This document shows positions 1 through 64,000 of a stretch of DNA of 64,000 bases, in pieces; the first letter of the stretch is position 1, and every line of letters begins with the position of its first letter. Made by a program: the position numbers and the translations under genes. Source of the DNA: an uncultured delta proteobacterium (GTDB lineage: Bacteria; Desulfobacterota; Binatia; Binatales; Binataceae); contig CAWEEQ010000004.1 of assembly GCA_963808235.1 (NCBI GenBank), positions 2,400,001 to 2,464,000 of the forward strand. Reading direction: 5' to 3'. Under the pieces are notes generated by a model. The model saw only the letters and a list, made by a program, of their open reading frames with translations. It did no database searches and was not told the DNA's origin.

Positions 1-1161
1 GAAGGACCTCTATCTCACTTTGTTCTCGTTTGTGGTTTGCTACTTGGATTCAAGTATCTAGAGACCCGCCGCAGACATCTGGCCACACTTAGTCTGACTG
101 TATTGAGTTCGATCTATCTATGCAGGCCCGACTTGCTACTCATGGTTGCTCCATTTTGCCTGCTGATACTTCTAAACTCGTATCAGGATTTTCGGACTGC
201 AGCGCGAATGGTAGCCATTGCGACCATGCCCATATGGCTTTGGACGATCTTCAGCGTTATCTACTATGGAGCACCTTTTCCCAACACCGCATACGCAAAG
301 CTGGGAACCGGCATTCCGTCAGGAGAATTGGTGCAGCAGGGGTTGATTTATTTGTTCGACTCACTTTCGAGAGATCCGCTGACCCTGACCCTTACTGCAA
401 TCGGTATACTGCTTTCGTTTCGCCAGGGTATAGAACAGAAAGCAATCGCCGTAGGAATAATCCTTTTCCTCGTCTACGTAGTCAGCATAGGCGGCGACTT
501 CATGAGTGGCCGGTTCCTCACGGTTCCGCTTTTGGCGGCCGCTGTGATCCTCGCCCGTACCGAGCTAGCTGGCCTTGCTATCGCGACTATCGCAATCGTA
601 GTAGCCGCTCTTGGAACAGTTACTTTGAACGCCACTATACTAAGCGGACCAGCCTATTCCGCGAATTCAATTCCGCCGAATGGAATCACTGACGAGCGGG
701 GCTTCATGTTCCCAGGTCGCGGCCTTCTGAATGCAAAACGCAATAGTCCGGATAGTGTGAATCAGACCGACTGGAGCCCTCGCCCGAAGTCAGTATCTAT
801 CCAGTTACAGTGTGGTTGGTTAGGATCCGCCAGTTTCGGGAACCCGCCGGAAGTTCACTACATCGATCCTTGTGCTCTGACGGATCCTCTACTGGCAAGG
901 TTGCCGGCGAAGTACGACCCTAACTGGAGGATCGGACATTTCGAGCGGCAGATACCAGCCGGATACGAAGAAAGCATTCAGCAGGATAGAAACCTGCTGC
1001 ACGATCCTCTTACAAAGCAGTACTGGGAAGTCATTCGAAAGGCCACTCGAGGACCGATTTTCAGCATCGAGAGATTCAAGGCAATAGCGCGTCTAAACCT
1101 GGGTCTCGTCACGAAGCCCGATACCGATTTGTACCGCACAGGTGACGCGGTCCATCGATAG
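1..1161 (+). CDS. GT-C-type membrane glycosyltransferase (AftB-like arabinofuranosyltransferase family), 5' truncated by window
   Basis: Frame open from base 1; multiple TM helices; motifs YYGAPFPNTAYAK, GGDFMSGRF, DPLLARLP, WRIGHFER; visibly more AT-rich than neighbours. Confidence 0.7.
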   Translation, partial: EGPLSHFVLVCGLLLGFKYLETRRRHLATLSLTVLSSIYLCRPDLLLMVAPFCLLILLNSYQDFRTAARMVAIATMPIWLWTIFSVIYYGAPFPNTAYAKLGTGIPSGELVQQGLIYLFDSLSRDPLTLTLTAIGILLSFRQGIEQKAIAVGIILFLVYVVSIGGDFMSGRFLTVPLLAAAVILARTELAGLAIATIAIVVAALGTVTLNATILSGPAYSANSIPPNGITDERGFMFPGRGLLNAKRNSPDSVNQTDWSPRPKSVSIQLQCGWLGSASFGNPPEVHYIDPCALTDPLLARLPAKYDPNWRIGHFERQIPAGYEESIQQDRNLLHDPLTKQYWEVIRKATRGPIFSIERFKAIARLNLGLVTKPDTDLYRTGDAVHR

Positions 1162-1263
1162 ACACCTGCATGCCCCCAGTTTGGAACAGTCGACAGGACG
1201 CGGCTATTGAAGAGCGGCCTCAGAATGGCGAAGCTGGCTTGATTCCGCGCAAGGAGTTGACAG

Positions 1264-2334
1264 ATGGATTTTGGGACGCTGATATTCACCAAGCCGGAGC
1301 ACGCGATAAGCGACGTCAGGTACGCAGAGGAGCGCGGCTTCAGTCATGCATGGATCCCCGACTCGCACATGATTTGGGGCGATACCTACGCGTGCATGGC
1401 GCTCGCGGCGGTGAATACAAAAAAGATCAAACTCGGAACCGGAGTTGCGATCGCGTCGAATCGGATTGCGCCGGTCACGGTGCATTCGATCGCTACGATC
1501 AACCAGCTGGCACCGGGTCGCGTGATATTGGGCTTCGGCACTGGTCATACCGGCCGGCGCGTGATGGGGCTGCCGCCGGTCAAGCAGGCGGAATTCCGCG
1601 AACAGGTGCGTGTGATTCACGACCTGCTCCAGAGTGGAGAGGCGACCTACAACACGGAGGGACTCAGCCGAAAAATTAAATACCTTCACCGCGATCGGCG
1701 CTTTATCAATCTCGACGATCGGATTCCATTTTACGTCGCCGCCAACGGGCCCAAGACGCTCGCGCTGGCGGGAGAGTTCGGCGATGGAGTCATTACGACG
1801 GGTATCACCGACGCGGACCGGGTTGCCGCGGTGCGAAAAAATCTCGCCGCCGGCGCGACGAAAGCGGGACGCAGTGCCGACAAGATGCCGATCGTCTCGT
1901 TGACGCATGTCTGCGTGCTGCGGCCCGGGGAACAACTCGATTCACCGCGGGTGAAGCAGATGACCGGGCATTGGGTGATGGCGAGTTTTCATGCGATCGC
2001 CGCAGGATACGCGGGCTCGGGTTATCTGCCGGAGGACGTTCAGCCGGTATACCGTGCGTACGAAAAATATGTTGCCGCGATGAAGACCCCGGCCGCGGAG
2101 CGTTACCTTGAGTTGCACCTCGGGCATTGCACTTACGTGGCGCCCGACGAGCGGCCGTTCGTCACACCGGCGACGATTTCAGCGACGACGATGATTGGGC
2201 CGCGCGAGGAAATCGTCGAGCGGCTCAGAGCGCTCGAGCGCGCGGGATTGTCGCAAGTGTTCATCAATCCACCGATGGACGGATTCAACGATTGTATTGA
2301 CGAGATTTCGCGCGACGTAATCGAACGGATGTGA
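1264..2334 (+). CDS. LLM class flavin/F420-dependent oxidoreductase
   Basis: AEERGFSHAWIPDSH, IKLGTGV, APGRVILGFGTG, AANGPKTLALAGEFGDG; AAGGAG RBS upstream. Confidence 0.9.
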   Translation: MDFGTLIFTKPEHAISDVRYAEERGFSHAWIPDSHMIWGDTYACMALAAVNTKKIKLGTGVAIASNRIAPVTVHSIATINQLAPGRVILGFGTGHTGRRVMGLPPVKQAEFREQVRVIHDLLQSGEATYNTEGLSRKIKYLHRDRRFINLDDRIPFYVAANGPKTLALAGEFGDGVITTGITDADRVAAVRKNLAAGATKAGRSADKMPIVSLTHVCVLRPGEQLDSPRVKQMTGHWVMASFHAIAAGYAGSGYLPEDVQPVYRAYEKYVAAMKTPAAERYLELHLGHCTYVAPDERPFVTPATISATTMIGPREEIVERLRALERAGLSQVFINPPMDGFNDCIDEISRDVIERM

Positions 2335-2347
2335 GCGTGCGTGGCCC

Positions 2348-3886
2348 TCAAGCGGTCGGGGCGACTTCGACCAATGCAATCTTTTCCGCGGCCAGCGCGG
2401 GAACGTAGTAGGCCTCGGGCGAGCCCCACACGGTCGCAGGACGCGGCCGCGCACCGACCGCGATCGGATTCAGGAACACTTCGGAAATATTGGCGTTGAT
2501 GCGCAAGCAGTTGGGCGCGAGCGGCTCCGATAGTTCTCCATTTCGAATCAGGTACGAATCGCCGCTGACAGTGCAGGTGAAGTCTCCGGCGCGCTGTCCG
2601 TTGATCGGATAGGTGTACCAGACGCGGCCGACGTAGATTCCGTCGCCCACGGTTCGGATCAGCTCGCGGTCAGCGAGACCGGCGCGGGTGCGCATCACGA
2701 CGTTGGTCCCGGCAGCGCCCGGGCTCGCGTCAAAGCGCCGCGCACCGCTCTCACCAAGCCGGTAGCCGCTGCGCGGTGGAAAATCGAGTTGGGCGGGGGC
2801 GCGGGGCCCGAGTTTTTCCGCACGATGCTCATCGGTGAGGAGGCGATTGGTATCGTAAAAGTCCGAGAGCAGACCAACCAACTGGCCGTTGCGAATCATT
2901 TCGACGCGGCCCGCGGGAATTCCTTCGCAAGTGATTCGACGACGCATCGCACCAGCGCGATACACGGGATCGTCAGCGAGACTGAGCCGCGCATCCATCA
3001 CGCGCTCACCGAATTTCGCGTGATAGGCGGAACTCGCAGCGTGAAACGATCCAGTGGTCAGCGAGCCCATCACCATGTAGTTCAAGATTTCTGCTACTGG
3101 CTGCGGACCGAGAACGACGCGAAATGTTCCCGACGCGAGCCGGGCGCCGTGGGCGAGCGCGAGCGCGCGCATCACCGCGTCGCGGCCCAGCGCGGTCGCC
3201 GCAGCGCGCATCGCCGCAGCAGAACCGCCGAGGGTGTTGGCGGTGCCCTTGGCGTCGAGCGATTCGACTATCGCCGTGACGGAAGAGTTGAAGTGCGCGC
3301 TTTCGTCGGTGCGAATTTCGGCGAAGTTCGAATTGATCACCGCGATTCGATCGCGAATCACGGATACGTCACCGCCAATGATCAGGCCCGGGCGCTCGAC
3401 GGGCGATCCGCCGGATTGCTTTGGCGCATGCTTCGCGAAACTTTCGAGCGCTCCGCCCAGCACGTCCCAGGCGGCGGAGGCGATCGCGCTATCGGCCACT
3501 GTCGCGAGGTCGCTCTTTTCGAGCGGAGCCCCGACGAGTCTCTGCGGCTCGGCCGGGAAACCGTGAAAATGCGGATCGACAACGGCTGCGCTACGCGCGC
3601 GGCGAAGAGCGTCACGCACGGAGTCACGGCTTAAGTCGGCGGCCTCAAACGCGGAGCCGATTTCATGCGGATCGCGGCGCATCGCGATGCGGAGCTGGAA
3701 ACCGTCGGCGTGGAGCGATTTGAACTCTTCGAGTCCGCGGCTCGGAATATCGGAGGTATAGTTGAGCCGCGCGATGCGCGATTCGGACGACGCGGCGTAA
3801 ATCTCGAAGCTCGCGAGATCGGGTTCGCGCGCGAGAATCGCGGCGGCCTCGCGCGTGAAAATTTTGAGTTCCGCAGCCTTGAGCAT
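2348..3886 (-). CDS. TldE/PmbA-like subunit of TldD/E metalloprotease
   Basis: Coupled to tldD; VVLGPQPV, GDFTCTVSG and NG-L-EP C-terminal motifs; no HExxH. Confidence 0.75.
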   Translation of the reverse strand: MLKAAELKIFTREAAAILAREPDLASFEIYAASSESRIARLNYTSDIPSRGLEEFKSLHADGFQLRIAMRRDPHEIGSAFEAADLSRDSVRDALRRARSAAVVDPHFHGFPAEPQRLVGAPLEKSDLATVADSAIASAAWDVLGGALESFAKHAPKQSGGSPVERPGLIIGGDVSVIRDRIAVINSNFAEIRTDESAHFNSSVTAIVESLDAKGTANTLGGSAAAMRAAATALGRDAVMRALALAHGARLASGTFRVVLGPQPVAEILNYMVMGSLTTGSFHAASSAYHAKFGERVMDARLSLADDPVYRAGAMRRRITCEGIPAGRVEMIRNGQLVGLLSDFYDTNRLLTDEHRAEKLGPRAPAQLDFPPRSGYRLGESGARRFDASPGAAGTNVVMRTRAGLADRELIRTVGDGIYVGRVWYTYPINGQRAGDFTCTVSGDSYLIRNGELSEPLAPNCLRINANISEVFLNPIAVGARPRPATVWGSPEAYYVPALAAEKIALVEVAPTA

Positions 3887-5463
3887 CAGCCGCCACCGAG
3901 TCGGGCGCGTGATCGCAGGGTCGGACCGCCGTTGGACATCCGCTTGACCTGCATCGGCTGCCCCTTGCCGCAGTTGGGGATCGCGACGAGCCGCAAGTCG
4001 TTGCCGACCGCGTCGACATTCATGAAGAAGCTTTTCGAATCGGCGATGAGGCTGCCGGAACGGAACATTCGGCCGACCTTTCCGTGATCGATCTCGTAAA
4101 CGCGACGCGCCGAGATTCGAAAATTCTCGCGCGATTCGGCAATCGACGGGATCTGATGGCCGCAGACGTAGTAGCCGTGCTCGACGTCGGCGATGATTTT
4201 CTCCGGCGGCGTCTCACCGGGCATGAAGAACGTGTTCGACATCCTGATCAACGGCAGGTGCCATCCTTCGCTCGCACGCGCGGATCCGTTGGGCGGTGCG
4301 CCGAGCAACGCTGCGGTCGCCCGTGAATTGAGAAAGCCGCTGAACACGCCGCGATCGATATGCGTCACGCGCTGTCCGCGGGTTCCTTCGTGGTCGTAAA
4401 GATAGTGTCCATAGCCGTCGAGACTCGGATCAGAGCAAGCGGAGAGGATCGGCGACCCGACCATCTTCCCGAGCTGATTGTCCACCAGCGAGCGCAGGAA
4501 CCAACTGCGTCCTGCGTAGGCCGCCTCCATCTTGAGTGCGCGATCTGCTTCGCACGGATGGCCGATTACCTCGTGCGCGACCAGCGCGTTGAAATGCGGA
4601 TCGGTCACGACCACGACTTCGCCGTCGGGAGGCTTCAGCACCGGCGCCGCGGCAAGCTCGCGCGCTTCGTTAGCGAGATTCACACAAAATCTGCCGAGGT
4701 CAGGATTTGGCATCAGCTCGCCTCGCCATCCGTCGCTGAGGCACTCGAGACCGCGCTGTTGGCCAATCGTATCGTAGCTCTCCTGATGACCGTCACCGCT
4801 CTGCGCGACGACGTAACAGTCGCCCTGCGAGAACGCGTACGCTTGCGAGACTACGGTTCCCTCGCTGTCGATGAAAATTTCGCGGCGCAGTTCGGTCATC
4901 GCGGCGACGACCTGGTAGGCGATCGAGTCGCCAAGGCCGGCGACCTCCCGCGACGCGTCCAGCGAAATTTTCTTGAGTTCGTCGGTTGAGAGCGAGCGTG
5001 GATCGCGCTCGAAGATCGCCTCGACGTCGTCATGCACTGGATTGCGCTTGGGAATCGGCGGAACGATCAGGCCGCCAGCGGAATTTCCGAGGCGTTTGAT
5101 GAGATCGGCTTTTTCGCGCGCGCTGAAGCGAGCGCGGTGATAAGCGTCGGTCAGCCCGCGCTTGAGTTCGGCGACCATCTTCCCCGGCCGGCCGGCGAGC
5201 ACGCCAATCTCGGCGCCAGTTTGACCGTGGCCAATCGGGCCGGCGCGATCGGCCACCTGGACCGAAACCGCGTAGGACGCACTCTCGCTCTCAGAGCCGT
5301 CGCGAGGCTCTCCGCCGACGGCGGCAGCGGCGCGGTTGAAAACCACTTCGGCGCGCAGGTCCGCATAGATCACTCCGCGATTTGCACGAGCGAAGCGCGC
5401 GAGGATGCCCTCGCCTTCGCGACGCAGATACTCGATTGCTTCGAACAAGTCGCCGCGCGCCAT
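3886..5463 (-). CDS. tldD: TldD metalloprotease
   Basis: HEVIGHPCEADR zinc motif, RMSNTF, CGKGQPMQ C-terminus; start moved to ATG 5463 to avoid overlap with GNAT. Confidence 0.9.
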   Translation of the reverse strand: MARGDLFEAIEYLRREGEGILARFARANRGVIYADLRAEVVFNRAAAAVGGEPRDGSESESASYAVSVQVADRAGPIGHGQTGAEIGVLAGRPGKMVAELKRGLTDAYHRARFSAREKADLIKRLGNSAGGLIVPPIPKRNPVHDDVEAIFERDPRSLSTDELKKISLDASREVAGLGDSIAYQVVAAMTELRREIFIDSEGTVVSQAYAFSQGDCYVVAQSGDGHQESYDTIGQQRGLECLSDGWRGELMPNPDLGRFCVNLANEARELAAAPVLKPPDGEVVVVTDPHFNALVAHEVIGHPCEADRALKMEAAYAGRSWFLRSLVDNQLGKMVGSPILSACSDPSLDGYGHYLYDHEGTRGQRVTHIDRGVFSGFLNSRATAALLGAPPNGSARASEGWHLPLIRMSNTFFMPGETPPEKIIADVEHGYYVCGHQIPSIAESRENFRISARRVYEIDHGKVGRMFRSGSLIADSKSFFMNVDAVGNDLRLVAIPNCGKGQPMQVKRMSNGGPTLRSRARLGGG

Positions 5464-5516
5464 CAGAGACTGTTTGTATCGGGCGGCCGGTTCATGTGCG
5501 CGAGACTTCCGGTGGT

Positions 5517-6374
5517 TCAGTACAGGACCGACGGCAGGTATGCTCCCGCCGGCTCGTTGTAGAGACCGATCGTCATCAGGGTCATCTGATGCACCAGGCG
5601 CAGTCCGTTTTGGAGACACCAGCGAAACAGCTCACCGTTGCGCGTCGGCAGCAGAAAACCGCCGCCACCAATCTCCGGAGCAGCGGAGATAAGCGCTTTG
5701 AGGTCCTGATTGGTTTCGCCCACAGCGTGCGCAAAGAAGGCCACGTCGGTCGAATAGCCGGTGATCCTTCCCAGATGCTCGACGACTCTGGCCGTGCCTT
5801 GATTGATAGCGTCGCGAAGCTCGCCGCCGCGGTCATGACCATGCACGCGGCGACAGAGTTGATTGCAGGCATCGAGGTCCCGCTCTGCGGCCGACCGCAC
5901 TTCGTACCCGGGCAATTTCAACTTGGGTGGCGGCCCGAACATCTTGGATAGCGTTTCGCGGGTGTCGAAACCGAGTTTCGTGTACAGGCAGAGCGAGCGA
6001 TTGTGGTAGGCCGCCTGAACCAGTCGAATCCCGGCGAAGCCGCGTTGTGCCGATCGCTCCATCACGCCGAGCATCAGCTGCCGCCCGACGGTCTGATTCT
6101 GCACCGCCGGATCGACCGAGATCGGACCAACTCCGGATATCGGGTTTCGCTCATCGAGAAAGTTGCTACCGACGACTGTGCCGTTCATCTCCGCTACCAG
6201 GGAATAGAAGCCCGGGTTGGATAGCATCATCGTGACCACGGCGGTCGCAATCTCGACCGACGGAAAGTCCCAAGGGAAGTTATGCTGACTGGAAACCGAC
6301 TTGAAGGCCTCGAAGTCGATCAGCCCGCACGCTGCTGCATCTTCTCGTGTACCTGGTCGCAGTTTTGGGTTCAT
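5517..6374 (-). CDS. GNAT family N-acetyltransferase (two-domain)
   Basis: VGPISVDPAVQNQTVGRQLM acetyl-CoA motif A; LYTKLGF. Confidence 0.85.
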   Translation of the reverse strand: MNPKLRPGTREDAAACGLIDFEAFKSVSSQHNFPWDFPSVEIATAVVTMMLSNPGFYSLVAEMNGTVVGSNFLDERNPISGVGPISVDPAVQNQTVGRQLMLGVMERSAQRGFAGIRLVQAAYHNRSLCLYTKLGFDTRETLSKMFGPPPKLKLPGYEVRSAAERDLDACNQLCRRVHGHDRGGELRDAINQGTARVVEHLGRITGYSTDVAFFAHAVGETNQDLKALISAAPEIGGGGFLLPTRNGELFRWCLQNGLRLVHQMTLMTIGLYNEPAGAYLPSVLY

Positions 6375-6380
6375 TTCGAT

Positions 6381-7581
6381 TCAGATGACTCCCTCGCGCT
6401 TCAGATCGTCGAGCTGGCCGGCGCCGAGGCCGAGCAGCTCGCCGTAAACGTCGGCGTTATGCTGGCCGAGCAGAGGCGCCGAGGTTACCTCGACGGGCGA
6501 GTCCTCGAGGCGCACCGGACATCCGGGCATCGTGAAGTCGCCGCGCACCGGATGCTTGATCGTGACGATCATGCCGCGCTGCTTCATATGCGGATCGTTC
6601 AACAGCTCGACGCTGTCGAGCACGGCGCCGCAAGGGACTCCAGCTTCGCCTAGGATGCGCATCACTTCGAACTTGGTGTGGCGGCCGGTCCATTCGTTGA
6701 TGATCGCGGTCAGCGTGTCGACGTTCTGTGCGCGGCTTCGGCCCGCGTGGAAACGTTCGTCGCTCGCGAGTTCCGGCCGGCCCATCACGTTGCACAGGCT
6801 CTGGAACATGTCGGGCGAGGTGCAAAGGATGTAGCAGTAATCGTTGTCGCCGCCGGGCGCGCATTTGTAGATGTCGCCCGGACCACCGCCACCGACGCGA
6901 TTGCCGGTGCGCGGGCGTGGGCTTCTTAGTGACGTAGGTTCCCATCATGGGAACGCGCACGAAATTCAGCACCGCTTCCTGCATCGCGACTTCGACCTTC
7001 TGCCCCTTGCCGGTGCGCTCTCGCTGGATGTATGCGGCGAGCACGCCGACCGCCGCATGCATCCCGGTGCCGGTGTCGCCGATGGTCGGGCCGGGCTTGA
7101 GCGGCGGCGAGCCGGGAAATCCCGTCAGCGCCATCGCGCCGCCGCTTGCTTGAGCGATCATGTCGAAGCTCTTGTACTTGCTATACGGGCCGTGAGTGCC
7201 GAAGCCCTTGATGGTCAGATAGATCAGCCGCGGATTTATTTCGCGCAGCTTGTCGTAGCCGAGGCCGAGGCTCTCGAGCGTGCCGAGCGAAAAGTTTTCG
7301 CTGAGTATGTCGACCTGCTTCACGAGATCGAGGAACATCGCGCGGCCCTTGTCGCTCTTGAGGTTCAGCGTGATGCCGCGTTTGTTCGCATTGAGCAGGA
7401 TGAAGTAGTAGGAATCGACGCCCTGCTTTTCGGTCAATAGCCAGCGCCCCTGCTCGCCCATCTTTGGCGATTCGACCTTGATTACGTCGGCGCCGAGCCA
7501 CGCGAGCATCTCGGTGCACGAGGTGCCGGCTTCGAACTGAGTCATGTCGAGGACTTTCACACCGGCCAGCGCTTTTTCCAT
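6381..7581 (-). CDS. CaiB/BaiF (family III) CoA transferase, frameshift near 6915
   Basis: [39 protein letters not shown] in one frame; C-terminal APLLGQHN in the next frame; one extra C restores continuity. Confidence 0.9.
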
Positions 7582-7734
7582 TGCCGCCCTCCGCAAATTG
7601 CGCGCGCTAAAATATGAGCATGGTGACTGTCTGAACGCGCGCTTCGATCTTATGTAGCGCTCGCGACAGCGCGGGAGCAAGGATGGGGAAAGATGGGGTT
7701 AAGTCTTTCGCCGCGGTCTGGTACAAATCACATT

Positions 7735-8868
7735 GTGACCGATACTCCCGTATCCAAGATTGCGCGAATCCGCGAGGAACTGAACCGCATGTTCCTCGAG
7801 CGCGCCGATTTGATCGATGGCGCGATCGTCGCGATGCTGTCGGCGAATCACGTGCTCATAATCGGGCCGCCGGGAACGGCAAAGTCGATGCTCGCTGATG
7901 AGCTATGCGGCCGGATCGAAGGCGCCAACTATTTTCAGTGGCTGTTGACGAAGTTCAGCACGCCGGAGGAAATTTTCGGCGCGGTAAGTTTGAAGGGCCT
8001 CGAAGAAGACGACTATCGGCGCGTCACCGCACACAAGCTGCCGGAGGCGCATATCGCGTTTCTGGACGAAATCTTCAAGGCCAATTCATCGATCCTCAAC
8101 GCGCTGCTGACGATAATCAACGAGCGCGTTTTTCATAACGGACGCGCACGCGTCGCGGTGCCGCTCATCACGATGTTCGGCGCGTCGAACGAACTGCCCG
8201 ACGAGGACGAGCTGACCGCGCTCTACGACCGCTTCATGCTGCGCTTCATGGCGGATTACATCACCGAGGAACACGGCTTTATCCGAATGATGGCGGGCGG
8301 AGCGGAGCGGGCCCGGACGACGCTTACATTTGCGGAGCTGGAGGAACTGCGCGCGGTGACGGCGGCGGTGAAAGTTCCCGGGCCGATCCTGGAGTCGATC
8401 GCGCAGATAAGACGCGAACTCGCGCGCGAACAAATTATCGTTTCGGATCGGCGATGGAAAAATTCGCTCGGCGTGCTGCGCGCGCATGCGATCCTCGCGG
8501 GGCGGAGCGCGGTCACCGAAGACGACCTGATGTTTCTCGCGCACGTGCTCTGGAAGGATCCCGAAGAAAGGCCGAAAGTGAATGAGGCAATCCGCCGAAT
8601 CGTGCGCGGATACGAAGACAAGCTGCAGGAGCTGGTGTTCGAGAGCCGCGAGCTGCGCGAATATGCCGAAGGCTCGTGGGAGAGCGCGGAGCTGCGCCGG
8701 CGCGCATTGACCGAAGCCAACGCCAAGCTCGCCAACCTGGTAACGCGCTTCGACAGCCTGATGAAAGAAGCGTCCGACAGCGGACGCACGATTGCGAATG
8801 CGGATCGGATGCGAATTGAAGTGAAGGATATACAGCAGGCGCTGTTTCGCAGAAGCGTCGGCGACTGA
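7735..8868 (+). CDS. MoxR/RavA-like AAA+ ATPase
   Basis: GPPGTAKS Walker A, FLDEIFKANSSILNALL, ASNELP, ALYDRF; start uncertain (7693 or 7735). Confidence 0.9.
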   Translation: MTDTPVSKIARIREELNRMFLERADLIDGAIVAMLSANHVLIIGPPGTAKSMLADELCGRIEGANYFQWLLTKFSTPEEIFGAVSLKGLEEDDYRRVTAHKLPEAHIAFLDEIFKANSSILNALLTIINERVFHNGRARVAVPLITMFGASNELPDEDELTALYDRFMLRFMADYITEEHGFIRMMAGGAERARTTLTFAELEELRAVTAAVKVPGPILESIAQIRRELAREQIIVSDRRWKNSLGVLRAHAILAGRSAVTEDDLMFLAHVLWKDPEERPKVNEAIRRIVRGYEDKLQELVFESRELREYAEGSWESAELRRRALTEANAKLANLVTRFDSLMKEASDSGRTIANADRMRIEVKDIQQALFRRSVGD

Positions 8869-8872
8869 AAAA

Positions 8873-9652
8873 ATGCCGGCCGAAGAATCCACGCCCGCAA
8901 TTGTGCTCCGCGCACGCGACTACGCCGAGTCGGATCGAATCGTCACGCTGCTGACGCGCAACGCCGGCAAAGTGAGCGGAATCGCGAAGGGCGCGAAAGC
9001 GTCCCGGCATCGCTTCGAGCGCAAACTCGAACCGTTTTCGCACGTGGTGCTCCATTTTCGCAGACGCCCGCATGGACAACTGGTATTCATCACGCGCGCC
9101 GAGGCGGCCGATCTCGCGCAACACGTCCTCGACGACGACCTCGCCAAAATTGCGCTCGGCAGCTACATGCTCGAACTCACCGACGCGCTGACCACCGAGG
9201 AGAGCGAAGCGGCGGAGGCATATCGGGTGCTGTCGGAGGGCCTCGGCACGCTCGCGAGCGGAACCGCGGACTCGGCGCTCCGCCAGGCGTTCGAGATGCG
9301 TCTGCTCGGATGGGCGGGATTCGGACTCGAGTTCGGGCGATGCCGATTATGCGCGACGATCAGTTCCAACGATACCGCGCCGGTCTATTTCGTGATCTCG
9401 CGCGGCGGCGTGGTGTGCGCGCGATGCCGGCCGGCGGTCGCGGAAGGCGCAATCAAGCTGGCGGCGCGCAGCGCGGCGATCCTCGCGCGCTTGAGCGCTC
9501 TCCCTATGAACGATTCGCCCGGCTCGGAATCCGCGGGCCCGGACGGAGCACTCGCACTCGCGCGGTTTATCGGATCGATTGTCGATCGGAGACTTCGAAG
9601 CGCGGAATTTCTCGATTCGATATTGCCCGGCGCGGGCAAGGCGTCGATCTAG
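8873..9652 (+). CDS. recO: DNA repair protein RecO
   Basis: AIVLRARDYAESDRIVTLLT..GKVSGIAKGAKAS..RF; CxxC...CxxC zinc finger. Confidence 0.95.
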   Translation: MPAEESTPAIVLRARDYAESDRIVTLLTRNAGKVSGIAKGAKASRHRFERKLEPFSHVVLHFRRRPHGQLVFITRAEAADLAQHVLDDDLAKIALGSYMLELTDALTTEESEAAEAYRVLSEGLGTLASGTADSALRQAFEMRLLGWAGFGLEFGRCRLCATISSNDTAPVYFVISRGGVVCARCRPAVAEGAIKLAARSAAILARLSALPMNDSPGSESAGPDGALALARFIGSIVDRRLRSAEFLDSILPGAGKASI

Positions 9653-10251
9653 CCGCCCGATTCGTCGGCGGGCGCCTCATCGTAGTCAACTTGAGGCTCG
9701 CGGTAGCTGCCGCTTACGTGCTCGATCACAACGATTCCGCAGTTCGGTGGAACGTGGGCGTTCTCCCATTTTCCGGTGACGTGCGCCCACACCGAGCGCA
9801 TCACGCCGCCGTGACTGACTATTACAATTTCTTTGTCGGAATGTTTTTTCGCGACTCGATCAAGCACCGGCGCCACGCGCCTTAGCACGTCCTCATGGCT
9901 TTCGCCCCCCGGTGGACGCCATGTCCATGAGCGCTTCGGGTCGAAAGTAGGATCGCTCGCGACCGACTCGTAGGGCTGGCCCGCGAGGTCGCCAAGACTC
10001 ATCTCTCGAAACTCGGCTTCGTATTCGATCGGGATACCGAGTTCTTCTGCGATGATGCGGCCGGTCTCGCGCGCGCGTGCGAAGGTACTCGCGATTACCA
10101 GCGTCGGCTTGAATTTGAGCTTGATCTTGATCGCTGCCTCGCGCGCCTGCCGCCGCCCCAAGTCGGTTATCTTTGCCTCGCCGGAAGTGGTGAAGCGGCG
10201 AATCGCGTTGCCTTCGCTCTCGCCGTGCCGAACCATTATCAACTTACCCAT
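9649..10251 (-). CDS. Histidine phosphatase (phosphoglycerate mutase family)
   Basis: LIMVRHGES, RARETG, GGES, IVSHGG. Confidence 0.9.
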   Translation of the reverse strand: MGKLIMVRHGESEGNAIRRFTTSGEAKITDLGRRQAREAAIKIKLKFKPTLVIASTFARARETGRIIAEELGIPIEYEAEFREMSLGDLAGQPYESVASDPTFDPKRSWTWRPPGGESHEDVLRRVAPVLDRVAKKHSDKEIVIVSHGGVMRSVWAHVTGKWENAHVPPNCGIVVIEHVSGSYREPQVDYDEAPADESGG

Positions 10252-10309
10252 ATGATCGAAATTCTCTCTCAGAAGTAAATTTCGCGCCACCGCGAGTCTT
10301 GGCGAGCGA

Positions 10310-11089
10310 TCACGTTTTGGGCTTGTCTTCCGCGGCGGCGACGGTTTTCGCAAAAGCGCGGAACGGCTCGAACAGATCGATCGGCATCGGGAAAACGGTG
10401 GTGGAATTGTTCTCGGTCGCGATCTCCTTGAGCGTCTGCAGATAGCGGAGCTGCAGCGTGATCGGGCTCTTGCTCATGATTTCGGCGGCGTCGGCGAGCC
10501 GCTGCGAGGCCTGGAACTCACCCTCCGCCGCGATCACTTTGGCGCGCCGCTCGCGCTCGGCCTCGGCCTGCGCGGCGATCGCGCGCTGCATGTCCTGCGG
10601 CAGATCGATATTTTTGAGCTCGACCAGCGTGACCTTGACGCCCCACGGCTCGGTTTGCGCATCGACGACTTCCTGGATGCGCGCGTTGAGCTTGTCGCGC
10701 TGGCTCAGCAGCTCGTCGAGCTCCGTCTGCCCGCCAACCGAGCGCAGCGTGGTTTGCGCGAGTTGCATCGTGGCAAAGAGATAATTCGCGACCTCCGTGA
10801 CCGCGCGCGACGGATCGACGACGCGGAAATAGAGCACCGCGCTGACCTTCACCGTCACATTGTCCTTGGTGATCACGTCTTGCGGGGGAATGTCGAGCGT
10901 GACGGTGCGCAAATCGATCCGCACCATGCGCTCGAGCAGGGGAATCACGAAAATCACGCCCGGCCCGCGATACGGCGTCAGCCGCCCAAGCCGGAAGACC
11001 ACGCCGCGTTCATATTCGTTGAGGACTTTGAGGCCGCTCAGAATGAAAATTACGGCAATAAAAACGACTGCGCCGACTCCGCTCGCCAT
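10310..11089 (-). CDS. SPFH/stomatin-like (slipin) protein
   Basis: [40 protein letters not shown]. Confidence 0.95.
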
Positions 11090-11167
11090 CGCGAATTCTC
11101 CTTTGTGCCCAACGCGCGAGTTTTTTAGCGCATCGTGGGCTCGCGGTCGCTCAAGGTTACGTTACAT

Positions 11168-12500
11168 CTACGCTATCTTCTGGACCTGAATTTCCAGGCC
11201 GTTAACAGCCTTGACCCGAGCGCGAGCGCCCGCGCCGAGTGCGTCGGAACTGCTCGCACGCCAAATCTCGCCGTGAACGAAAACTTTGCCGGGCGCGCCG
11301 GGAGCGATCGCCTCGCGCACTTCGCCAACTTCGCCGACCAGGCCCTCAGCGCCGGTCGTCGATCGATGACGACGCTCACGCGCGACGATGAATCCGATCC
11401 CGAGAATGATCACCGTCAACGCGGCCGCGGCGCCGTAGACAATATTGCGATTTACGGCCAGGTCGGTCTTCGAGGTGTCGATCAAAAATAGCGAACCGAT
11501 CACGAACGCAGAAACGCCACCCAGGCCGAGGATTCCGTAGCTGGTGACGAAGGCCTCGGAGATCAGCAGTCCGACGCCAAGGAAGATCAGCAGCAGCCCG
11601 GTGAGATTAACCGGCAGCACCTGAAAGGACACCAGAGCCAGCAGCAGGCAGATCGCGCCAGCGACGCCCGGAAAGATAACCCCCGGATGCGCGAACTCGA
11701 AGTAGAGTCCGATCAAGCCCGCCATCAGGAGCAGGTAGACGATGTTAGGATCGGCCAGCGTGTTGAGGAGTTGCTGGCCTGGAGTCATTCGCGCGCGGCG
11801 CACGACTGCGTCGGCAAGCGCGAGCGTCACCGTTGTGCCACCGACCTGCGCTTTGCGGCCCTGAGGCCTGGGTCAGCAGATTGCGCAAGTCCGGCGCAAC
11901 GATGTCGACGACATTTTTCGCCAGCGCCTCACGCTCGCCGATCGCGACGCTGTGGCGGACGGCCTGCTCGATCCAATCCTCGTTGCGCCCGCGCTGCTGC
12001 GCGATCGTACGCGCGAAGGTCGCGGTGAAATTTTCGATTTTCTGCCCCATCGGACCCTTGATATCCTCGCCGCCCTCCTCGACCGGATGCGCGGCGCCGA
12101 TAGTGGTTCCAGGAGCCATCGCGGCGACATTGGCGGCCTCGGTGATAAAGGTCCCGGCACTCGCGGCGCTCGCACCCGACGGCGCGACGTACACGATAAC
12201 CGGGACCGGCGCGGCGAGGAGATCCTTGACGATCTTTTCCGCGGAGCTGAGCAGTCCGCCCGGCGTGTCGAGCTCGATCACCAGCGCGCTCGCGCCTTCA
12301 GCTTTTGCCGACGCAAGAGAATCTTCGATGTACGACGCGACCGCTGGATTGATTGAGCCGTCGATAGTGATCAACTGAACCCATGGCGGTGCCGACGCCA
12401 GTTTCGCGGCAGCATCGGCGGAATATGATCGCGCGGATACGACGAGCGCGAACGCGCCTGCGACTCCCGCGAGGGCGAGCCATTTGGCCCGTGCGCTCAC
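11168..12500 (-). CDS. nfeD: NfeD membrane-bound serine protease (long form), frameshift near 11860
   Basis: LDTPGG, AASAG, MAPGTTIGAAHPV in the N-part; TM domain and GKVFVHGEIWRA OB domain in the next frame; adjacent SPFH partner. Confidence 0.9.
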
Positions 12501-13294
12501 GACGGAGAACCGCCGCGGCGCGGAATCGGCATCTCGAGAAATCGCATCACTTCTTGAATATCTGCCCAAACCAGGCGCTTGTCGCCGGGATTGCGGAGCA
12601 GATACGCGGGGTGAAAAGTCGGCATAAATCGAATCCCGCGGAAATCCTGCCACTGACCGCGCATCTTGCTGATCGGCGTTTTCACCTTCAGGACCGCCTG
12701 CACCGCAAACGTGCCGAGACCGACGATCGCGCGCGGCCGTACGATTTCAATCTGGCGAAAAAGAAACGGTTCACAAGACGCGACTTCATCGGGCTCGGGA
12801 TTTCGATTCTCGGGCGGCCGGCATTTGATCACGTTGCAGATATAAACGTCGCTGCGCCGGATTCCCATGCCGCGCTCGATTATATCGGTCAGCAACTGGC
12901 CGGCGCGGCCGACAAACGGCTCGCCGCGCGCGTCTTCGTCGGCGCCGGGCGCCTCGCCCACGAACATCAACTGCGCGTTGGGATCGCCGACGCCGAAAAC
13001 CAGGTTGGTTCGCCGCGGCGCGAGCTTGCATCGAGTGCATTCACCGATAAACTCGCGCAGATTTTCCAGTGTGGAAGTAGCTTCGAGGCCGGGATACTTC
13101 GAAAACAGTTCGACCGATTTCGGCACGCCTGCATTCTTGACGGCCGCAGAAGCGGATGCGGCAGTACGTACGGCTTGTGCGGATGAAGCGGCGGCGGGCA
13201 GACCTTCCATCCCTTCTTCGCGCAATTGCTCGACGTAATCGCGCAAGGTAGCGATCAAGGTCTGTCGATCCGGGGGCGACGATGGAGCGTTCAT
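12497..13294 (-). CDS. udg: Uracil-DNA glycosylase family 4 (Fe-S)
   Basis: [45 protein letters not shown]. Confidence 0.95.
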
Positions 13295-13369
13295 AAGGTC
13301 GCGATGCACACTATGCAGGCGACGTTATAACGCCGGATCACCTCCTTCAAGCAGGCGTATTTTCTTCGG

Positions 13370-13597
13370 TCACAGCCCCAGCATCTTTCTCAACTTAACG
13401 GCGCTGAAGCCAAGCATCGTTTCGTTGCCGACGCGGATTACGGGAACGGCGCGGAATCCCATGGCCACCAGTTCATCGCGAGCGGACGGATCGCTCGCGA
13501 GGCTCTTTTCGACGAAGCTCACGTTGTGCGCGGTGAGAAAATCCTTCGCCTGATGACACGCGCTGCATCCCGTGTTCGTGTAAATGATCACTTCCAT
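13370..13597 (-). CDS. Glutaredoxin/NrdH-like redoxin
   Basis: IIYTNTGCSACHQAK, AVPVI, GFS; AAGGAG RBS 7 nt upstream. Confidence 0.85.
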   Translation of the reverse strand: MEVIIYTNTGCSACHQAKDFLTAHNVSFVEKSLASDPSARDELVAMGFRAVPVIRVGNETMLGFSAVKLRKMLGL

Positions 13598-13979
13598 CGT
13601 GAGTCTCCTTCGAATTGACGCATTGCGAGCACGCGCATCCGCCGCAATCCTCGATCATTTTACCGAGCGTGCGGCGGAGCCTCTGCAGGCGGCGAATCTC
13701 GTCGTTCATTCCGGCCAGCTTCGCTTGCGCCTTGAGCGTCACCGCTCCGCATTCCGTCGTTGACTTCACCCCGAGTGAGAGCAGCTCCTTGATTTCGCGG
13801 AGCGTGAAGCCAAGCGCCTTCGCATCCGCGATGAAACGTAGGCGCTCCAGCACGTCGACAGTGTAGATGCGGTACCCGGAAAAGTTTCGCCGCGGCCGTG
13901 CGATAAGTCCGTGCCGCTCGTAAAAGCGGATCGCATCGACGCTCACCTTAGCCGCGTTCGCAACCAGACCGATCCTCAT
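13473..13979 (-). CDS. MerR-family heavy-metal-responsive regulator (ZntR/CadR-like)
   Basis: MRIG..A...VSVDAIRFYERHGLI, GYRIY, LGFTLREIKELL, Cys in TECGAV and C-terminal CGGCACSQC; 3' end uncertain. Confidence 0.9.
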   Translation of the reverse strand: MRIGLVANAAKVSVDAIRFYERHGLIARPRRNFSGYRIYTVDVLERLRFIADAKALGFTLREIKELLSLGVKSTTECGAVTLKAQAKLAGMNDEIRRLQRLRRTLGKMIEDCGGCACSQCVNSKETHDGSDHLHEHGMQRVSSGEGFSHRAQRELRRKEPRERSVRSR

Positions 13980-13988
13980 CTCTGCCTC

Positions 13989-14020
13989 ACGATAGACCCT
14001 TGACCACGGTCCAGAGTCAA
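13989..14020 (-). promoter_or_regulatory. MerR-type promoter: TTGACT-20 bp-TATCGT with dyad ACTCTGGACC-GT-GGTCAAGGGT
   Basis: Read directly; elongated 20-bp spacer with inverted repeat, resembling the E. coli zntA promoter as I recall it (TTGACTCTGGAGTCGACTCCAGAGTGTATCCT). Confidence 0.85.
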
Positions 14021-14030
14021 GCAGGGTTGG

Positions 14031-15293
14031 CTACCTGACGCTGCGCAGCCGAACTGATTTCGTGGACGACTTCGCCTTGGCGCCGCGCGGTGCGAGGGAC
14101 TGCCGGAGCGCGACGATTCGATCGAGGATCACGTCGGCGACCGCGTCCTTGGACATCTGCGGATGACGGCGCGCATCGCCGTCGGCGCCAATGAGCGTCA
14201 CGATGTTCGTATCGACGGCGAACCCCGCGCCGGGTTCCGTGACGTCGTTGGCGACGATCAGATCGAGGCCTTTGCGCTTCAACTTGCCACGCGCGTTCGC
14301 TTCGAGCTGGTCGGTCTCGGCCGCGAACCCAATCATCAGGCGCGAGCCCTTTTTCGCCGCAAGGCGCGGCATCTCGTCAGCAATCGGCTCCATCGCGAGT
14401 TGAAGTCCTCGCGCGTCTTTTTTTATTTTGCCTCGTGCCGGATTTGCCGGACGGAAGTCGGCAACCGCCGCGGCCATCACAAGCGTCGTGCACCACGGAA
14501 AATTTGACGAGGTCGCATCGAGCATCTCAGACGCGCTCACAGTGTCGATCCTGTCGATCCCGTGAGGCGTCGCGAGCGATGCTGGACCGGCGACCAGCTT
14601 CACACTGGCGCCGCGACGCCACGCCGCACGCGCAATTGCGAACCCCATCTTTCCCGACGATCGGTTCGAGACGAACCGCACCGGATCGATCGGCTCCTGG
14701 GTAGGACCTGCGGTAACTAGAATATTTTCGGAAGCGAGGTCCTGCGCGGCGAGCATTCGTTCGATCTCTGCGAGGATGATCGCGGGATCGGGCAGGCGCC
14801 CCATCCCCTCGTAACCGCACGCGAGCGCGCCCTCGGCGGGATCGATAATCGTCACACCACGCGAGCGCAGTCTCGCCAGATTCTCGGTGACCGTCGGATG
14901 CTCGTACATGTGCACATTCATCGCCGGTGCAAACGCGACTTTCGCGCGCGTCGCCAGCAGCACGGTGGTCAAGATGTCGTCAGCGATACCGACGCTCGCT
15001 TTCGCGATCACGTCGGCGGTGGCCGGAGCAATCACGATCGCGTCGGCGCTGTCGGCGAGTCGGATATGTCCAATCTCGGATTCCTGGGTGAGCGAGAAAG
15101 TGTCGGTCGCGACCGGATTCGAGCTGAGCGTCTGCAGCGTGAGCGGCGAGATAAACTCGGTCGCGTTGCGCGTCATCATCACCTTGACGATGGCGCCGCT
15201 GGTGACGAGCAGGCGGACCAACTCGGCGGCTTTGTACGCCGCGATTCCGCCGCTCACGCCGAGCACAATCGTTTTGCCGGTCAATACACTCAT
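14031..15293 (-). CDS. coaBC: Bifunctional phosphopantothenoylcysteine decarboxylase/ligase
   Basis: GVSGGIAAYKA, PAMNVHM, LACGYEGMGRL, TAGPTQEPIDPVRFVSNRSSGKMG. Confidence 0.97.
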   Translation of the reverse strand: MSVLTGKTIVLGVSGGIAAYKAAELVRLLVTSGAIVKVMMTRNATEFISPLTLQTLSSNPVATDTFSLTQESEIGHIRLADSADAIVIAPATADVIAKASVGIADDILTTVLLATRAKVAFAPAMNVHMYEHPTVTENLARLRSRGVTIIDPAEGALACGYEGMGRLPDPAIILAEIERMLAAQDLASENILVTAGPTQEPIDPVRFVSNRSSGKMGFAIARAAWRRGASVKLVAGPASLATPHGIDRIDTVSASEMLDATSSNFPWCTTLVMAAAVADFRPANPARGKIKKDARGLQLAMEPIADEMPRLAAKKGSRLMIGFAAETDQLEANARGKLKRKGLDLIVANDVTEPGAGFAVDTNIVTLIGADGDARRHPQMSKDAVADVILDRIVALRQSLAPRGAKAKSSTKSVRLRSVR

Positions 15294-15347
15294 CGCGGAA
15301 CAATTCTACGCGGTTCAACGCACGCATTGAACCAAGGGGTTTGCAGG

Positions 15348-16667
15348 CTAGTCGTAGTACTCGAGGCCGAGATGGGTGATCAGATCCTCGCCGCGCATCC
15401 AGCGCAGTGTGTTCTTGAGCTTCATGAGCTGGATGAAAATGTCGTGCTCCGGATAAACCTTCGCCGCATGCATCGGCGCTTTGAAGTAGAACGACAGCCA
15501 TTCCTGGATTCCGCGCATTCCCGCGCGATGCGCCAAATCAAGAAACAGCACCAGGTCGAGCACCAGGGGTGCTGCCAGGATCGAGTCGCGGCAGAGGAAG
15601 TTTATTTTGATCTGCATCGGATAGCCGAGCCATCCGAAGATATCGATATTGTCCCAACCCTCCTTCGAGTCGCCGCGCGGTGGGTAGTAGTCGATACGCA
15701 CCTTATGAAAGAGATCGCCGTAAAGCTGCGGATACATTTCCGGCTGAAGAATTTGATCGAGTACCGAGAGCTTGGTCTCTTCTTTGGATCTGAACGAGCC
15801 CGGATCGTCGAGCACTTCGCCGTCGCGATTGCCCAGGATGTTAGTCGAGAACCATCCCGACATTCCGAGCATCCGCGCTTTCAGTCCTGGCGCGATCATC
15901 GTTTTCATGAACGTCTGCCCGGTCTTGAAGTCCTTGCCGCAGATGGGGATATGAACTTCGCGGGCCAGCTCGAGCAGCGCCGGCGTGTCGGTGGTGAGAT
16001 TCGGCGCTCCGTTCGCGTATGGGATTCCGCTTTTCAGCGCGGCGTATGCATAAATCTGGCTGGGCGCGATCTCGGGATCGTTGTTCGCGAGCCCGGCCTC
16101 GAACTTCCTGAGACTCTCATGAACCTCCGACGGGCGATGGAACACCTCGGTCGATCCGCACCAGATCATCACCGTCCGCGCGACTCCGGTGCGACTCTGG
16201 AAATTCCGGATGTCCTCCATCAGCATCTGCGCCTTGTCCATCTTGGTGCGCGCTTCCTTCACGTTGGGGCCGTGAATCCGCCGCACGTACTCATTGTCGA
16301 ACACGGCTTCCATCGGCTGGAGTTTTTCCAGAGGCTCGCGCACCCGCTCCAGGAGCGCAGGATCGAGCACCGCGGCCTTGCGCGCGGCTTGATACGCATT
16401 GTCTTCGAAGATATCCCAGCCGCCGAATTCGAGGTCGGACAGACTAGCGAGCGGAACGAAGTCCTTGATCAGCGGCGCGCGCCCGTCGGTCCGTTTACCA
16501 AGACGCACGGTGGCAAGCTGGGTCAACGACCCGATTGGAACGCCGAGCCCGCGCTTCACCGCCTCGACACCGGCCATGAAGGTGGTGCTGACGGCGCCGA
16601 TTCCCGGCAGCAAAACGCCGAGCTTGCCCTCCGCCGGCGCTATTCGGACGGGATCCTTTATTGCCAA
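15348..16667 (-). CDS. ino1: myo-inositol-1-phosphate synthase
   Basis: GKDFKTGQT, NILGNRDG, YYPPRGDSKE, CRDSILAAPLVLDL; TTG start with AGGAG RBS. Confidence 0.95.
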   Translation of the reverse strand: MAIKDPVRIAPAEGKLGVLLPGIGAVSTTFMAGVEAVKRGLGVPIGSLTQLATVRLGKRTDGRAPLIKDFVPLASLSDLEFGGWDIFEDNAYQAARKAAVLDPALLERVREPLEKLQPMEAVFDNEYVRRIHGPNVKEARTKMDKAQMLMEDIRNFQSRTGVARTVMIWCGSTEVFHRPSEVHESLRKFEAGLANNDPEIAPSQIYAYAALKSGIPYANGAPNLTTDTPALLELAREVHIPICGKDFKTGQTFMKTMIAPGLKARMLGMSGWFSTNILGNRDGEVLDDPGSFRSKEETKLSVLDQILQPEMYPQLYGDLFHKVRIDYYPPRGDSKEGWDNIDIFGWLGYPMQIKINFLCRDSILAAPLVLDLVLFLDLAHRAGMRGIQEWLSFYFKAPMHAAKVYPEHDIFIQLMKLKNTLRWMRGEDLITHLGLEYYD

Positions 16668-16698
16668 ACTGAAGCTCCTGTTGGCGACGCCGTCGTCA

Positions 16699-17031
16699 TC
16701 ATTTTCGAAATCGCGACGGATAATCAGCGCCGAAGGTTTGTTCGGGATGGAGCACTTTCGCGCGTGCGATCAGGACCTCTTCGGTCTCGGGTATATTCGG
16801 ATCGGGGATGCAACAATCGACGGGACAGACCGCGGCGCACTGCTCCTGATCGAAGAAGCCCACGCATTCGGTGCACTTGTCGGGGGCTATATAGTAGATG
16901 TCCTGCTTGATCGCCGGCGTAGTCGCGCCGTTCAGCTCCCACGGCGCCCCGCCTTCGTAGATCGCGGTGTTCGGGCATTCGGGCTCGCAGGCGCCGCAAT
17001 TGATGCATTCCTCTGTAATCAACGTGGACAT
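16699..17031 (-). CDS. YfhL-type 2[4Fe-4S] ferredoxin
   Basis: CINCGACEPECPN and CTECVGFFDQEQCAAVCPVDCC. Confidence 0.93.
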   Translation of the reverse strand: MSTLITEECINCGACEPECPNTAIYEGGAPWELNGATTPAIKQDIYYIAPDKCTECVGFFDQEQCAAVCPVDCCIPDPNIPETEEVLIARAKVLHPEQTFGADYPSRFRK

Positions 17032-17129
17032 TTTCTTGAGCTCCGGAACAGGTCTGTCTTGACGGATCGGTAGCCGATCAAACGGCAACAATATCGGCGC
17101 GCATCAAGCCGGGCAAGCATGTCGACCGA

Positions 17130-18180
17130 TCATTCTGCAATGCCGGCCACCACGCGGCGCGCGAGTTCCACGAACGCCTCGCTCACCGGATGCGTCGGCT
17201 GCGCGATTGTGATCGGCATCCCACCGTCGCCCGCTTTGCGCACCTCGGGATAGATCGGGATTCTCGCGAGCAGATGCGTTCCTTCGTCTTCAGCCATCCG
17301 CTCGCCGCCGCCGTAGCCGAATATTTCGTCGCGCTCGCCGCAATCGGGACAGACGAAATAGCTCATGTTCTCGACCACGCCGAGAATCGGGCAGTGCACC
17401 TGGCGGAACATCTTGATTGCGCGGGTTGCATCGAGCAGCGCGACGTCCTGAGGAGTGGTCACGATCACCGCACCGTCGAGCGATACCTGCTGCGCAAGCG
17501 TGAGCTGCGCGTCTCCGGTGCCGGGCGGCAAATCGACAACCAGGAAATCCTGCGAGCCCCACAGCGTGTCCTTGAGAAATTGCCGCACCGCACCCATCAC
17601 CATCGGTCCTCGCCAAATGACCGGCGCTTTCTCGCCAAGAAAAAATCCAATCGAGATCAGCTTCACGCCATATTTTTCGATCGGATAAAAATTCTGCCCG
17701 CCCGCCGACTTCGGCCGCTCGTCGCCGACGTTGAACATCATCGGAATCGACGGTCCATAGATGTCCGCATCGAGCAGCCCGACGCTGAGCCCCAGCCGCG
17801 CAAGCGCCACCGCGAGATTCGCCGCGACGGTGGATTTGCCGACCCCGCCCTTCCCGCTCGCGACTGCGATAATGTGCTTGGTTCCCTCGAGCCGGACCCG
17901 CCCGGTTTTCTCACCAAGCTCGGCTTCAATCCGATGCACCCGCAGCTCAACCTTCGGCACGCCGAGCTCATGAGTAAGCGCATGATGAATTTTCGTGGCG
18001 AGGTCGCGAATCACATCTTCGCGCTGAGTCACCTGGCGCAAACGTGATCGCGTAACCACCGTCGGGTTTCGCAGCCGCATCCTCGACGATTCCAAGCGTG
18101 ACAATATCCGAGGCGAAACCGGGATACTTGACGTGCCCCAATGCCTCAATAATCGCCTCGTTTGTTACCTGCTGCGCCAC
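17130..18180 (-). CDS. mrp: Mrp/ApbC (NBP35) Fe-S carrier ATPase, frameshift near 18041
   Basis: N-terminal VKYPGF..DIVTLG in one frame; SGKGGVGKST, DADIYGPS, DLPPGTGD, VTTPQ, ENMSYFVCPDC in the next. Confidence 0.92.
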
Positions 18181-18309
18181 TAATGCGATTATCGCAGATG
18201 CATTAGCAATTCGATAGCAAGTCGGTTGCGTTCTGATCCGCAATTCCTCGGTTATTCCGCCATCCGCTTACTGTTTGACGGTAAGCGCGTCGCGGTTTAT
18301 ACTCCTTCC

Positions 18310-18591
18310 GTGATCAAGAGCTTTCGCGACGCCCGCGCCAAAGCTCTTTTCCAACAGCAGAATGTACCGGCATTCCGGCATATCGAGCGGGCGGCGCGGC
18401 GGAAACTGGAAGCGTTGGACGCGGCGCGGCAACTGGGCGATCTCGCGGCAGCACGAGGCAACCATCTGGAAGCCTTCAAAGGCAACCGTTTGGGGCAACA
18501 CAGCATTCGAATCAACGACCAGTATCGAATTTGCTTCGTATGGCAAAAGGGAGACGCGTCGGAGGTAGAGATAGTCGATTATCATCGGTGA
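18310..18591 (+). CDS. higB: HigB (RelE/ParE family) toxin
   Basis: VIKSFRD, ARRKLEALD, NHLEAFKGNRLGQHSIRINDQYRICFVW, EIVDYH. Confidence 0.92.
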   Translation: MIKSFRDARAKALFQQQNVPAFRHIERAARRKLEALDAARQLGDLAAARGNHLEAFKGNRLGQHSIRINDQYRICFVWQKGDASEVEIVDYHR

Positions 18592-18613
18592 GACGACCGT
18601 AGGAGAAGGACTC

Positions 18614-18925
18614 ATGACGACACCAAAGAAACTATCCCCGATTTTACCGGGTGAGATCTTGTACGAGGACTACCTGGTGCCAGCCGGCATCAGCGTGAAC
18701 CGGCTCGCGATGGACATCCACGTGCCGATCTCACGCGTCTATGAGATCGTCAAGGGCGAGCGTGCGATCACTGCTGACACGGCGCTCCGACTCGCGCGCT
18801 ACCTCGGCACGACTGCTGAGTTCTGGATGAATTTGCAGGCGAAGTATGAACTTCGCAAAGCGACGGATGAGCGCGCCGCAAAAATAGCAGCCGAGGTACG
18901 TCCGCTCGCCGCATCCGCGCGCTGA
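18614..18925 (+). CDS. higA: HigA antitoxin (HTH-XRE)
   Basis: PGEILYEDYL, ITADTALRLARYLGTTAEFWMNLQ; downstream of toxin. Confidence 0.93.
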   Translation: MTTPKKLSPILPGEILYEDYLVPAGISVNRLAMDIHVPISRVYEIVKGERAITADTALRLARYLGTTAEFWMNLQAKYELRKATDERAAKIAAEVRPLAASAR

Positions 18926-18961
18926 CTCGCGACGAGTTTTCGATTGTCTGCGCCAGCCTGC

Positions 18962-19972
18962 CTAATGCACCAGCGGCGCGAGCCTCGACGCGATCACATC
19001 GATAGCTTCGCGTGCAATTTCGCGGACCACCTCGCCGGCGGGCGCGATCTCTTTCACCAGGCTCACCGATTGACCAGCGTAAAACGCAAGCCCGCCGATA
19101 TCTCCCTCGACCGATTCAGTCGGCGCCGCGACTGAGTAATTTACTATCGGCAGCTCGAGGTCGGCGCGCTTGATGCGCCCGGTCGTCTCGCCCTCATGCG
19201 GCCGATGCCCTGACTCTGGACGGCCTGCTCGCTCCCAGGCATCGACCAGCGGCGTGCGAATCACGCGATGTGCCGCGTCGGGCCATCCAATGTCGTAGAG
19301 CTTGGTATGCAGAGTGTCGCTCGCGTGCGCAGACAATAGAGCCTGCTTGTACGCGCGATGCGCGCCGGATTCATGCGTCGCCAGAAAGCGCGTGCCGAAA
19401 ACGGCGCCGTCGGCGCCCAGCGCGATCGCCGCCGCCAGTCCGCGCCCATCGCTGATACCACCCGCCGCCAGCATCGGCAGATCGCCAATGGCGTCGCGCA
19501 CTTCCGGAACCAGCGCGAACGTGGTTACGACGCCACGCACATGGCCGCCGGCCTCGAACCCCTGCGCGATTATCGCGTCGGCGCCGGCGCGTTTCGCCGC
19601 GAGCGCTTCGTCAGCCGATCCGCATTGCCAGATGACCTTCAACCCGAGCTGTTTGCAGGCGGGAATGTGCTCGGCAGGATCGCCCCAGAAAAGCGTCACC
19701 GCCGATATCGGCTGATTCGCGAGCGCCTCGATGGTACCCGGGCGAAGAAACGGGATCAGAAGATTCACGACGATTGGCTTGCTCGTAATCTTCCTCGCCG
19801 CGCCAATCTGTTCGTGGATTCCATTCGCCGAGAATCCGGCCAGCGCGATCGTGCCGAGCCCGCCTGCCTCCGAGACGGCGCCGGCAAGTTCCGCGAGCGC
19901 GACGCCGCCCATCCCGGCGCACACGATTGGATACTCGATTCCAAACAGCTCTGAGAAGCGTGTCTTTAGCAT
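18962..19972 (-). CDS. Nitronate monooxygenase family flavoprotein
   Basis: PIVCAGMGG, QGFEAGGH, AAGGISDGRG, FGTRFLAT. Confidence 0.9.
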   Translation of the reverse strand: MLKTRFSELFGIEYPIVCAGMGGVALAELAGAVSEAGGLGTIALAGFSANGIHEQIGAARKITSKPIVVNLLIPFLRPGTIEALANQPISAVTLFWGDPAEHIPACKQLGLKVIWQCGSADEALAAKRAGADAIIAQGFEAGGHVRGVVTTFALVPEVRDAIGDLPMLAAGGISDGRGLAAAIALGADGAVFGTRFLATHESGAHRAYKQALLSAHASDTLHTKLYDIGWPDAAHRVIRTPLVDAWERAGRPESGHRPHEGETTGRIKRADLELPIVNYSVAAPTESVEGDIGGLAFYAGQSVSLVKEIAPAGEVVREIAREAIDVIASRLAPLVH

Positions 19973-19990
19973 CGCACTATCCCGCGACTG

Positions 19991-20785
19991 TCAGGGCTTG
20001 GTCGCCTTGATCGAAAAAATCGTCGGAATCGGATCGCCCTCGATATGCCACTGGCCGTCACTACCCCTCTTCATGAACGGGAAATGCGGATAGATGCATT
20101 CGGCGAACTCATGCAGGTACTCGATTCGTAATCCGGTCGCCGCGAGCGCGCTGACCACGTCACCTGTCCGATACATCCATTCGTGAGTCCCGGAGACCGT
20201 TTTGCTCGGGTCGGAATAATCGGGGCCGGGCGGATATTCGCGCATCGCGGCGTGAAAGTACGAAATCTCGAACTCGAGTTTGGTCGTGCCCGGGCGATTG
20301 TTCGCCATCTGCGTCAGCGGATGAAATTCCGCGATATAGAAGAAGCCGCCCGGCTTCACGAAATTCGCCGCGATCTCCGCCCATCGCTTGATATCCGGAA
20401 GCCAGCACAATGCCCCGTACGACGTGAACACGATGTCGAATTGCTCGTGCAGCGCGCTCGGGGCGTCGAAAATGTTGGACTGGATAAATCTCGCGGGAAT
20501 TTTGAGCTCGGCGCTGATCGACCGCGCGAGCGCGATCGCCTGATCGGAAAAATCAATCCCGGTGACGCTCGCACCGAGCCGCGCCCATGACATCGTGTCG
20601 AGTCCAAAATGGCATTGCATATGAAGCATCGATTTGCCGCGGACCTCGCCAACCTCGCGCAGTTCGATCGGCTTCAGCACGTTCTCGCCGGCTTTGAACT
20701 CCGCGAGACGATACTCACGCGAGGCCTCGTGAATCCGCGCCATCATGTTCCACGCGTCGAGATTTGGCTTCAGCCGTTCGTCCAT
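19991..20785 (-). CDS. Class I SAM-dependent methyltransferase
   Basis: LHMQCHFGLDT, VTGIDFS, FDIVFTSYGALCWLPD, KPGGFFYIAEFHP. Confidence 0.9.
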   Translation of the reverse strand: MDERLKPNLDAWNMMARIHEASREYRLAEFKAGENVLKPIELREVGEVRGKSMLHMQCHFGLDTMSWARLGASVTGIDFSDQAIALARSISAELKIPARFIQSNIFDAPSALHEQFDIVFTSYGALCWLPDIKRWAEIAANFVKPGGFFYIAEFHPLTQMANNRPGTTKLEFEISYFHAAMREYPPGPDYSDPSKTVSGTHEWMYRTGDVVSALAATGLRIEYLHEFAECIYPHFPFMKRGSDGQWHIEGDPIPTIFSIKATKP

Positions 20786-20815
20786 CGTCGTGAATTTATG
20801 GGCGCTCTTTATGCG

Positions 20816-21235
20816 TTACGGCCGCTCCTGCGCGTAGTCCCACGAGATCGTCCGCGCCGGCTTGAAGCTCACCAGCACCACCTTGTTTCCGCTGAGCGAC
20901 TTGGCGTACGCCTTGCCGAGTTTCTTGCCCAGGTACGCCACTGCCATCCGCTGGGTGCGCTTGTCGTCGATCTTTTCCTCGAACGTCGCGCGGCCTTTCA
21001 GCACCACGGTCTTGTACGGCGCCTTCTTGGTATCGATCACCAGCGTGAGCCGCGGATCGCGCACCAGGCACTTGTATTTGAACGCCTCGGCGCCGGTGTG
21101 AAATCGGATCGTCCCATTGTCGTATTCAAACCAGGTCGGCACCGCATGCGGCGAACCGTCCGGCGCAGTCACGGCGACCACCGCGACGATCGGCTTCTTG
21201 AGCATTTTCTCGATGTCTTTTTTCTTCATCGGCAT
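20816..21235 (-). CDS. PPOX/pyridoxamine 5'-phosphate oxidase-like protein (possibly F420-dependent)
   Basis: DGSPHAVPTWF, RDPRLTLVID, SWDY C-terminus. Confidence 0.8.
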   Translation of the reverse strand: MPMKKKDIEKMLKKPIVAVVAVTAPDGSPHAVPTWFEYDNGTIRFHTGAEAFKYKCLVRDPRLTLVIDTKKAPYKTVVLKGRATFEEKIDDKRTQRMAVAYLGKKLGKAYAKSLSGNKVVLVSFKPARTISWDYAQERP

Positions 21236-21283
21236 GGGGCGATGTCTCCAGGCAAGGCGCGATCCAGAACTAGTGAAAAAAAG

Positions 21284-22084
21284 TTACTTTCCCGCGAAGT
21301 TGGGTTTGCTCTTTTCGCGAAACGCGCGCATCCCTTCGCGCACATCCGCCGACGGATTGGTGATCATCACATTGAGCGCGGCGTCTTCGAGCGCATTCTC
21401 GAGCGTCATCTCGCGCTGCTTGTACATCATGCGCTTGGCGAGCCTTATCGCCAGCGGCGGCCCGTCGGCGAGTCGGCGCGCAAATTCGTGCACCCGCGCC
21501 TCGAGCTCGGCGTGCGGCACCACTTCCGTCACCAGTCCCAGTTCGAGCGCGGTCTTCGCATCGTAGACTTCCGATAGCAGCGTCATCTTGAGCGCGCGAT
21601 CAAGACCCATGAATCGCGGAAACAGGTACGCGCCGCCCTCATCGCACAGCAGCGCAAACTTGAGCGCGGTATCTCCGAGCCGCGCCTGGTCCGACGCGAT
21701 TCTGAAATCGCACGAGAGCGCCAGCGTAAGCCCGCCCGCGACCGCCGCGCCGTTGATCGCCGCGATCACCGGTTTGTCGAATCGATGCAGCGAGAGCACC
21801 AGTTGATGGAACCCCTCACGCATTTCGAGCATGTGTCCCATCGGATGCCCATGGAAGCGCGAGCGGCTCTCCGGCGCCCCGCTGATATCGCCGCCGGCGC
21901 AAAACGCGCGCCCGCTGCCGGTGATTATCAGCACGCGCACGTCGTCATCCTGCCGAGCAAGATCGATCGCCGCGCACATCTCCTTGACCATCGTCTCGTT
22001 GTACCCATTCATCCGCTCAGCGCGGTTGATGGTAATTTTCGCGATCTTGTCGCGCGAGCCATAAATGATCGTCTTGAAGTCCAT
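21284..22084 (-). CDS. Enoyl-CoA hydratase/isomerase
   Basis: GRAFCAGGD, PVIAAINGAAVAGG, EGMRAFREK. Confidence 0.92.
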   Translation of the reverse strand: MDFKTIIYGSRDKIAKITINRAERMNGYNETMVKEMCAAIDLARQDDDVRVLIITGSGRAFCAGGDISGAPESRSRFHGHPMGHMLEMREGFHQLVLSLHRFDKPVIAAINGAAVAGGLTLALSCDFRIASDQARLGDTALKFALLCDEGGAYLFPRFMGLDRALKMTLLSEVYDAKTALELGLVTEVVPHAELEARVHEFARRLADGPPLAIRLAKRMMYKQREMTLENALEDAALNVMITNPSADVREGMRAFREKSKPNFAGK

Positions 22085-22110
22085 AGCTCTGCTCCTATCT
22101 TGTCTGAATA

Positions 22111-22176
22111 TCCTGACCTCTCCTTGTCCGAGGAGAGGTCGCGTGAGCGAGGAACGAAGCGAACGCGGGAGAGGTT
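22111..22176. repeat. REP-like hairpin (CCTCTCC..GGAGAGG family)
   Basis: GACCTCTCCT-TGTCCG-AGGAGAGGTC inverted repeat followed by CGGGAGAGG. Confidence 0.5.
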
Positions 22177-22228
22177 CAACGCCGGACCGCGCGAAACTTC
22201 CGGCGTTTCACCGAACGCGAAAATCCTG

Positions 22229-23038
22229 CTACCTGCCTTTGAAAGTCGGCGGACGCTTCTCCAAAAATGCCTTCACCGCCTCGCGATGGTCCTCGGTGCG
22301 GCCCGTCATCGTTTGCCCCCACGCCTCGCGGTCGAGCAGCTCGTTGAACTCATGCGTCAACGCGGCATTGAGGTTCGCCTTCATGTAGGTGTACGCAATC
22401 GTCGGTCCGTTCGCGATTCGAGACGCGAGCGCATGCACCTCGTCGCGGAACGACGCCGCCGGCACGACCCGGTTGGCTAGTCCGATCCTGAGCGCCTCTT
22501 CGGCCGGGATCACGTCGGCCAGAAAGTACAGTTCGCGCGCCTTCGCCGATCCAACCAACTGCGTGAGCGACCAGGTACCGCCGTAATCGCCCGAGAAGCC
22601 GACCTTCGCGAACGCGGTGCCAAATCGCGCCGCGTCCGACGCGATCCTGAGATCGCACGCCATCGCGAGGCTGAGTCCCGCGCCCGCCGCCGGCCCGTTG
22701 ACCGCCGCGATCGTCACCTTCGACATCTGATGCAGCAGCGCCGACGCCTCTTCACCGCGGCGAAGTCCCGCAACTCGATCCTCGATCGTCGTCGCCGTTC
22801 CCTCGCTGGCGCCGGCGCCCTCGTTGCGATCGCGCATCCCGCCGATATCTCCGCCCGAGCAGAATCCGCGCCCGGCTCCAGTCAGTACCACGGCGCCGAT
22901 TTCGGAATTGGTCGCCGCGCGAGCCAGGTTATCGACCAGCCCACCCATCATTTCGGCGCTCATGGCGTTGAGTTTGTCGGGCCGGTTCAGCGTGAGATAC
23001 AGCACGCGGTCCTTTATTTCGGTGAGCAGGTCTCCCAT
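22229..23038 (-). CDS. Enoyl-CoA hydratase/isomerase (PaaG-like)
   Basis: LNRPDKLNA, GRGFCSGGD, NGPAAGAGLSLA, DHREAVKAFLEKRPP. Confidence 0.92.
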   Translation of the reverse strand: MGDLLTEIKDRVLYLTLNRPDKLNAMSAEMMGGLVDNLARAATNSEIGAVVLTGAGRGFCSGGDIGGMRDRNEGAGASEGTATTIEDRVAGLRRGEEASALLHQMSKVTIAAVNGPAAGAGLSLAMACDLRIASDAARFGTAFAKVGFSGDYGGTWSLTQLVGSAKARELYFLADVIPAEEALRIGLANRVVPAASFRDEVHALASRIANGPTIAYTYMKANLNAALTHEFNELLDREAWGQTMTGRTEDHREAVKAFLEKRPPTFKGR

Positions 23039-23078
23039 ATTTTTGCCTCCAGAATTCGGTTCGTCTTCAGGTACTACT

Positions 23079-23954
23079 TCAGGTAACCGATTCTGTCGAG
23101 GCTAACCTGTTAAGCGCGTCGGCTACCGATTGAGTGCCGTCGAGATCATGACCCAGTGCGGCCGCCGAGTTGAACATCGAGACCATCAGCGCGAGTCCCG
23201 GCAGCGCGAGCCTGGCGTCGCGCGCAGCCTCCGTCACCAGGCGCAGATCCTTGCGAATCAGCTTGACGAAAAACCCGGGCCGATTGTCGCCCGCGACTAT
23301 TTTCGGACCGAGATTCGCAAGCTGCCACGAGGCCGCCGCGCCCGCTCCCAGAGCCTCCACGACCCGCGCCGGATCGAGACCGCCGGCCTGCGCGAGCTTG
23401 ATAGCCTCGGCCGCCGCTTCGAGCGTCAGCGCAACCGCGATCTGATTGGCGAGCTTGGTCATCTGCCCCGCGCCCGACTGACCCATATGGGTCGTGCGAC
23501 GCCCAAGATGCTCGAACAGCGGCCGCGCGCGCTCAAATGCCTTCGCGTCACCGCCGACCATTATCGTGAGCGTGCCCTCGCGAGCGCCGACGTCGCCGCC
23601 CGAGACCGGCGCATCCAGGTAGTCGACGCCGCGAAGCCGCAGACGCGCCGCGATCGCGCGCTCAGCCGCCGGCGAAACCGTGCTCATATCGACGACCAGC
23701 TGACCGCGCTTCAGCGCGGACTCGATCTTCGCGATCGTCGCCTCCACGTCAGGCGTGTCGGGCACCATGACAAAAACAAGTTCGGCCCCCGCAACGCATG
23801 CGGCAGCGTCCGCCGCGACGATCGCTCCGTCAGCGGCAAGAGCGCGCGCCTTCTCCGCCGAGCGATTGAAGACGCGCACGCGATGCCCCGCGCCGAGTAA
23901 CCGTCGCGCCATCGGCGCGCCCATGATTCCGGTTCCAATCCACGCGATTTCCAT
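23079..23954 (-). CDS. NAD(P)-dependent oxidoreductase, 3-hydroxyisobutyrate dehydrogenase family
   Basis: IGTGIMGAPMA, DAPVSGG, GQMTKLANQ. Confidence 0.92.
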   Translation of the reverse strand: MEIAWIGTGIMGAPMARRLLGAGHRVRVFNRSAEKARALAADGAIVAADAAACVAGAELVFVMVPDTPDVEATIAKIESALKRGQLVVDMSTVSPAAERAIAARLRLRGVDYLDAPVSGGDVGAREGTLTIMVGGDAKAFERARPLFEHLGRRTTHMGQSGAGQMTKLANQIAVALTLEAAAEAIKLAQAGGLDPARVVEALGAGAAASWQLANLGPKIVAGDNRPGFFVKLIRKDLRLVTEAARDARLALPGLALMVSMFNSAAALGHDLDGTQSVADALNRLASTESVT

Positions 23955-23977
23955 GCGAACTTCTCCAGCGGAATTAG

Positions 23978-24050
23978 CCTCTCCCTGACTGTTAAAAGGT
24001 TAAAAAGGGAGATGCCGAAGATCGTCTTCGAGCGGCGGGTGAGGGTCCGG
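23978..24050. repeat. REP-like element (CCTCTCCC..GGGAGA..CGGGTGAGGG)
   Basis: Shares motifs with elements at 32256 and 34921. Confidence 0.5.
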
Positions 24051-24154
24051 ACGCAAAAATTTTGGATAGCTTAGGTCCGCTAACAGTCACTCGCTAGTGA
24101 GTACACCCGACCGGCCGGCAAGTTCCAAATCGGCCCGGCGTCAGCCGAGTCCTC

Positions 24155-24472
24155 TCAACGGATCCCGCCGCCAATTCCGCCCAGTCCGCCGCCCATTCCG
24201 CCCATTCCACCGATCCCGCCAACGTGGACGCCGCCCGGAGGCAGTCCGCCGGAACCGGGGCTCAAGCCGCCGCCAGGCATCACGTGTATCGTGCTATCCG
24301 GCGGATAAGGTGCCGGAGATTCATCGGCGGCAAGTTGCTGGCAAGCAGCCTGGCTCCCGGTGTTGCAGCTCTCTTGAAGCGCAACCCTTTGATCATGCGC
24401 AGCGCAACCGCTGGTGAGCAGTAGCCCCAATGCAAGTGCAAAGGTCGTCAGTTTGAACATAGGTTTTCCCAT
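24155..24472 (-). CDS. Small Gly-rich lipoprotein, unknown function
   Basis: Signal peptide with LTSGC lipobox; C-x7-C; Gly-rich tail. Confidence 0.6.
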   Translation of the reverse strand: MGKPMFKLTTFALALGLLLTSGCAAHDQRVALQESCNTGSQAACQQLAADESPAPYPPDSTIHVMPGGGLSPGSGGLPPGGVHVGGIGGMGGMGGGLGGIGGGIR

Positions 24473-24668
24473 AGTCCTTTACTTACTATCGTAGCTTGGA
24501 AACTCTACCCTGAAACTGAGCTCCGGCCGGGTAGTCTCTTTGGCCCAAGATTAGCGCGCCGTCCGAATACTGTCACCAGTGAAAAATGATACTTGTTACG
24601 AAACGAAATGAGGACTAAAGCTCGCTCCCAAACCATCGCCGAAAGCGAGCTATCATAAAGGCACAATC

Positions 24669-25769
24669 ATGACCCTCGATCGCGCCAGCAAAGTAATCGA
24701 AGCAGGCATCGAGCGCGGGCTGCATATCGGCGCGCAGCTCTATGTCTCGCATGATGGCAATTGCGTCGGCGATCTCGCATTCGGCCTCGCGCGCGAGGGC
24801 GTTGCGATGACTCCCGACACGATCATGCTGTGGATGTCATCGACCAAGCCGATCACCGCGATCGCAATCGGGCAGATCTGGGAGCGCGGGAAAATTGCGC
24901 TCGACGACCCCGTGGCGAAATACATTCCGGAATTCGGCGCAAAGGGAAAAGAAGCAATCACGATTCGCCACGTCCTGACTCATACCGGCGGCTTCCGCGC
25001 TGCGGTCGGTCCGTGGACCAATGATCCGTGGGACCAGATCATCGCGCAGATTTGCGCCGCCGAGATCGAAGCGGGATGGATCGTCGGCCAAACCTCCGGC
25101 TACCACATCGCGTCAGGATGGTACGTGCTGGGCGAGATAGTCCGCCGCGTATGCGCAGACGGCCGCCCCTATAGCGAGTACGTCCGCGAGCAAATCTGCG
25201 AGCCGCTTGGGATGCGCGATACGTGGATCGGGATGCCCGCGGCGCGATGGCGCGCGTATGGCGATCGAATCGCGCCGATGCATTTCGGCGCTACCTTCAA
25301 GCGCCCCCAACCGCATAACTACCCACCGTGGTCCAACACCGCAGAAGCAGTTGCGATCGAGCGGCCGGGCGGCAACGGCCGCGGCCCGATTCACGACCTG
25401 GGACGATTTTACGAAGCGATGCTCGCGGGAGGCGAAGGTGTCGTCACGCCGCAAACTATCGAAGCGATCGCCTCGCGGCACACCATCGGCCTTCTCGACA
25501 AGACTTTCCAGTTCCAGCTCGATCGTGGACTCGGCGTCGTGCTCGATTCGAAACAGTACGGCCCGCTTTCCGGATGGTACGGCACGCGATGCTCTCCGCG
25601 CACGTGGGGGCACGCCGGCTACAACTGCTCGGTGGGATTCCTCGATCCGGAAAATCGTATCGTCGTCGCACTGGTGTTCAACGGGATGCCCGAAGCCGAG
25701 CCCGCCTTGCACGTGGAGCGCGCTGGCGCGACTGTCGACGCGGTCTACGAGGAACTTGGAATTGGCTAA
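24669..25769 (+). CDS. Serine hydrolase (class C beta-lactamase/esterase family)
   Basis: SSTK SxxK motif, LDDPVAKYIPEF, LTHTGG, YH, GHAG. Confidence 0.9.
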   Translation: MTLDRASKVIEAGIERGLHIGAQLYVSHDGNCVGDLAFGLAREGVAMTPDTIMLWMSSTKPITAIAIGQIWERGKIALDDPVAKYIPEFGAKGKEAITIRHVLTHTGGFRAAVGPWTNDPWDQIIAQICAAEIEAGWIVGQTSGYHIASGWYVLGEIVRRVCADGRPYSEYVREQICEPLGMRDTWIGMPAARWRAYGDRIAPMHFGATFKRPQPHNYPPWSNTAEAVAIERPGGNGRGPIHDLGRFYEAMLAGGEGVVTPQTIEAIASRHTIGLLDKTFQFQLDRGLGVVLDSKQYGPLSGWYGTRCSPRTWGHAGYNCSVGFLDPENRIVVALVFNGMPEAEPALHVERAGATVDAVYEELGIG

Positions 25770-26698
25770 CGCTGGCCGGTCCATTCGGGACGCGCGACCT
25801 GACGCCATCGCGCCCGAATCGCTTGATACTCCGCTACCGGCAGCGGTCCCGCATTCGCGTATCCGATATTCTGCGCGATACGCTCGACTCGGGTCGTGCC
25901 GACGATCGCAGTGCTGACGCCGGCGGTGCCGAGCGTGAATCGAAGCGCGGTCGCGACCGCCGCCTCAACGTCTCCCTTGAGAAAGTCGTAGTCGAGCTCA
26001 CGAAGCCGATCCCAATATGGCTGCGAGTACCAATCGGCGGGCGGCTTGGTGCCGCTGCGCCATGCGGCATTGGCAATCGGACGCTTGACGATCACGCCAA
26101 TCCCGCGCGCCGATGCTTTCGGCGTCACGCGATCGACGGCCTCCTGATCCGCGATACTGAGCGAAATCTGCAGCGTGTCGAAAATCCCCATCTCGACTGC
26201 GTACAGCGCGTCGTCGGAGTCGCCGCTGTATCCGATGTACCTGGTTTTGCCGGCGTCGCGCGCGCGAGCGAGCACGTCGATCACGCGGTCATCGCGGAGA
26301 GTCTCGGCTGAGCAACTATGAAATTGCATCACGTCGACATAGTCGGTCTTGAGATTTTTGAGACTGCGGTCGATGCTCGCGGAGAGCATCGCGGGCTCCC
26401 AATCCGCCTGCGCATAGCCCGAAGCGCGGTCCGACCCGGACTTGAGCGGCGCATGCCCGCATTTGGTCATCAGGATCACGTCGGCGCGCCGGCGCGCGAG
26501 AGCCTTTCCGAGTAGCTGCTCTCCGTTGGCGTAGCATTCGGCGGTGTCGACGACGTTGATGCCCGAGTCGAGCGCGGTGCCGACGATCTTGTCGACGGTC
26601 TTCTGCGCGACTTCCTGGTAGCCGATTTCCGAACCGCCCAGTCCGAGCGCGCTGACCCGAATTCCGGTCTTGCCGAGGGTGCGATATTCGATTGCCAT
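25766..26698 (-). CDS. Aldo/keto reductase
   Basis: YRTLGKTGIRVSALGLG, DTAECY, SLKNLKTDYVD. Confidence 0.92.
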   Translation of the reverse strand: MAIEYRTLGKTGIRVSALGLGGSEIGYQEVAQKTVDKIVGTALDSGINVVDTAECYANGEQLLGKALARRRADVILMTKCGHAPLKSGSDRASGYAQADWEPAMLSASIDRSLKNLKTDYVDVMQFHSCSAETLRDDRVIDVLARARDAGKTRYIGYSGDSDDALYAVEMGIFDTLQISLSIADQEAVDRVTPKASARGIGVIVKRPIANAAWRSGTKPPADWYSQPYWDRLRELDYDFLKGDVEAAVATALRFTLGTAGVSTAIVGTTRVERIAQNIGYANAGPLPVAEYQAIRARWRQVARPEWTGQR

Positions 26699-26982
26699 GA
26701 CGAGTTGGCAGATTATTGGGAAGTGTGAAGCGAAGCAAAAGCAAAGGTCGGGTGTTGATTCGTGTGCTTGCCGACACTTGCCATCCGGATCAGGCTCGAT
26801 CAACTTTTGCGCACTGCGGCAGGTGGCGGGAGCGATATCGGGACGATCCATTTCACCTTGCCAAAATGACGTGTCGCGACCTGGCTCGGTTGGATTGGGC
26901 GGTTGGATGTTTCATTCAGATGCACGGATACAGTTTGCCGCGGATTTATGTTCTCCGTAAGGATGAACTGTTCAGCCTTGAC

Positions 26983-27013
26983 GCAGGGGCCAGCCCCTGC
27001 ACCTGAGTGAGGA
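26983..27013. repeat. 31-bp direct repeat copy 1 (GCAGGGGCCAGCCCCTGCACCTGAGTGAGGA)
   Basis: Identical to 27823-27853; contains perfect GCAGGGGC/GCCCCTGC hairpin. Confidence 0.85.
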
Positions 27014-27172
27014 GCCGGCTCCGTTGTCGCCGGGAGGCGAGATCGTACGCGAAACACTTTTCACTTGTCGCGTGCGGGTGAGGAGGCGATGCTGCTGCGA
27101 GCGCCGGCTGCTTCCGCAGATGGAACCCTGGTAGGGGGGCTTTCGGTTATAGATCGGGGAGGAATACTCGAT

Positions 27173-27760
27173 ATGCGCACAATCGTTCCGGTGGCGATCT
27201 TCGCGGCAATCGCGGCGCTGGCGGCGCCGGCCTTCGCCGATTCAATCCATCTCAAGATTGATCCATCCGCGAGCAAGGTGACGACCGACGTTGCGGAGCC
27301 GGACCGCGCCAAGGGCAACGCTACCGGCAAGTTCGAAATCAAGTCGGGCGAGGTTTCCGGCGATACGGCGAATCCCGCGGCCGGGACCGTCAGTATCGTG
27401 CTGGACGCACAAAGCTATGACAGCGGGAATCCGTTTCGCGATGACGCCGTGTTCGGGCTCCTCGATGCGCGTACCTATCCCACGATCACGTTCCAGAGCA
27501 CCGCTCTTCAGAATGTCGCGACCAGCTCGGCGAATGCGGGTACGGCGACCGTGGTCGGCAATTTGACCATCCATAACACCACGCGACCGGTCAGCGTGCC
27601 GATCAAGATGGCACTCGACTCGGCGCAGCATCTGACGGTCGACGGCGCAGTGACCTTCAACTACGCCGACTACGGGGTGAAGGTGCCGAGCCTGCTCGGG
27701 ATGACAGCCGCCAATGAAGTCACGGTGACGCTTCATATCGTGGCGGTGCCCAAGCAGTAA
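27173..27760 (+). CDS. YceI family periplasmic lipid/polyisoprenoid-binding protein
   Basis: Signal peptide; SGNPFRD, YPTITFQS, GNLTIHNTTRPV, DYGV; GGAGG RBS. Confidence 0.9.
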   Translation: MRTIVPVAIFAAIAALAAPAFADSIHLKIDPSASKVTTDVAEPDRAKGNATGKFEIKSGEVSGDTANPAAGTVSIVLDAQSYDSGNPFRDDAVFGLLDARTYPTITFQSTALQNVATSSANAGTATVVGNLTIHNTTRPVSVPIKMALDSAQHLTVDGAVTFNYADYGVKVPSLLGMTAANEVTVTLHIVAVPKQ

Positions 27761-27822
27761 GGGCGAAAGAGAGAACAACTTGATTTAATGTGAAACCCAC
27801 CTGGGTTTCACGGCTTCCTTGG

Positions 27823-27853
27823 GCAGGGGCCAGCCCCTGCACCTGAGTGAGGA
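27823..27853. repeat. 31-bp direct repeat copy 2
   Basis: Identical to 26983-27013; preceded by GTGAAACCCA-CC-TGGGTTTCAC hairpin (27790-27811). Confidence 0.85.
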
Positions 27854-28261
27854 TAAAAGATGCGGCGCGGAGCGCCTGTTCGAACTGGTTTATGGGAGAA
27901 GGTGATGCTGTTCTGGTGATCGCCGATGTATCGGCGCGGTGTTGCTCGATGGGATGGAGACTCAGGGCGAACGCAACTGTCGCGCGGCGAATCCAGATCT
28001 GGCTGCGGCATTCTGACTTGAACTTGATGTAGTGAAACCTGCCGGTGCGCCCCGGGGGCGATTGCTAACTGCCAGTTGAAGCGGTTCAACTCGATTCTGC
28101 TTGACATGCTTTGACACGCGTGAGACCGTCACGCTTGTCGTTGATTTGCGGGGGAGCGTTTCGACCTTCCGATTCTGCCTGAATCACGCACCATCTGTGG
28201 GTTTGCGAGAGCCTTGCGACCGGCGCGCTGGGCTCCACAGTGAACGCCGCGGGGGATTGGC

Positions 28262-31200
28262 GTGAAGCATAAGAGCGTTACGGCAGCCGTGGTGCTGCTG
28301 GCGGTGACCATTGCGCTTTCGGTGTGGGGCGATTCTACCCAGCTTAGTATCTCGGGCGGCTCGGATACGGTGACCGGCAACTCGCCGAGCACGCTTAATT
28401 TTCCGATCGCGCGTGGTGGCGATCTCAGCTACGACGCGTTTCTTCAGTACCAGACTATGGACGGGACCGCGATCGCGGGGACTGACTACACGGCGGCGAG
28501 CGGGTCGGTTGTGATTCCAGCCGGCCAAACCAGCGGGACGATTCCGGTGACGGTCGCCGGCAGCAACAGCAATCCGCCTGACAAAATGTTTCAGATGCTG
28601 TTGCTCGGCGGTGGCGGTGCGGGAATGGGCTTCACGCCCAGCTTCGCCACCCAGCAGACCTTCGGCACGGGCAGCCAGCCGAGCTCGGTGACGGTGGCCG
28701 ATGTCAATGGCGACGGCAAGCCCGACCTGATCGTGGCAAATCTCAACAGCAATACGGTCTCGGTGCTGCTCAACACCACCGCGCCGGGCGCAGCCACGCC
28801 CAGCTTCGCCACCGAGCAGACCTTCACTGTGGGCAGCCTTCCGCGATCGGTGACGGTGGCCGACCTCAACGGCGACGGGCTGCCCGACCTGATCGTGGCG
28901 AATCAAGGTGACAACACGGTATCGGTGCTGCTGAACAGCACCACCCCAGGCGCCACCACGCCCAGCTTCGCGACCCAGCAGACCTTCGCCGTGGGCAGCG
29001 GCCCGTACTCGGTGACGACGGCCGACCTCAACGGCGACGGCTTGGCCGACGTGATTGTGGCGAATGAGGCCAGCAACACGGTTTCGGTGCTGCTCAACAA
29101 GACCGCGCCGGGCGCCAGCACGGCCAGCTTCGCCAGTCAGCAGACCTTTGCTACGGGCAGCAAGCCGTTCTCAGTGACGGCGGCGGATGTCAACGGCGAC
29201 GGCAAGCCCGACCTGATCGCTACTAGTGCCAACGGCGTCTCGGTGCTGCTCAACACGACCGCCCCGGGCGCGACCACGCCCAGCTTCGCCACCCAGCAGA
29301 CCTTTGCAGCGAGCACCTCCCCGTTCTCGGTGACGGTAGCCGACATCAACGGCGACGGCTTGCCCGACCTGATTGTCGCGAACTTGAACGGCAACACGGT
29401 CTCGGTGCTGCTCAACACCACCACCCCCGGCGCCACCACGCCCAGCTTCGCCACCCATCAGGACTTCGCTGCGGGCAATCACCTGTACTCGGTGACGGCA
29501 GCCGACGTCAACGGCGACGGCAAGCCCGACCTGATCGTCGCGAATGAGTTAGACAGAACGGTCTCGGTGCTGCTCAACACCACCGCCCCGGGCGCCACCA
29601 CCCCTAGCTTCGTCACCCAGCAGACCTTTGCTACGGGCAACGGCCCGAGCTCGGTGACAGCGGCCGACATCAACGGCGACGGTAGGCCCGACCTGATCGT
29701 GGCGAATGGCGGCGAATTCACGGTCTCGGTGTTGCTCAACACCACTCCGGCGCCGACGACGGCGTTTGACGGCAACAGCTTCACCACCCATCAGGACTTT
29801 GGCACCGGCAACGCCCCGAGTTCTGTGACGACAGCCGACATTAACGGGGACGGGTTGCCCGACCTGATCGTGGCGAATGACGGTAGCGCCAGCAAGGTCT
29901 CGGTGTTGCTGAACACCACCGCTCCGGGCTCGACCACGCCCAGCTTCGCCGCCCAGCAGACGTTTGGCATCGGAGGCTTTCCAACATCGGTGACGGCGGC
30001 GGACGTGAACGGCGACGGCAAACCTGACCTGATCGTCGCGAATTCCAACGGTAACTCAGTCTCGGTGCTGCTCAACACCACCAGCCCAGGAGCGACGACG
30101 GCCAGCTTCGCAAGTGGCCCTAATGGCGCTCTGTTTGTTTTCGCCGCGGGAAGCTTTCCGACCTCGGTGACGGCGGCCGACATCAACGGCGACGGGAAGC
30201 CCGATCTGATTGTCGCTAATTTCGGCGGCAACACCGTCTCCGTGCTGCTCAACACCACCGCGCCGGGGGCGACCACTCCAACCTTCGCTATCCAGCAGAC
30301 CTTCGCCGTCGGCAGCGAACCGTCCTCGGTGACGGCGGCCGACATCAACGGCGACGGCTTGCCCGACCTGATCGTGACGAATTCGAGCGACAACACCGTC
30401 TCGGTGCTGCTCAACACGACCGCCCCGGGCGCCACCACCCCGAGCTTTGCCACCCAGCAGACCTTTGCCACTGGCATCCTCCCGGAAGGGGTGACGACGG
30501 CCGACATCAACGGCGACGGCAGGCCCGACCTGATCGTCGCGAACGCGGGCCTCAACCTCCACGGCAACACGGTCTCGGTGCTGCTCAACACGACGACTCC
30601 GGGCGCCACCACCCCCAGTTTCGCCACCCAGCAGACGTTTGTCACGGGAAGCGGCCCGTTCTCTGTGATAACGAGCGACGTGAACGGCGACGGCAAACCC
30701 GACCTGATCGTGGCGGATCTCTCCAGCTCCCTGGTCTCGGTGCTGCTCAACACCACCGCCCCGGGCGCGACCACGCCCAGCTTCGCCACCCAGCAGACCT
30801 TTGCCACGGGCATCGAACCGCAATCGGTTAAGGCAGTAGACGTCAACGGCGACGGCCAGCCCGACCTGATCTTGTCGAATGGTGCCGGCAACACGGTCTC
30901 GGTGTTGTTAAATAGTCTGTATGCTGCCGCCGCTTCCGGCAGTCCGGCGACTGGGACGATCCATTACGCCGTACCGACGCCGACGCCAACCGCTACGGCC
31001 ACGGCTACTGCGACCGCGACTGCAACTGAGACGGCTACTGCGACGAGCGACAGCTACGGCAACATCAACGGCGACTGCGACGCCGACGGCGACGCCGACG
31101 ACTTCGATTGCGGTGCCGACAGCGCTCTCATTCTTCAGCGTGCCGGTTAACGACACCGTCACCGACGACCTGATTGTCAAAAACACCGGCACGCAGCGAC

Positions 31201-32057
31201 TGTTCATCGGGAGCGTAACTTCATCGAACCCGGCTGAATTCGCGCCGGGCGGCACGACCTGCCCGGCGGGCGGCCTGGGCCCCGACTCCGACTGCGCGAT
31301 TGCGATCAGTTTCACGCCGAGCGCGCTCGGCGCGCGCAGCGCGACGCTTTCGATCAACGACAATACGACGAGCAGCCCAAAGCACGTGGCGCTGAGCGGC
31401 GCCGGCACCGCTGATACGACGGTCACGCCAACGAGTTTCGCATTCGGCAAGGTGAAGATTGGCGCCAAGGCGGCCAAGGCGATCGCGGTGCACAATTTCC
31501 AGACCAACCCGGTTACGCTGACGCTGCCGCCGGGATTCAGCGGCGCGAATGCGGGCGACTTCAGCCAGACGGGCGGCACGTGCACATCGACGCTGGCGAC
31601 GAAGACGAGTTGCACACTGATCGTTACTTATGCGCCGACCCAGCTGGGGACGGAAGCGGCGACGATGACGGTTGCCGACAGTCCGGATGCGCTCGGGCCG
31701 TACACGGTTTCGTTCACCAGCGGGCCGACGATACCGGCGACGGTCCTGCCGACCACGCTTGCGTTTGGCACGTTGACGGCCAGGACATCGCCGAAGACCA
31801 AGGACATCACGGTTACTAATCTGTCGGCATTTTCGCTATCGGTGAGCGAGAGCAGTGTCAGCGGATCGAGTGCGGGCGACTTTGCGGTGACCGGCGGAAC
31901 TTGCGGCGGCACGGTGTCGGCTCACTCGGCATGCGCGATCGCGATTAAATTCACGCCGACGGCGGAGCCATTGGCGGAGAGTGCGAGTATCGCGGTGACG
32001 ATCGGGAGCGATCCGACGAGTCCACATAATATTGCGCTGACGGGGACTGGGCCGTGA
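28262..32057 (+). CDS. Secreted adhesin: Calx-beta + 14 FG-GAP/VCBS repeats + PT/AT linker + 3 Ig-like (ASH/choice-of-anchor D-like) domains; frameshift near 31045
   Basis: Signal peptide; YQTMDGTAIAGTDY Calx-beta motif; 14 D(V/I/L)NGDGx(P/A)D(L/V)I motifs; C-part continues in the 30921-32057 frame with C..C-I-FTP Ig motifs. Confidence 0.9.
28630..30915 (+). repeat. Intragenic tandem repeat, 14 units of ~160-170 bp
   Basis: Recurring GTCTCGGTGCTGCTCAACACCACC...CCCAGCTTCGCCACCCAGCAGACC...AACGGCGACGG. Confidence 0.95.
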
Positions 32058-32085
32058 GGAAAAAGTTGCTCGAGTCTCGGCAAAC

Positions 32086-32492
32086 CTAACCCTAACCCCT
32101 TCCCCTGGTGGAAGGGGAACAATCGAGTTTGTGTTTTGCTCGGTGTTTAAGGTGGGCGCGCCCTCACTCTTGTGACGACATGTGAATGTCGTCGCAAACT
32201 CTCTCCTGAAGGAAGCTTTGCATAACCTTGGGCGGTGCGCGGAACCTGGAATTTGGACCCTCACCCGACGCGCGCGGTGCGCGCGTCGGCTTCTCCCGAA
32301 GGGAACGGTGATTGCATAACTGGACATTGATTCGGAGCAACTCAGCTCCGCACGCCCTCAGCGGAGTCGAAGTGTTTTGCGCCGAGAAAGATTCGGGGTT
32401 CCTCGGCTTCGCTCGGAATGACACGAAAAGGATGGCACAAAAAATAAGGAGCATCGCTTCGCGGAGGTCCTTCGACTTTGCTCAGGACGACG
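32086..32492. repeat. Cluster of REP-like palindromes of several families
   Basis: CCCTAACCCCTTCCCC..GGAAGGGG (32090), CCCTCACCCG..TCTCCC (32256), GGTTCCTCGGCTTCGCTCGGAATGAC (32397), CCTTCGACTTTGCTCAGGACGAC (32469). Confidence 0.7.
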
Positions 32493-32507
32493 GAGGAGGA
32501 GCGGAGG

Positions 32508-33452
32508 CTATCGCGGAGCGGATGCGCGGGGTTTTGGCGTGGGGGATTTGGTTTTGTGGGGGTGGCCGTAGCGGAGGGTTGCGGCGTTGCGTTCGAAGGC
32601 TTCGGCGATCGCGTTCGAGACCAGGCGGATTCTTGCGGCGCGGCGCAAGTCCTGATGCATGACCATCCAGACGGGGCGCATCGTCGGCCGTTCATCGGGC
32701 CACACGCGCTCCAGTTCCGGACGATTGTCGGCGAGGCAACAGGGCAGGACGCTGATTCCGATTCCGTCTGCGACTGCTTTCATCTGCGCAAAAGTGCTCG
32801 TGGTATGCATCGCGAGTCGCGCGCCCTCGAGCGACTCGCCGAGAAACGGCGCGCCGATCGCGGGCGGCGCGCCCAGGTAGTCGATTAGCGAATGACCGCT
32901 TAGGCCCATCCCGCGTTTCGGAGCGCCGCGGGCTGCGAGGTAGCGATGCGAGGCGTAGGCCGTGACGCCGAACTCGCCTAGCTTGCGGCCGATCAGGTTT
33001 GAGTCTATGGGCCGCGGAATACGCACTGCGATATCGGCCTGACGTCGCGCGATGTCCAGAGTGCGAAGGCCGACCAGCAAGTCCACCTGGAGTTGCGGAT
33101 GTTTCTCGAGCAGCGTGGCGAGTGCGGGCAGAATGATCTGGTCCGCAAACATCTCGAGCGTCGCCAATCTCACCAATCCGGCGGACTGCGCGTCGTGGCC
33201 GGTCACGAGCCGCTCGACGGCCATCGCCGCGGTTTCCATTCCTTCCGCATCGTTCAGGATCGCCCGGCCGGCGGCAGTGATCGCGAAGCCTTCGGGGGTG
33301 CGATTGAAGAGTTTTGCGCCGAGGCGCCGCTCGAACGCGACGAGGCGTCGCCCGACGGTGGCATGATCGACCCGCAAGGCGCGCGCCGCGCCTGAGAGTG
33401 TTTGTTCGCGGGCGATAGCAAGGAAGAAGCGGATGTCATCCCACTGGTCCAT
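32508..33452 (-). CDS. LysR family transcriptional regulator
   Basis: WDDIRFFLAIA..TLSGAARALRVDHATVGRR..LGAKLFNR; divergent from MFS gene. Confidence 0.95.
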   Translation of the reverse strand: MDQWDDIRFFLAIAREQTLSGAARALRVDHATVGRRLVAFERRLGAKLFNRTPEGFAITAAGRAILNDAEGMETAAMAVERLVTGHDAQSAGLVRLATLEMFADQIILPALATLLEKHPQLQVDLLVGLRTLDIARRQADIAVRIPRPIDSNLIGRKLGEFGVTAYASHRYLAARGAPKRGMGLSGHSLIDYLGAPPAIGAPFLGESLEGARLAMHTTSTFAQMKAVADGIGISVLPCCLADNRPELERVWPDERPTMRPVWMVMHQDLRRAARIRLVSNAIAEAFERNAATLRYGHPHKTKSPTPKPRASAPR

Positions 33453-33625
33453 CTAATAACGTCTCTCGCTCGCCCCTCGCTCAAACTCGCCACGTACCCT
33501 GCCCCACGTTCTTCGGTGAAATTTTGCACGGCAGATGTGCACAGATACCTAATTTTCATACATGCAACCTGAGCGCAAGGATTGCTGCATCACGTTTTTC
33601 AGAACGTCCTAGCGAGGCATCATTC

Positions 33626-34864
33626 ATGACCGAGCAAGACAAAGGCGGGTGGCTAATCGTGGCTGTGCTGTTCGCAACCTTGTTTTTGATTTGGGGACCG
33701 ATCAACGCGAGCGGTGTGTTCTTTATTCCGGTGAGCAAGCACTTCGGATGGAGCCGCGGGTTCCTTTCGACCCTGACCGCGGTTGCTCCGCTGGCGGCGG
33801 GATTCAGCAGTCCGGCGGCGGGATGGCTGATGGATAGGATCGGCCCGCGCCGGGTGATGATCGCAGGGGCGGCATTGGTCGCGCTCAGCTACCTGGCGCT
33901 CAGCCGGGCGAATTCGGCGGCCGAATTTCTGTTAATCTTTGTTTTTCTCGGGGTAGGGATCACAGCCTCGACGATAATCCCCACCGCGCTGGTAATAACC
34001 AGCTGGTTTCGCGAGCGGCGCGGACTCGCGCTTGGGATTGCGCATACGGGAATTCCGCTCGGCGGCACCGGGGTTACGATCCTTGCGAACTACGTGGTGC
34101 TGCACTACGGATTTCGCGCCGGCTACGCGGTGATGGCGATGCCGATACTGCTGATTGTGGTTCCGCTGCTGGCGGTGTTCATCAGAATGCGGCCAGCCGC
34201 GGACGGAGAGGCCGCAAAGGCTCGTCCATCTGGAAATATTGCGATGCCGGGGCTCGAGGTGCGCGAGGCGTTTCGCTCGCGATCGTTCTGGATGTTCGCG
34301 ATCGCCGAGGTTCTGTTCGCCACTGGCGCGGTGGGAATCCGGATCCATCTGGTTCCGTTTCTCACCGACGTCGGATATGCGCCTACGCTGGCCGCGGAAA
34401 TCTTCGGCGCGATGTTCATCTTCAGCGCGATCGGAAGTTTCGCGGTTGGAACATTTGCAGATCGACTTGGCGGACGGGTGATGCTGGCGGTGGTGTTCCT
34501 GTCGAGCGCGGCGGGAATCGGAGCGCTGCTCGGCGCGGCGCATCTGGCGGCGGTCGCGGTCTTTATCGTGGTGTTCGGTATGGTGAGGGAAACGCCGGGG
34601 GTGCTGCTGCCGCTTGCGATTGGCGAGTCGCTGGGAATCAGGCGGCTCGGCGCGCTGCTGGGAATCCAGGCGCTGTTTACCACTTTCGGCTTCGCAGCGG
34701 GGCCGGTGATAGCGGGGCGAACCTTCGATGTGACCGGCAGCTATTCGGGCGCGTTGATGTTGTTCACCGCGATGGGCTTGGTCGCGGCCGTTGCGATGCG
34801 CGCAACCCTGCCGCTCACCGAAGAGTGCGAGCGCATCGGGGTTGAGCGGTCTGCGGCCGCATAG
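33626..34864 (+). CDS. MFS transporter (OFA/MCT-like)
   Basis: About 12 TM segments; GWLMDRIGPRR and ADRLGGR motif A; WFRERRGLALG. Confidence 0.92.
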   Translation: MTEQDKGGWLIVAVLFATLFLIWGPINASGVFFIPVSKHFGWSRGFLSTLTAVAPLAAGFSSPAAGWLMDRIGPRRVMIAGAALVALSYLALSRANSAAEFLLIFVFLGVGITASTIIPTALVITSWFRERRGLALGIAHTGIPLGGTGVTILANYVVLHYGFRAGYAVMAMPILLIVVPLLAVFIRMRPAADGEAAKARPSGNIAMPGLEVREAFRSRSFWMFAIAEVLFATGAVGIRIHLVPFLTDVGYAPTLAAEIFGAMFIFSAIGSFAVGTFADRLGGRVMLAVVFLSSAAGIGALLGAAHLAAVAVFIVVFGMVRETPGVLLPLAIGESLGIRRLGALLGIQALFTTFGFAAGPVIAGRTFDVTGSYSGALMLFTAMGLVAAVAMRATLPLTEECERIGVERSAAA

Positions 34865-34920
34865 CGAGTGCGAGAAGCGAGCAGCGAGGTGATCGCATGG
34901 GACGGGTGCTGAATGGCAGC

Positions 34921-35005
34921 GCCCTCACCGAGGTGCGACATGCGTCGCGCGTGACCTCTCCCGGTTTGCGGATGGTGACTTGAGTCGCCATCAGCGGGAG
35001 AGGCA
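34921..35005. repeat. REP-like element (CCCTCACC..CCTCTCCCG..CGGGAGAGG)
   Basis: Same motif order as 32256 and, inverted, 23978. Confidence 0.55.
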
Positions 35006-35023
35006 CGGGGAGGGGAGGTTATT

Positions 35024-35473
35024 TCAGAAGGCGGGGGCGGCGGCGGTCAGGCGGCGGCGGTGGGTCAGGTGTTTGGTGCGGGGGGTTATCTTGAGGCGCA
35101 GGTGCGGGGTGCGATGCGCCTCGACGTTGCGCTGGGTCTGATGCTTCCAGGTGAGCATCCGGCGGCGAAGCACAAGCGAATTGATCCCCAGCGCCTCGCA
35201 AACGGTGTCGAAACTGAATGCGTGGCGGCTGATTGCCGCCGCCATGATCCATCGCTCGGCGTCGATAAATAGCATCCGTTTGCGAGTATTTCGGGACAAA
35301 ACGCCCTGCTGATAGACGTTGATCGCGTCGGCAAGCAGGGCGAGCATCAGGCGCTGCTCGCCGGTCAGGCGATGGCCGCCGGAAACGTCATAGTACTGCG
35401 ACGGAAGGATTTGGTTCAGGCCAATGAAACGCTCGACGGCGAGATCGGAACTCAACTGGAAGCCTTCGGACAT
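35024..35473 (-). CDS. Conserved hypothetical helical protein (EQRLMLALLADA...AERWI...FSFDTVCEALG)
   Basis: Coherent ORF; motif pattern matches an uncharacterised family I recall as multi-copy in Binatia-like genomes. Confidence 0.7.
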   Translation of the reverse strand: MSEGFQLSSDLAVERFIGLNQILPSQYYDVSGGHRLTGEQRLMLALLADAINVYQQGVLSRNTRKRMLFIDAERWIMAAAISRHAFSFDTVCEALGINSLVLRRRMLTWKHQTQRNVEAHRTPHLRLKITPRTKHLTHRRRLTAAAPAF

Positions 35474-35611
35474 TTTGCAACGCCTCACGGACTCCCGTCG
35501 GGCGCGACGGGATCGACTTTCAACCTTTCAACGGCATTCGTAATTGCTAACCGTCGGAGGGGGCGTTTTGTTCCCGAGGGGGTGATTTTTTTGTTCTTGC
35601 TCCGTACGGCA

Positions 35612-35678
35612 CCCTAACCCCTTCCCCTGTGGGAAGGGGGACAATCGTACGATCACGTAACCCCTTCCCATGTGGGAA
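35612..35678. repeat. Two REP-like copies (CCCTAACCCCTTCCC..GGGAAGGGG)
   Basis: Near-identical to 32090-32125, including trailing ACAATCG. Confidence 0.75.
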
Positions 35679-35744
35679 ACGCACCCGGCGCATGGGGAAC
35701 AAAATTAAATTTAGTCTGGGGCGTTCGGAGGGGGGCGCGCGTCG

Positions 35745-36755
35745 TCAAGTTGAGAGTTGGTGGACTAGTTCGATTAGGGCGGGGTCGAGGGTGCGGCGCT
35801 GGTCGCCTAGGTCGGCCAGGGGGGTGCGGATGATTGCGCCGTGCTCTTCGCCGATTAGGGCGGGGGGTGCGCCGGCGAGGATTGCGGCGATCGCGCCTGC
35901 GCCGAGGCGGCTAGCCAGGAGGCGGTCGCGGGCGGTGGGTGCTCCGCCGCGCTGAACATGTCCGAGCACCACGACGCGCGGCTGCACGCCGAGTCGTGCG
36001 GTAAGCGCGGCGGCCACAGGGAGGACGCCGCCGGTGCCGGGACCCTCAGAGACCACGATTATCGACGAGCGCTTGCCGCGACGATGACTTTCCTCGACTC
36101 GGTTGCAGATGTCGTCGAGGCTCAGCGGGATTTCCGGGACCACGACTGCCTCTGCGCCACCGCCGAGCGCGACCGCGATCGCGATGAAGCCACTGTCACG
36201 GCCCATCACCTCGACGCAGAAGACGCGCTCATAGGCAAAAGCGGTGTCGCGAATCCGGTCGATCGCATCGAGGGCGGTGTTCACGGCGGTATCGAAGCCG
36301 ATTGAATATTCGGTGCCGGGAATGTCGTTGTCGATCGACGCAGGTATAACGAAGACCGGCGTTCCCGTCTCGTCGCCAAAAACTTTTGCCCCGCGCATCG
36401 AGCCCTCGCCACCGACCACGATGAGCGCCTCGATCCGGTGCCGTTTCAAATTGCGCGCGGCGAGGCCGCGGGCGGCTGGCGTGCGGAACTCGGGCGAGCG
36501 CGAAGTCTCGAGGAAAGTGCCGCCGCGCTGGATGATGTTGGCGACGGAGCGGCCGCTCAGCGGCTCGGCGAGATCGCGGATGAGGCCCTCGTAGCCGCGC
36601 CGGAAGCCGACCACCTCGATTCGGGCGTTAGCCGCAGTGCGGACCACGGCGCGGATGGCGGCGTTCATGCCGGGCGCGTCGCCGCCGGCGGTCAGGATGC
36701 CGATCCGGCGAGCTGGGGCGCCGGTGGAGTTGGAGGATTCAGCCGTGCCGTCCAT
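35745..36755 (-). CDS. pfkA: ATP-dependent 6-phosphofructokinase
   Basis: ILTAGGDAPGMNAAIR, SIDNDI, EVMGRDSG, LGHVQRGG. Confidence 0.96.
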   Translation of the reverse strand: MDGTAESSNSTGAPARRIGILTAGGDAPGMNAAIRAVVRTAANARIEVVGFRRGYEGLIRDLAEPLSGRSVANIIQRGGTFLETSRSPEFRTPAARGLAARNLKRHRIEALIVVGGEGSMRGAKVFGDETGTPVFVIPASIDNDIPGTEYSIGFDTAVNTALDAIDRIRDTAFAYERVFCVEVMGRDSGFIAIAVALGGGAEAVVVPEIPLSLDDICNRVEESHRRGKRSSIIVVSEGPGTGGVLPVAAALTARLGVQPRVVVLGHVQRGGAPTARDRLLASRLGAGAIAAILAGAPPALIGEEHGAIIRTPLADLGDQRRTLDPALIELVHQLST

Positions 36756-36833
36756 GTGAGCTGGAGTGGGCTCGATCTCGATCGCACTCCATCATTCGAA
36801 TCTAACGAGCCGACGGGTCGGACGCGAACTAAC

Positions 36834-37328
36834 TTAGGGCATCAGGGAGGCTTGCAGGCGTACGAGTGCGGCTTTGGCTTGATCGGAAGCGTTGGAGACG
36901 GTGGGGCTGTTGCTCTCGGCGGCTATTCGGTAGTGCTTGATTGCGGCGGGTTTGTTGCCTAGCGCCTCGTAGGTGCGGGCGACGTTGACTTCGGCCTGGT
37001 CGTCGTGCGGGCAGGCGCTCAGGGCGTCGTTGTAATAGAGGAGCGCCTTGTGGAAGTCGCCCGAGGAGAATCGCTCACCGCCGCGCTCGGAGGCGGTCTG
37101 CGCGACTCCTCGATCGCATCCGCCCCGCGACTGTGAAGCGACGCCGGGAGTATATGACTGAGTGCTCTTGAGGGCGTCGATCTCCTGTTGTTGCTGTTCG
37201 ATCTGCTCCTGCTGCTGCTTGACCATCGTCTCGGTCGCGGCGATTTGGTCGGAGGTGCCGCATCCATAGCCGCCAACTGTGAGGAGGCCAAGCGTAAGCG
37301 CGAGTAAGATTCGATTGTTCGGGTTCAT
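36834..37328 (-). CDS. TPR-containing lipoprotein
   Basis: Signal peptide ending GYGC; Gln-rich coiled coil; TPR-like ALLYYNDAL / ARTYEALG. Confidence 0.75.
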   Translation of the reverse strand: MNPNNRILLALTLGLLTVGGYGCGTSDQIAATETMVKQQQEQIEQQQQEIDALKSTQSYTPGVASQSRGGCDRGVAQTASERGGERFSSGDFHKALLYYNDALSACPHDDQAEVNVARTYEALGNKPAAIKHYRIAAESNSPTVSNASDQAKAALVRLQASLMP

Positions 37329-37452
37329 ACTATGTTCATCATGCTGTTGACGGGGTGCTGTATTGTCGCCATCAATACTGGCGAATCGCGATGCGGTCAA
37401 TGCTGTCATGCGCGGCGTCTATTATCGAGCGGACAGGGAGGGAGAATGGGCG

Positions 37453-38136
37453 ATGATTCGAAATACAAGAGTTCTTATGCGGAGCCTGATGCTTATCGCG
37501 CTGATCGGGTTGCCGATAGTGGCGGCTCGCGCGGTGATAGCGGCAGTCAGTGCGCCAACCATGAGCGCCGGTGACGCGTTGAAGCTGCTGCTGGAAGGCA
37601 ATCAGCGTTTCGTCGAAGGGCGCCTCGAGCATCCCAATCAGACAGTGGCGCATCGCTTCGCCGTGGCCCACGGACAGCATCCGTTTGCCGCGGTGCTGGC
37701 ATGCTCGGATTCGCGGACGCCGCCGGAAATCCTGTTCGATCGCGGACTCGGCGACCTGTTCGTGGTGCGGGTGGCGGGCAACGTCGCCGACCAGGTCGTA
37801 ATCGAAAGCCTCGACTACTCGGTCAAGCATCTGGGCGTGCGGGTCGTGATGATCCTCGGGCACAACAAATGCGGCGCGGTAACCGCGGCGGTCGCGGGGC
37901 ATGAAGAGGAAGGCGACGTGGGTCCGATGCTGAAAGAGCTGCGGCCGGCGGTGGAAGCGACGAAGGGGATGGCGGGCGACCCGGTGGAGAATGCGGTGCG
38001 CGAGAACGTGAAGCTGGTGATGAAGAATCTCGCCACATCGCCGGAGCTGACGGCGATGGTGCAGTCGGGCGAGCTGAAGATAATCGGCGGCATCTACGAT
38101 CTCTACACCGGCAAGATCGAGATGCTGAAGGATTAA
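37453..38136 (+). CDS. Beta-class carbonic anhydrase with N-terminal signal sequence
   Basis: LLEGNQRFV, CSDSR, VRVAGN, GHNKCGAV. Confidence 0.93.
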   Translation: MIRNTRVLMRSLMLIALIGLPIVAARAVIAAVSAPTMSAGDALKLLLEGNQRFVEGRLEHPNQTVAHRFAVAHGQHPFAAVLACSDSRTPPEILFDRGLGDLFVVRVAGNVADQVVIESLDYSVKHLGVRVVMILGHNKCGAVTAAVAGHEEEGDVGPMLKELRPAVEATKGMAGDPVENAVRENVKLVMKNLATSPELTAMVQSGELKIIGGIYDLYTGKIEMLKD

Positions 38137-38164
38137 GCGAGACTTCGGTTTTTCAACATCACGC

Positions 38165-38560
38165 CTAGCGGGGCGGGGTTACGATCACTCCCGCGAAGGC
38201 GGTCGCCTGATGGCCTTCGCCGGTGGTCGCGGTCAGGGTGACTACGTAGCTGCCGGGGTTGGTGTAGGTGTGGAACAGCGCGGTGGGCGGCAGGTTGGAG
38301 ACTTGTCCGTCGCCGAAATTCCAGATGAACGATTGGAACTGCGCGCCCTCAGGATCGCTGCTCGAGGCCAGGAAGCCGACGATCAGAGGCGCGGGACCGT
38401 AGCCGGGCAGCGTCTGGAGCTGGAGGTGCGGAATCGTCGGCATCGTCATCGGGGAATAGGTTGCAGTTGGGACTCCGTTGTTATTTTGTGCGCGGACGAA
38501 TGTGGGCATCGATGCGAGAAGGATGATTGCGGCGGCGGGGATCGAATACTTCAAGATCAT
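38165..38560 (-). CDS. Secreted PKD-domain protein
   Basis: Signal peptide; WNFGDG, HTYTNPGSYVVTLT. Confidence 0.85.
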   Translation of the reverse strand: MILKYSIPAAAIILLASMPTFVRAQNNNGVPTATYSPMTMPTIPHLQLQTLPGYGPAPLIVGFLASSSDPEGAQFQSFIWNFGDGQVSNLPPTALFHTYTNPGSYVVTLTATTGEGHQATAFAGVIVTPPR

Positions 38561-38632
38561 CGGAACGCTAGTTACCACGCTTTGTGTTGGTGAACCAATT
38601 CTATGCTCGCGGATATGGGTCCATTAAGATGA

Positions 38633-39508
38633 ATGGTTATGGCACACCAACAAGCGGCTACCGTATCAACGGAGCCGACCCATCGTTACGTTGAGGCCTC
38701 GGGACTCAAACTTCACTACCTGGATTGGGGCGGAGACGCGGGCAAGCGCACTTTCGTGTTGCTGCACGGCGGTGCTGCGCATGCGCATTGGTGGGACGCT
38801 GTCGCGCCGCTGCTGACGCCGTACGGGCGCGTGCTCGCGCTCGACTTTCGCGGTCATGGCCGGAGCCAGTGGGCGCGGCCGCCGATCTACGGGCCGCCGG
38901 CATACGTCGAAGACGTGCGCGCGCTTATCGAGAGCCTCGGCACGCGAGTCGTGTTGGTGGGACATTCGATGGGCGGTGCGGTCGCACAGTGGGTCGCGGT
39001 GACGCATCCGGAGCTGCTCGCGGCGCTGATCATTGTGGATGCGCCGCACGGACCGCCGCCGCTGTTTCGCCGGCTGATGTGGCGATGGCGCCGCAAATCG
39101 CAAGGCGGCAAGCGTCCCGAGCTGCGCTCCCCCGCCGACATCATCAGGAGGTTCCGCCTGCAGCCGCCGGAGACGAACCTGACGCGGGTCGAGCTCGAGC
39201 GGCTCGCGATGCTTGGCGCGGAGCAATTGCCGACTGGCGCGTGGGCGTTCCGCTTCGATCCTGAAACGCGCGCGTGGCGAAAGCATGGCGCGAAAATGAC
39301 ACGGCCGAAGCTTAAGAACATCAAGATGCCGACGCTGCTGCTGCGCGGCGAAAAGAGCGGGCTAGTCAGCGCGCCGCATGTGCAACGGATGCATCGGAAG
39401 ATTCGCGGATCGGTGCTGAAGGAAATTCCGCGCGCGTATCATCACGTGCCGCTGGACAATCCGGGCGACACTGCGGCGGCGATTATCGAGTTCGTGGAGA
39501 AGCAATAG
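38633..39508 (+). CDS. Alpha/beta hydrolase
   Basis: LLHGG, DFRGHGRS, GHSMGG, HHVPLDNP. Confidence 0.9.
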   Translation: MVMAHQQAATVSTEPTHRYVEASGLKLHYLDWGGDAGKRTFVLLHGGAAHAHWWDAVAPLLTPYGRVLALDFRGHGRSQWARPPIYGPPAYVEDVRALIESLGTRVVLVGHSMGGAVAQWVAVTHPELLAALIIVDAPHGPPPLFRRLMWRWRRKSQGGKRPELRSPADIIRRFRLQPPETNLTRVELERLAMLGAEQLPTGAWAFRFDPETRAWRKHGAKMTRPKLKNIKMPTLLLRGEKSGLVSAPHVQRMHRKIRGSVLKEIPRAYHHVPLDNPGDTAAAIIEFVEKQ

Positions 39509-39523
39509 CTGGCGCGCTAGCGG

Positions 39524-39865
39524 TCACGCGCGGAGCAGGAAGTCACTCAGGTCAAGCGCGTAGACACCGTCGCTGAGGGTCATCGATTTCGGCGAGCGCT
39601 TGAGCATCAGGCGCGAGATGTCCTGATCTTTCGGGAGCAGGTACACGATGTCTCCGGCGCCCATCGAGAAGACGCGCACCCGTTCTTCGCCGCGGCGCTC
39701 CTGGCCCGCGACTTCATAAGAGCTCACGTGGAAGACGAAGCCGCGCGCGCGGATAATCGCCCCATCGGTTTCCTCGACGGTGCCTACGAAGATCCGGGTA
39801 TTGTCGTCCTTGAACAGTCTGCGATCGATCAAGACGATACGGTCGCCTTCCCCAATTGCCGCCAT
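39524..39865 (-). CDS. Hypothetical beta-rich protein
   Basis: Coherent ORF with GAGGA RBS, co-oriented with upstream hydrolase. Confidence 0.65.
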   Translation of the reverse strand: MAAIGEGDRIVLIDRRLFKDDNTRIFVGTVEETDGAIIRARGFVFHVSSYEVAGQERRGEERVRVFSMGAGDIVYLLPKDQDISRLMLKRSPKSMTLSDGVYALDLSDFLLRA

Positions 39866-39938
39866 CGTGGATTCCTCCTCTGGTCTCAGCGCCAGATCCT
39901 ACTTGATCTCCAGCGCAGACACGATGCGTGCGCGGGCT

Positions 39939-40802
39939 TCATTTGAGGTCGGCGAGGAACTCCAAAATTGCTCGATTGGTTTCTTCAGGCGCTTCATTCT
40001 GGGTCCAATGTCCGCAATCGATTCGCTTGACGGTGACTTTGGGCACGTAGTTCGCGATGGTGTCGGCCATCTCGGGACGCAGCACCGGGTCTTTCTCGGC
40101 GAGAATCATCAGGGCCGGAGTCATGACCTTGCGGCCGGCGTGATCGGCGGTGATTTCCCAGTTGTGATCGAAGTTGCGGTAGTACTCGAGGGCGGGAGTG
40201 ATTCCGCCGGGGCCGCGAAATCCGTCGGCAAAGACTTTCAAGTCGGCGTCGGTGAAGACGTCCTTGCGCGACGAATTGTTGATGAAGGCGTTGCGGATGA
40301 AGCCGTCGATGTCGGGCTCGATCATCGCTTCGGCGTCGCCGCGCTTTTGGAAAAATCGGATGTAGTCGAAGCGCTTGTCGGTCATCAGCTCGAGTGGACG
40401 CTTGGGAAGACGCGGCATGAACGACACGTTGAGCGCGATCAATCGCGAAAGAGCCGCGGGATATTCGAGCGCGAAGCTCCATAGGATGATCGCGCCCCAA
40501 TCATGCCCGGCGACAACGGCCTGCTCGCATCCGTAGGCGCGAATCAGACCCATCACGTCGGCGCATAGGGTCTTGATGTCGTAGGGACCCTTGCGCTCGG
40601 TCAAATTGTAGCCGCGCAAGTCGGGCGCGACGACTTTGAAGCGGGCGCCGAGCGGCGCCATCTGATGACGCCATGAATAGTGGTTCTCGGGAAATCCGTG
40701 CAGGAGCAGAACGAGAGGCCCCTCGCCCTGCGTGATGCAATGAAAGCGAATCCCGTTGGCGCTTACGTACTCATGCTTCCAGGTCTCGGCGACGTTCGGC
40801 AT
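39939..40802 (-). CDS. Alpha/beta epoxide hydrolase-like protein
   Basis: LLHGFPE, PDLRGY, GHDWGA, GHWTQNEAP. Confidence 0.92.
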   Translation of the reverse strand: MPNVAETWKHEYVSANGIRFHCITQGEGPLVLLLHGFPENHYSWRHQMAPLGARFKVVAPDLRGYNLTERKGPYDIKTLCADVMGLIRAYGCEQAVVAGHDWGAIILWSFALEYPAALSRLIALNVSFMPRLPKRPLELMTDKRFDYIRFFQKRGDAEAMIEPDIDGFIRNAFINNSSRKDVFTDADLKVFADGFRGPGGITPALEYYRNFDHNWEITADHAGRKVMTPALMILAEKDPVLRPEMADTIANYVPKVTVKRIDCGHWTQNEAPEETNRAILEFLADLK

Positions 40803-40865
40803 CGGGAAAAATCAAAACCTCCATAGATGCGGAAGTCGCTATGTAAGCGCCGCGGCGCGAATCGA

Positions 40866-43800
40866 TCAAGCGCCCGGCTGTTTCGGCCCAGTCTGCGCTG
40901 TCCAGCCGCGCACGACGTCGCTCAACTCGCGCGCATGAATTATGTTGAGTCCGAAGCGAATCGGCAGCGAGCGGGGCAGCATCTCGACCGCCTCGCGTCC
41001 GCCGGGGCGCATCGCGATCCGGTCAAATAGGCGCGAAGAGACGGTCCTGCGCTGACCGCGGAGATGATTGTCGCTGTAAATCTTTACGATCATCTCGGAG
41101 CCGAGCCGCACCGCGTCGGACAGGTTCATCGAGTCGGCCGCGAACTGATCGAGACCCTGCTTGAGCGGGAACTGATCCGGATTCCACACCGCCACGGACC
41201 CGGCGCGCATCAGAGTCTCGATGCTCGGGGTGGTGAACGAGTAACCCCATCCGGCCAGCTTGGTGCTTGCAGTCGCGAGTTCCGAGGGATCGAGATTGCC
41301 CGCCTGCGCGCGCGCCTGCAGCGCCGCCTCGGTCCACACGCGGCGCACCCCGAATTCGGTCTTGGCCAGGTCGGCGAGGATCATGTCGTCGGTCCACAGC
41401 ACGTGACCGGGCATCGAGGCAATCGCGATGCTCTCGGCGCCGTTACGGCCGAAGAAGGCGATCAGCCGTTTGCGCCGATCATGATCGATCGAGGCGAGCA
41501 CCGAGCCGTCGCGCACGCGGCATACTGACTGCAATTCGTCAGCGAGACTCTTCAACTGAACGTCCACCCGTTTGCCGTCGCCGGCGTTTCCGAGCGCTGC
41601 GGAGAATCCCGGCGGCAGCCGGAGCAGCGTGTCGTCAAACGCCAGGCGCCGCAGTTCGGCAAGCGTGGACTGCGAAATGACGAACTGGCGCGGCCAGGTC
41701 GGCAACAAGTTGAGGCGTCCGAGCATGCACAGGGTCGCGATCGCGGTGAGGTCGAGCACGATCGCATTGGCACGCTCGAAGGCTCCCAGAGCGGCCTCGA
41801 GTTCCTCGGTCGTGCCGGTGCAGCATTTGATCGGCGCATCGGGGCTTTGGGCGAGGATAAAGAGGGTCTGCAAGTCGTTCAGGTTGATGCGCTCCGCGAC
41901 CGCATGGATCGGCACCGGCTTGCTCGCGTAGATCCGTTCGGCGTGCTTCAGGAACGTCCTCGCGCTTGCCGCTGCCGTTGCCGTTTCCATTTCCACTGGT
42001 CGCTTCGAACATCTGCTCGAAGCTGTCGTTCATTTCATTCCACGGAATCGTTTCGGAACTCACCGGGCACATCTCGATTTCGGTTTCGCCGGGAAATCGC
42101 GCGTGAAATTTGCCCAGACAGTCGATGTAGCGCCACGCGTACTTGCTGGTGATCTGCTTCACGGTGGCGTATCTGCGGCTGAAGCGCCCCTCGGGCAACT
42201 GAAACCTGTCGCCGACCTTCTTGCCCTTGAGTGCTTTGATCATGGGGTGTTGCGGGCCGTACTCGTCACGAGCTTCGTCGGCGTCGTTTCCCTCTTCGAG
42301 AACGATCCATCGTTCGGCGGTCGAATTGTCCTCGACGAAACTGAGCGCAGCGCCGGGCCCTGCGGTTTCGAAGTCCGGCACGTGCGGCATCGGGCCAATC
42401 GGTCCGAGTGCGGCCAGGTAGGCGCGATGCGAATCGACGCTGGCATTCTGCCGGCGCAGGAGATCGTAGGCGTAGACGAGCGCCTCATTGGCGCGGCCAC
42501 CGTCGCGCATGAACTGCACGGCAGCGCGGCCGAGTGCGGGCGGAATGTCGCGCGACGACGGCATCGCATTGGGATCGGCAACGACCAGATCCACCTTGCC
42601 GAGCCGCGCGGCAATGATCGAGCGGCGGAGTTTGAGCACGCGGTCATCAGGATGTTCTTGCAGAATTTTACCGATTGCCGCGAGCGCGGCCTCGGGGTCG
42701 TTGCGCTCGAGCTTGTCGAGTTGGCTCTTGGCGTCGCCCGTGCCGGCGCCCTGCTCAGGATGAAGTTGGCGCGCGATGTCGACGACTATATCTTCGCGGC
42801 CGAGACGGCTTGCGCAATCGAGCAGGCGGCGGGTATCGGTTCCAGTGGTGCCAATCGGCGCCAGCACCTGCCATAGCGCAAGCGCGTCGCGATAGCGGCC
42901 GAGATCGTGGAGGAGTGCGGCGAGCTTGCGGCGATGGTCGGCGCCGGTGTCTGGCGTGAGCATCGACAGAGCCTCATCGGCGAACTTCGAGGCCTGATCG
43001 AACTTGCCCTGGGTCAGACGAAGATTTGCACGCAGGGTCAGCATGGTGACCGCGGGCAAGCGCGGGTCGTCGATCGATGTGAGCAGCACGTCGGCCTCAT
43101 GGTAGCGCTCGAGTGCGGCCAGCGCTTCGGCGGTGACGGCAACCGCGAACGGAAAATCGCCGGCGGGAATGGATTCGGGGCGCGCAATCGAGTGAATGAG
43201 AAGCTCGGTCGCCTCCTGCAAGTCGCCGGGATCGTCGCGCTCGCGCAGGGTGACCGCGAGATGATAGTCGGCGTCGTCGCGCCCGCCGACCGACGCCGCG
43301 CGGCGCAGCATCTCGATCGCCTCGTTCAGGCCGCCGCGCGAGCGCAGCACGATTCCATACTCGCACAGGCCGTTAGCGTCCTCGCGCTCGAGCCCATGCG
43401 CCTGTTCGATATCCTTGCCGGCGCCGTCGGTGTCGCGCAGCGCAATGCGCGCCTGGGCGCGGCCGATCAGCGCCTGCACTTCGCTCGAGGCCAGCCCTTC
43501 GCTTTGCGCAAAGGTGAGCGCCTGGGTGAAGCAGGTCTCGCTTTCGCGCACACGGCCGTTGTCGGTTTGCGCGGGCGCCTCGGTCGCGCCGGGGCCTGCC
43601 GCTTCGAGCTCGCCGAGCAGGATAGCCTGCCCGAGCACGAGCCACGGGATCGAACTGTTGGGCAACGCGGCGCTCGCCAGACGCGCATAGTGCTCGGCAC
43701 GATCGTAGTGGGTGTCGAGCAACGCGCGCCGGGCCATGACGACCGCGACTTCGGGATCGGTAGAGAGTTCAGGCGCGACGTTTTCTTCGAGCGACCCGGC

Positions 43801-44709
43801 GTCGAGCGATCGGGGTGCGTTGTTCAGCCACAACGCGACCGCGCGGGCGCTATTCGGAAACTGCATGCGGAGGCGGTCAGCCAGTGCGAAGGCGCGATCG
43901 CGCTCGCCAAGGAGTTCGTGCGCAAGCGCCTCATTGGTGCAGGCGTTTTCCTCGCCCGGCTGGAGCGATTTGGCCGCGATGAAGAGCATCGCAGCCTTGC
44001 GCGCCTCGCCTTCCTTCAGCCACGCGACGCCGAGATACGACAGCACTCGAAACTTGTCGGGGTTCGAAAGTTGTGACCACCTCTGCTCGCGAATCCTGAG
44101 CAGCCCGAGACGACCGAGCTGATACTGGCGGTTTTCCAGAAAAGCCGCGGCGGTGGAGATCTCCTCTCCCAGGGTATCTGAAGGTCCCCCCGCCGCGGGC
44201 TCGCATCGCGCCTCAAGATGAACCACCGCGTCGGCGCGGGTCAGGGCCTGGCGCTTCGCGGCGGTTCCGAAATCAGTAAGGATCTGAGGATACTCGTCCA
44301 GCAGCTCTTCTATATCTTCCCAGGTCAGAACTTCGATCGCCGAGATTCCACCACTGCGGTTGGCGCGGTTGAGATCGAATAGCGAGCGCTGCAAGCCGTT
44401 GGGCTTGGCGGCCGTCGTCGCGATCACGAAGCGTCCGATAGGCAGCTTCAGGCTCGCGGCGTGGTCAACAGCAGCCTTGATCTCGGCTACGGTGAGTTCG
44501 CTACGTGACTCGCGCAGCTCGCACTTGACCGCGGCGAGTCGCGGGCGTCCGCTGATCTCGATCAGGTTGATGCCCTTCGCGGCGAGTTCCGGATCGCGGA
44601 AACGCTCGAGCGAGGGCAATTGCCAATGCCGCCGCAGCAGCTTCAGACAGAGTCTTTGGAACTCGTCGGAGCTCCGCGGGAGAGGATATTCCGGGGCGAA
44701 TGTAGCCAT
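40866..44709 (-). CDS. REase-like (degenerate)-TPR-GreAB-C-PIN protein, ~1,280 aa, frameshift near 41953
   Basis: N-terminal Mrr-like fold (EFQRLC..GINL..KCE..LT.AEI..FVIATTA..WEDI); many TPR helices; HPMIKALKGKKVGDRF GreA/B C-like; C-terminal IVLDLT..SQSTLAEL..LWTDD PIN. Confidence 0.85.
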
Positions 44710-44819
44710 AGTGTAGAGTTTGATAACATAGTGGCGGGTCTCAAGGAAGGCCCCAAACGGACCCATCACTTTCGGCGTTCGAAGAGCGCTGATAAGATGA
44801 CTTTTCCACGTTTTTCGCC

Positions 44820-46816
44820 ATGCTTAGTCTCGACAATCTCTCCAAGTCTTACGGGGATCGCAAGATTCTGGACGGCGTCAGCTGGTCGATGGCCGACGAC
44901 GCGCGGGTCGGGCTGGTCGGACTGAACGGCGCTGGCAAATCGACGCTGCTCAAGATGGTGGCGGAAGTGCTCCCGCTCGACTCGGGCCGAATCACGCGTC
45001 CGCAGCGGAGCCGGGTCGGATACCTGGCGCAAGATGCGCCCGAGATGGGTGGGCGCTCGGTGCTGCGCGAGACGCTGGCGGCGCTCGAGCGGATGCAAGC
45101 GCTCGACGTGCGGCGCAAGGAAGTAGAGGAGATACTCGCGCACGAACATTCGGGACCGACGCACGACGCGGCACTCGAAGAACTCGGCGAGGTGCTGACC
45201 GAACTGGAGCATCATGATTTCTACAGCGCCGAGAGCCGCGCCACGTCTGTGCTGTTCGGGCTCGGGTTCACCGAGGCGGACCTGATGCGCGACGTCGCGG
45301 AATTCTCGGGCGGAATCCGGATGCGAATCGCGCTGGCGAAGCTGCTGCTCGACGCGCCGGAGTTCATGATGCTCGACGAGCCGACCAATCATCTGGATAT
45401 CGAAGCGCGCAACTGGCTCGAGGATTTCCTGTGCGCGTACCAGGGCGGGATCGTGCTGGTCTCGCACGATCGCTACTTCCTCGATCGCGTGACCACGCGC
45501 ACGGTCGAGGTCTCGCGCGGACGGCTGACCGAATATGTCGGCGGATACTCGCGCTACCTGGTCGCACGCGAGGAACGCTATGCGCTCGAGATGGCGGCGT
45601 ACGAGCGGCAGCGCCTCGAGATCGAACACATCGAGAGTTTCATCAGCCGCTTCCGCTACCAAGCGAGCAAGGCGCGGTTGGTGCAGAGCCGCATCAAGCA
45701 ACTGGAAAAGGTGGAACGGCTCGAGCCGCCGGAGGGCTCGCAGAAGCCGCCGGCGATTTCGTTTCCGCGCTGCGAGCGCAGCACGCGGCGGGTTTTCGAG
45801 CTCAAGGGCGCGGTCAAGAAGTATGGCTCGCTCACGGTTTACGACGGCGTCGATCTGACGATTGAGCGCGGCGCGCGAATCGCGTTGGTCGGTCCAAACG
45901 GATCGGGAAAATCCACCATGATGAAGCTGCTTGCGGGGGTCGAACCGATGACGGGCGGCGAGCGAATCGTCGGGGCGAGCGTGCAAGCGGGATACTTTGC
46001 GCAGAATCTCGCCGAGTCGCTCAACTATGAAACGACCGTGCTCGACGAACTGAGCGCGAGCACCGCGGGCCGCACGATGGGCGAGATTCGCGCGCTGCTG
46101 GGCGCGATGCTGTTTTCCGGCGACAACGTCTACAAACGCGTCAGCGTGCTCTCGGGCGGGGAGCGCGCGCGCCTGGCGCTGGCCAAAGTGCTCGCGCGGC
46201 CGAGCAACTGCCTGCTGCTCGACGAGCCGACCAACAACCTCGACATCGTGGCGAAGGACACTCTGCTCGACGCGTTGCGGCGTTTCCCGGGCACCGTGAT
46301 CATCGTGAGTCACGATCGTTTCATTTTGAATGAACTGGTGAACGAGGTGCTCGAAGTCGGCCAGGGGCACGCGATTCGGTACCTCGGCAACTACGACGAT
46401 TACCTCGCGAAGAAGGCTGCGATGGAAGCCGATGATGTGGCTGCGTCGAAGCCGGCGACCTCGCCGCATACGCACGAACTGCGCGGCACCAACGGGCAGG
46501 TGACGCATCCGAAGAATGCGGACCGGGCGAAAAGCGGGAAATCCAGGCACGTCGAGCCGTCGAACGACGATCGCGACGCAATCCGCAAGCGGGAACGAGC
46601 GTTGCGCGTCAGCGGAGTCAGATCGAAAAGCAGATCGAGGAGAAGGAAACCGAACGCGCCGCGCTCTCGACCGAGATGAACGACCCCAACTTCTATCTCG
46701 CGCGGAAAGATGCCGACGACTTGATTGCGCGCTACGAACTGCTCGGCCGCGAGATCGAAACGCTCTACGCCGACCTGGTCAAATTCGACACGCCCGCGGC
46801 GGCCTCGAACAACTAG
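44820..46816 (+). CDS. ABC-F family ATP-binding protein (Uup/YheS-like), frameshift near 46610
   Basis: Two Walker A (GLNGAGKST, GPNGSGKST), FSGG/LSGG, LDEPTNHLD; C-terminal coiled coil (QIEEKE..MNDPNFY) in the next frame to TAG 46816. Confidence 0.93.
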
Positions 46817-46822
46817 CGCTTC

Positions 46823-47974
46823 TCACTCCATGCCGCGGAAGAATTCGCGGACGTCGTCCGCGAGCAGTAGCGGCTCCTCCATCGCGGCGAAATGGCCGCC
46901 CTTGGGCATCACGGTCCAGCGCTTGATGTTGTACGCGCGCTCGGCCCAGTGGCGCGGCGGTCGCACCAGCTCGGCGGGGAACAGCGCGACTGCGGTGGGC
47001 GCTTCGATTCGAGTTCCCGGCTTTAGCCGCCATGGATGATGCCGCGCTTCGTAGTAGAGGCGCGTCGAAGAATTGATCGTCTGCGTCACCCAGTAGATCG
47101 TCACGTTGGTCAGCAACCGATCTTTGCTGAAGCGCGTCTCAACGTCGCCGTGACAGTCGCTCCAGGAGCGGAACTTCTCGACGATCCACGCGGCGAGTCC
47201 GGCCGGCGAATCGTTCAGGCCGTAGGCGAGCGTCTGCGGCTTGGTCCCCTGAATCCACTGGTAGCCGGTCTCGGCGGTGCGGAACTTTTCCAGGTCGCCG
47301 AGAAAGACCTTCTCTTCGGGCGTTAGCTCGGGTGCGCTGCGGCCTTCGGCCGGGCCGATCGCGATCATGTTGACATGAATGCCGTGAACGCTCGCGGCGT
47401 GAGTCTCACCGATTCGCGAGGTGATCGCGGCGCCCCAATCTCCGCCCTGCACCGCGTAGCGCGAGTAGCCGAGCGTCTCGGTCATCAGCTTGTGAAAGAT
47501 CTCGGCCATCGCCTGGATATTCATCGCTCGTGCGCGCGGATGATCCGAAAAGCCGTAGCCGGGCAGCGACGGAGCGATCACCGTGAATGCATCCTTCGCG
47601 TCACCGCCGTGCGCGGCGGGATCGGTGAGCATCGGGATGATGTCCATGAACTCGTAGATCGAGCCGGGCCAGCCGTGGAGCAGGAGCAGCGGCTTGGGCG
47701 CGGGACCGTTGCCTTTTTCGTGGATGAAATGGATTCCGATTCCATCGACAGTCGTTTTGAAATGCGCGAAGCGATTGATCTGGCGTTCATTCGCGCGCCA
47801 GTCGTAGCTGGTGCGCCAGTACTCGACCAGTTCCTTCAAATAAGCGAGATTCGTCCCATACTCCCATCCAGTATCCGGAACTTCGTCGGGAAATCGCGTG
47901 CGCGCGAGCCGCTCCTTCAAGTCGGCAAGGACCTGCTCTGACACCTCGACTTTGAACGGTTCGATATGAGCCAT
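46823..47974 (-). CDS. Epoxide hydrolase (EHN-type)
   Basis: DLKERLARTRFP, LHGWPGS, QGGDWGA, DSPAGLAAWI, GGHFAAMEEP. Confidence 0.95.
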   Translation of the reverse strand: MAHIEPFKVEVSEQVLADLKERLARTRFPDEVPDTGWEYGTNLAYLKELVEYWRTSYDWRANERQINRFAHFKTTVDGIGIHFIHEKGNGPAPKPLLLLHGWPGSIYEFMDIIPMLTDPAAHGGDAKDAFTVIAPSLPGYGFSDHPRARAMNIQAMAEIFHKLMTETLGYSRYAVQGGDWGAAITSRIGETHAASVHGIHVNMIAIGPAEGRSAPELTPEEKVFLGDLEKFRTAETGYQWIQGTKPQTLAYGLNDSPAGLAAWIVEKFRSWSDCHGDVETRFSKDRLLTNVTIYWVTQTINSSTRLYYEARHHPWRLKPGTRIEAPTAVALFPAELVRPPRHWAERAYNIKRWTVMPKGGHFAAMEEPLLLADDVREFFRGME

Positions 47975-48019
47975 GACGCCCGCTCCTGGAGCAGTCTTTA
48001 ATCTTTGGCAGTCTTTATC

Positions 48020-49234
48020 TCAGAGCAGGCCAGCGCCGGTGCCGGCGCGAGTGCTGCCGTCGCGCTTAAATGCCTCGATCACGTGACGCGCGATTTGCGT
48101 CATGTGGACTTCGTCGGCGCCGTCGACCAGGCGCGCCGAACGCGCGTGACGAAGCATCGATTCGAGCGGCGTGTCGGTCGAGTAGCCGAGTGCGCCATGC
48201 ACCTGGATTGCACGGTCGGTGATCTTCCAGAGCATGTTGGCGACGTGATGCTTCGCCATCGAGACTTCCTGTTTGAATGGGAGCTTGTTCTCGATCAGAT
48301 ACGCGGCATGCAGGACCATCAGCTTCGCCGTGTACAGCTCCATCGCGGACTCGCTCATCATGAACTGGATCGCCTGCTTGTCGACCAGGAAACCACCTTG
48401 CACGCGGCGCTCCATCGCACGCTTGACAAGCATCTCGAGCGCGACCTCCGCACTTCCAATCCATCGCATGCAATGCGCGAGGCGCGCGGGACCGAGCCGC
48501 ACCTGACCGAGGGTATGCCCCTGGCCGCGCGGGCCAAGCATCGCGTCGGCGGGCACGACGCAATTCTCGAACATGATCTCGCAGTGATTTCCCTTGCCGG
48601 CCATGGTGTCGATATCGCGGACGATTCGAAATCCCGGATTGGGCAGATCGACGATGAAGGCGGAGTTGCGCGCCTGCGGAGGATCGGCGTCGGGATCGGT
48701 CTTGGCGATGACGATCGCGAACTTGGCGCCGTGCGCGCCCGAGATGAACCACTTGTGCCCGTTGATTACCCAGTTGTCGCCCTGCTTGACCGCCGAGGTT
48801 TTGATCTGAGTTGGGTCGGAACCCGCGGCCTCCGGCTCGGTCATCGCGAAGCACGATCTGATCTTGCCGTCGCATAGCGGGCGCAGATACTTTTCTTTCT
48901 GCGCGGGGGTCGCGAAGTGCAGCATCGTGTGCATGTTGCCCTCGTCGGGCGCCTGCACGTTCAGGATGAATGACGCGAGCCGGGTGCGGCCGCATTCCGC
49001 GGAGATCACGGCGATCGCCATCGCATCGAGTCCGAGTCCACCGAACTCCTTTGGCATATGCGGCAGCCAGAGTCCGCGTTGCTTAGCCTTGCGCCGCAGC
49101 TCGATGATTCCCTCGCGCCAGTTACCGGTCTTCGCCATCTCGGCTTCGGCCGGTTCGATTTCCTCTTTGATGAAGGCGCGGACCTTGTCGCGGATTTCAT
49201 GCACATGCGCGGGCATCGTAAAGTCGATTGCCAT
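48020..49234 (-). CDS. Acyl-CoA dehydrogenase
   Basis: APDEGNM, FAMTEP, INGHKWFISGA, AIQVHGALG, DGADEVH. Confidence 0.95.
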   Translation of the reverse strand: MAIDFTMPAHVHEIRDKVRAFIKEEIEPAEAEMAKTGNWREGIIELRRKAKQRGLWLPHMPKEFGGLGLDAMAIAVISAECGRTRLASFILNVQAPDEGNMHTMLHFATPAQKEKYLRPLCDGKIRSCFAMTEPEAAGSDPTQIKTSAVKQGDNWVINGHKWFISGAHGAKFAIVIAKTDPDADPPQARNSAFIVDLPNPGFRIVRDIDTMAGKGNHCEIMFENCVVPADAMLGPRGQGHTLGQVRLGPARLAHCMRWIGSAEVALEMLVKRAMERRVQGGFLVDKQAIQFMMSESAMELYTAKLMVLHAAYLIENKLPFKQEVSMAKHHVANMLWKITDRAIQVHGALGYSTDTPLESMLRHARSARLVDGADEVHMTQIARHVIEAFKRDGSTRAGTGAGLL

Positions 49235-49379
49235 CTGAGTTACCTCGGAGCTTAAAGTCGGTTTCTTGATTAAGCCCAAGTGCTACAGGGAAAGGGCTTT
49301 GGGCGTCAACCACGAATCGGCGCAAGCGATCGATCAGAAATGATCAAAGATCCGATGCAGCTCTGCGCGCAGGACCGCA

Positions 49380-49811
49380 CTACTTCTTCGCGAGCGCTTC
49401 TTTGGCGAGTTCGCTTGCGGCTTTACCGTCCAGGCTCGGGCCGAACTTGTCGCGCAGCGCCTTCATGATGGGGCCCATCTGGGATGCGCCCGCGGCGATT
49501 GCGGTCTGGATTTCGGCGCGGACGTCGTCGGGAGAGGTGGTCGCGGGCAGATATGACTCGAGGATTTTGGCCTCGGTCTCGTTTTGGTCGATCAGATCCT
49601 GGCGAGCTGCTTTGCGCGCGAATTCGAGCGTCTCTTCGCGCTTGGCGCGTTCGCGTTTGATGATCTGCAGGATCTCGGCGTCATTGGGATCGCGGCGGAC
49701 GTCTTTCTCGAGGCGCGACATTTCGGAAAGCACGCCGCGCAGCGTCATGGTGCGGAGTTTGTCGCCGCTTTTCATCGCGGCCTTCAAGTCATCTTGAATC
49801 CTGGTCTTCAC
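49380..49811 (-). CDS. GatB/YqeY domain protein
   Basis: DLKAAMKSGDK.R..TLR, ILESYLP, MGPIMK, DGK. Confidence 0.92.
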   Translation of the reverse strand: MKTRIQDDLKAAMKSGDKLRTMTLRGVLSEMSRLEKDVRRDPNDAEILQIIKRERAKREETLEFARKAARQDLIDQNETEAKILESYLPATTSPDDVRAEIQTAIAAGASQMGPIMKALRDKFGPSLDGKAASELAKEALAKK

Positions 49812-49836
49812 AAAACTCGATGGTGCTCGATGCCGG

Positions 49837-50181
49837 CTAGCGAGACGACGCAGCCGGTGCGGGCTTTGCGACCGGCAGGATACCCTCTTCGGTGCTGGTT
49901 GAGAGCGGTTGACCGCCGCCGGTTGTCGTTGCCGGAGTGGCGCTGGCCTGCGCTGTGGAAGCCAGGCCGAGCGATCCCGCCTTGGCGAGACAATCCTTGG
50001 ACACGGAGTCGTAATAGGCCCATCCGAACGGTCCCCACCAGAAAGTGTCGGCTGCGCCGGACCATCGCCCGGTCATGCAGTCGCTGTAGGTCTTCTGCTG
50101 ATCGACCGTCATGATTGGCATCTGCTCCGAGCAACCAGCGACGGTCAACGCCAGCAGCGCTGTGAATACAATTCGACGCAC
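49837..50181 (-). CDS. Small lipoprotein, unknown function
   Basis: LTVAGC lipobox; YSDC..FWWGPFGWAYY..C; GTG start with GGGGA RBS (start uncertain). Confidence 0.65.
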   Translation of the reverse strand: MRRIVFTALLALTVAGCSEQMPIMTVDQQKTYSDCMTGRWSGAADTFWWGPFGWAYYDSVSKDCLAKAGSLGLASTAQASATPATTTGGGQPLSTSTEEGILPVAKPAPAASSR

Positions 50182-50242
50182 CAAAGTTCCCCCCGAGGCC
50201 GCGACCACTCCCGTCATTCGTTTAAGTACATCTTCGCGGTCA

Positions 50243-50767
50243 CTACTTCTTGGCGGCGGCCGCCGGCGTACCGCTATCGACATCTTCCCACTTGGGAGGT
50301 TCGATTTCGGTCCACTTGCTACCGTCGAGGCGGTAGCTGAAGACCAGCACCTTCTGCTTGCCCGTAGGCTTGCCCTTGCCTTCGCCGGTCTTGGAGGGCG
50401 TGTACTCGGCGGCCTGCAGCTTCGCGAGCACGGTCCACTTACCCGCCTTCATGGTGGGCATGTACATGAACTTGGCGTGTTCGAGATCGACGTACGGCTT
50501 GCCCGACGACTTCTTTTCGCTTTCGTCGTTCAAGTAGTTGTCGGACTCGCTGGCGATGGTGTCGGAGAGTTGCTGACGCTGCGCCGAGCCAATCGGATTC
50601 TCTTTGGCGGGACCCGATGCGCTCGGACCGGCGGGACCGCTGTTGGTATAAAGATCCTTCTTGACTTCGATCGCGCGCGCCGCAATTGGCGCGAGCAGCA
50701 CCCCCGCGATCAGACTCGTCACGATCAAGCCTGCCACCACCAGAGTACCACCTGGTTTCGCAACCAT
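50243..50767 (-). CDS. Secreted hypothetical protein
   Basis: GGAGGT RBS; signal peptide ending AARA; hydrophilic body. Confidence 0.7.
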   Translation of the reverse strand: MVAKPGGTLVVAGLIVTSLIAGVLLAPIAARAIEVKKDLYTNSGPAGPSASGPAKENPIGSAQRQQLSDTIASESDNYLNDESEKKSSGKPYVDLEHAKFMYMPTMKAGKWTVLAKLQAAEYTPSKTGEGKGKPTGKQKVLVFSYRLDGSKWTEIEPPKWEDVDSGTPAAAAKK

Positions 50768-50841
50768 ACGGCACACCTCCTCTTTGCGATTGGCGTTATA
50801 TCACCTCCGCGAGGGATTTTCACGATAGGGGCAACCGCCTG

Positions 50842-51678
50842 TCAGCGCGACGCACTGGCCTCGGTCAGGGAGAAGCGAATCGGGACCAGCACCCAGCTTT
50901 CGACCGGGGCATTGTCGCGCCGGGCCGGTACGAAGCGCCATCGGCGGCGCACGGTCTCGAGCGCACTGTCGTCGAGCGCGTCGAAGCCGGAGGACTCGGC
51001 AATCTCGGCGCGCTCGACGCTGCCGTCGGCGCCGACGAGCACGCGGATCGTCACAGTGCCTTGCTGGTCGCGGCGGCGCGCGGTCGAGGGATATACAGGC
51101 GGAGGATTGTTGCCGTAATCAGCGTGCGCGAGCGAGCTGCCGTTGCCCTCGCCGCCGGCGTCGGAGAGCCCTTGACCGCCTCCAGAGCCATCGCCAGCGT
51201 TTGCGGACGATTCGGTGTTGGAAGAACGCGAACCGGATTCGAGGCCCCGAGGATCCGCGCCCGGCGCTGATTTCGGAGCGGCGGCCGGCGCAAGGCTCGC
51301 GAGTTTCGCATCCGGACGTTTCGCTTCATGCTCATGATCGCTGCGGCTGGCGGCGACCGAACGACGAACCGGTCTGTGCGAGTGTGGACGTTCGGGGATC
51401 AACAACGGACCCGGCTCCGAGCGAATCGGAATAGCCGGAATCGCGCCGCCTCCAGCCGAGGTCGAGCGGCCGATCGAACCGTCGCCCACTTCGACCAGGT
51501 AGGCGAGGACGAAACCGCTGTGGGGTTTGGCAAGTGCGGGCGCGAAGTAGATGAGCGCGGCGAATGCGGCGGCATGGGCGGCGATCGAGACGGCGAACGA
51601 GGTGGCGTGCGAGCCGGCGCGCGTCGATCCAGATCGCGCGTCATTCGTCAGCTGAGATTTGTCTTGCCCGTCTTCCAA
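50842..51678 (-). CDS. tonB: Energy transducer TonB
   Basis: TM with SxxxH (SIAAH); low-complexity linker; PVYPSTARR..QGTV..SSGFDALDDSA..WRFVPA..PIRF; TTG start approximate. Confidence 0.88.
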   Translation of the reverse strand: MEDGQDKSQLTNDARSGSTRAGSHATSFAVSIAAHAAAFAALIYFAPALAKPHSGFVLAYLVEVGDGSIGRSTSAGGGAIPAIPIRSEPGPLLIPERPHSHRPVRRSVAASRSDHEHEAKRPDAKLASLAPAAAPKSAPGADPRGLESGSRSSNTESSANAGDGSGGGQGLSDAGGEGNGSSLAHADYGNNPPPVYPSTARRRDQQGTVTIRVLVGADGSVERAEIAESSGFDALDDSALETVRRRWRFVPARRDNAPVESWVLVPIRFSLTEASASR

Positions 51679-51713
51679 CTTTCCACCGTCGCCGGGCCGA
51701 GACTTCGCGGATT

Positions 51714-51790
51714 GAAAAGGCCAGGAGCGACGGGGCGCCGCCGCGCTGATATGCGGCGACTGAATCGGAAAACGTCGTGCGACTCCTGGA
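51714..51790 (-). terminator. Candidate attenuator hairpin in tonB leader
   Basis: CCAGGAG..CGACG..CGTCG-CTCCTGG then CCTTTT on minus strand, between riboswitch and tonB. Confidence 0.4.
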
Positions 51791-51827
51791 GCCTCCCTCT
51801 CCCGCGAAGGTAATTGCGGCTCCGTTC

Positions 51828-51925
51828 GATTCGCGAGGTAGCCTGGCTGGGCGAGATTGTGATCTCGCCTTACAGTTGCGGGGCAGCGCCGGTCTCGCAC
51901 CGGCTTTCCCTGCGCGAATCTGAGA
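51828..51925 (-). ncRNA. Cobalamin riboswitch (compact, class II-like)
   Basis: AGGGAAAGCCGGTGCGAGACCGGCGCTGCCCCGCAACTGTAA B12 core, AGCCAG, closing GATTCGCG/CGCGAATC stem. Confidence 0.9.
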
Positions 51926-52015
51926 GCACACTACGCGCCTCGCGGGCCAAGTCAACCGGTTGGGACGTTGCGCAGGCTGTGCGGCTTCGGGATTCGGACC
52001 GCTGCGCGCGGGGCG

Positions 52016-52035
52016 GCAGGGGTGACCCCTGCACC
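52016..52035. repeat. Variant of the GCAGGGG..CCCCTGCACC hairpin repeat
   Basis: GCAGGGGTGACCCCTGCACC versus GCAGGGGCCAGCCCCTGCACC at 26983/27823. Confidence 0.6.
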
Positions 52036-52141
52036 CAGTATCCATTCAAGCGCAAAGCAGCCCACAGAGCGCGAACGCCATTTTGCTCTCGGTCTGGTGC
52101 GCGGTTGAGCGGCGAGTCGGGAGTTTATTAGGATTCGCGGG

Positions 52142-52525
52142 ATGAAACGGGCGAAGAAGAAATTTGCAAAGCTGAACCATCTATTGATCAATGTGCGCGA
52201 CGCGGCGAAATCTCGCGACTGGTACGTGAAGAATCTCGGATTGAAGATCGAGTTCCAGGTGCCGGCGCAGGGATTTGTCGCGCTCGAAGATGATTGGGGG
52301 ATGGCGCTGTTAATTGGCGAAGGGAAGCCCTTGAGGGGGGCGGCATCAGGATTCGTCATTCACTTTGAAGTGGAGGATGTGGATGTGCGTTATCGAGCGA
52401 TGAAGGCGAAGGGGGTGAAGTTCGTGCATCCGCCGAAGCAGACGGTGTGGGGGTATGGGCCGGAGTTGAGGGATCCGGATGGGTATGTGATTCGGTTGTT
52501 TGATCATCGCAGCGTTTCGAAGTGA
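52142..52525 (+). CDS. VOC (glyoxalase/bleomycin resistance) family protein
   Basis: LNHLLINVRD..S.DWY..LG; FEVEDVD; WGY..LRDPDGY. Confidence 0.9.
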   Translation: MKRAKKKFAKLNHLLINVRDAAKSRDWYVKNLGLKIEFQVPAQGFVALEDDWGMALLIGEGKPLRGAASGFVIHFEVEDVDVRYRAMKAKGVKFVHPPKQTVWGYGPELRDPDGYVIRLFDHRSVSK

Positions 52526-52830
52526 AAGTCGTTCGGAAAATCTTCTTGATTTTTCTGCTGCTCGAGTCGCTTGGGCTGCCGACATTTTTTTTGGCAGTCA
52601 GGCATTATCAGTTGGAAAGCGAGACTGAGGAGCAGCTGGTCTCGATGTGGCCGCGGTCTGATGTGCCACTCGAGGATCGGCGCGCGGTGGTGAACATGAT
52701 GGTCAGCTACGGGGAGCTAGCGGCGGCGAACATGCTCGCATACACACTGCTCGCGTGGAGCGCCGTGTTCATCTACTGGCGATTTTTCAGACGTGCGGCG
52801 CTCGGCTCGGACGGCGTCCGGTCGGGATGA
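52522..52830 (+). CDS. Hypothetical two-TM membrane protein
   Basis: GTGA overlap with VOC stop; two hydrophobic segments. Confidence 0.5.
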   Translation: MKVVRKIFLIFLLLESLGLPTFFLAVRHYQLESETEEQLVSMWPRSDVPLEDRRAVVNMMVSYGELAAANMLAYTLLAWSAVFIYWRFFRRAALGSDGVRSG

Positions 52831-52856
52831 CCGCGGGAGAAACGAAGTAATCGCCA

Positions 52857-53636
52857 ATGGCATGGGAAGCAGTTGCCGGTCTCGAACAACGATATGGCGG
52901 CCGCCTCGGCGTCGCGGTTCTCGACACCGCGAGCACCCGGATGATCGCACATCGCGGCGACGAACGCTTTGCCCTGTGCAGTACGTTTAAGGTTCTTGCG
53001 GCCGCCTTCGTCCTGGCGCGGGTTGACGTTAGCGAAGAAAGCCTGAGTCGCCGGATCGTCTATGCGAGAGATTACCTGGTTCCCAATTCGCCGATCACCG
53101 AGAAGTACGCCGGCGACGGCGGCCTGACCGTCGGCGAAATCTGCGCGGCGGCTATGACGCTCAGCGATAATACAGCGGGGAACCTGTTACTCGACAGCTT
53201 TGGCGGGCCGCGGTCCCTGACGGCCTACGTGCGCTCGCTCGGCGACAGGATCACGCGACTCGACCGCCGAGAGACGGCGCTGAACGAGGCCAAGCCCGGC
53301 GATCCGCGCGACACGACCACACCGGTGGCGATGGCCAAAATTTTACGCGAAATCGTTCTCGGGAGCGCGCTATCCACCTCGTCACGCGAGCAACTAATCG
53401 CGTGGCTGGTCGCCAATCAGACCGGAGACAAGCGGCTGCGCGCCGGCGTGCCGAAAGGCTGGCGGGTCGGGGACAAGACCGGCTCGGGCGCGAACAACGC
53501 GACCAACGACGTCGCAGTCATCTGGAGGCCCCGCGCGCCGATCATCGTGGCGGCCTATTATGCCGAGGCTCGCGCATCGGATGACGAGCGAAATGCAGTT
53601 CTCTCAGAGGTCGGTCGTCTCGCGGCGGCATCGTGA
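52857..53636 (+). CDS. bla: Class A beta-lactamase (no signal peptide)
   Basis: FALCSTFK (S70xxK), SDN, RRETALN (E166/N170), DTTTP, DKTG. Confidence 0.92.
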   Translation: MAWEAVAGLEQRYGGRLGVAVLDTASTRMIAHRGDERFALCSTFKVLAAAFVLARVDVSEESLSRRIVYARDYLVPNSPITEKYAGDGGLTVGEICAAAMTLSDNTAGNLLLDSFGGPRSLTAYVRSLGDRITRLDRRETALNEAKPGDPRDTTTPVAMAKILREIVLGSALSTSSREQLIAWLVANQTGDKRLRAGVPKGWRVGDKTGSGANNATNDVAVIWRPRAPIIVAAYYAEARASDDERNAVLSEVGRLAAAS

Positions 53637-53674
53637 GGCTTCGAGCGAGATCGGATAAGAGGACACGACGATCG

Positions 53675-54148
53675 ATGACGACAGAGAAGAACAAGGGTCG
53701 AGGGTGTGTGGTTGTCTTCAGACGACTGGGATGGTTGGTGCTGGTTGGTTGTATCCTCGCGGGATGCCGAGGACTTTCCGCCGCGGATTCGGGCGACGAT
53801 ACAGAAAAATGGCAAGGTACCTGGAAACTGATTGGCTCCTCTTATGACGGCGGTCCGCAAATGGCGGATATGGAGTGGATCGTTGATGGCGATCACTACA
53901 ACATGCGGATGAATGGGCACACCGGCGAAGATCCATACATGATCAAGCTCGATGCGAGCCGGAAGCGGATCGACGTTTTTCATCATGAGACGCCGCCGGG
54001 GACTTATGGGGGCAAGGTAAAGGGGATTTACGAGATTGGCGGTGGCTCGCTGACTGTGTGCTACGACCTTACCGGCGAGCGATATCCGGAATCGTTTGAT
54101 GCGAAGCGGGGGTCGCGGCAGGTGGTGTATCGGTTTCGGCGGGAGTGA
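53675..54148 (+). CDS. TIGR03067-like lipocalin-fold lipoprotein
   Basis: LAGC lipobox; WQGTWK, KLDAS.K.ID, GIYEI.G.SLTVCY. Confidence 0.75.
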   Translation: MTTEKNKGRGCVVVFRRLGWLVLVGCILAGCRGLSAADSGDDTEKWQGTWKLIGSSYDGGPQMADMEWIVDGDHYNMRMNGHTGEDPYMIKLDASRKRIDVFHHETPPGTYGGKVKGIYEIGGGSLTVCYDLTGERYPESFDAKRGSRQVVYRFRRE

Positions 54149-54241
54149 GCGGACGCAGCGAGTCGGATGCGGTACCGGCGGCGCTGGCGCGAAGCTGTTT
54201 TCGAGGGGTGGTGGCGCGAGCACGGAGGCGCGCGCATCAAT

Positions 54242-54265
54242 CACGGGCAGGGACGCCCGTGCCAC
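54242..54265. repeat. REP-like palindrome CACGGGCAGGGACGCCCGTGCCAC
   Basis: CACGGGC/GCCCGTG stem followed by CCAC. Confidence 0.55.
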
Positions 54266-54427
54266 TAGTTTTTTTCGGCGAGTGAGGGTTTGCGTCTCGG
54301 TTGTAAAATCGGACATGGTAAGTCAATTGCCGATGGGTGAAAGCTCATCTGGCTTTGAAGAAATCGTCTAAGTAGGCCTAATCTGGGCGGTCTCGAGATT
54401 CGGTCTTCCTCACTTTGACAATCAAAC

Positions 54428-54713
54428 TTCGAGGAGAACTACGCGAACTTGCTCATTGCCGATGCGGGTTTGGATCAGAATGCAGGCGCCGATCGTGACG
54501 ATGGCGCTGCTCTCGCAGCTGGTGAGCACCCGCGTCTATGAGGAGGTGGGCTTGCCGGCGCAGGCGGCGAGCGTGGCGCGGCGCAATCCGGCGCGAGCTC
54601 GCTTCTGGCAGGATTCCTGCGCGGAGCTGATCGAGTTCCTCGATCAGATCGGCGCGGTCAACTGGCGCGTCGCGCCAGTCTGGCGCGCCTTGGGGATGCT
54701 GGAGAGCGCATAG
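54428..54713 (+). pseudogene. 3' remnant of an AurF-like diiron oxygenase gene
   Basis: VYEEVGL..A..ARRNPAR..LIEFLDQIG..VWRALG resembles AurF-family C-termini; no upstream catalytic region. Confidence 0.5.
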
Positions 54714-54948
54714 GCCGGCGCTTCGCGCCGGCTGCGTGTCGGGTAGGTGTAGCACCAGAAGCTGTGCTCCACCCTGATTGTGGCTTGAACCGCAGAAGTC
54801 CCACCTACCGACCGCTGCGCGATCGGCTTCCTCTCCGTAGAAGCACCCTCGTCCGCGCCGCAGACGCGGCCTCTTCCGCAACCAAGCGGGAGGGATAACG
54901 AGTGGCGCGGAACGCGACATCCTAACTTGGGCAAGGTAATTCTGGCGT

Positions 54949-55006
54949 TTGACAGTTTTTCTCGATCGCGCTATGAGGTTTAGTTCAGAATATGAAGCCT
55001 CATTCA
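54949..55006 (+). promoter_or_regulatory. Sigma70-like promoter (TTGACA-17-TATGAG) and ATGAA-N6-TTCAT operator candidate
   Basis: Read directly upstream of TetR gene; -10 imperfect. Confidence 0.5.
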
Positions 55007-55026
55007 TTTTGCGTCTTTGAGGTTCG

Positions 55027-55720
55027 ATGAGCGTTCAGGAACGGCATCGGCGGGAGCGGCGGGCGCGAGGCGAGGCGATACTTTCGTCGGCGTTTAAAGT
55101 TTTCGCCAAGCATGGGCTCGAGGGCACAACTATCGAAATGGTTGCGCGCGAGGCTGAGATCGCGGTCGGAACGATCTATCTTTACTTTGCATCGCGCGAC
55201 GACCTTTATTTGAGCCTTGCCGCGGAGCGCGCTGAGCAGTTGCGCGCGCGCTATCTTGAGATCTTTGCGCGCGAGCTTGACCCGCTGGGCGAGCTCAAGA
55301 CGATCGCGTCCGCTTACCTGGATTATCTGCGCGAGTCGCGCGAGCTGTTTTTGTCGCAGCATTCGGTCTATTACGCGAAGCTTCACAAGCGGCTCAAGCG
55401 AAAGTCGGAATTGCGCCATTTTCAGCAGCGTGATGGACTTGAGCCATGAGATCTTCGGGCTCTGGGAGGGCACGATTCGGCGCGCGTTCGTGGCCGGCGT
55501 GATCGCGAACTCGATGGGACCGAAAAAGACCGCGGCGGTGATCTGGGCGAGTATCAACGGCGCGTTCATGCTGATGGGCGACGACAATTTTTTCCGCGAC
55601 GTCACCGGCCTCAACCCGGAGCATTTTCTTGACGAGGCGCTGGAGTCGCATCTGGCGGAATCGCAGTTGACGAGTGCTCGCGGGTTTGCCGCTTCGCGAA
55701 ACAAAAGAAATCAGTTAGCG
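55027..55720 (+). CDS. TetR/AcrR family regulator, frameshift near 55425; 3' end uncertain
   Basis: ILSSAFKVFAKHG..TTIEMVAREAEIAVGTIYLYFASRDDL; C-terminal IWASING in the next frame. Confidence 0.85.
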
Positions 55721-55831
55721 CGGTGCGCATTTCGCGCGCGCGGGATAGCAAAAATACCAACTCGGAAGAGGTTGCGCTCCCTGCCCCCGCGTAATCGCGA
55801 CGGTGCCGCGACGCAAAAAGGAGAACGCTCT

Positions 55832-57130
55832 ATGAAATTTACCTGGTTCCATCTGATGCCGTACCGGTTCCTGCCGGAAGACTTCAAGGAAAAGTATCGC
55901 AGCGTGTGGGTCGATATTCCGCGCGACTTGTACGATCCGAAAGTCGGGCATCGGCTCTACAACGACTACCTCGATCAACTCGAGTACGCCGACGCGATGG
56001 GCTTCGACGGGCTCGGCGTCAACGAGCATCATCAGAACGCGTACGGGCTGATGCCGTCGCCGAATATCATGGCGGCGGCGCTGACCCGGCGCACGCGCAA
56101 CGCGAACCTGGTGGTGCTGGGCAACTCGATCGCGCTTTACAATCCGCCGATTCGGGTCGCGGAGGAATTCGCGATGCTCGACGTGATCTCGGGCGGGCGG
56201 CTGATCGCGGGATTCCCGGTCGGCACCTCGATGGACACCAACTTCTGCTACGGCGAAGTTCCGGCGACGATCCGCGAGAAGTATTACGAGGCGCACGATC
56301 TGATCCTGAAGGCGTGGAAGGCCAAGGACGTGTTCTCGTTCAACGGCAAGTACACCAAGCTGCGCTACGTGAACCTGTGGCCGAAGCCGCTCCAGCAGCC
56401 GCATCCGCCGATCTGGATTCCGGGCGGCGGGTCGGTGGAGACCTACGATTTCTGCGCGGACAACAATTACCAATACAGCTTCCTATCCTACTTCGGGTAT
56501 ATCGCGGGCAAGAAAGTTGCCGACGGCTACTGGGAAGTGATGGCGAAGAAGGGCAAGGAGCTGAATCCGTACAGCCTCGGCTTCGCGCAGGTGGTCGCGG
56601 TGGCGGAGACCGACGAGCAGGCGGAGAAGGATTTCGCGCCGCACATGGATTACTTCTACAACCGGTGCCTGCACGTTTATAACGGCTTCGCCGACGCGCC
56701 GGGGTATCGCACGGTCAAGACGATCAAGGCGGGCGTGCTCGGACAGGTTGGCGATCAGGCGGCGCTGCGGCGCGAGGGCCTTAAGTGGAAGGACTTCCTC
56801 GAGCAGGGTTACGTGATCGCGGGCTCGCCGAAGACGGTGCGCGAGCGTTTGCGTGAGGCGATGACCTCGCTCAACTGCGGGCATCTGATGATCCTGCAGC
56901 AGATCGGCTCGATGCCGCCGGAGCTGGTGCGCAAGAGCACCAATCTGTTCGCGACCGAAGTGATGCCGCACATGCGCGACTTGTGGAGCAACTTCGAAGA
57001 TCGATGGTCGCCGAAGCGCGATCTTCCGCAGGCGGATTTCGCGGTTCCGAATCCGGTCCATTTTGAGAAACGCGAAGTCAACGGCAAAGTCCGGACGGGC
57101 GCCGGCGCGGAGGCTCGCAGCGCAAAATGA
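55832..57130 (+). CDS. LLM class flavin-dependent monooxygenase
   Basis: GFDGLGVNEHHQ, PIRVAEEFAMLDVISGGRL, PKPLQQPHPPIW; AAGGAG RBS. Confidence 0.93.
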   Translation: MKFTWFHLMPYRFLPEDFKEKYRSVWVDIPRDLYDPKVGHRLYNDYLDQLEYADAMGFDGLGVNEHHQNAYGLMPSPNIMAAALTRRTRNANLVVLGNSIALYNPPIRVAEEFAMLDVISGGRLIAGFPVGTSMDTNFCYGEVPATIREKYYEAHDLILKAWKAKDVFSFNGKYTKLRYVNLWPKPLQQPHPPIWIPGGGSVETYDFCADNNYQYSFLSYFGYIAGKKVADGYWEVMAKKGKELNPYSLGFAQVVAVAETDEQAEKDFAPHMDYFYNRCLHVYNGFADAPGYRTVKTIKAGVLGQVGDQAALRREGLKWKDFLEQGYVIAGSPKTVRERLREAMTSLNCGHLMILQQIGSMPPELVRKSTNLFATEVMPHMRDLWSNFEDRWSPKRDLPQADFAVPNPVHFEKREVNGKVRTGAGAEARSAK

Positions 57131-57909
57131 ATACGACGCAAAGAGTCGCCAACGGAAAATTCTCGATCGAGATGCAGACTTACGGGAGCGGCGAGCCGCT
57201 GCTGTTCCTGCACGGCGCGGGCGGATTGATGCCGGTCGAGCCGTTCCTCGAAGATCTCGGTCGCGACTTCAAAGTCTACGCGCCGCAGTTTCCCGGCTAC
57301 GGCGATTCGACCGGCAACGAGCATATAGATGATATCGCCGACGCGGTGCTCTTCTATCACGAGCTGATGGACGAGCTGGGAATTCCGACCGCGAATATCG
57401 TGGGACATTCGATGGGCGGGATGCTGGCGGCGGAAGTCGCGGCATTCGACATTCATCGCGCGAAGAAGCTGGTGCTGATCGCGCCGGCCGGTTTCTGGAT
57501 CGACGAGATCCCGATTCCCGATCTGTTCGCGGCGCAACTGACCGAGATCGCGCCGCTGCTGTTCCACGATCCGAATTCGCCGGCGGCGCAGATGATGACC
57601 GCGATTCCCACCGATTTCAAAGCGCTCGAGACGATGTACGTCGAGCGGGTGAAGCGGCTTGCGACGGCGAGCAAGTTCCTGTGGCCGATACCGGATCGCG
57701 GTTTGAAGAAACGCGCCTACCGGATTCATGCGCCGACGCTCCTATTGTGGGGCGACGACGACAAGCTGATCCCGCCGGCCTATGCGAAGGAGTTCCTGAG
57801 CCGAATCAAGGACAGCAAGCTCGAGCTGATCAAGAATGCCGGGCACATGGTGATGTACGAGCAGCAGGAAGCGCTGGTCGATGCGATACGAAAATTTTTG
57901 AAAAGTTGA
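57127..57909 (+). CDS. Alpha/beta hydrolase
   Basis: FLHGAGG, GHSMGG, WGDDD, AGHM; ATGA coupling to LLM. Confidence 0.92.
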   Translation: MNTTQRVANGKFSIEMQTYGSGEPLLFLHGAGGLMPVEPFLEDLGRDFKVYAPQFPGYGDSTGNEHIDDIADAVLFYHELMDELGIPTANIVGHSMGGMLAAEVAAFDIHRAKKLVLIAPAGFWIDEIPIPDLFAAQLTEIAPLLFHDPNSPAAQMMTAIPTDFKALETMYVERVKRLATASKFLWPIPDRGLKKRAYRIHAPTLLLWGDDDKLIPPAYAKEFLSRIKDSKLELIKNAGHMVMYEQQEALVDAIRKFLKS

Positions 57910-57934
57910 TCGCCGGATTCAAGAGATCGACGGC

Positions 57935-57964
57935 CGGCCGGAGCGGAGACGCTTCGGCCGTTTT
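57935..57964 (+). terminator. Intrinsic terminator
   Basis: CGGCCGGAGCG-GAGA-CGCTTCGGCCG then TTTT. Confidence 0.65.
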
Positions 57965-58020
57965 CGTTGGGACGATCGTAACTCTTGCGGGAGCCTTGAT
58001 CTGCGATTAGGTTGCCCTGC

Positions 58021-58450
58021 ATGGACCAATCGGCAGAATCTCGGCGTTGCGTCGCGCGGCCTGTTTCTCACGATCATAACTGCGCTGTTCGTCTTGCTTG
58101 CTATTTCGGATTTCACCAAGGGGCTGCAGTACGCAAATGATCCCGCGGTAGGCGGACTGGTAATCCTCGGACACAAGTTTCAGGGAGTCGGAATAAATCT
58201 CGTGCTCGGTCCGATTTTCGGGATCGTGCTGCTGATTTATGCGTTCGGAATATGGCGGCTTAGGGCGTGGGTGCTGCCGCTTGCGATCGTGTATGCGTTT
58301 TACGTGCCGGCGAACATGGTGCTGTTCTGGTCGCTACATCAACTGAAGCCGCCGACGGTGGGGTTCATAGTTGTGTACCTGATCCTTTCACTGGGCGGTT
58401 CGGTGGGCACTGCGATCTATCTCGCTTATCATCGCGAACGGCTCCGCTGA
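58021..58450 (+). CDS. Four-TM hypothetical membrane protein, probable frameshift near 58045
   Basis: Hydrophobic ORF extends upstream (SRGLFLTIITALFVLLAISD); ATG 58021 lies in the neighbouring frame. Confidence 0.65.
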
Positions 58451-58484
58451 CGACTTAAGTTCTTAGCCATTAACAAATTTGCGG

Positions 58485-58522
58485 TTGACGCGAACTCGCG
58501 AGGGTTTTAAATTGCAACCATT
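58485..58522 (+). promoter_or_regulatory. Promoter/operator of GST1 (TTGACG-17-TAAATT; GGTTTTAAATTGCAACC)
   Basis: Conserved with the GST2 upstream region. Confidence 0.65.
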
Positions 58523-59131
58523 ATGAAAATATATGGTTTCGCTCTCGCCCCTAATCCTCGGCGGCTCAGAATTTTCGTGGCGGAAAAAGGACTGAAGATC
58601 CCCTCTGAGGAAGTCAACATTCTGGAAGGCAAGAATCGCACGCCGGAAATGCTCGCGAAGAATCCTGCCGGCGGTCTGCCATTCATGGAACTCGACGACG
58701 GCAGCCATCTGGCCGAGTCGGTCGCTATCTGCCGCTACCTGGAGGGGTTGCATCCGGAGCCCAACTTGATGGGCAAGGACAATCGCGAGCAGGCGGAAAT
58801 CGAGATGTGGAATCGGCGCATCGAGCTGGGCTTGTTCGGCGCGGTCGGGCGAGCGTTCCAGCATACCAACGAATTGTTCAAAGGGCGGCTCAAGCAGATG
58901 CCCGAGTACGGCGCGACGCAGCGCGAGGTCGCGGAGCAGCAGTTCAAGTGGCTCGACGAGCAGATCGGCAACAAGCCGTTTATCGCGGGCAATCGTTTCA
59001 CGATCGCGGATATCACAGCCGAGGTGGCGGTCGATTTCGGCGAATTCGCGGGGGTGAAATACGATCCGGCGCTGAAGAATCTCGCGCGATGGCATAAGTC
59101 GGTGTCGAGCCGGCCGAGCGCGAAGGCATAG
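58523..59131 (+). CDS. Glutathione S-transferase
   Basis: APNPRRLRIF, NPAGGLP, ESVAICRYLE, FTIADIT, RPSA. Confidence 0.95.
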   Translation: MKIYGFALAPNPRRLRIFVAEKGLKIPSEEVNILEGKNRTPEMLAKNPAGGLPFMELDDGSHLAESVAICRYLEGLHPEPNLMGKDNREQAEIEMWNRRIELGLFGAVGRAFQHTNELFKGRLKQMPEYGATQREVAEQQFKWLDEQIGNKPFIAGNRFTIADITAEVAVDFGEFAGVKYDPALKNLARWHKSVSSRPSAKA

Positions 59132-59163
59132 CGGCTGGATTCCATCGGCGCAGGTTTGATCGT

Positions 59164-59202
59164 TTGACTATTGCGGCTGGTCAGTTTTAAATTGCAACCA
59201 CT
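59164..59202 (+). promoter_or_regulatory. Promoter/operator of GST2 (TTGACT-18-TAAATT; AGTTTTAAATTGCAACC)
   Basis: Conserved with the GST1 upstream region. Confidence 0.65.
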
Positions 59203-59814
59203 ATGAAAATTTACGAGTTTACTCAGGCTCCGAATCCACGCCGCGTGCGCGTCTTCCTCGCGGAAAAAGGCATCAACAACGTTCCTTTCGAGCAGGTCAA
59301 CATCGCGACCGCGGATAACCGCAAGCCCGAGTTCCTGAAAATTAATCCAATGGGCGGGTTGCCGGTGCTCGAGCTCGACGACGGCACTCATATTGCGGAG
59401 TCGGTTGCGATTTGCCGGTACTTCGAGGAGTCCAAGCCGGAGCCGCGCTTGATGGGCGTCGACGCGAAGGACAAGGCGGTCGTCGAGATGTGGAACCGGC
59501 GGATGGAGCTGGAGCTATTGTCGATGACGGCGGGCGCGTTCCGCAACACCAGCGATTTCTTCAAGGGGCGCATCCCGCAGGTTCCGGAGTATGGCGAGAT
59601 CTGCAAGGGGGCGGCAATCAAGCGGCTCGAATGGCTGGACACGGTGCTGGCCGATCGCGAGTTTATCGCGGGGCCGCGCTACACGATTGCGGATATCACG
59701 GCGCTGATCGGAGTCGACTTCGGCAGGACCACCGGGATCAGGATCCAGGAGAATCAGAAGAACCTCGCGCGATGGCACAAGGCGGTATCGAGCCGTCCGA
59801 GTGCGAAGGCGTAA
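59203..59814 (+). CDS. Glutathione S-transferase (paralog)
   Basis: APNPRRVRVF, NPMGGLP, ESVAICRYFE, YTIADIT, RPSA. Confidence 0.95.
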   Translation: MKIYEFTQAPNPRRVRVFLAEKGINNVPFEQVNIATADNRKPEFLKINPMGGLPVLELDDGTHIAESVAICRYFEESKPEPRLMGVDAKDKAVVEMWNRRMELELLSMTAGAFRNTSDFFKGRIPQVPEYGEICKGAAIKRLEWLDTVLADREFIAGPRYTIADITALIGVDFGRTTGIRIQENQKNLARWHKAVSSRPSAKA

Positions 59815-59819
59815 GCTAA

Positions 59820-59856
59820 CCCTCGGCCCCTTCCCTTGAGGAAGGGGGGAGAACAA
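59820..59856. repeat. REP-like copy (CCCCTTCCC..GGAAGGGG)
   Basis: Same family as 32090 and 35612. Confidence 0.6.
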
Positions 59857-59857
59857 G

Positions 59858-59899
59858 TTTTTTGGCACTGGTTCGATTTGAGCCAGTGCCAATTTTTTT
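59858..59899. terminator. Intrinsic terminator between convergent genes
   Basis: TTGGCACTGG..CCAGTGCCAA stem followed by a T run. Confidence 0.7.
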
Positions 59900-60374
59900 A
59901 GCGCGAAGAGTTAACGGCGAACGCTGTAGGCGGCGAGAGCGGAGGATAGATCGGCGTGTAGATTCTGTAGAGCATCAGGTAAACGATCACGCCGGTTACT
60001 GAGACGTACATCCATAGCGGCCAGGTCCATCGCGCGATGCGGCGATGGCGATGGAATTTGCCGCGCAGCGCGAACCACATCGTAATGAGGGCGAGCGGCA
60101 CGATGATGCCGGCCAGGATCACGTGCGGGATCAGGATCGCAAAGTATAGCGCGCGGACCCATCCGTGGCCGGAGAAGCGAACGTTGCCGACTTCGTAGTG
60201 ATAGAGCAGGTACGAGCTGAGGAAGACCGTCGAGACGGCAAAGGTGCTGATCATGCAGGCGCGATGCGCGCGCACCCATCTTAACTTTATGAAAATGAAT
60301 CCGCAGAGCAGCAGCAGCGTGGCGCATCCGTTGAGGATCGCGTTGAGCGGCGCCAGCGAGTGATAAGAATCCAA
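59898..60374 (-). CDS. DUF420 membrane protein
   Basis: NAILN, HRACM, FLSSYLLYH, HRRIARWTWPLWMYVSVTGV. Confidence 0.9.
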   Translation of the reverse strand: MDSYHSLAPLNAILNGCATLLLLCGFIFIKLRWVRAHRACMISTFAVSTVFLSSYLLYHYEVGNVRFSGHGWVRALYFAILIPHVILAGIIVPLALITMWFALRGKFHRHRRIARWTWPLWMYVSVTGVIVYLMLYRIYTPIYPPLSPPTAFAVNSSR

Positions 60375-60377
60375 CTA

Positions 60378-60758
60378 CTACTGCGTGGGCGCCGGCGAGG
60401 TTATGTCCGGATTCGCGGGAGCTGACACCTTGATCTTGTGATCGAACCGGGTCCACAGGCGCGTGGTCAGATCAGGCAGAAGCATGAAGCACAGAAACGT
60501 CACCAGGATGATCGGGATGATCGCGATGATCGCGAGCGCTCTGCGCTCGATCGCCAGGTGCATGAAGTACATCGCGACCAGCACCGCCTTCGCGAACGCG
60601 AGCGCGACCAGCAGGCCGACCTTGGCCACCTGGGGCAAGCCGATCGCATAGACGAACAGCTCGACCCCGGTGAGTATGGAGAGGTAGACGAAGATTGCGA
60701 TGTAGTTCGGCTCGGCGTGATCAACCGCATGTCCTGGAACCGCTGCTTGCGTCGTCAT
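60378..60758 (-). CDS. Cytochrome c oxidase subunit IV family
   Basis: YIAIF..L.ILT.VE, AKAVLVAMYFMHL. Confidence 0.9.
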   Translation of the reverse strand: MTTQAAVPGHAVDHAEPNYIAIFVYLSILTGVELFVYAIGLPQVAKVGLLVALAFAKAVLVAMYFMHLAIERRALAIIAIIPIILVTFLCFMLLPDLTTRLWTRFDHKIKVSAPANPDITSPAPTQ

Positions 60759-60822
60759 TGATTGAATTCCGTCCCCGTCGTAAATGGCCGCGCGGCCGTT
60801 GTTCAGCCTTTTGGTGAAATCT

Positions 60823-61446
60823 CTAAATCAAATAAATGAACGTGAAGATCAGGATCCAGACCAGGTCGACGAAGTGCCAGTAGAGGCCCGCGACCTCGAC
60901 CAGGTTCGCTTTCGCCTGCGGCAGCTTGCCCATCATTCCGCGAATCAGAAGCACGCTGTTATAAACCACGCCGCCGGTAACGTGCATGCCGTGGAATCCG
61001 GTCAGAATGAAGAACGTCGCGTCGAAGAGATCGCGCTTGACCGACATCCCTCGCTCGCCGATCAGATGATGCCATTCGAACGCCTGCATCCCGAGGAAGA
61101 GGAGTCCGCCCAGCACCGTCAGCGCCATGAAGTTGCGAAACTTCGACTGGTTGCCGTGCTGGATGCCGCTCAACGCCTCGACCATCGTGAGACTCGAGCA
61201 AATCAAGATGAAGGTCATCACGGCGGTGGTGGTGATACCGAGATAGTCGGCGGGCGACGGCCAGTTCGGATTGCCGATGCGCAGCGCGCCGTAGGCGGCG
61301 ATGCCGGCGCCGAAGGTCATCGCGTCGCCGGCCAGGAAGGTCCACATCCCGAGCTTGCCGAGATTTCCGGGCGTGACGGACGGTTCCAGTTGGTCGGCCT
61401 GCACCGCGCCGTGTGGTTGAGTCTCTGCTGCAGCAGCCTCGCTCAT
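60823..61446 (-). CDS. Cytochrome c oxidase subunit III
   Basis: KLGMWTFL, TGFHGMHV, GLYWHFVDLVW. Confidence 0.93.
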   Translation of the reverse strand: MSEAAAAETQPHGAVQADQLEPSVTPGNLGKLGMWTFLAGDAMTFGAGIAAYGALRIGNPNWPSPADYLGITTTAVMTFILICSSLTMVEALSGIQHGNQSKFRNFMALTVLGGLLFLGMQAFEWHHLIGERGMSVKRDLFDATFFILTGFHGMHVTGGVVYNSVLLIRGMMGKLPQAKANLVEVAGLYWHFVDLVWILIFTFIYLI

Positions 61447-61512
61447 CGTTACCATCCTCTCCCGGTCAATTGGCTATAGTCAGTATGCATTCGAAGTGAG
61501 TAGTCTCCAATA

Positions 61513-61779
61513 CTATCGCTTTACGATCGTCGGTGGATTTGAATCGTCACCTTTGCGGATCGAGCGACGATAGACGAACCACGTGATTCCTCCAATCGCC
61601 GCGAACGAAACGTACGGTGATGCCAGCATGAATAGCACGCTGGCCTTGTACGCGTTGAACGCGTGATCGCCCGACGACAGTCCGCAAGTCGCGCACGCGT
61701 TTGCGATTCGCGGAGACGCCGCGAAAAGCGCACTTACTATCGCCATCACCGCAGCATTGAGCTTTCCACTTTTAATCAT
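61513..61779 (-). CDS. Small CxxC membrane protein in oxidase operon
   Basis: Signal-like N-terminus ending ANA-CATCG, one TM; GAGAGG RBS. Confidence 0.7.
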   Translation of the reverse strand: MIKSGKLNAAVMAIVSALFAASPRIANACATCGLSSGDHAFNAYKASVLFMLASPYVSFAAIGGITWFVYRRSIRKGDDSNPPTIVKR

Positions 61780-61801
61780 CGCGTTCCTCTCACCCGCCAA
61801 A

Positions 61802-62471
61802 CTACATTAGATATACCAGTCCAAACAGGACCGGCCAGACTGCGCAGACGAAAAACCAGTATACCGCGCAGAGCTCGATTCCACTCGAGTTGCGGGCATT
61901 GTAACGCCCGCGCATCGCGGCCACGACGACGATCGAGAGCCAGATGACGCCGGCGGTGACGTGAGCGGCGTGGCATCCGATCAGAATATAAAAAAAGCTG
62001 CCGTACGAGCCGCTCGACAATTTGAGTCCGTGCGCGACCAGCCGCACCCATTCACTGCCCTGCACCGCGAGGAACGTCACCCCCAGCGCGAGCGTCGCGA
62101 GCAAGTAACGTCTGAGCAGGCGTTGGCGGCTATGATGCACCGCGCGAAGGGCCATCGAGATCGTGACCGCGCTCGCGAGCAGCACGAAAGTGTTTACCCA
62201 GGTGACCGCGATCGGCAGGCGCGGCAGACCGGGCGGCGGCCAGAACGCCGCCTGCATGCGGAAAACCAGAAACGATCCGATGAGCCCGCTGAAGAGCATC
62301 ATCTCGGTCCCGATAACCATCAGGACCGCGAGCATCGCGCTGCTGATGAACAGGCGCTCGCGCTGGTCGCCGTCGGACGTTCGAGTCGGACCCGCCTCCA
62401 CGACGCCGTATCGGCGCCACGAACGGCCGGACTTTCGCTGTCGAACTCGATGCTGTCACGTTTCGCGTCAT
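61802..62471 (-). CDS. Second cytochrome c oxidase subunit III-like protein (possible frameshift near 62350; alternative start GTG 62401)
   Basis: TEMMLFSGL, NTFVLLAS, GCHAAHV, YWFFV. Confidence 0.85.
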
Positions 62472-62485
62472 CTGGATGCTTCTCG

Positions 62486-62608
62486 TCAATGCTTCACGAC
62501 AATCGTCACGACCGACACAACTACCAGCAGGACCATGATGCCGATCAGAATTTTAAGAGTGCGCCAGATTTCAACTTTCCGCTCTTCGCGGCTTACTAAT
62601 GTCGGCAT
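62486..62608 (-). CDS. 40-aa single-TM small protein (MPTLVSREERKVEIWRTLKILIGIMVLLVVVSVVTIVVKH)
   Basis: ATG 8 nt after the cyoE stop; fills operon gap; charged N-terminus plus one TM. Confidence 0.65.
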   Translation of the reverse strand: MPTLVSREERKVEIWRTLKILIGIMVLLVVVSVVTIVVKH

Positions 62609-62616
62609 CGTCTTAC

Positions 62617-63522
62617 TCACACTCGATCTAAAACCAATACCAGTAGCACGATTGGCAAATAGACAAGCGACGCGAGCAACAGTCTGCGCGCCGCGGTGAG
62701 ATTCTCGGGCGCACGAACCATCGCAAATCCAAACACAAGCATCGCGGCGCCGAGTGCCGTGGCAAGTATCATGTAAACGGCGCCGGTGAATCCGAGCAGT
62801 GTTGGAACAATTCCGATCGCGATTAGCCCGAGGCATCCGGCGATCACCACCGGATTCGACGGATTTCCGCCGCGCGCGGTGTCCTTCGGGAGCAGCCAGA
62901 TTCCCGCGCGGGCGTAGTCGCTGCGGTACAGGCGCGCGACCGCCATAGTGTGCGGCAACTGCCAGAGGAACATGATCGCAAACAGGATCATCGGTTCGAG
63001 CGCGAGGCTGCCACGCGCCGCGGCCCATCCCGCAACTGGAGGCAGCGCGCCGGGAATCGCGCCGACGAGGTTGCACATCCAGGTGTAGCGCTTCATCGGC
63101 GTGTACGCGCCAAGATAAATGACGGTGACCGACGCGATCACCGCGGTGCAGAGCAGGTTCGTCGTGACTGACAAGTAGATGAAGCCTGCGACAGTCGCAC
63201 TCGCGCCGAATGCCAGCGCTTCCGCCGGCCGCATCCGCATGTCGGGGAGCGGACGATGCTGGGTGCGCTTCATCATCGCGTCGGTGTCGCGCTCGACGTA
63301 TTGATTGAGTGCGAGCGTTCCGCCGGCCGCGAGCGCGGTGCCGACGATCAGATTCAGCGCGAGGGTCACGTCAAATCCCGCACGCCCGCCGAGATAGAAG
63401 CCTGCGAGCGTCGTGACCAGAACCATCAGGACCACGCGCGCCTTGGTCAGCTCGAAATAGTCGCTCACCCGGCCGTGCGGGATAGTCAGCGCGGATTCAG
63501 CGGCCGCAACCTTAGTATTCAT
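62617..63522 (-). CDS. cyoE: Heme O synthase (protoheme IX farnesyltransferase)
   Basis: ELTKARV, NQYVERDTDAMMKRTQHRPLP, GAIPGALPP, FLWQLPH, DYARAG. Confidence 0.95.
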   Translation of the reverse strand: MNTKVAAAESALTIPHGRVSDYFELTKARVVLMVLVTTLAGFYLGGRAGFDVTLALNLIVGTALAAGGTLALNQYVERDTDAMMKRTQHRPLPDMRMRPAEALAFGASATVAGFIYLSVTTNLLCTAVIASVTVIYLGAYTPMKRYTWMCNLVGAIPGALPPVAGWAAARGSLALEPMILFAIMFLWQLPHTMAVARLYRSDYARAGIWLLPKDTARGGNPSNPVVIAGCLGLIAIGIVPTLLGFTGAVYMILATALGAAMLVFGFAMVRAPENLTAARRLLLASLVYLPIVLLVLVLDRV

Positions 63523-64000
63523 GCGGTCACCTGATGTTCCATGGCGCGGCGCGCGTGCGCACGCGACTCGATCGCATCAGCGCGATGCGGAACTCCGAGA
63601 ATGCGATATGCGCGAAGCGTAAGCGTGAGGCTGGTCGCGAGCACTGCCGCACCGATCGCGACGTGGCTGGTCGTGATGAGCACGTTGCGCCCGCTCCAAA
63701 TGGTCATCGCGCCAAGACAAATCTGCCCGACCAGCAGGATGAACAATCCGAGCGCCGGCCGGCGAAGCGCGACGACCTCGCGATGCGTTCTGAGGACGCG
63801 CGCGACGGTCCACAGAACCATCGCGGTGACGACGATCGCGCCGCACCGATGCGCAAAGTTGATCGCGATGAACTGGTTGAAGAACGGCGGGACGATTTGG
63901 CCAAACGAAAGTGGAAAGTCGGGAATCACAAGGCCCGCACTCATGTGCCGCATCACGGCGCCGATCAGAATCTGTGTATAAATAACGACCGTCGTCGCTG
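63519..64000 (-). CDS. ctaA: Heme A synthase (COX15/CtaA), 5' truncated by window
   Basis: QILIGAVMRH..AGL..PDFP, FAHR.GA, QICLG, HVAIGA; overlaps cyoE start. Confidence 0.88.
   Translation of the reverse strand, partial: ATTVVIYTQILIGAVMRHMSAGLVIPDFPLSFGQIVPPFFNQFIAINFAHRCGAIVVTAMVLWTVARVLRTHREVVALRRPALGLFILLVGQICLGAMTIWSGRNVLITTSHVAIGAAVLATSLTLTLRAYRILGVPHRADAIESRAHARRAMEHQVTA

Follow-up and report, generated by a model that had tools for sequence, protein, structure and literature searches.

A TGP-family gene of soil Binataceae with a constrained restriction-endonuclease-like head that appears to have lost its catalytic residues

The window analysed here, 64,000 nucleotides from an uncultured member of the Binataceae (contig CAWEEQ010000004.1), carries on its minus strand, at 44709-40866, a gene for one 1,280-aa protein, which the assembly splits with a single extra base at 41953/41954. 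Our preferred reading, to which we give a probability of roughly 0.6, is that this TGP gene (TPR - GreA/B-C - PIN) was acquired once and has been kept vertically, that its N-terminal head is disarmed yet still constrained, that the GreA/B-C and PIN domains form its working part, and that the break in the frame is an assembly error. The system itself is not of a new kind and belongs to the known TGP family. What stands out is the apparent loss of the catalytic residues of a DNA-cutting head across a whole group of soil bacteria, in a gene that looks housekeeping-like in its conservation. The features of the locus are as follows.

39524..39865, minus strand: small conserved ORF of 113 aa without a Pfam family, opposite flank of the insertion site
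40866..44709, minus strand: whole gene, REase-like / TPR / GreA/B-C / PIN (TGP-family), in two frames in the assembly
40866-40868, minus strand: stop codon
40869..41360, minus strand: C-terminal helical domain, family-conserved (alignment A3 and model)
41361..41759, minus strand: PIN domain, TGP type (PF20698; Pfam)
41952..41955, minus strand: frame break, 4 bases replacing one ortholog codon (ortholog alignment)
41956..42039, minus strand: Asn/Gly-rich linker, length differing between orthologs (alignment)
42040..42399, minus strand: GreA/GreB C-terminal-like domain, aa 771-890 (fold of ortholog L002)
42400..44124, minus strand: TPR array, about aa 196-770 (Pfam TPR_14)
44125-44259, minus strand: helical linker, aa 151-195, preceding the TPR array
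44260..44709, minus strand: predicted Mrr-like PD-(D/E)xK-fold head, aa 1-150 (AlphaFold2, Foldseek, VIA-align)
44518-44526, minus strand: K62-C63-E64 (codons checked)
44557-44559, minus strand: E51 (codon checked)
44566-44568, minus strand: N48 (codon checked)
44656-44658, minus strand: Q18 (codon checked)
44710..44819, no strand: divergent intergenic region of 110 bp shared with the ABC-F gene (genus mean identity 76%)
44820..46804, plus strand: ABC-F ATPase gene, divergent, insertion-site marker (Pfam)
46601-46804, plus strand: conserved C-terminal tail of the ABC-F protein, in another frame in the assembly (16/16 ortholog loci)

In the assembly the coding sequence is spread over two overlapping minus-strand ORFs, 41635-44769 (1044 aa) and 40866-41996 (376 aa). 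Homology to the orthologs runs in the first frame through ...GKRED, whose last codon ends at 41956, and in the second from LKHAER onward, whose first codon starts at 41951; the surplus base falls within an AA pair of the plus strand (TT on the coding strand) at 41953-41954. With an X at the break the protein counts 918+1+361 = 1,280 aa, and the orthologs have uninterrupted open frames of 1279-1350 aa. The ortholog alignment thus bears out the first-pass annotation, made from the letters of the window alone, which had joined the two frames by way of one extra T near 41953 into a protein of about 1,280 aa. It had also proposed a check of reads at this position, where a contig from a metagenome (run X1, record 5, 41889-42065) is a single letter short, at 41953, and shows no other difference over the 176 bases compared, at a depth of 2 and possibly from another strain. 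The ABC-F neighbour is likewise frameshifted, its out-of-frame tail matching all 16 ortholog loci at 57-80% identity. Given the contig without the extra base and this second frameshift in the same assembly, the break at 41953 is probably an assembly error. Against 70 kb of a complete relative (G006), just six ORFs of the window reached 60% identity, and the ABC-F gene was the only break detected beyond the gene itself. The gene has a GC content of 0.646 vs 0.616 for the window, in agreement with the host-like composition noted at first. At most 0.05 of the sampled words were contained in the RNA runs X18-X20.

The frameshift, which does exist in the assembly, might instead be real, in which case the PIN half would be unmade and this copy would be a young pseudogene whose decay has begun, the clade-wide account holding for its relatives. 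The window copy has indeed accumulated more change than its sister: amino-acid changes stand at 88:31 and synonymous ones at 108:85, and the excess is concentrated in the GreA/B-C domain (17:2), the PIN domain (16:1) and the tail (11:4), 44:7 in sum, which exceeds the ratio of about 55:33 in five neighbour genes (Fisher p 0.003). It carries 59 private changes at positions that do not vary in 10 further copies from the genus, the others having 4-19; a conserved motif upstream of the start codon is altered, and the change of E18 to Q is found in this copy only within the genus sample. With this excess, constraint may be relaxed in this one genome. However, the private changes are mostly conservative, the 361 codons downstream of the break are stop-free, and rough branch dN/dS estimates of ~0.25 overall and ~0.4 for the C-terminal module lie well below 1. 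Also against decay stand the otherwise identical contig and the similar frameshift in ABC-F, a sign of indels introduced by the assembly, and we consider a young pseudogene unlikely.

The architecture first annotated, an Mrr-like head followed by a TPR array, a GreA/B-C domain and a PIN domain, was recovered. Pfam matched the PIN domain to PF20698 with 46.3 bits vs a cut-off of 27.8 (46.9 bits in the genome scan), and the PIN chain 3ix7_A is a structural match (probability 0.97). The TPR array was matched by TPR_14 with 25.7 bits (cut-off 23.5), another eight models of TPR type remaining under their cut-offs; NCBIfam gave TPR-type matches only, all sub-threshold, and PADLOC gave no match. With Pfam the GreA/B-C domain went undetected on the window's own sequence, and its fold is taken from ortholog L002, which is 86% identical and whose model (pLDDT 88.7) matched GreA 9a7t_B (E 9.5e-4), GreB 2p4v, Gfh1 2f23 and Rnk 3bmb with probability 1.0, at an rmsd of ~2 A over ~80 columns that correspond to the C-terminal domain only. 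PF01272 was found at its cut-off in the relative P0134, and the Gre N-terminal domain had no Pfam match at E up to 0.1. A complex prediction pairing the GreA/B-C domain (A5) with the beta-prime rim-helix segment of the same genome's RNA polymerase (A6) scored 0.00 twice, the partner's own fold being uncertain.

The acidic residues of the PIN domain, which had been described as kept, are D986, E1092, D1107 and D1108 in the window and are retained in 21/21 clade loci covering them; the same columns of 64 family members hold D in 54 (plus 6 E), E in 52 (plus 6 D), D in 64 and D in 63. The tail that follows is conserved at W, T, G, Y, W, P and W positions across the 64 sequences of alignment A3, and its model is helical with a pLDDT >90.

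The head is predicted to adopt a restriction-endonuclease-like alpha/beta fold. AlphaFold2 modelled it with a pLDDT of 84.7, and a Foldseek search with this model retrieved Avs4 (E 2.5e-4). With VIA-align the best match was 1y88 (AF1548; Z 12.1, rmsd 2.6 across 117 residues), MspJI, AspBHI, LlaBIII, Avs4 and FokI gave Z 9.4-10.5, and all six matches with Z of at least 8 are REase-type domains; the model is thus of the PD-(D/E)xK type, as the first-pass annotation had supposed. Pfam Mrr_cat_2 (PF13156) had no match to the window head at E up to 1 and gave 12.8-24.4 bits with canonical relatives of the head, one of which (P0142, 24.4) passes the cut-off of 22. When solved structures were searched with a profile of alignment A2, only TPR proteins came back, because its longer rows included TPR repeats.

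With its fold and core retained, the Binataceae head lacks the catalytic signature of the family. In 139 canonical relatives this signature is FE / G[VI]D / QCK, in accordance with the FE..G(V/I)D..QCK first given for active Mrr-like domains, and E18, D48, Q62 and K64 are each kept in 131-139 of them. The checked codons of the window give Q18, N48 and K62-C63-E64, and the motifs were correctly read as FQ, GIN and KCE. In the head alignment of 144 rows (143 relatives and the window, from the best 150 of 1,074 matches), the motif columns hold E in 132, D in 141, Q in 139 and K in 133 rows, 126 rows are entirely canonical, and [KR]C[DE] is confined to 5 rows, all of the Binataceae clade including the window. 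At a threshold of 80% conservation, the 139 canonical heads share 28 columns; 15 of these, mainly hydrophobic, are kept in the window, which agrees with the preserved scaffold described at first; the 13 altered columns include E18, G41, Q44, D48, D51, Q62 and K64. H117, conserved in canonical heads, is also lost.

How far these substitutions are shared was assessed on 100 cluster representatives of the clade, among 111 with N-terminal cover. None of the 100 has QxK; 97 carry K/R at position 62 and 97 carry D/E at position 64, E51 is present in every one, and position 48 is N in 52, D in 35, H in 11 and T in 2. In a separate locus set, Q62>K/R and K64>D/E are present in 22/22 Binataceae loci, so that the loss is not the decay of a single copy. 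Within the genus, N or T occupies position 48 in 13/14 loci, and the FE motif is retained in all 13 loci other than the window. The expectation that the four substitutions would be conserved among orthologs thus held for Q62 and K64 but not for E>Q, which is private to the window copy in the genus sample, nor for D>N, with D kept in more than a third of the representatives.

In PD-(D/E)xK enzymes, metal-dependent cleavage requires both the Asp on strand 2 and a (D/E/Q)-x-K order, and the head has probably ceased to cut DNA. One could imagine a rewired nuclease, still active, in which Lys/Arg62, the acid at position 64 and Glu51 substitute for Q-x-K; the near-complete fixation of precisely these residues, the D48 kept in 35/100 representatives and a head dN/dS that is the lowest or near-lowest in the protein would suit it. 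Such a rewiring would have to dispense with four residues that nearly all canonical members conserve and with the order on which the chemistry depends, in a genus where N or T replaces D48 almost throughout and in a head from which G41, Q44 and H117 have also gone and which Mrr_cat_2 misses while detecting relatives. We regard it as very improbable.

The gene has full-length matches in 7 of the 30 genera of the family, with carriers in 31/32 genomes of g1, 11/11 of g37, 3/3 of g38, 8/10 of g44 and 1/1 each of g20, g28 and g40, and is near-universal in the four well-sampled genera (53/56 genomes). In the TGP tree (FastTree, with SH-like support only) the Binataceae clade forms one branch (SH 100) inside the canonical EDQK proteins, and in the ABC-F tree the carriers split from the non-carriers at a single branch (SH 92), with the same internal order. 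Synteny is intact in 23/23 Binataceae loci examined, and the small 113-aa ORF flanks the insertion site in every locus examined. The site is empty in 4/5 related genera without the TGP gene, where the ABC-F gene directly adjoins this same ORF. The adjacency of the gene to ABC-F thus reflects the insertion site; the synteny first put up for testing is conserved and need not mean a functional link. In one non-carrier genus (locus L027) an 8-kb insert occupies the same site with a sigma factor, MBOAT, M24 peptidase, enoyl-CoA hydratase and NIPSNAP, and as these are ordinary genes there is no case for the site as a defence hot spot. The trees and the site show that the gene was acquired once, by the ancestor of a Binataceae sub-lineage, between the ABC-F gene and the small ORF, and has been inherited vertically since then.

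Among genus copies, dN/dS is 0.096 for the head, 0.152 for the TPR array, 0.191 for the GreA/B-C domain, 0.082 for the PIN domain and 0.097 for the tail, and over the same 36 pairs it is 0.133 for the TGP gene vs 0.108 for ABC-F. The value of the head lies far from 1, consistent with the purifying selection anticipated for the orthologs, and the whole protein, including its head, is held by purifying selection about as strong as that on the housekeeping neighbour.

The genes around it in the window are hydrolases, ABC-F, acyl-CoA dehydrogenase, PFK and similar by Pfam, without defence or mobile genes, and the divergent ABC-F gene begins after the gap 44710-44819; both points had been rightly described. 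No sigma-70 consensus or sigma-70-type promoter was found at 40600-45000 and no Rfam family within 38000-48000, and terminator-like hairpins past the stop (40837-40816) were not in excess over shuffles (2 found, 3.5 expected). Among nine canonical relatives from other phyla, five have a neighbour of a defence or mobile kind (Type ISP R-M enzyme, transposase, relaxase plus integrase, bDLD3 protein or BrxC), and four have no obvious defence neighbours.

These four show that quiet surroundings also occur among canonical members, and the gene might be an ordinary anti-phage gene whose stability and surroundings are incidental, the head loss being merely that of a back-up effector. A defence role is predicted for the family and was demonstrated for Agp together with its partner (bioRxiv 10.1101/2024.11.07.622273), and its genes are, according to Kaur et al. 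(PMC8195603), mostly solitary with few conserved neighbours. A sporadic defence gene would, however, hardly be expected in 53 of 56 genomes, at a single site that is cleanly empty in non-carriers, with a tree congruent with that of its neighbour and a dN/dS close to it, a pattern unlike the patchy and fast evolution described for the TGP family in PMC8195603. We consider an ordinary anti-phage role somewhat unlikely. Of the domesticated variant that the first-pass annotation proposed, the single site, the vertical descent, the lack of defence or mobile neighbours and the clade-wide loss of Q62 and K64 stand, whereas the private E>Q and the D>N that is not clade-wide do not belong to it.

For TGP proteins Kaur, Iyer, Burroughs and Aravind (eLife 2021, PMC8195603) proposed a model with two arms, barely tested so far, in which an RNA-polymerase-coupled RNase is the first line and a lethal head the back-up. 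On our preferred reading of a disarmed head, the predicted function is that of an RNA-polymerase-coupled PIN RNase with a non-catalytic head. The GreA/B-C plus PIN module would be the working part and, as in the published model, would dock at the secondary channel of RNA polymerase and cut viral or cellular RNA. The head, formerly a suicide DNase, would have lost DNA cutting and been kept as a non-catalytic module, for instance for nucleic-acid binding, sensing or self-association. We propose that the head, once disarmed, no longer imposed the burden of a lethal effector, which allowed long-term vertical retention. A bolder version would make the protein an 'institutionalised' ex-immune transcription-surveillance factor, in which a Gre-like secondary-channel binder delivers the PIN RNase to RNA polymerase that has stalled or backtracked and the dead head reads the state of DNA or nucleic acid and licenses cleavage. 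If true, a defence system would have been converted into core RNA-polymerase quality control; we find this version improbable.

If the head is indeed disarmed, the lineage resembles a natural experiment in which the lethal arm was apparently switched off tens of species ago and the remainder, dead head included, is still under selection. Its protein might be expressed without toxicity, which would allow the GreA/B-C plus PIN module to be tested by itself, and the lineage would illustrate cleanly how a defence gene turns into a stable chromosomal resident. The newly fixed residues of the pseudo-enzyme head (K/R62, D/E64, E51) make its putative new role open to mutational probing.

The first-pass description of TPR-GreAB-C-PIN proteins as predicted conflict systems with variable N-terminal effectors matches the published TGP architecture (PMC8195603; Pfam PF20698), in which REase is one of 13 N-terminal effector/adaptor domains and the genes are reported as rapidly evolving, sporadic and patchy. 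In literature screened by title and abstract, no inactive-head TGP variant was recognised, and the Bab/Agp preprint was the only further paper recognised as being on the family; the main text of PMC8195603 contains none of four 'inactive...' phrases, and its source-data files could still list such a variant. Two further word-search finds, 10.1101/2024.01.29.577857 and PMC13092281, concern subjects other than the TGP family. The Binataceae gene shares with TGP systems the domain order, a length of ~1,260-1,300 aa (50/143 aligned head relatives, from the best 150 of 1,074 matches, are 1,230-1,340 aa long), the PF20698 PIN domain, the GreA/B-C fold, the TPR array and the Mrr-like head, and its clade is nested among canonical members in the tree. 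In contrast to these, its head is without QxK and, in most members, without the Asp, it is fixed at one chromosomal site and vertical in 7 genera, its dN/dS is close to that of a housekeeping neighbour, and the window has no defence or mobile neighbours, unlike 5/9 canonical loci. The fast, sporadic and defence- or mobile-linked behaviour of TGP conflict genes is thus not that of the Binataceae gene.

Agp of E. coli ECOR25 is itself a TGP protein, in which GreA/B-C mutations abolish the anti-T5 action; according to the preprint (10.1101/2024.11.07.622273) it has an N-terminal amyloid motif and its partner Bab executes cell death, whereas the Binataceae head is apparently a dead REase fold with no conserved adjacent partner gene. 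With Mrr_cat_2 (PF13156) nucleases the head shares the predicted fold of AF1548 (1y88, Z 12.1), Avs4 (8dgf, Z 9.8) and the Type ISP enzyme LlaBIII (4xqk, Z 10.0), but its catalytic residues are replaced and PF13156 does not match it. Gre transcript-cleavage factors have an N-terminal coiled coil whose acidic tip reaches the RNA polymerase active site. The model of ortholog L002 has the fold of the C-terminal globular domain of GreA, GreB, Gfh1 and Rnk; unlike these, the window protein lacks the Gre N-terminal coiled coil by Pfam, and its Gre-like domain sits within 1,280 aa, flanked by a TPR array and a PIN domain.

The gene under study (minus strand, 44709-40866) encodes a protein of the TGP family, named for its TPR, GreA/GreB C-terminal-like (GreA/B-C) and PIN domains, here preceded by an Mrr-like REase-fold domain, the head. 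In the window protein, Pfam recognised TPR repeats and PF20698, the PIN of the TPR-GreAB-C-PIN system (46.3 bits, cut-off 27.8), and this is the only PF20698 locus in the genome. PF01272 (GreA_GreB) was found at its cut-off in the relative P0134 and Mrr_cat_2 (PF13156) above its cut-off in the relative P0142; neither Pfam family matches the window's own sequence, and PADLOC gave no match. An AlphaFold2 model of residues 1-175, made with 66 sequences (pLDDT 84.7), resembles restriction-endonuclease-type domains both in Foldseek, with Avs4 (8dgf_B, E 2.5e-4), EcoO109I, MspJI, EndoMS and AF1548, and in an exhaustive VIA-align search, whose six matches with Z of at least 8 were AF1548 (Z 12.1, rmsd 2.6, 117 residues), MspJI (10.5), AspBHI (10.4), the Type ISP enzyme LlaBIII (10.0), Avs4 (9.8) and FokI (9.4). 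Residues 771-1278 of the sister ortholog L002 (86% identical) were modelled with a pLDDT of 88.7, and this model resembles GreA, GreB, Gfh1 and Rnk over about 80 columns (probability 1.0, rmsd about 2 A) as well as PIN chain 3ix7_A (probability 0.97). Pfam, the head model and the GreA/B-C fold of L002 together bear out the architecture proposed in the first-pass annotation.

The head has lost the signature of its relatives throughout the Binataceae carriers. With residues 1-175 as query, HMMER found 1,074 representatives (exhaustive search, E <= 0.001); among the best 150 of these, 143 could be aligned, giving 144 rows with the window. The signature residues E18, D48, Q62 and K64 occur in 132, 141, 139 and 133 of these rows, and 126 of the 144 heads are fully canonical (EDQK). 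Only five rows read [KR]-C-[DE] (the window, P0117, P0099, P0107 and P0120), all from the Binataceae clade. A length of 1,230-1,340 aa in 50 of the 143 relatives shows that the REase-TGP architecture is widespread. The head is covered by 100 of the clade's 111 cluster representatives, and none of these 100 has QxK: position 62 is K in 58, R in 39 and another residue in 3, position 64 is D in 70, E in 27 and another residue in 3, and position 51 is E in all. Position 48 is more variable (N 52, D 35, H 11, T 2), as is position 18 (E 73, R 20, Q 3, other 4). The four substitutions first read as a systematic inactivation therefore fared unequally: K/R62 and D/E64 are present in 22 of 22 loci with DNA, so Q>K and K>E mark sites changed across the clade, whereas E>Q is private to the window among 14 genus copies and D>N is not clade-wide, D being kept in 35 of the 100 representatives. 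As the first-pass annotation had also noted, the scaffold is retained and the polar signature gone, as judged from the 28 columns in which at least 80% of 139 canonical heads agree. In the window, 15 of them are unchanged (P11, F17, C21, L25, W29, L34, G46, C63, V81, A84, T98, T99, Q107, N114, W130) and 13 differ (E18Q, G41E, Q44A, D48N, D51E, Q62K, K64E, E80A, F87L, H117N, L122I, F123S, V125I).

The predicted non-catalytic head is among the best-conserved parts of the protein. Pairwise Nei-Gojobori dN/dS over 13 genus copies without the window (78 pairs) was 0.096 for the head, which places it under purifying selection, and 0.152 for TPR, 0.191 for GreA/B-C, 0.082 for PIN and 0.097 for the tail; for the whole gene it was 0.133 vs 0.108 for the first 460 codons of the divergent neighbour, an ABC-F ATPase gene (same 36 pairs, 9 genomes). 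The newly fixed E51, K/R62 and D/E64 suggest, at the level of sequence, that a surface has come under new constraint instead of drifting freely. The acidic PIN residues, described earlier as kept, are indeed present in the window (D986, E1092, D1107, D1108) and in 21 of 21 clade loci covering the domain; in 64 family members these columns hold D 54 (+6 E), E 52 (+6 D), D 64 and D 63.

In the assembly, the window copy is broken between two overlapping frames, and the neighbouring ABC-F gene is also affected:

41635-44769, minus strand: ORF A, 1044 aa, overlapping ORF B
40866-41996, minus strand: ORF B, 376 aa, overlapping ORF A
44820-46679: ABC-F as ORF, frameshifted in the assembly, affected stretch 46560-46804

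The probable start is the ATG at 44709 (MATFAPEY...), where all orthologs begin. The stretch just before it (44710-44740, alignment A7), TATGTTAGGAAATGTTACACT followed by ATG, hardly varies across the genus, and the window copy differs from it at several positions. Frame A follows the orthologs to ...SGKRED, its last codon ending at 41956, and frame B follows them from LKHAER, its first codon starting at 41951; the four bases at 41955-41952 face one codon in every ortholog and the joined product has 1,280 residues, with X placed at the break, so the extra T previously placed near 41953 is correct. The 361 codons that follow the break are free of stops. The break itself sits just past an Asn/Gly-rich linker (41956-42010), which joins the GreA/B-C part to the PIN part and ranges in orthologs from about 10 to about 40 residues. 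The proposed check of position 41953 was made in X1, a soil metagenome and the best DNA holder among public runs, where a contig spanning 41889-42065 omits exactly one letter at 41953, thereby restoring the frame, and is otherwise identical to the window; this contig has a depth of just 2 and could stem from the source sample itself or from a closely related strain. In ABC-F, the last 68 conserved residues (46601-46804) lie in a different frame from the gene body, and this tail is 57-80% identical to its counterpart in 16 of 16 ortholog loci. Given the X1 contig without the base and the same type of defect in ABC-F, the two breaks point to assembly indels and not to decay. Such indels appear common in assemblies of the genus (Candidatus Binatus). 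The G003 ortholog is split over two frames (G003:C6:196371-199089) and the ABC-F gene of L003 is in two pieces (L003:1-1387).

The window copy has also accumulated extra change. With L002 as sister and nine outgroups, private amino-acid changes were 88:31 (window:sister) and synonymous ones 108:85. By region, the amino-acid counts were 7:5 in the head, 33:20 in TPR, 17:2 in GreA/B-C, 16:1 in the PIN region and 11:4 in the tail. Five neighbour genes summed to 55.5:33; the C-terminal module (40866-42399; 44:7) exceeds them (Fisher p 0.003) as well as its own synonymous changes (37:29, p 0.0005), and head plus TPR (40:25) show no excess (p 1.0) and keep to the lineage's background rate. By rough estimate, dN/dS is about 0.25 on the window branch overall, about 0.4 in the C-terminal module and about 0.1 in the sister. 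The C-terminal excess fits either relaxed constraint, as in a young pseudogene, or selected change in the polymerase-docking/RNase part. The conclusions on the clade are independent of this copy.

In a first sample, the gene was found in 23 of 24 genomes of the genus, and 16 other genera of the class gave one weak TPR-only match. In the family sample, 61 of 151 genomes matched. Full-length matches came from 7 of 30 genera (g1 31/32, g37 11/11, g38 3/3, g44 8/10, and g20, g28 and g40 1/1 each); g18 and g26 gave weak TPR-only matches, g31 a 35%-identical fragment, and 20 genera no match (e.g. g43, 0/17). These tallies include three genomes marked unpublished (G018, G023, G084), and L023, from G018, was among the loci used for synteny, dN/dS and the 22-locus residue counts; their removal changes no conclusion (genus tally 21/22 vs 23/24). 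The conservation of synteny with ABC-F was confirmed: divergent ABC-F, TGP, in some an alpha/beta hydrolase, and a small ORF follow one another in 23 of 23 loci from seven genera, with an epoxide hydrolase and then an acyl-CoA dehydrogenase beyond ABC-F in the loci examined.

39524-39865: small ORF of 113 aa, without any Pfam family, 45-94% identity
39939-40802: alpha/beta hydrolase gene, in the window, L002/L030, L016 and L020; most other genus loci lack it there

The small ORF borders the site in carriers and non-carriers alike; ABC-F directly adjoins it in four of five non-carrier genera, and in the fifth 8 kb of ordinary genes lie between. In FastTree trees (midpoint for drawing only), the 15 clade rows among 67 full-length proteins group on one branch, with SH-like support of 100 and a stem of 0.59, inside a set of canonical EDQK proteins, and in the ABC-F tree a single branch (SH-like 92) divides the 15 carriers from the 5 non-carriers, with the same grouping as TGP (g38+g44; g37+g40+g20; g1 apart). 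A single acquisition followed by vertical descent would be the simplest reading. The link between TGP and ABC-F is positional only.

Canonical REase-TGP genes, scanned with one genome per species, occur in Terriglobia, other Acidobacteriota, Bryobacterales, Thermodesulfobacteriota, several Planctomycetota and another Binatia lineage. Nine loci with intact genes and flanks were compared; four have no defence or mobile neighbours, and the others are listed here.

Canonical REase-TGP loci with defence or mobile neighbours
L078: Type ISP restriction-modification enzyme adjoining
L087: PD-(D/E)xK transposase nearby
L088: TrwC relaxase and integrase nearby
L091: bDLD3 protein and integrase fragment nearby
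L092: BrxC and 2,570-aa sacsin-domain protein nearby

Both L091 (21-5224) and L092 (356-17277) are from Pirellulaceae; in the former the bDLD3 protein is followed by a 1,515-aa protein without Pfam family, and in the latter BrxC lies upstream and the sacsin-domain protein downstream of the TGP gene. The neighbours of the gene in the window, described earlier as neither mobile nor defence genes, are ordinary metabolic, transport and regulator genes (LysR regulator, MFS transporter, phosphofructokinase, carbonic anhydrase, hydrolases, ABC-F, epoxide hydrolase, acyl-CoA dehydrogenase). About 8 kb from the TGP gene, an ORF at 52857-53636 carries a class A beta-lactamase-family domain (Pfam Beta-lactamase2, E 6e-47).

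The architecture is already published (Kaur et al. 2021, PMC8195603); a catalytically degenerate, vertically fixed Binataceae clade was not found in print. That paper describes a core of TPR, GreA/B-C and PIN that stays constant, headed by EAD10 or any of 13 effectors, REase among them, and a model in which PIN would cut the extruded transcript and the head would act as a lethal effector in reserve. In the Bab/Agp preprint (10.1101/2024.11.07.622273), one TGP protein acting together with a partner gives protection against T5, the response is lost when GreA/B-C is mutated, and no partner-independent activity was found. Set against the published model, the lethal arm may have been disarmed in the Binataceae clade, where selection would maintain the predicted GreA/B-C and PIN arm and the head would persist as a predicted non-catalytic module.
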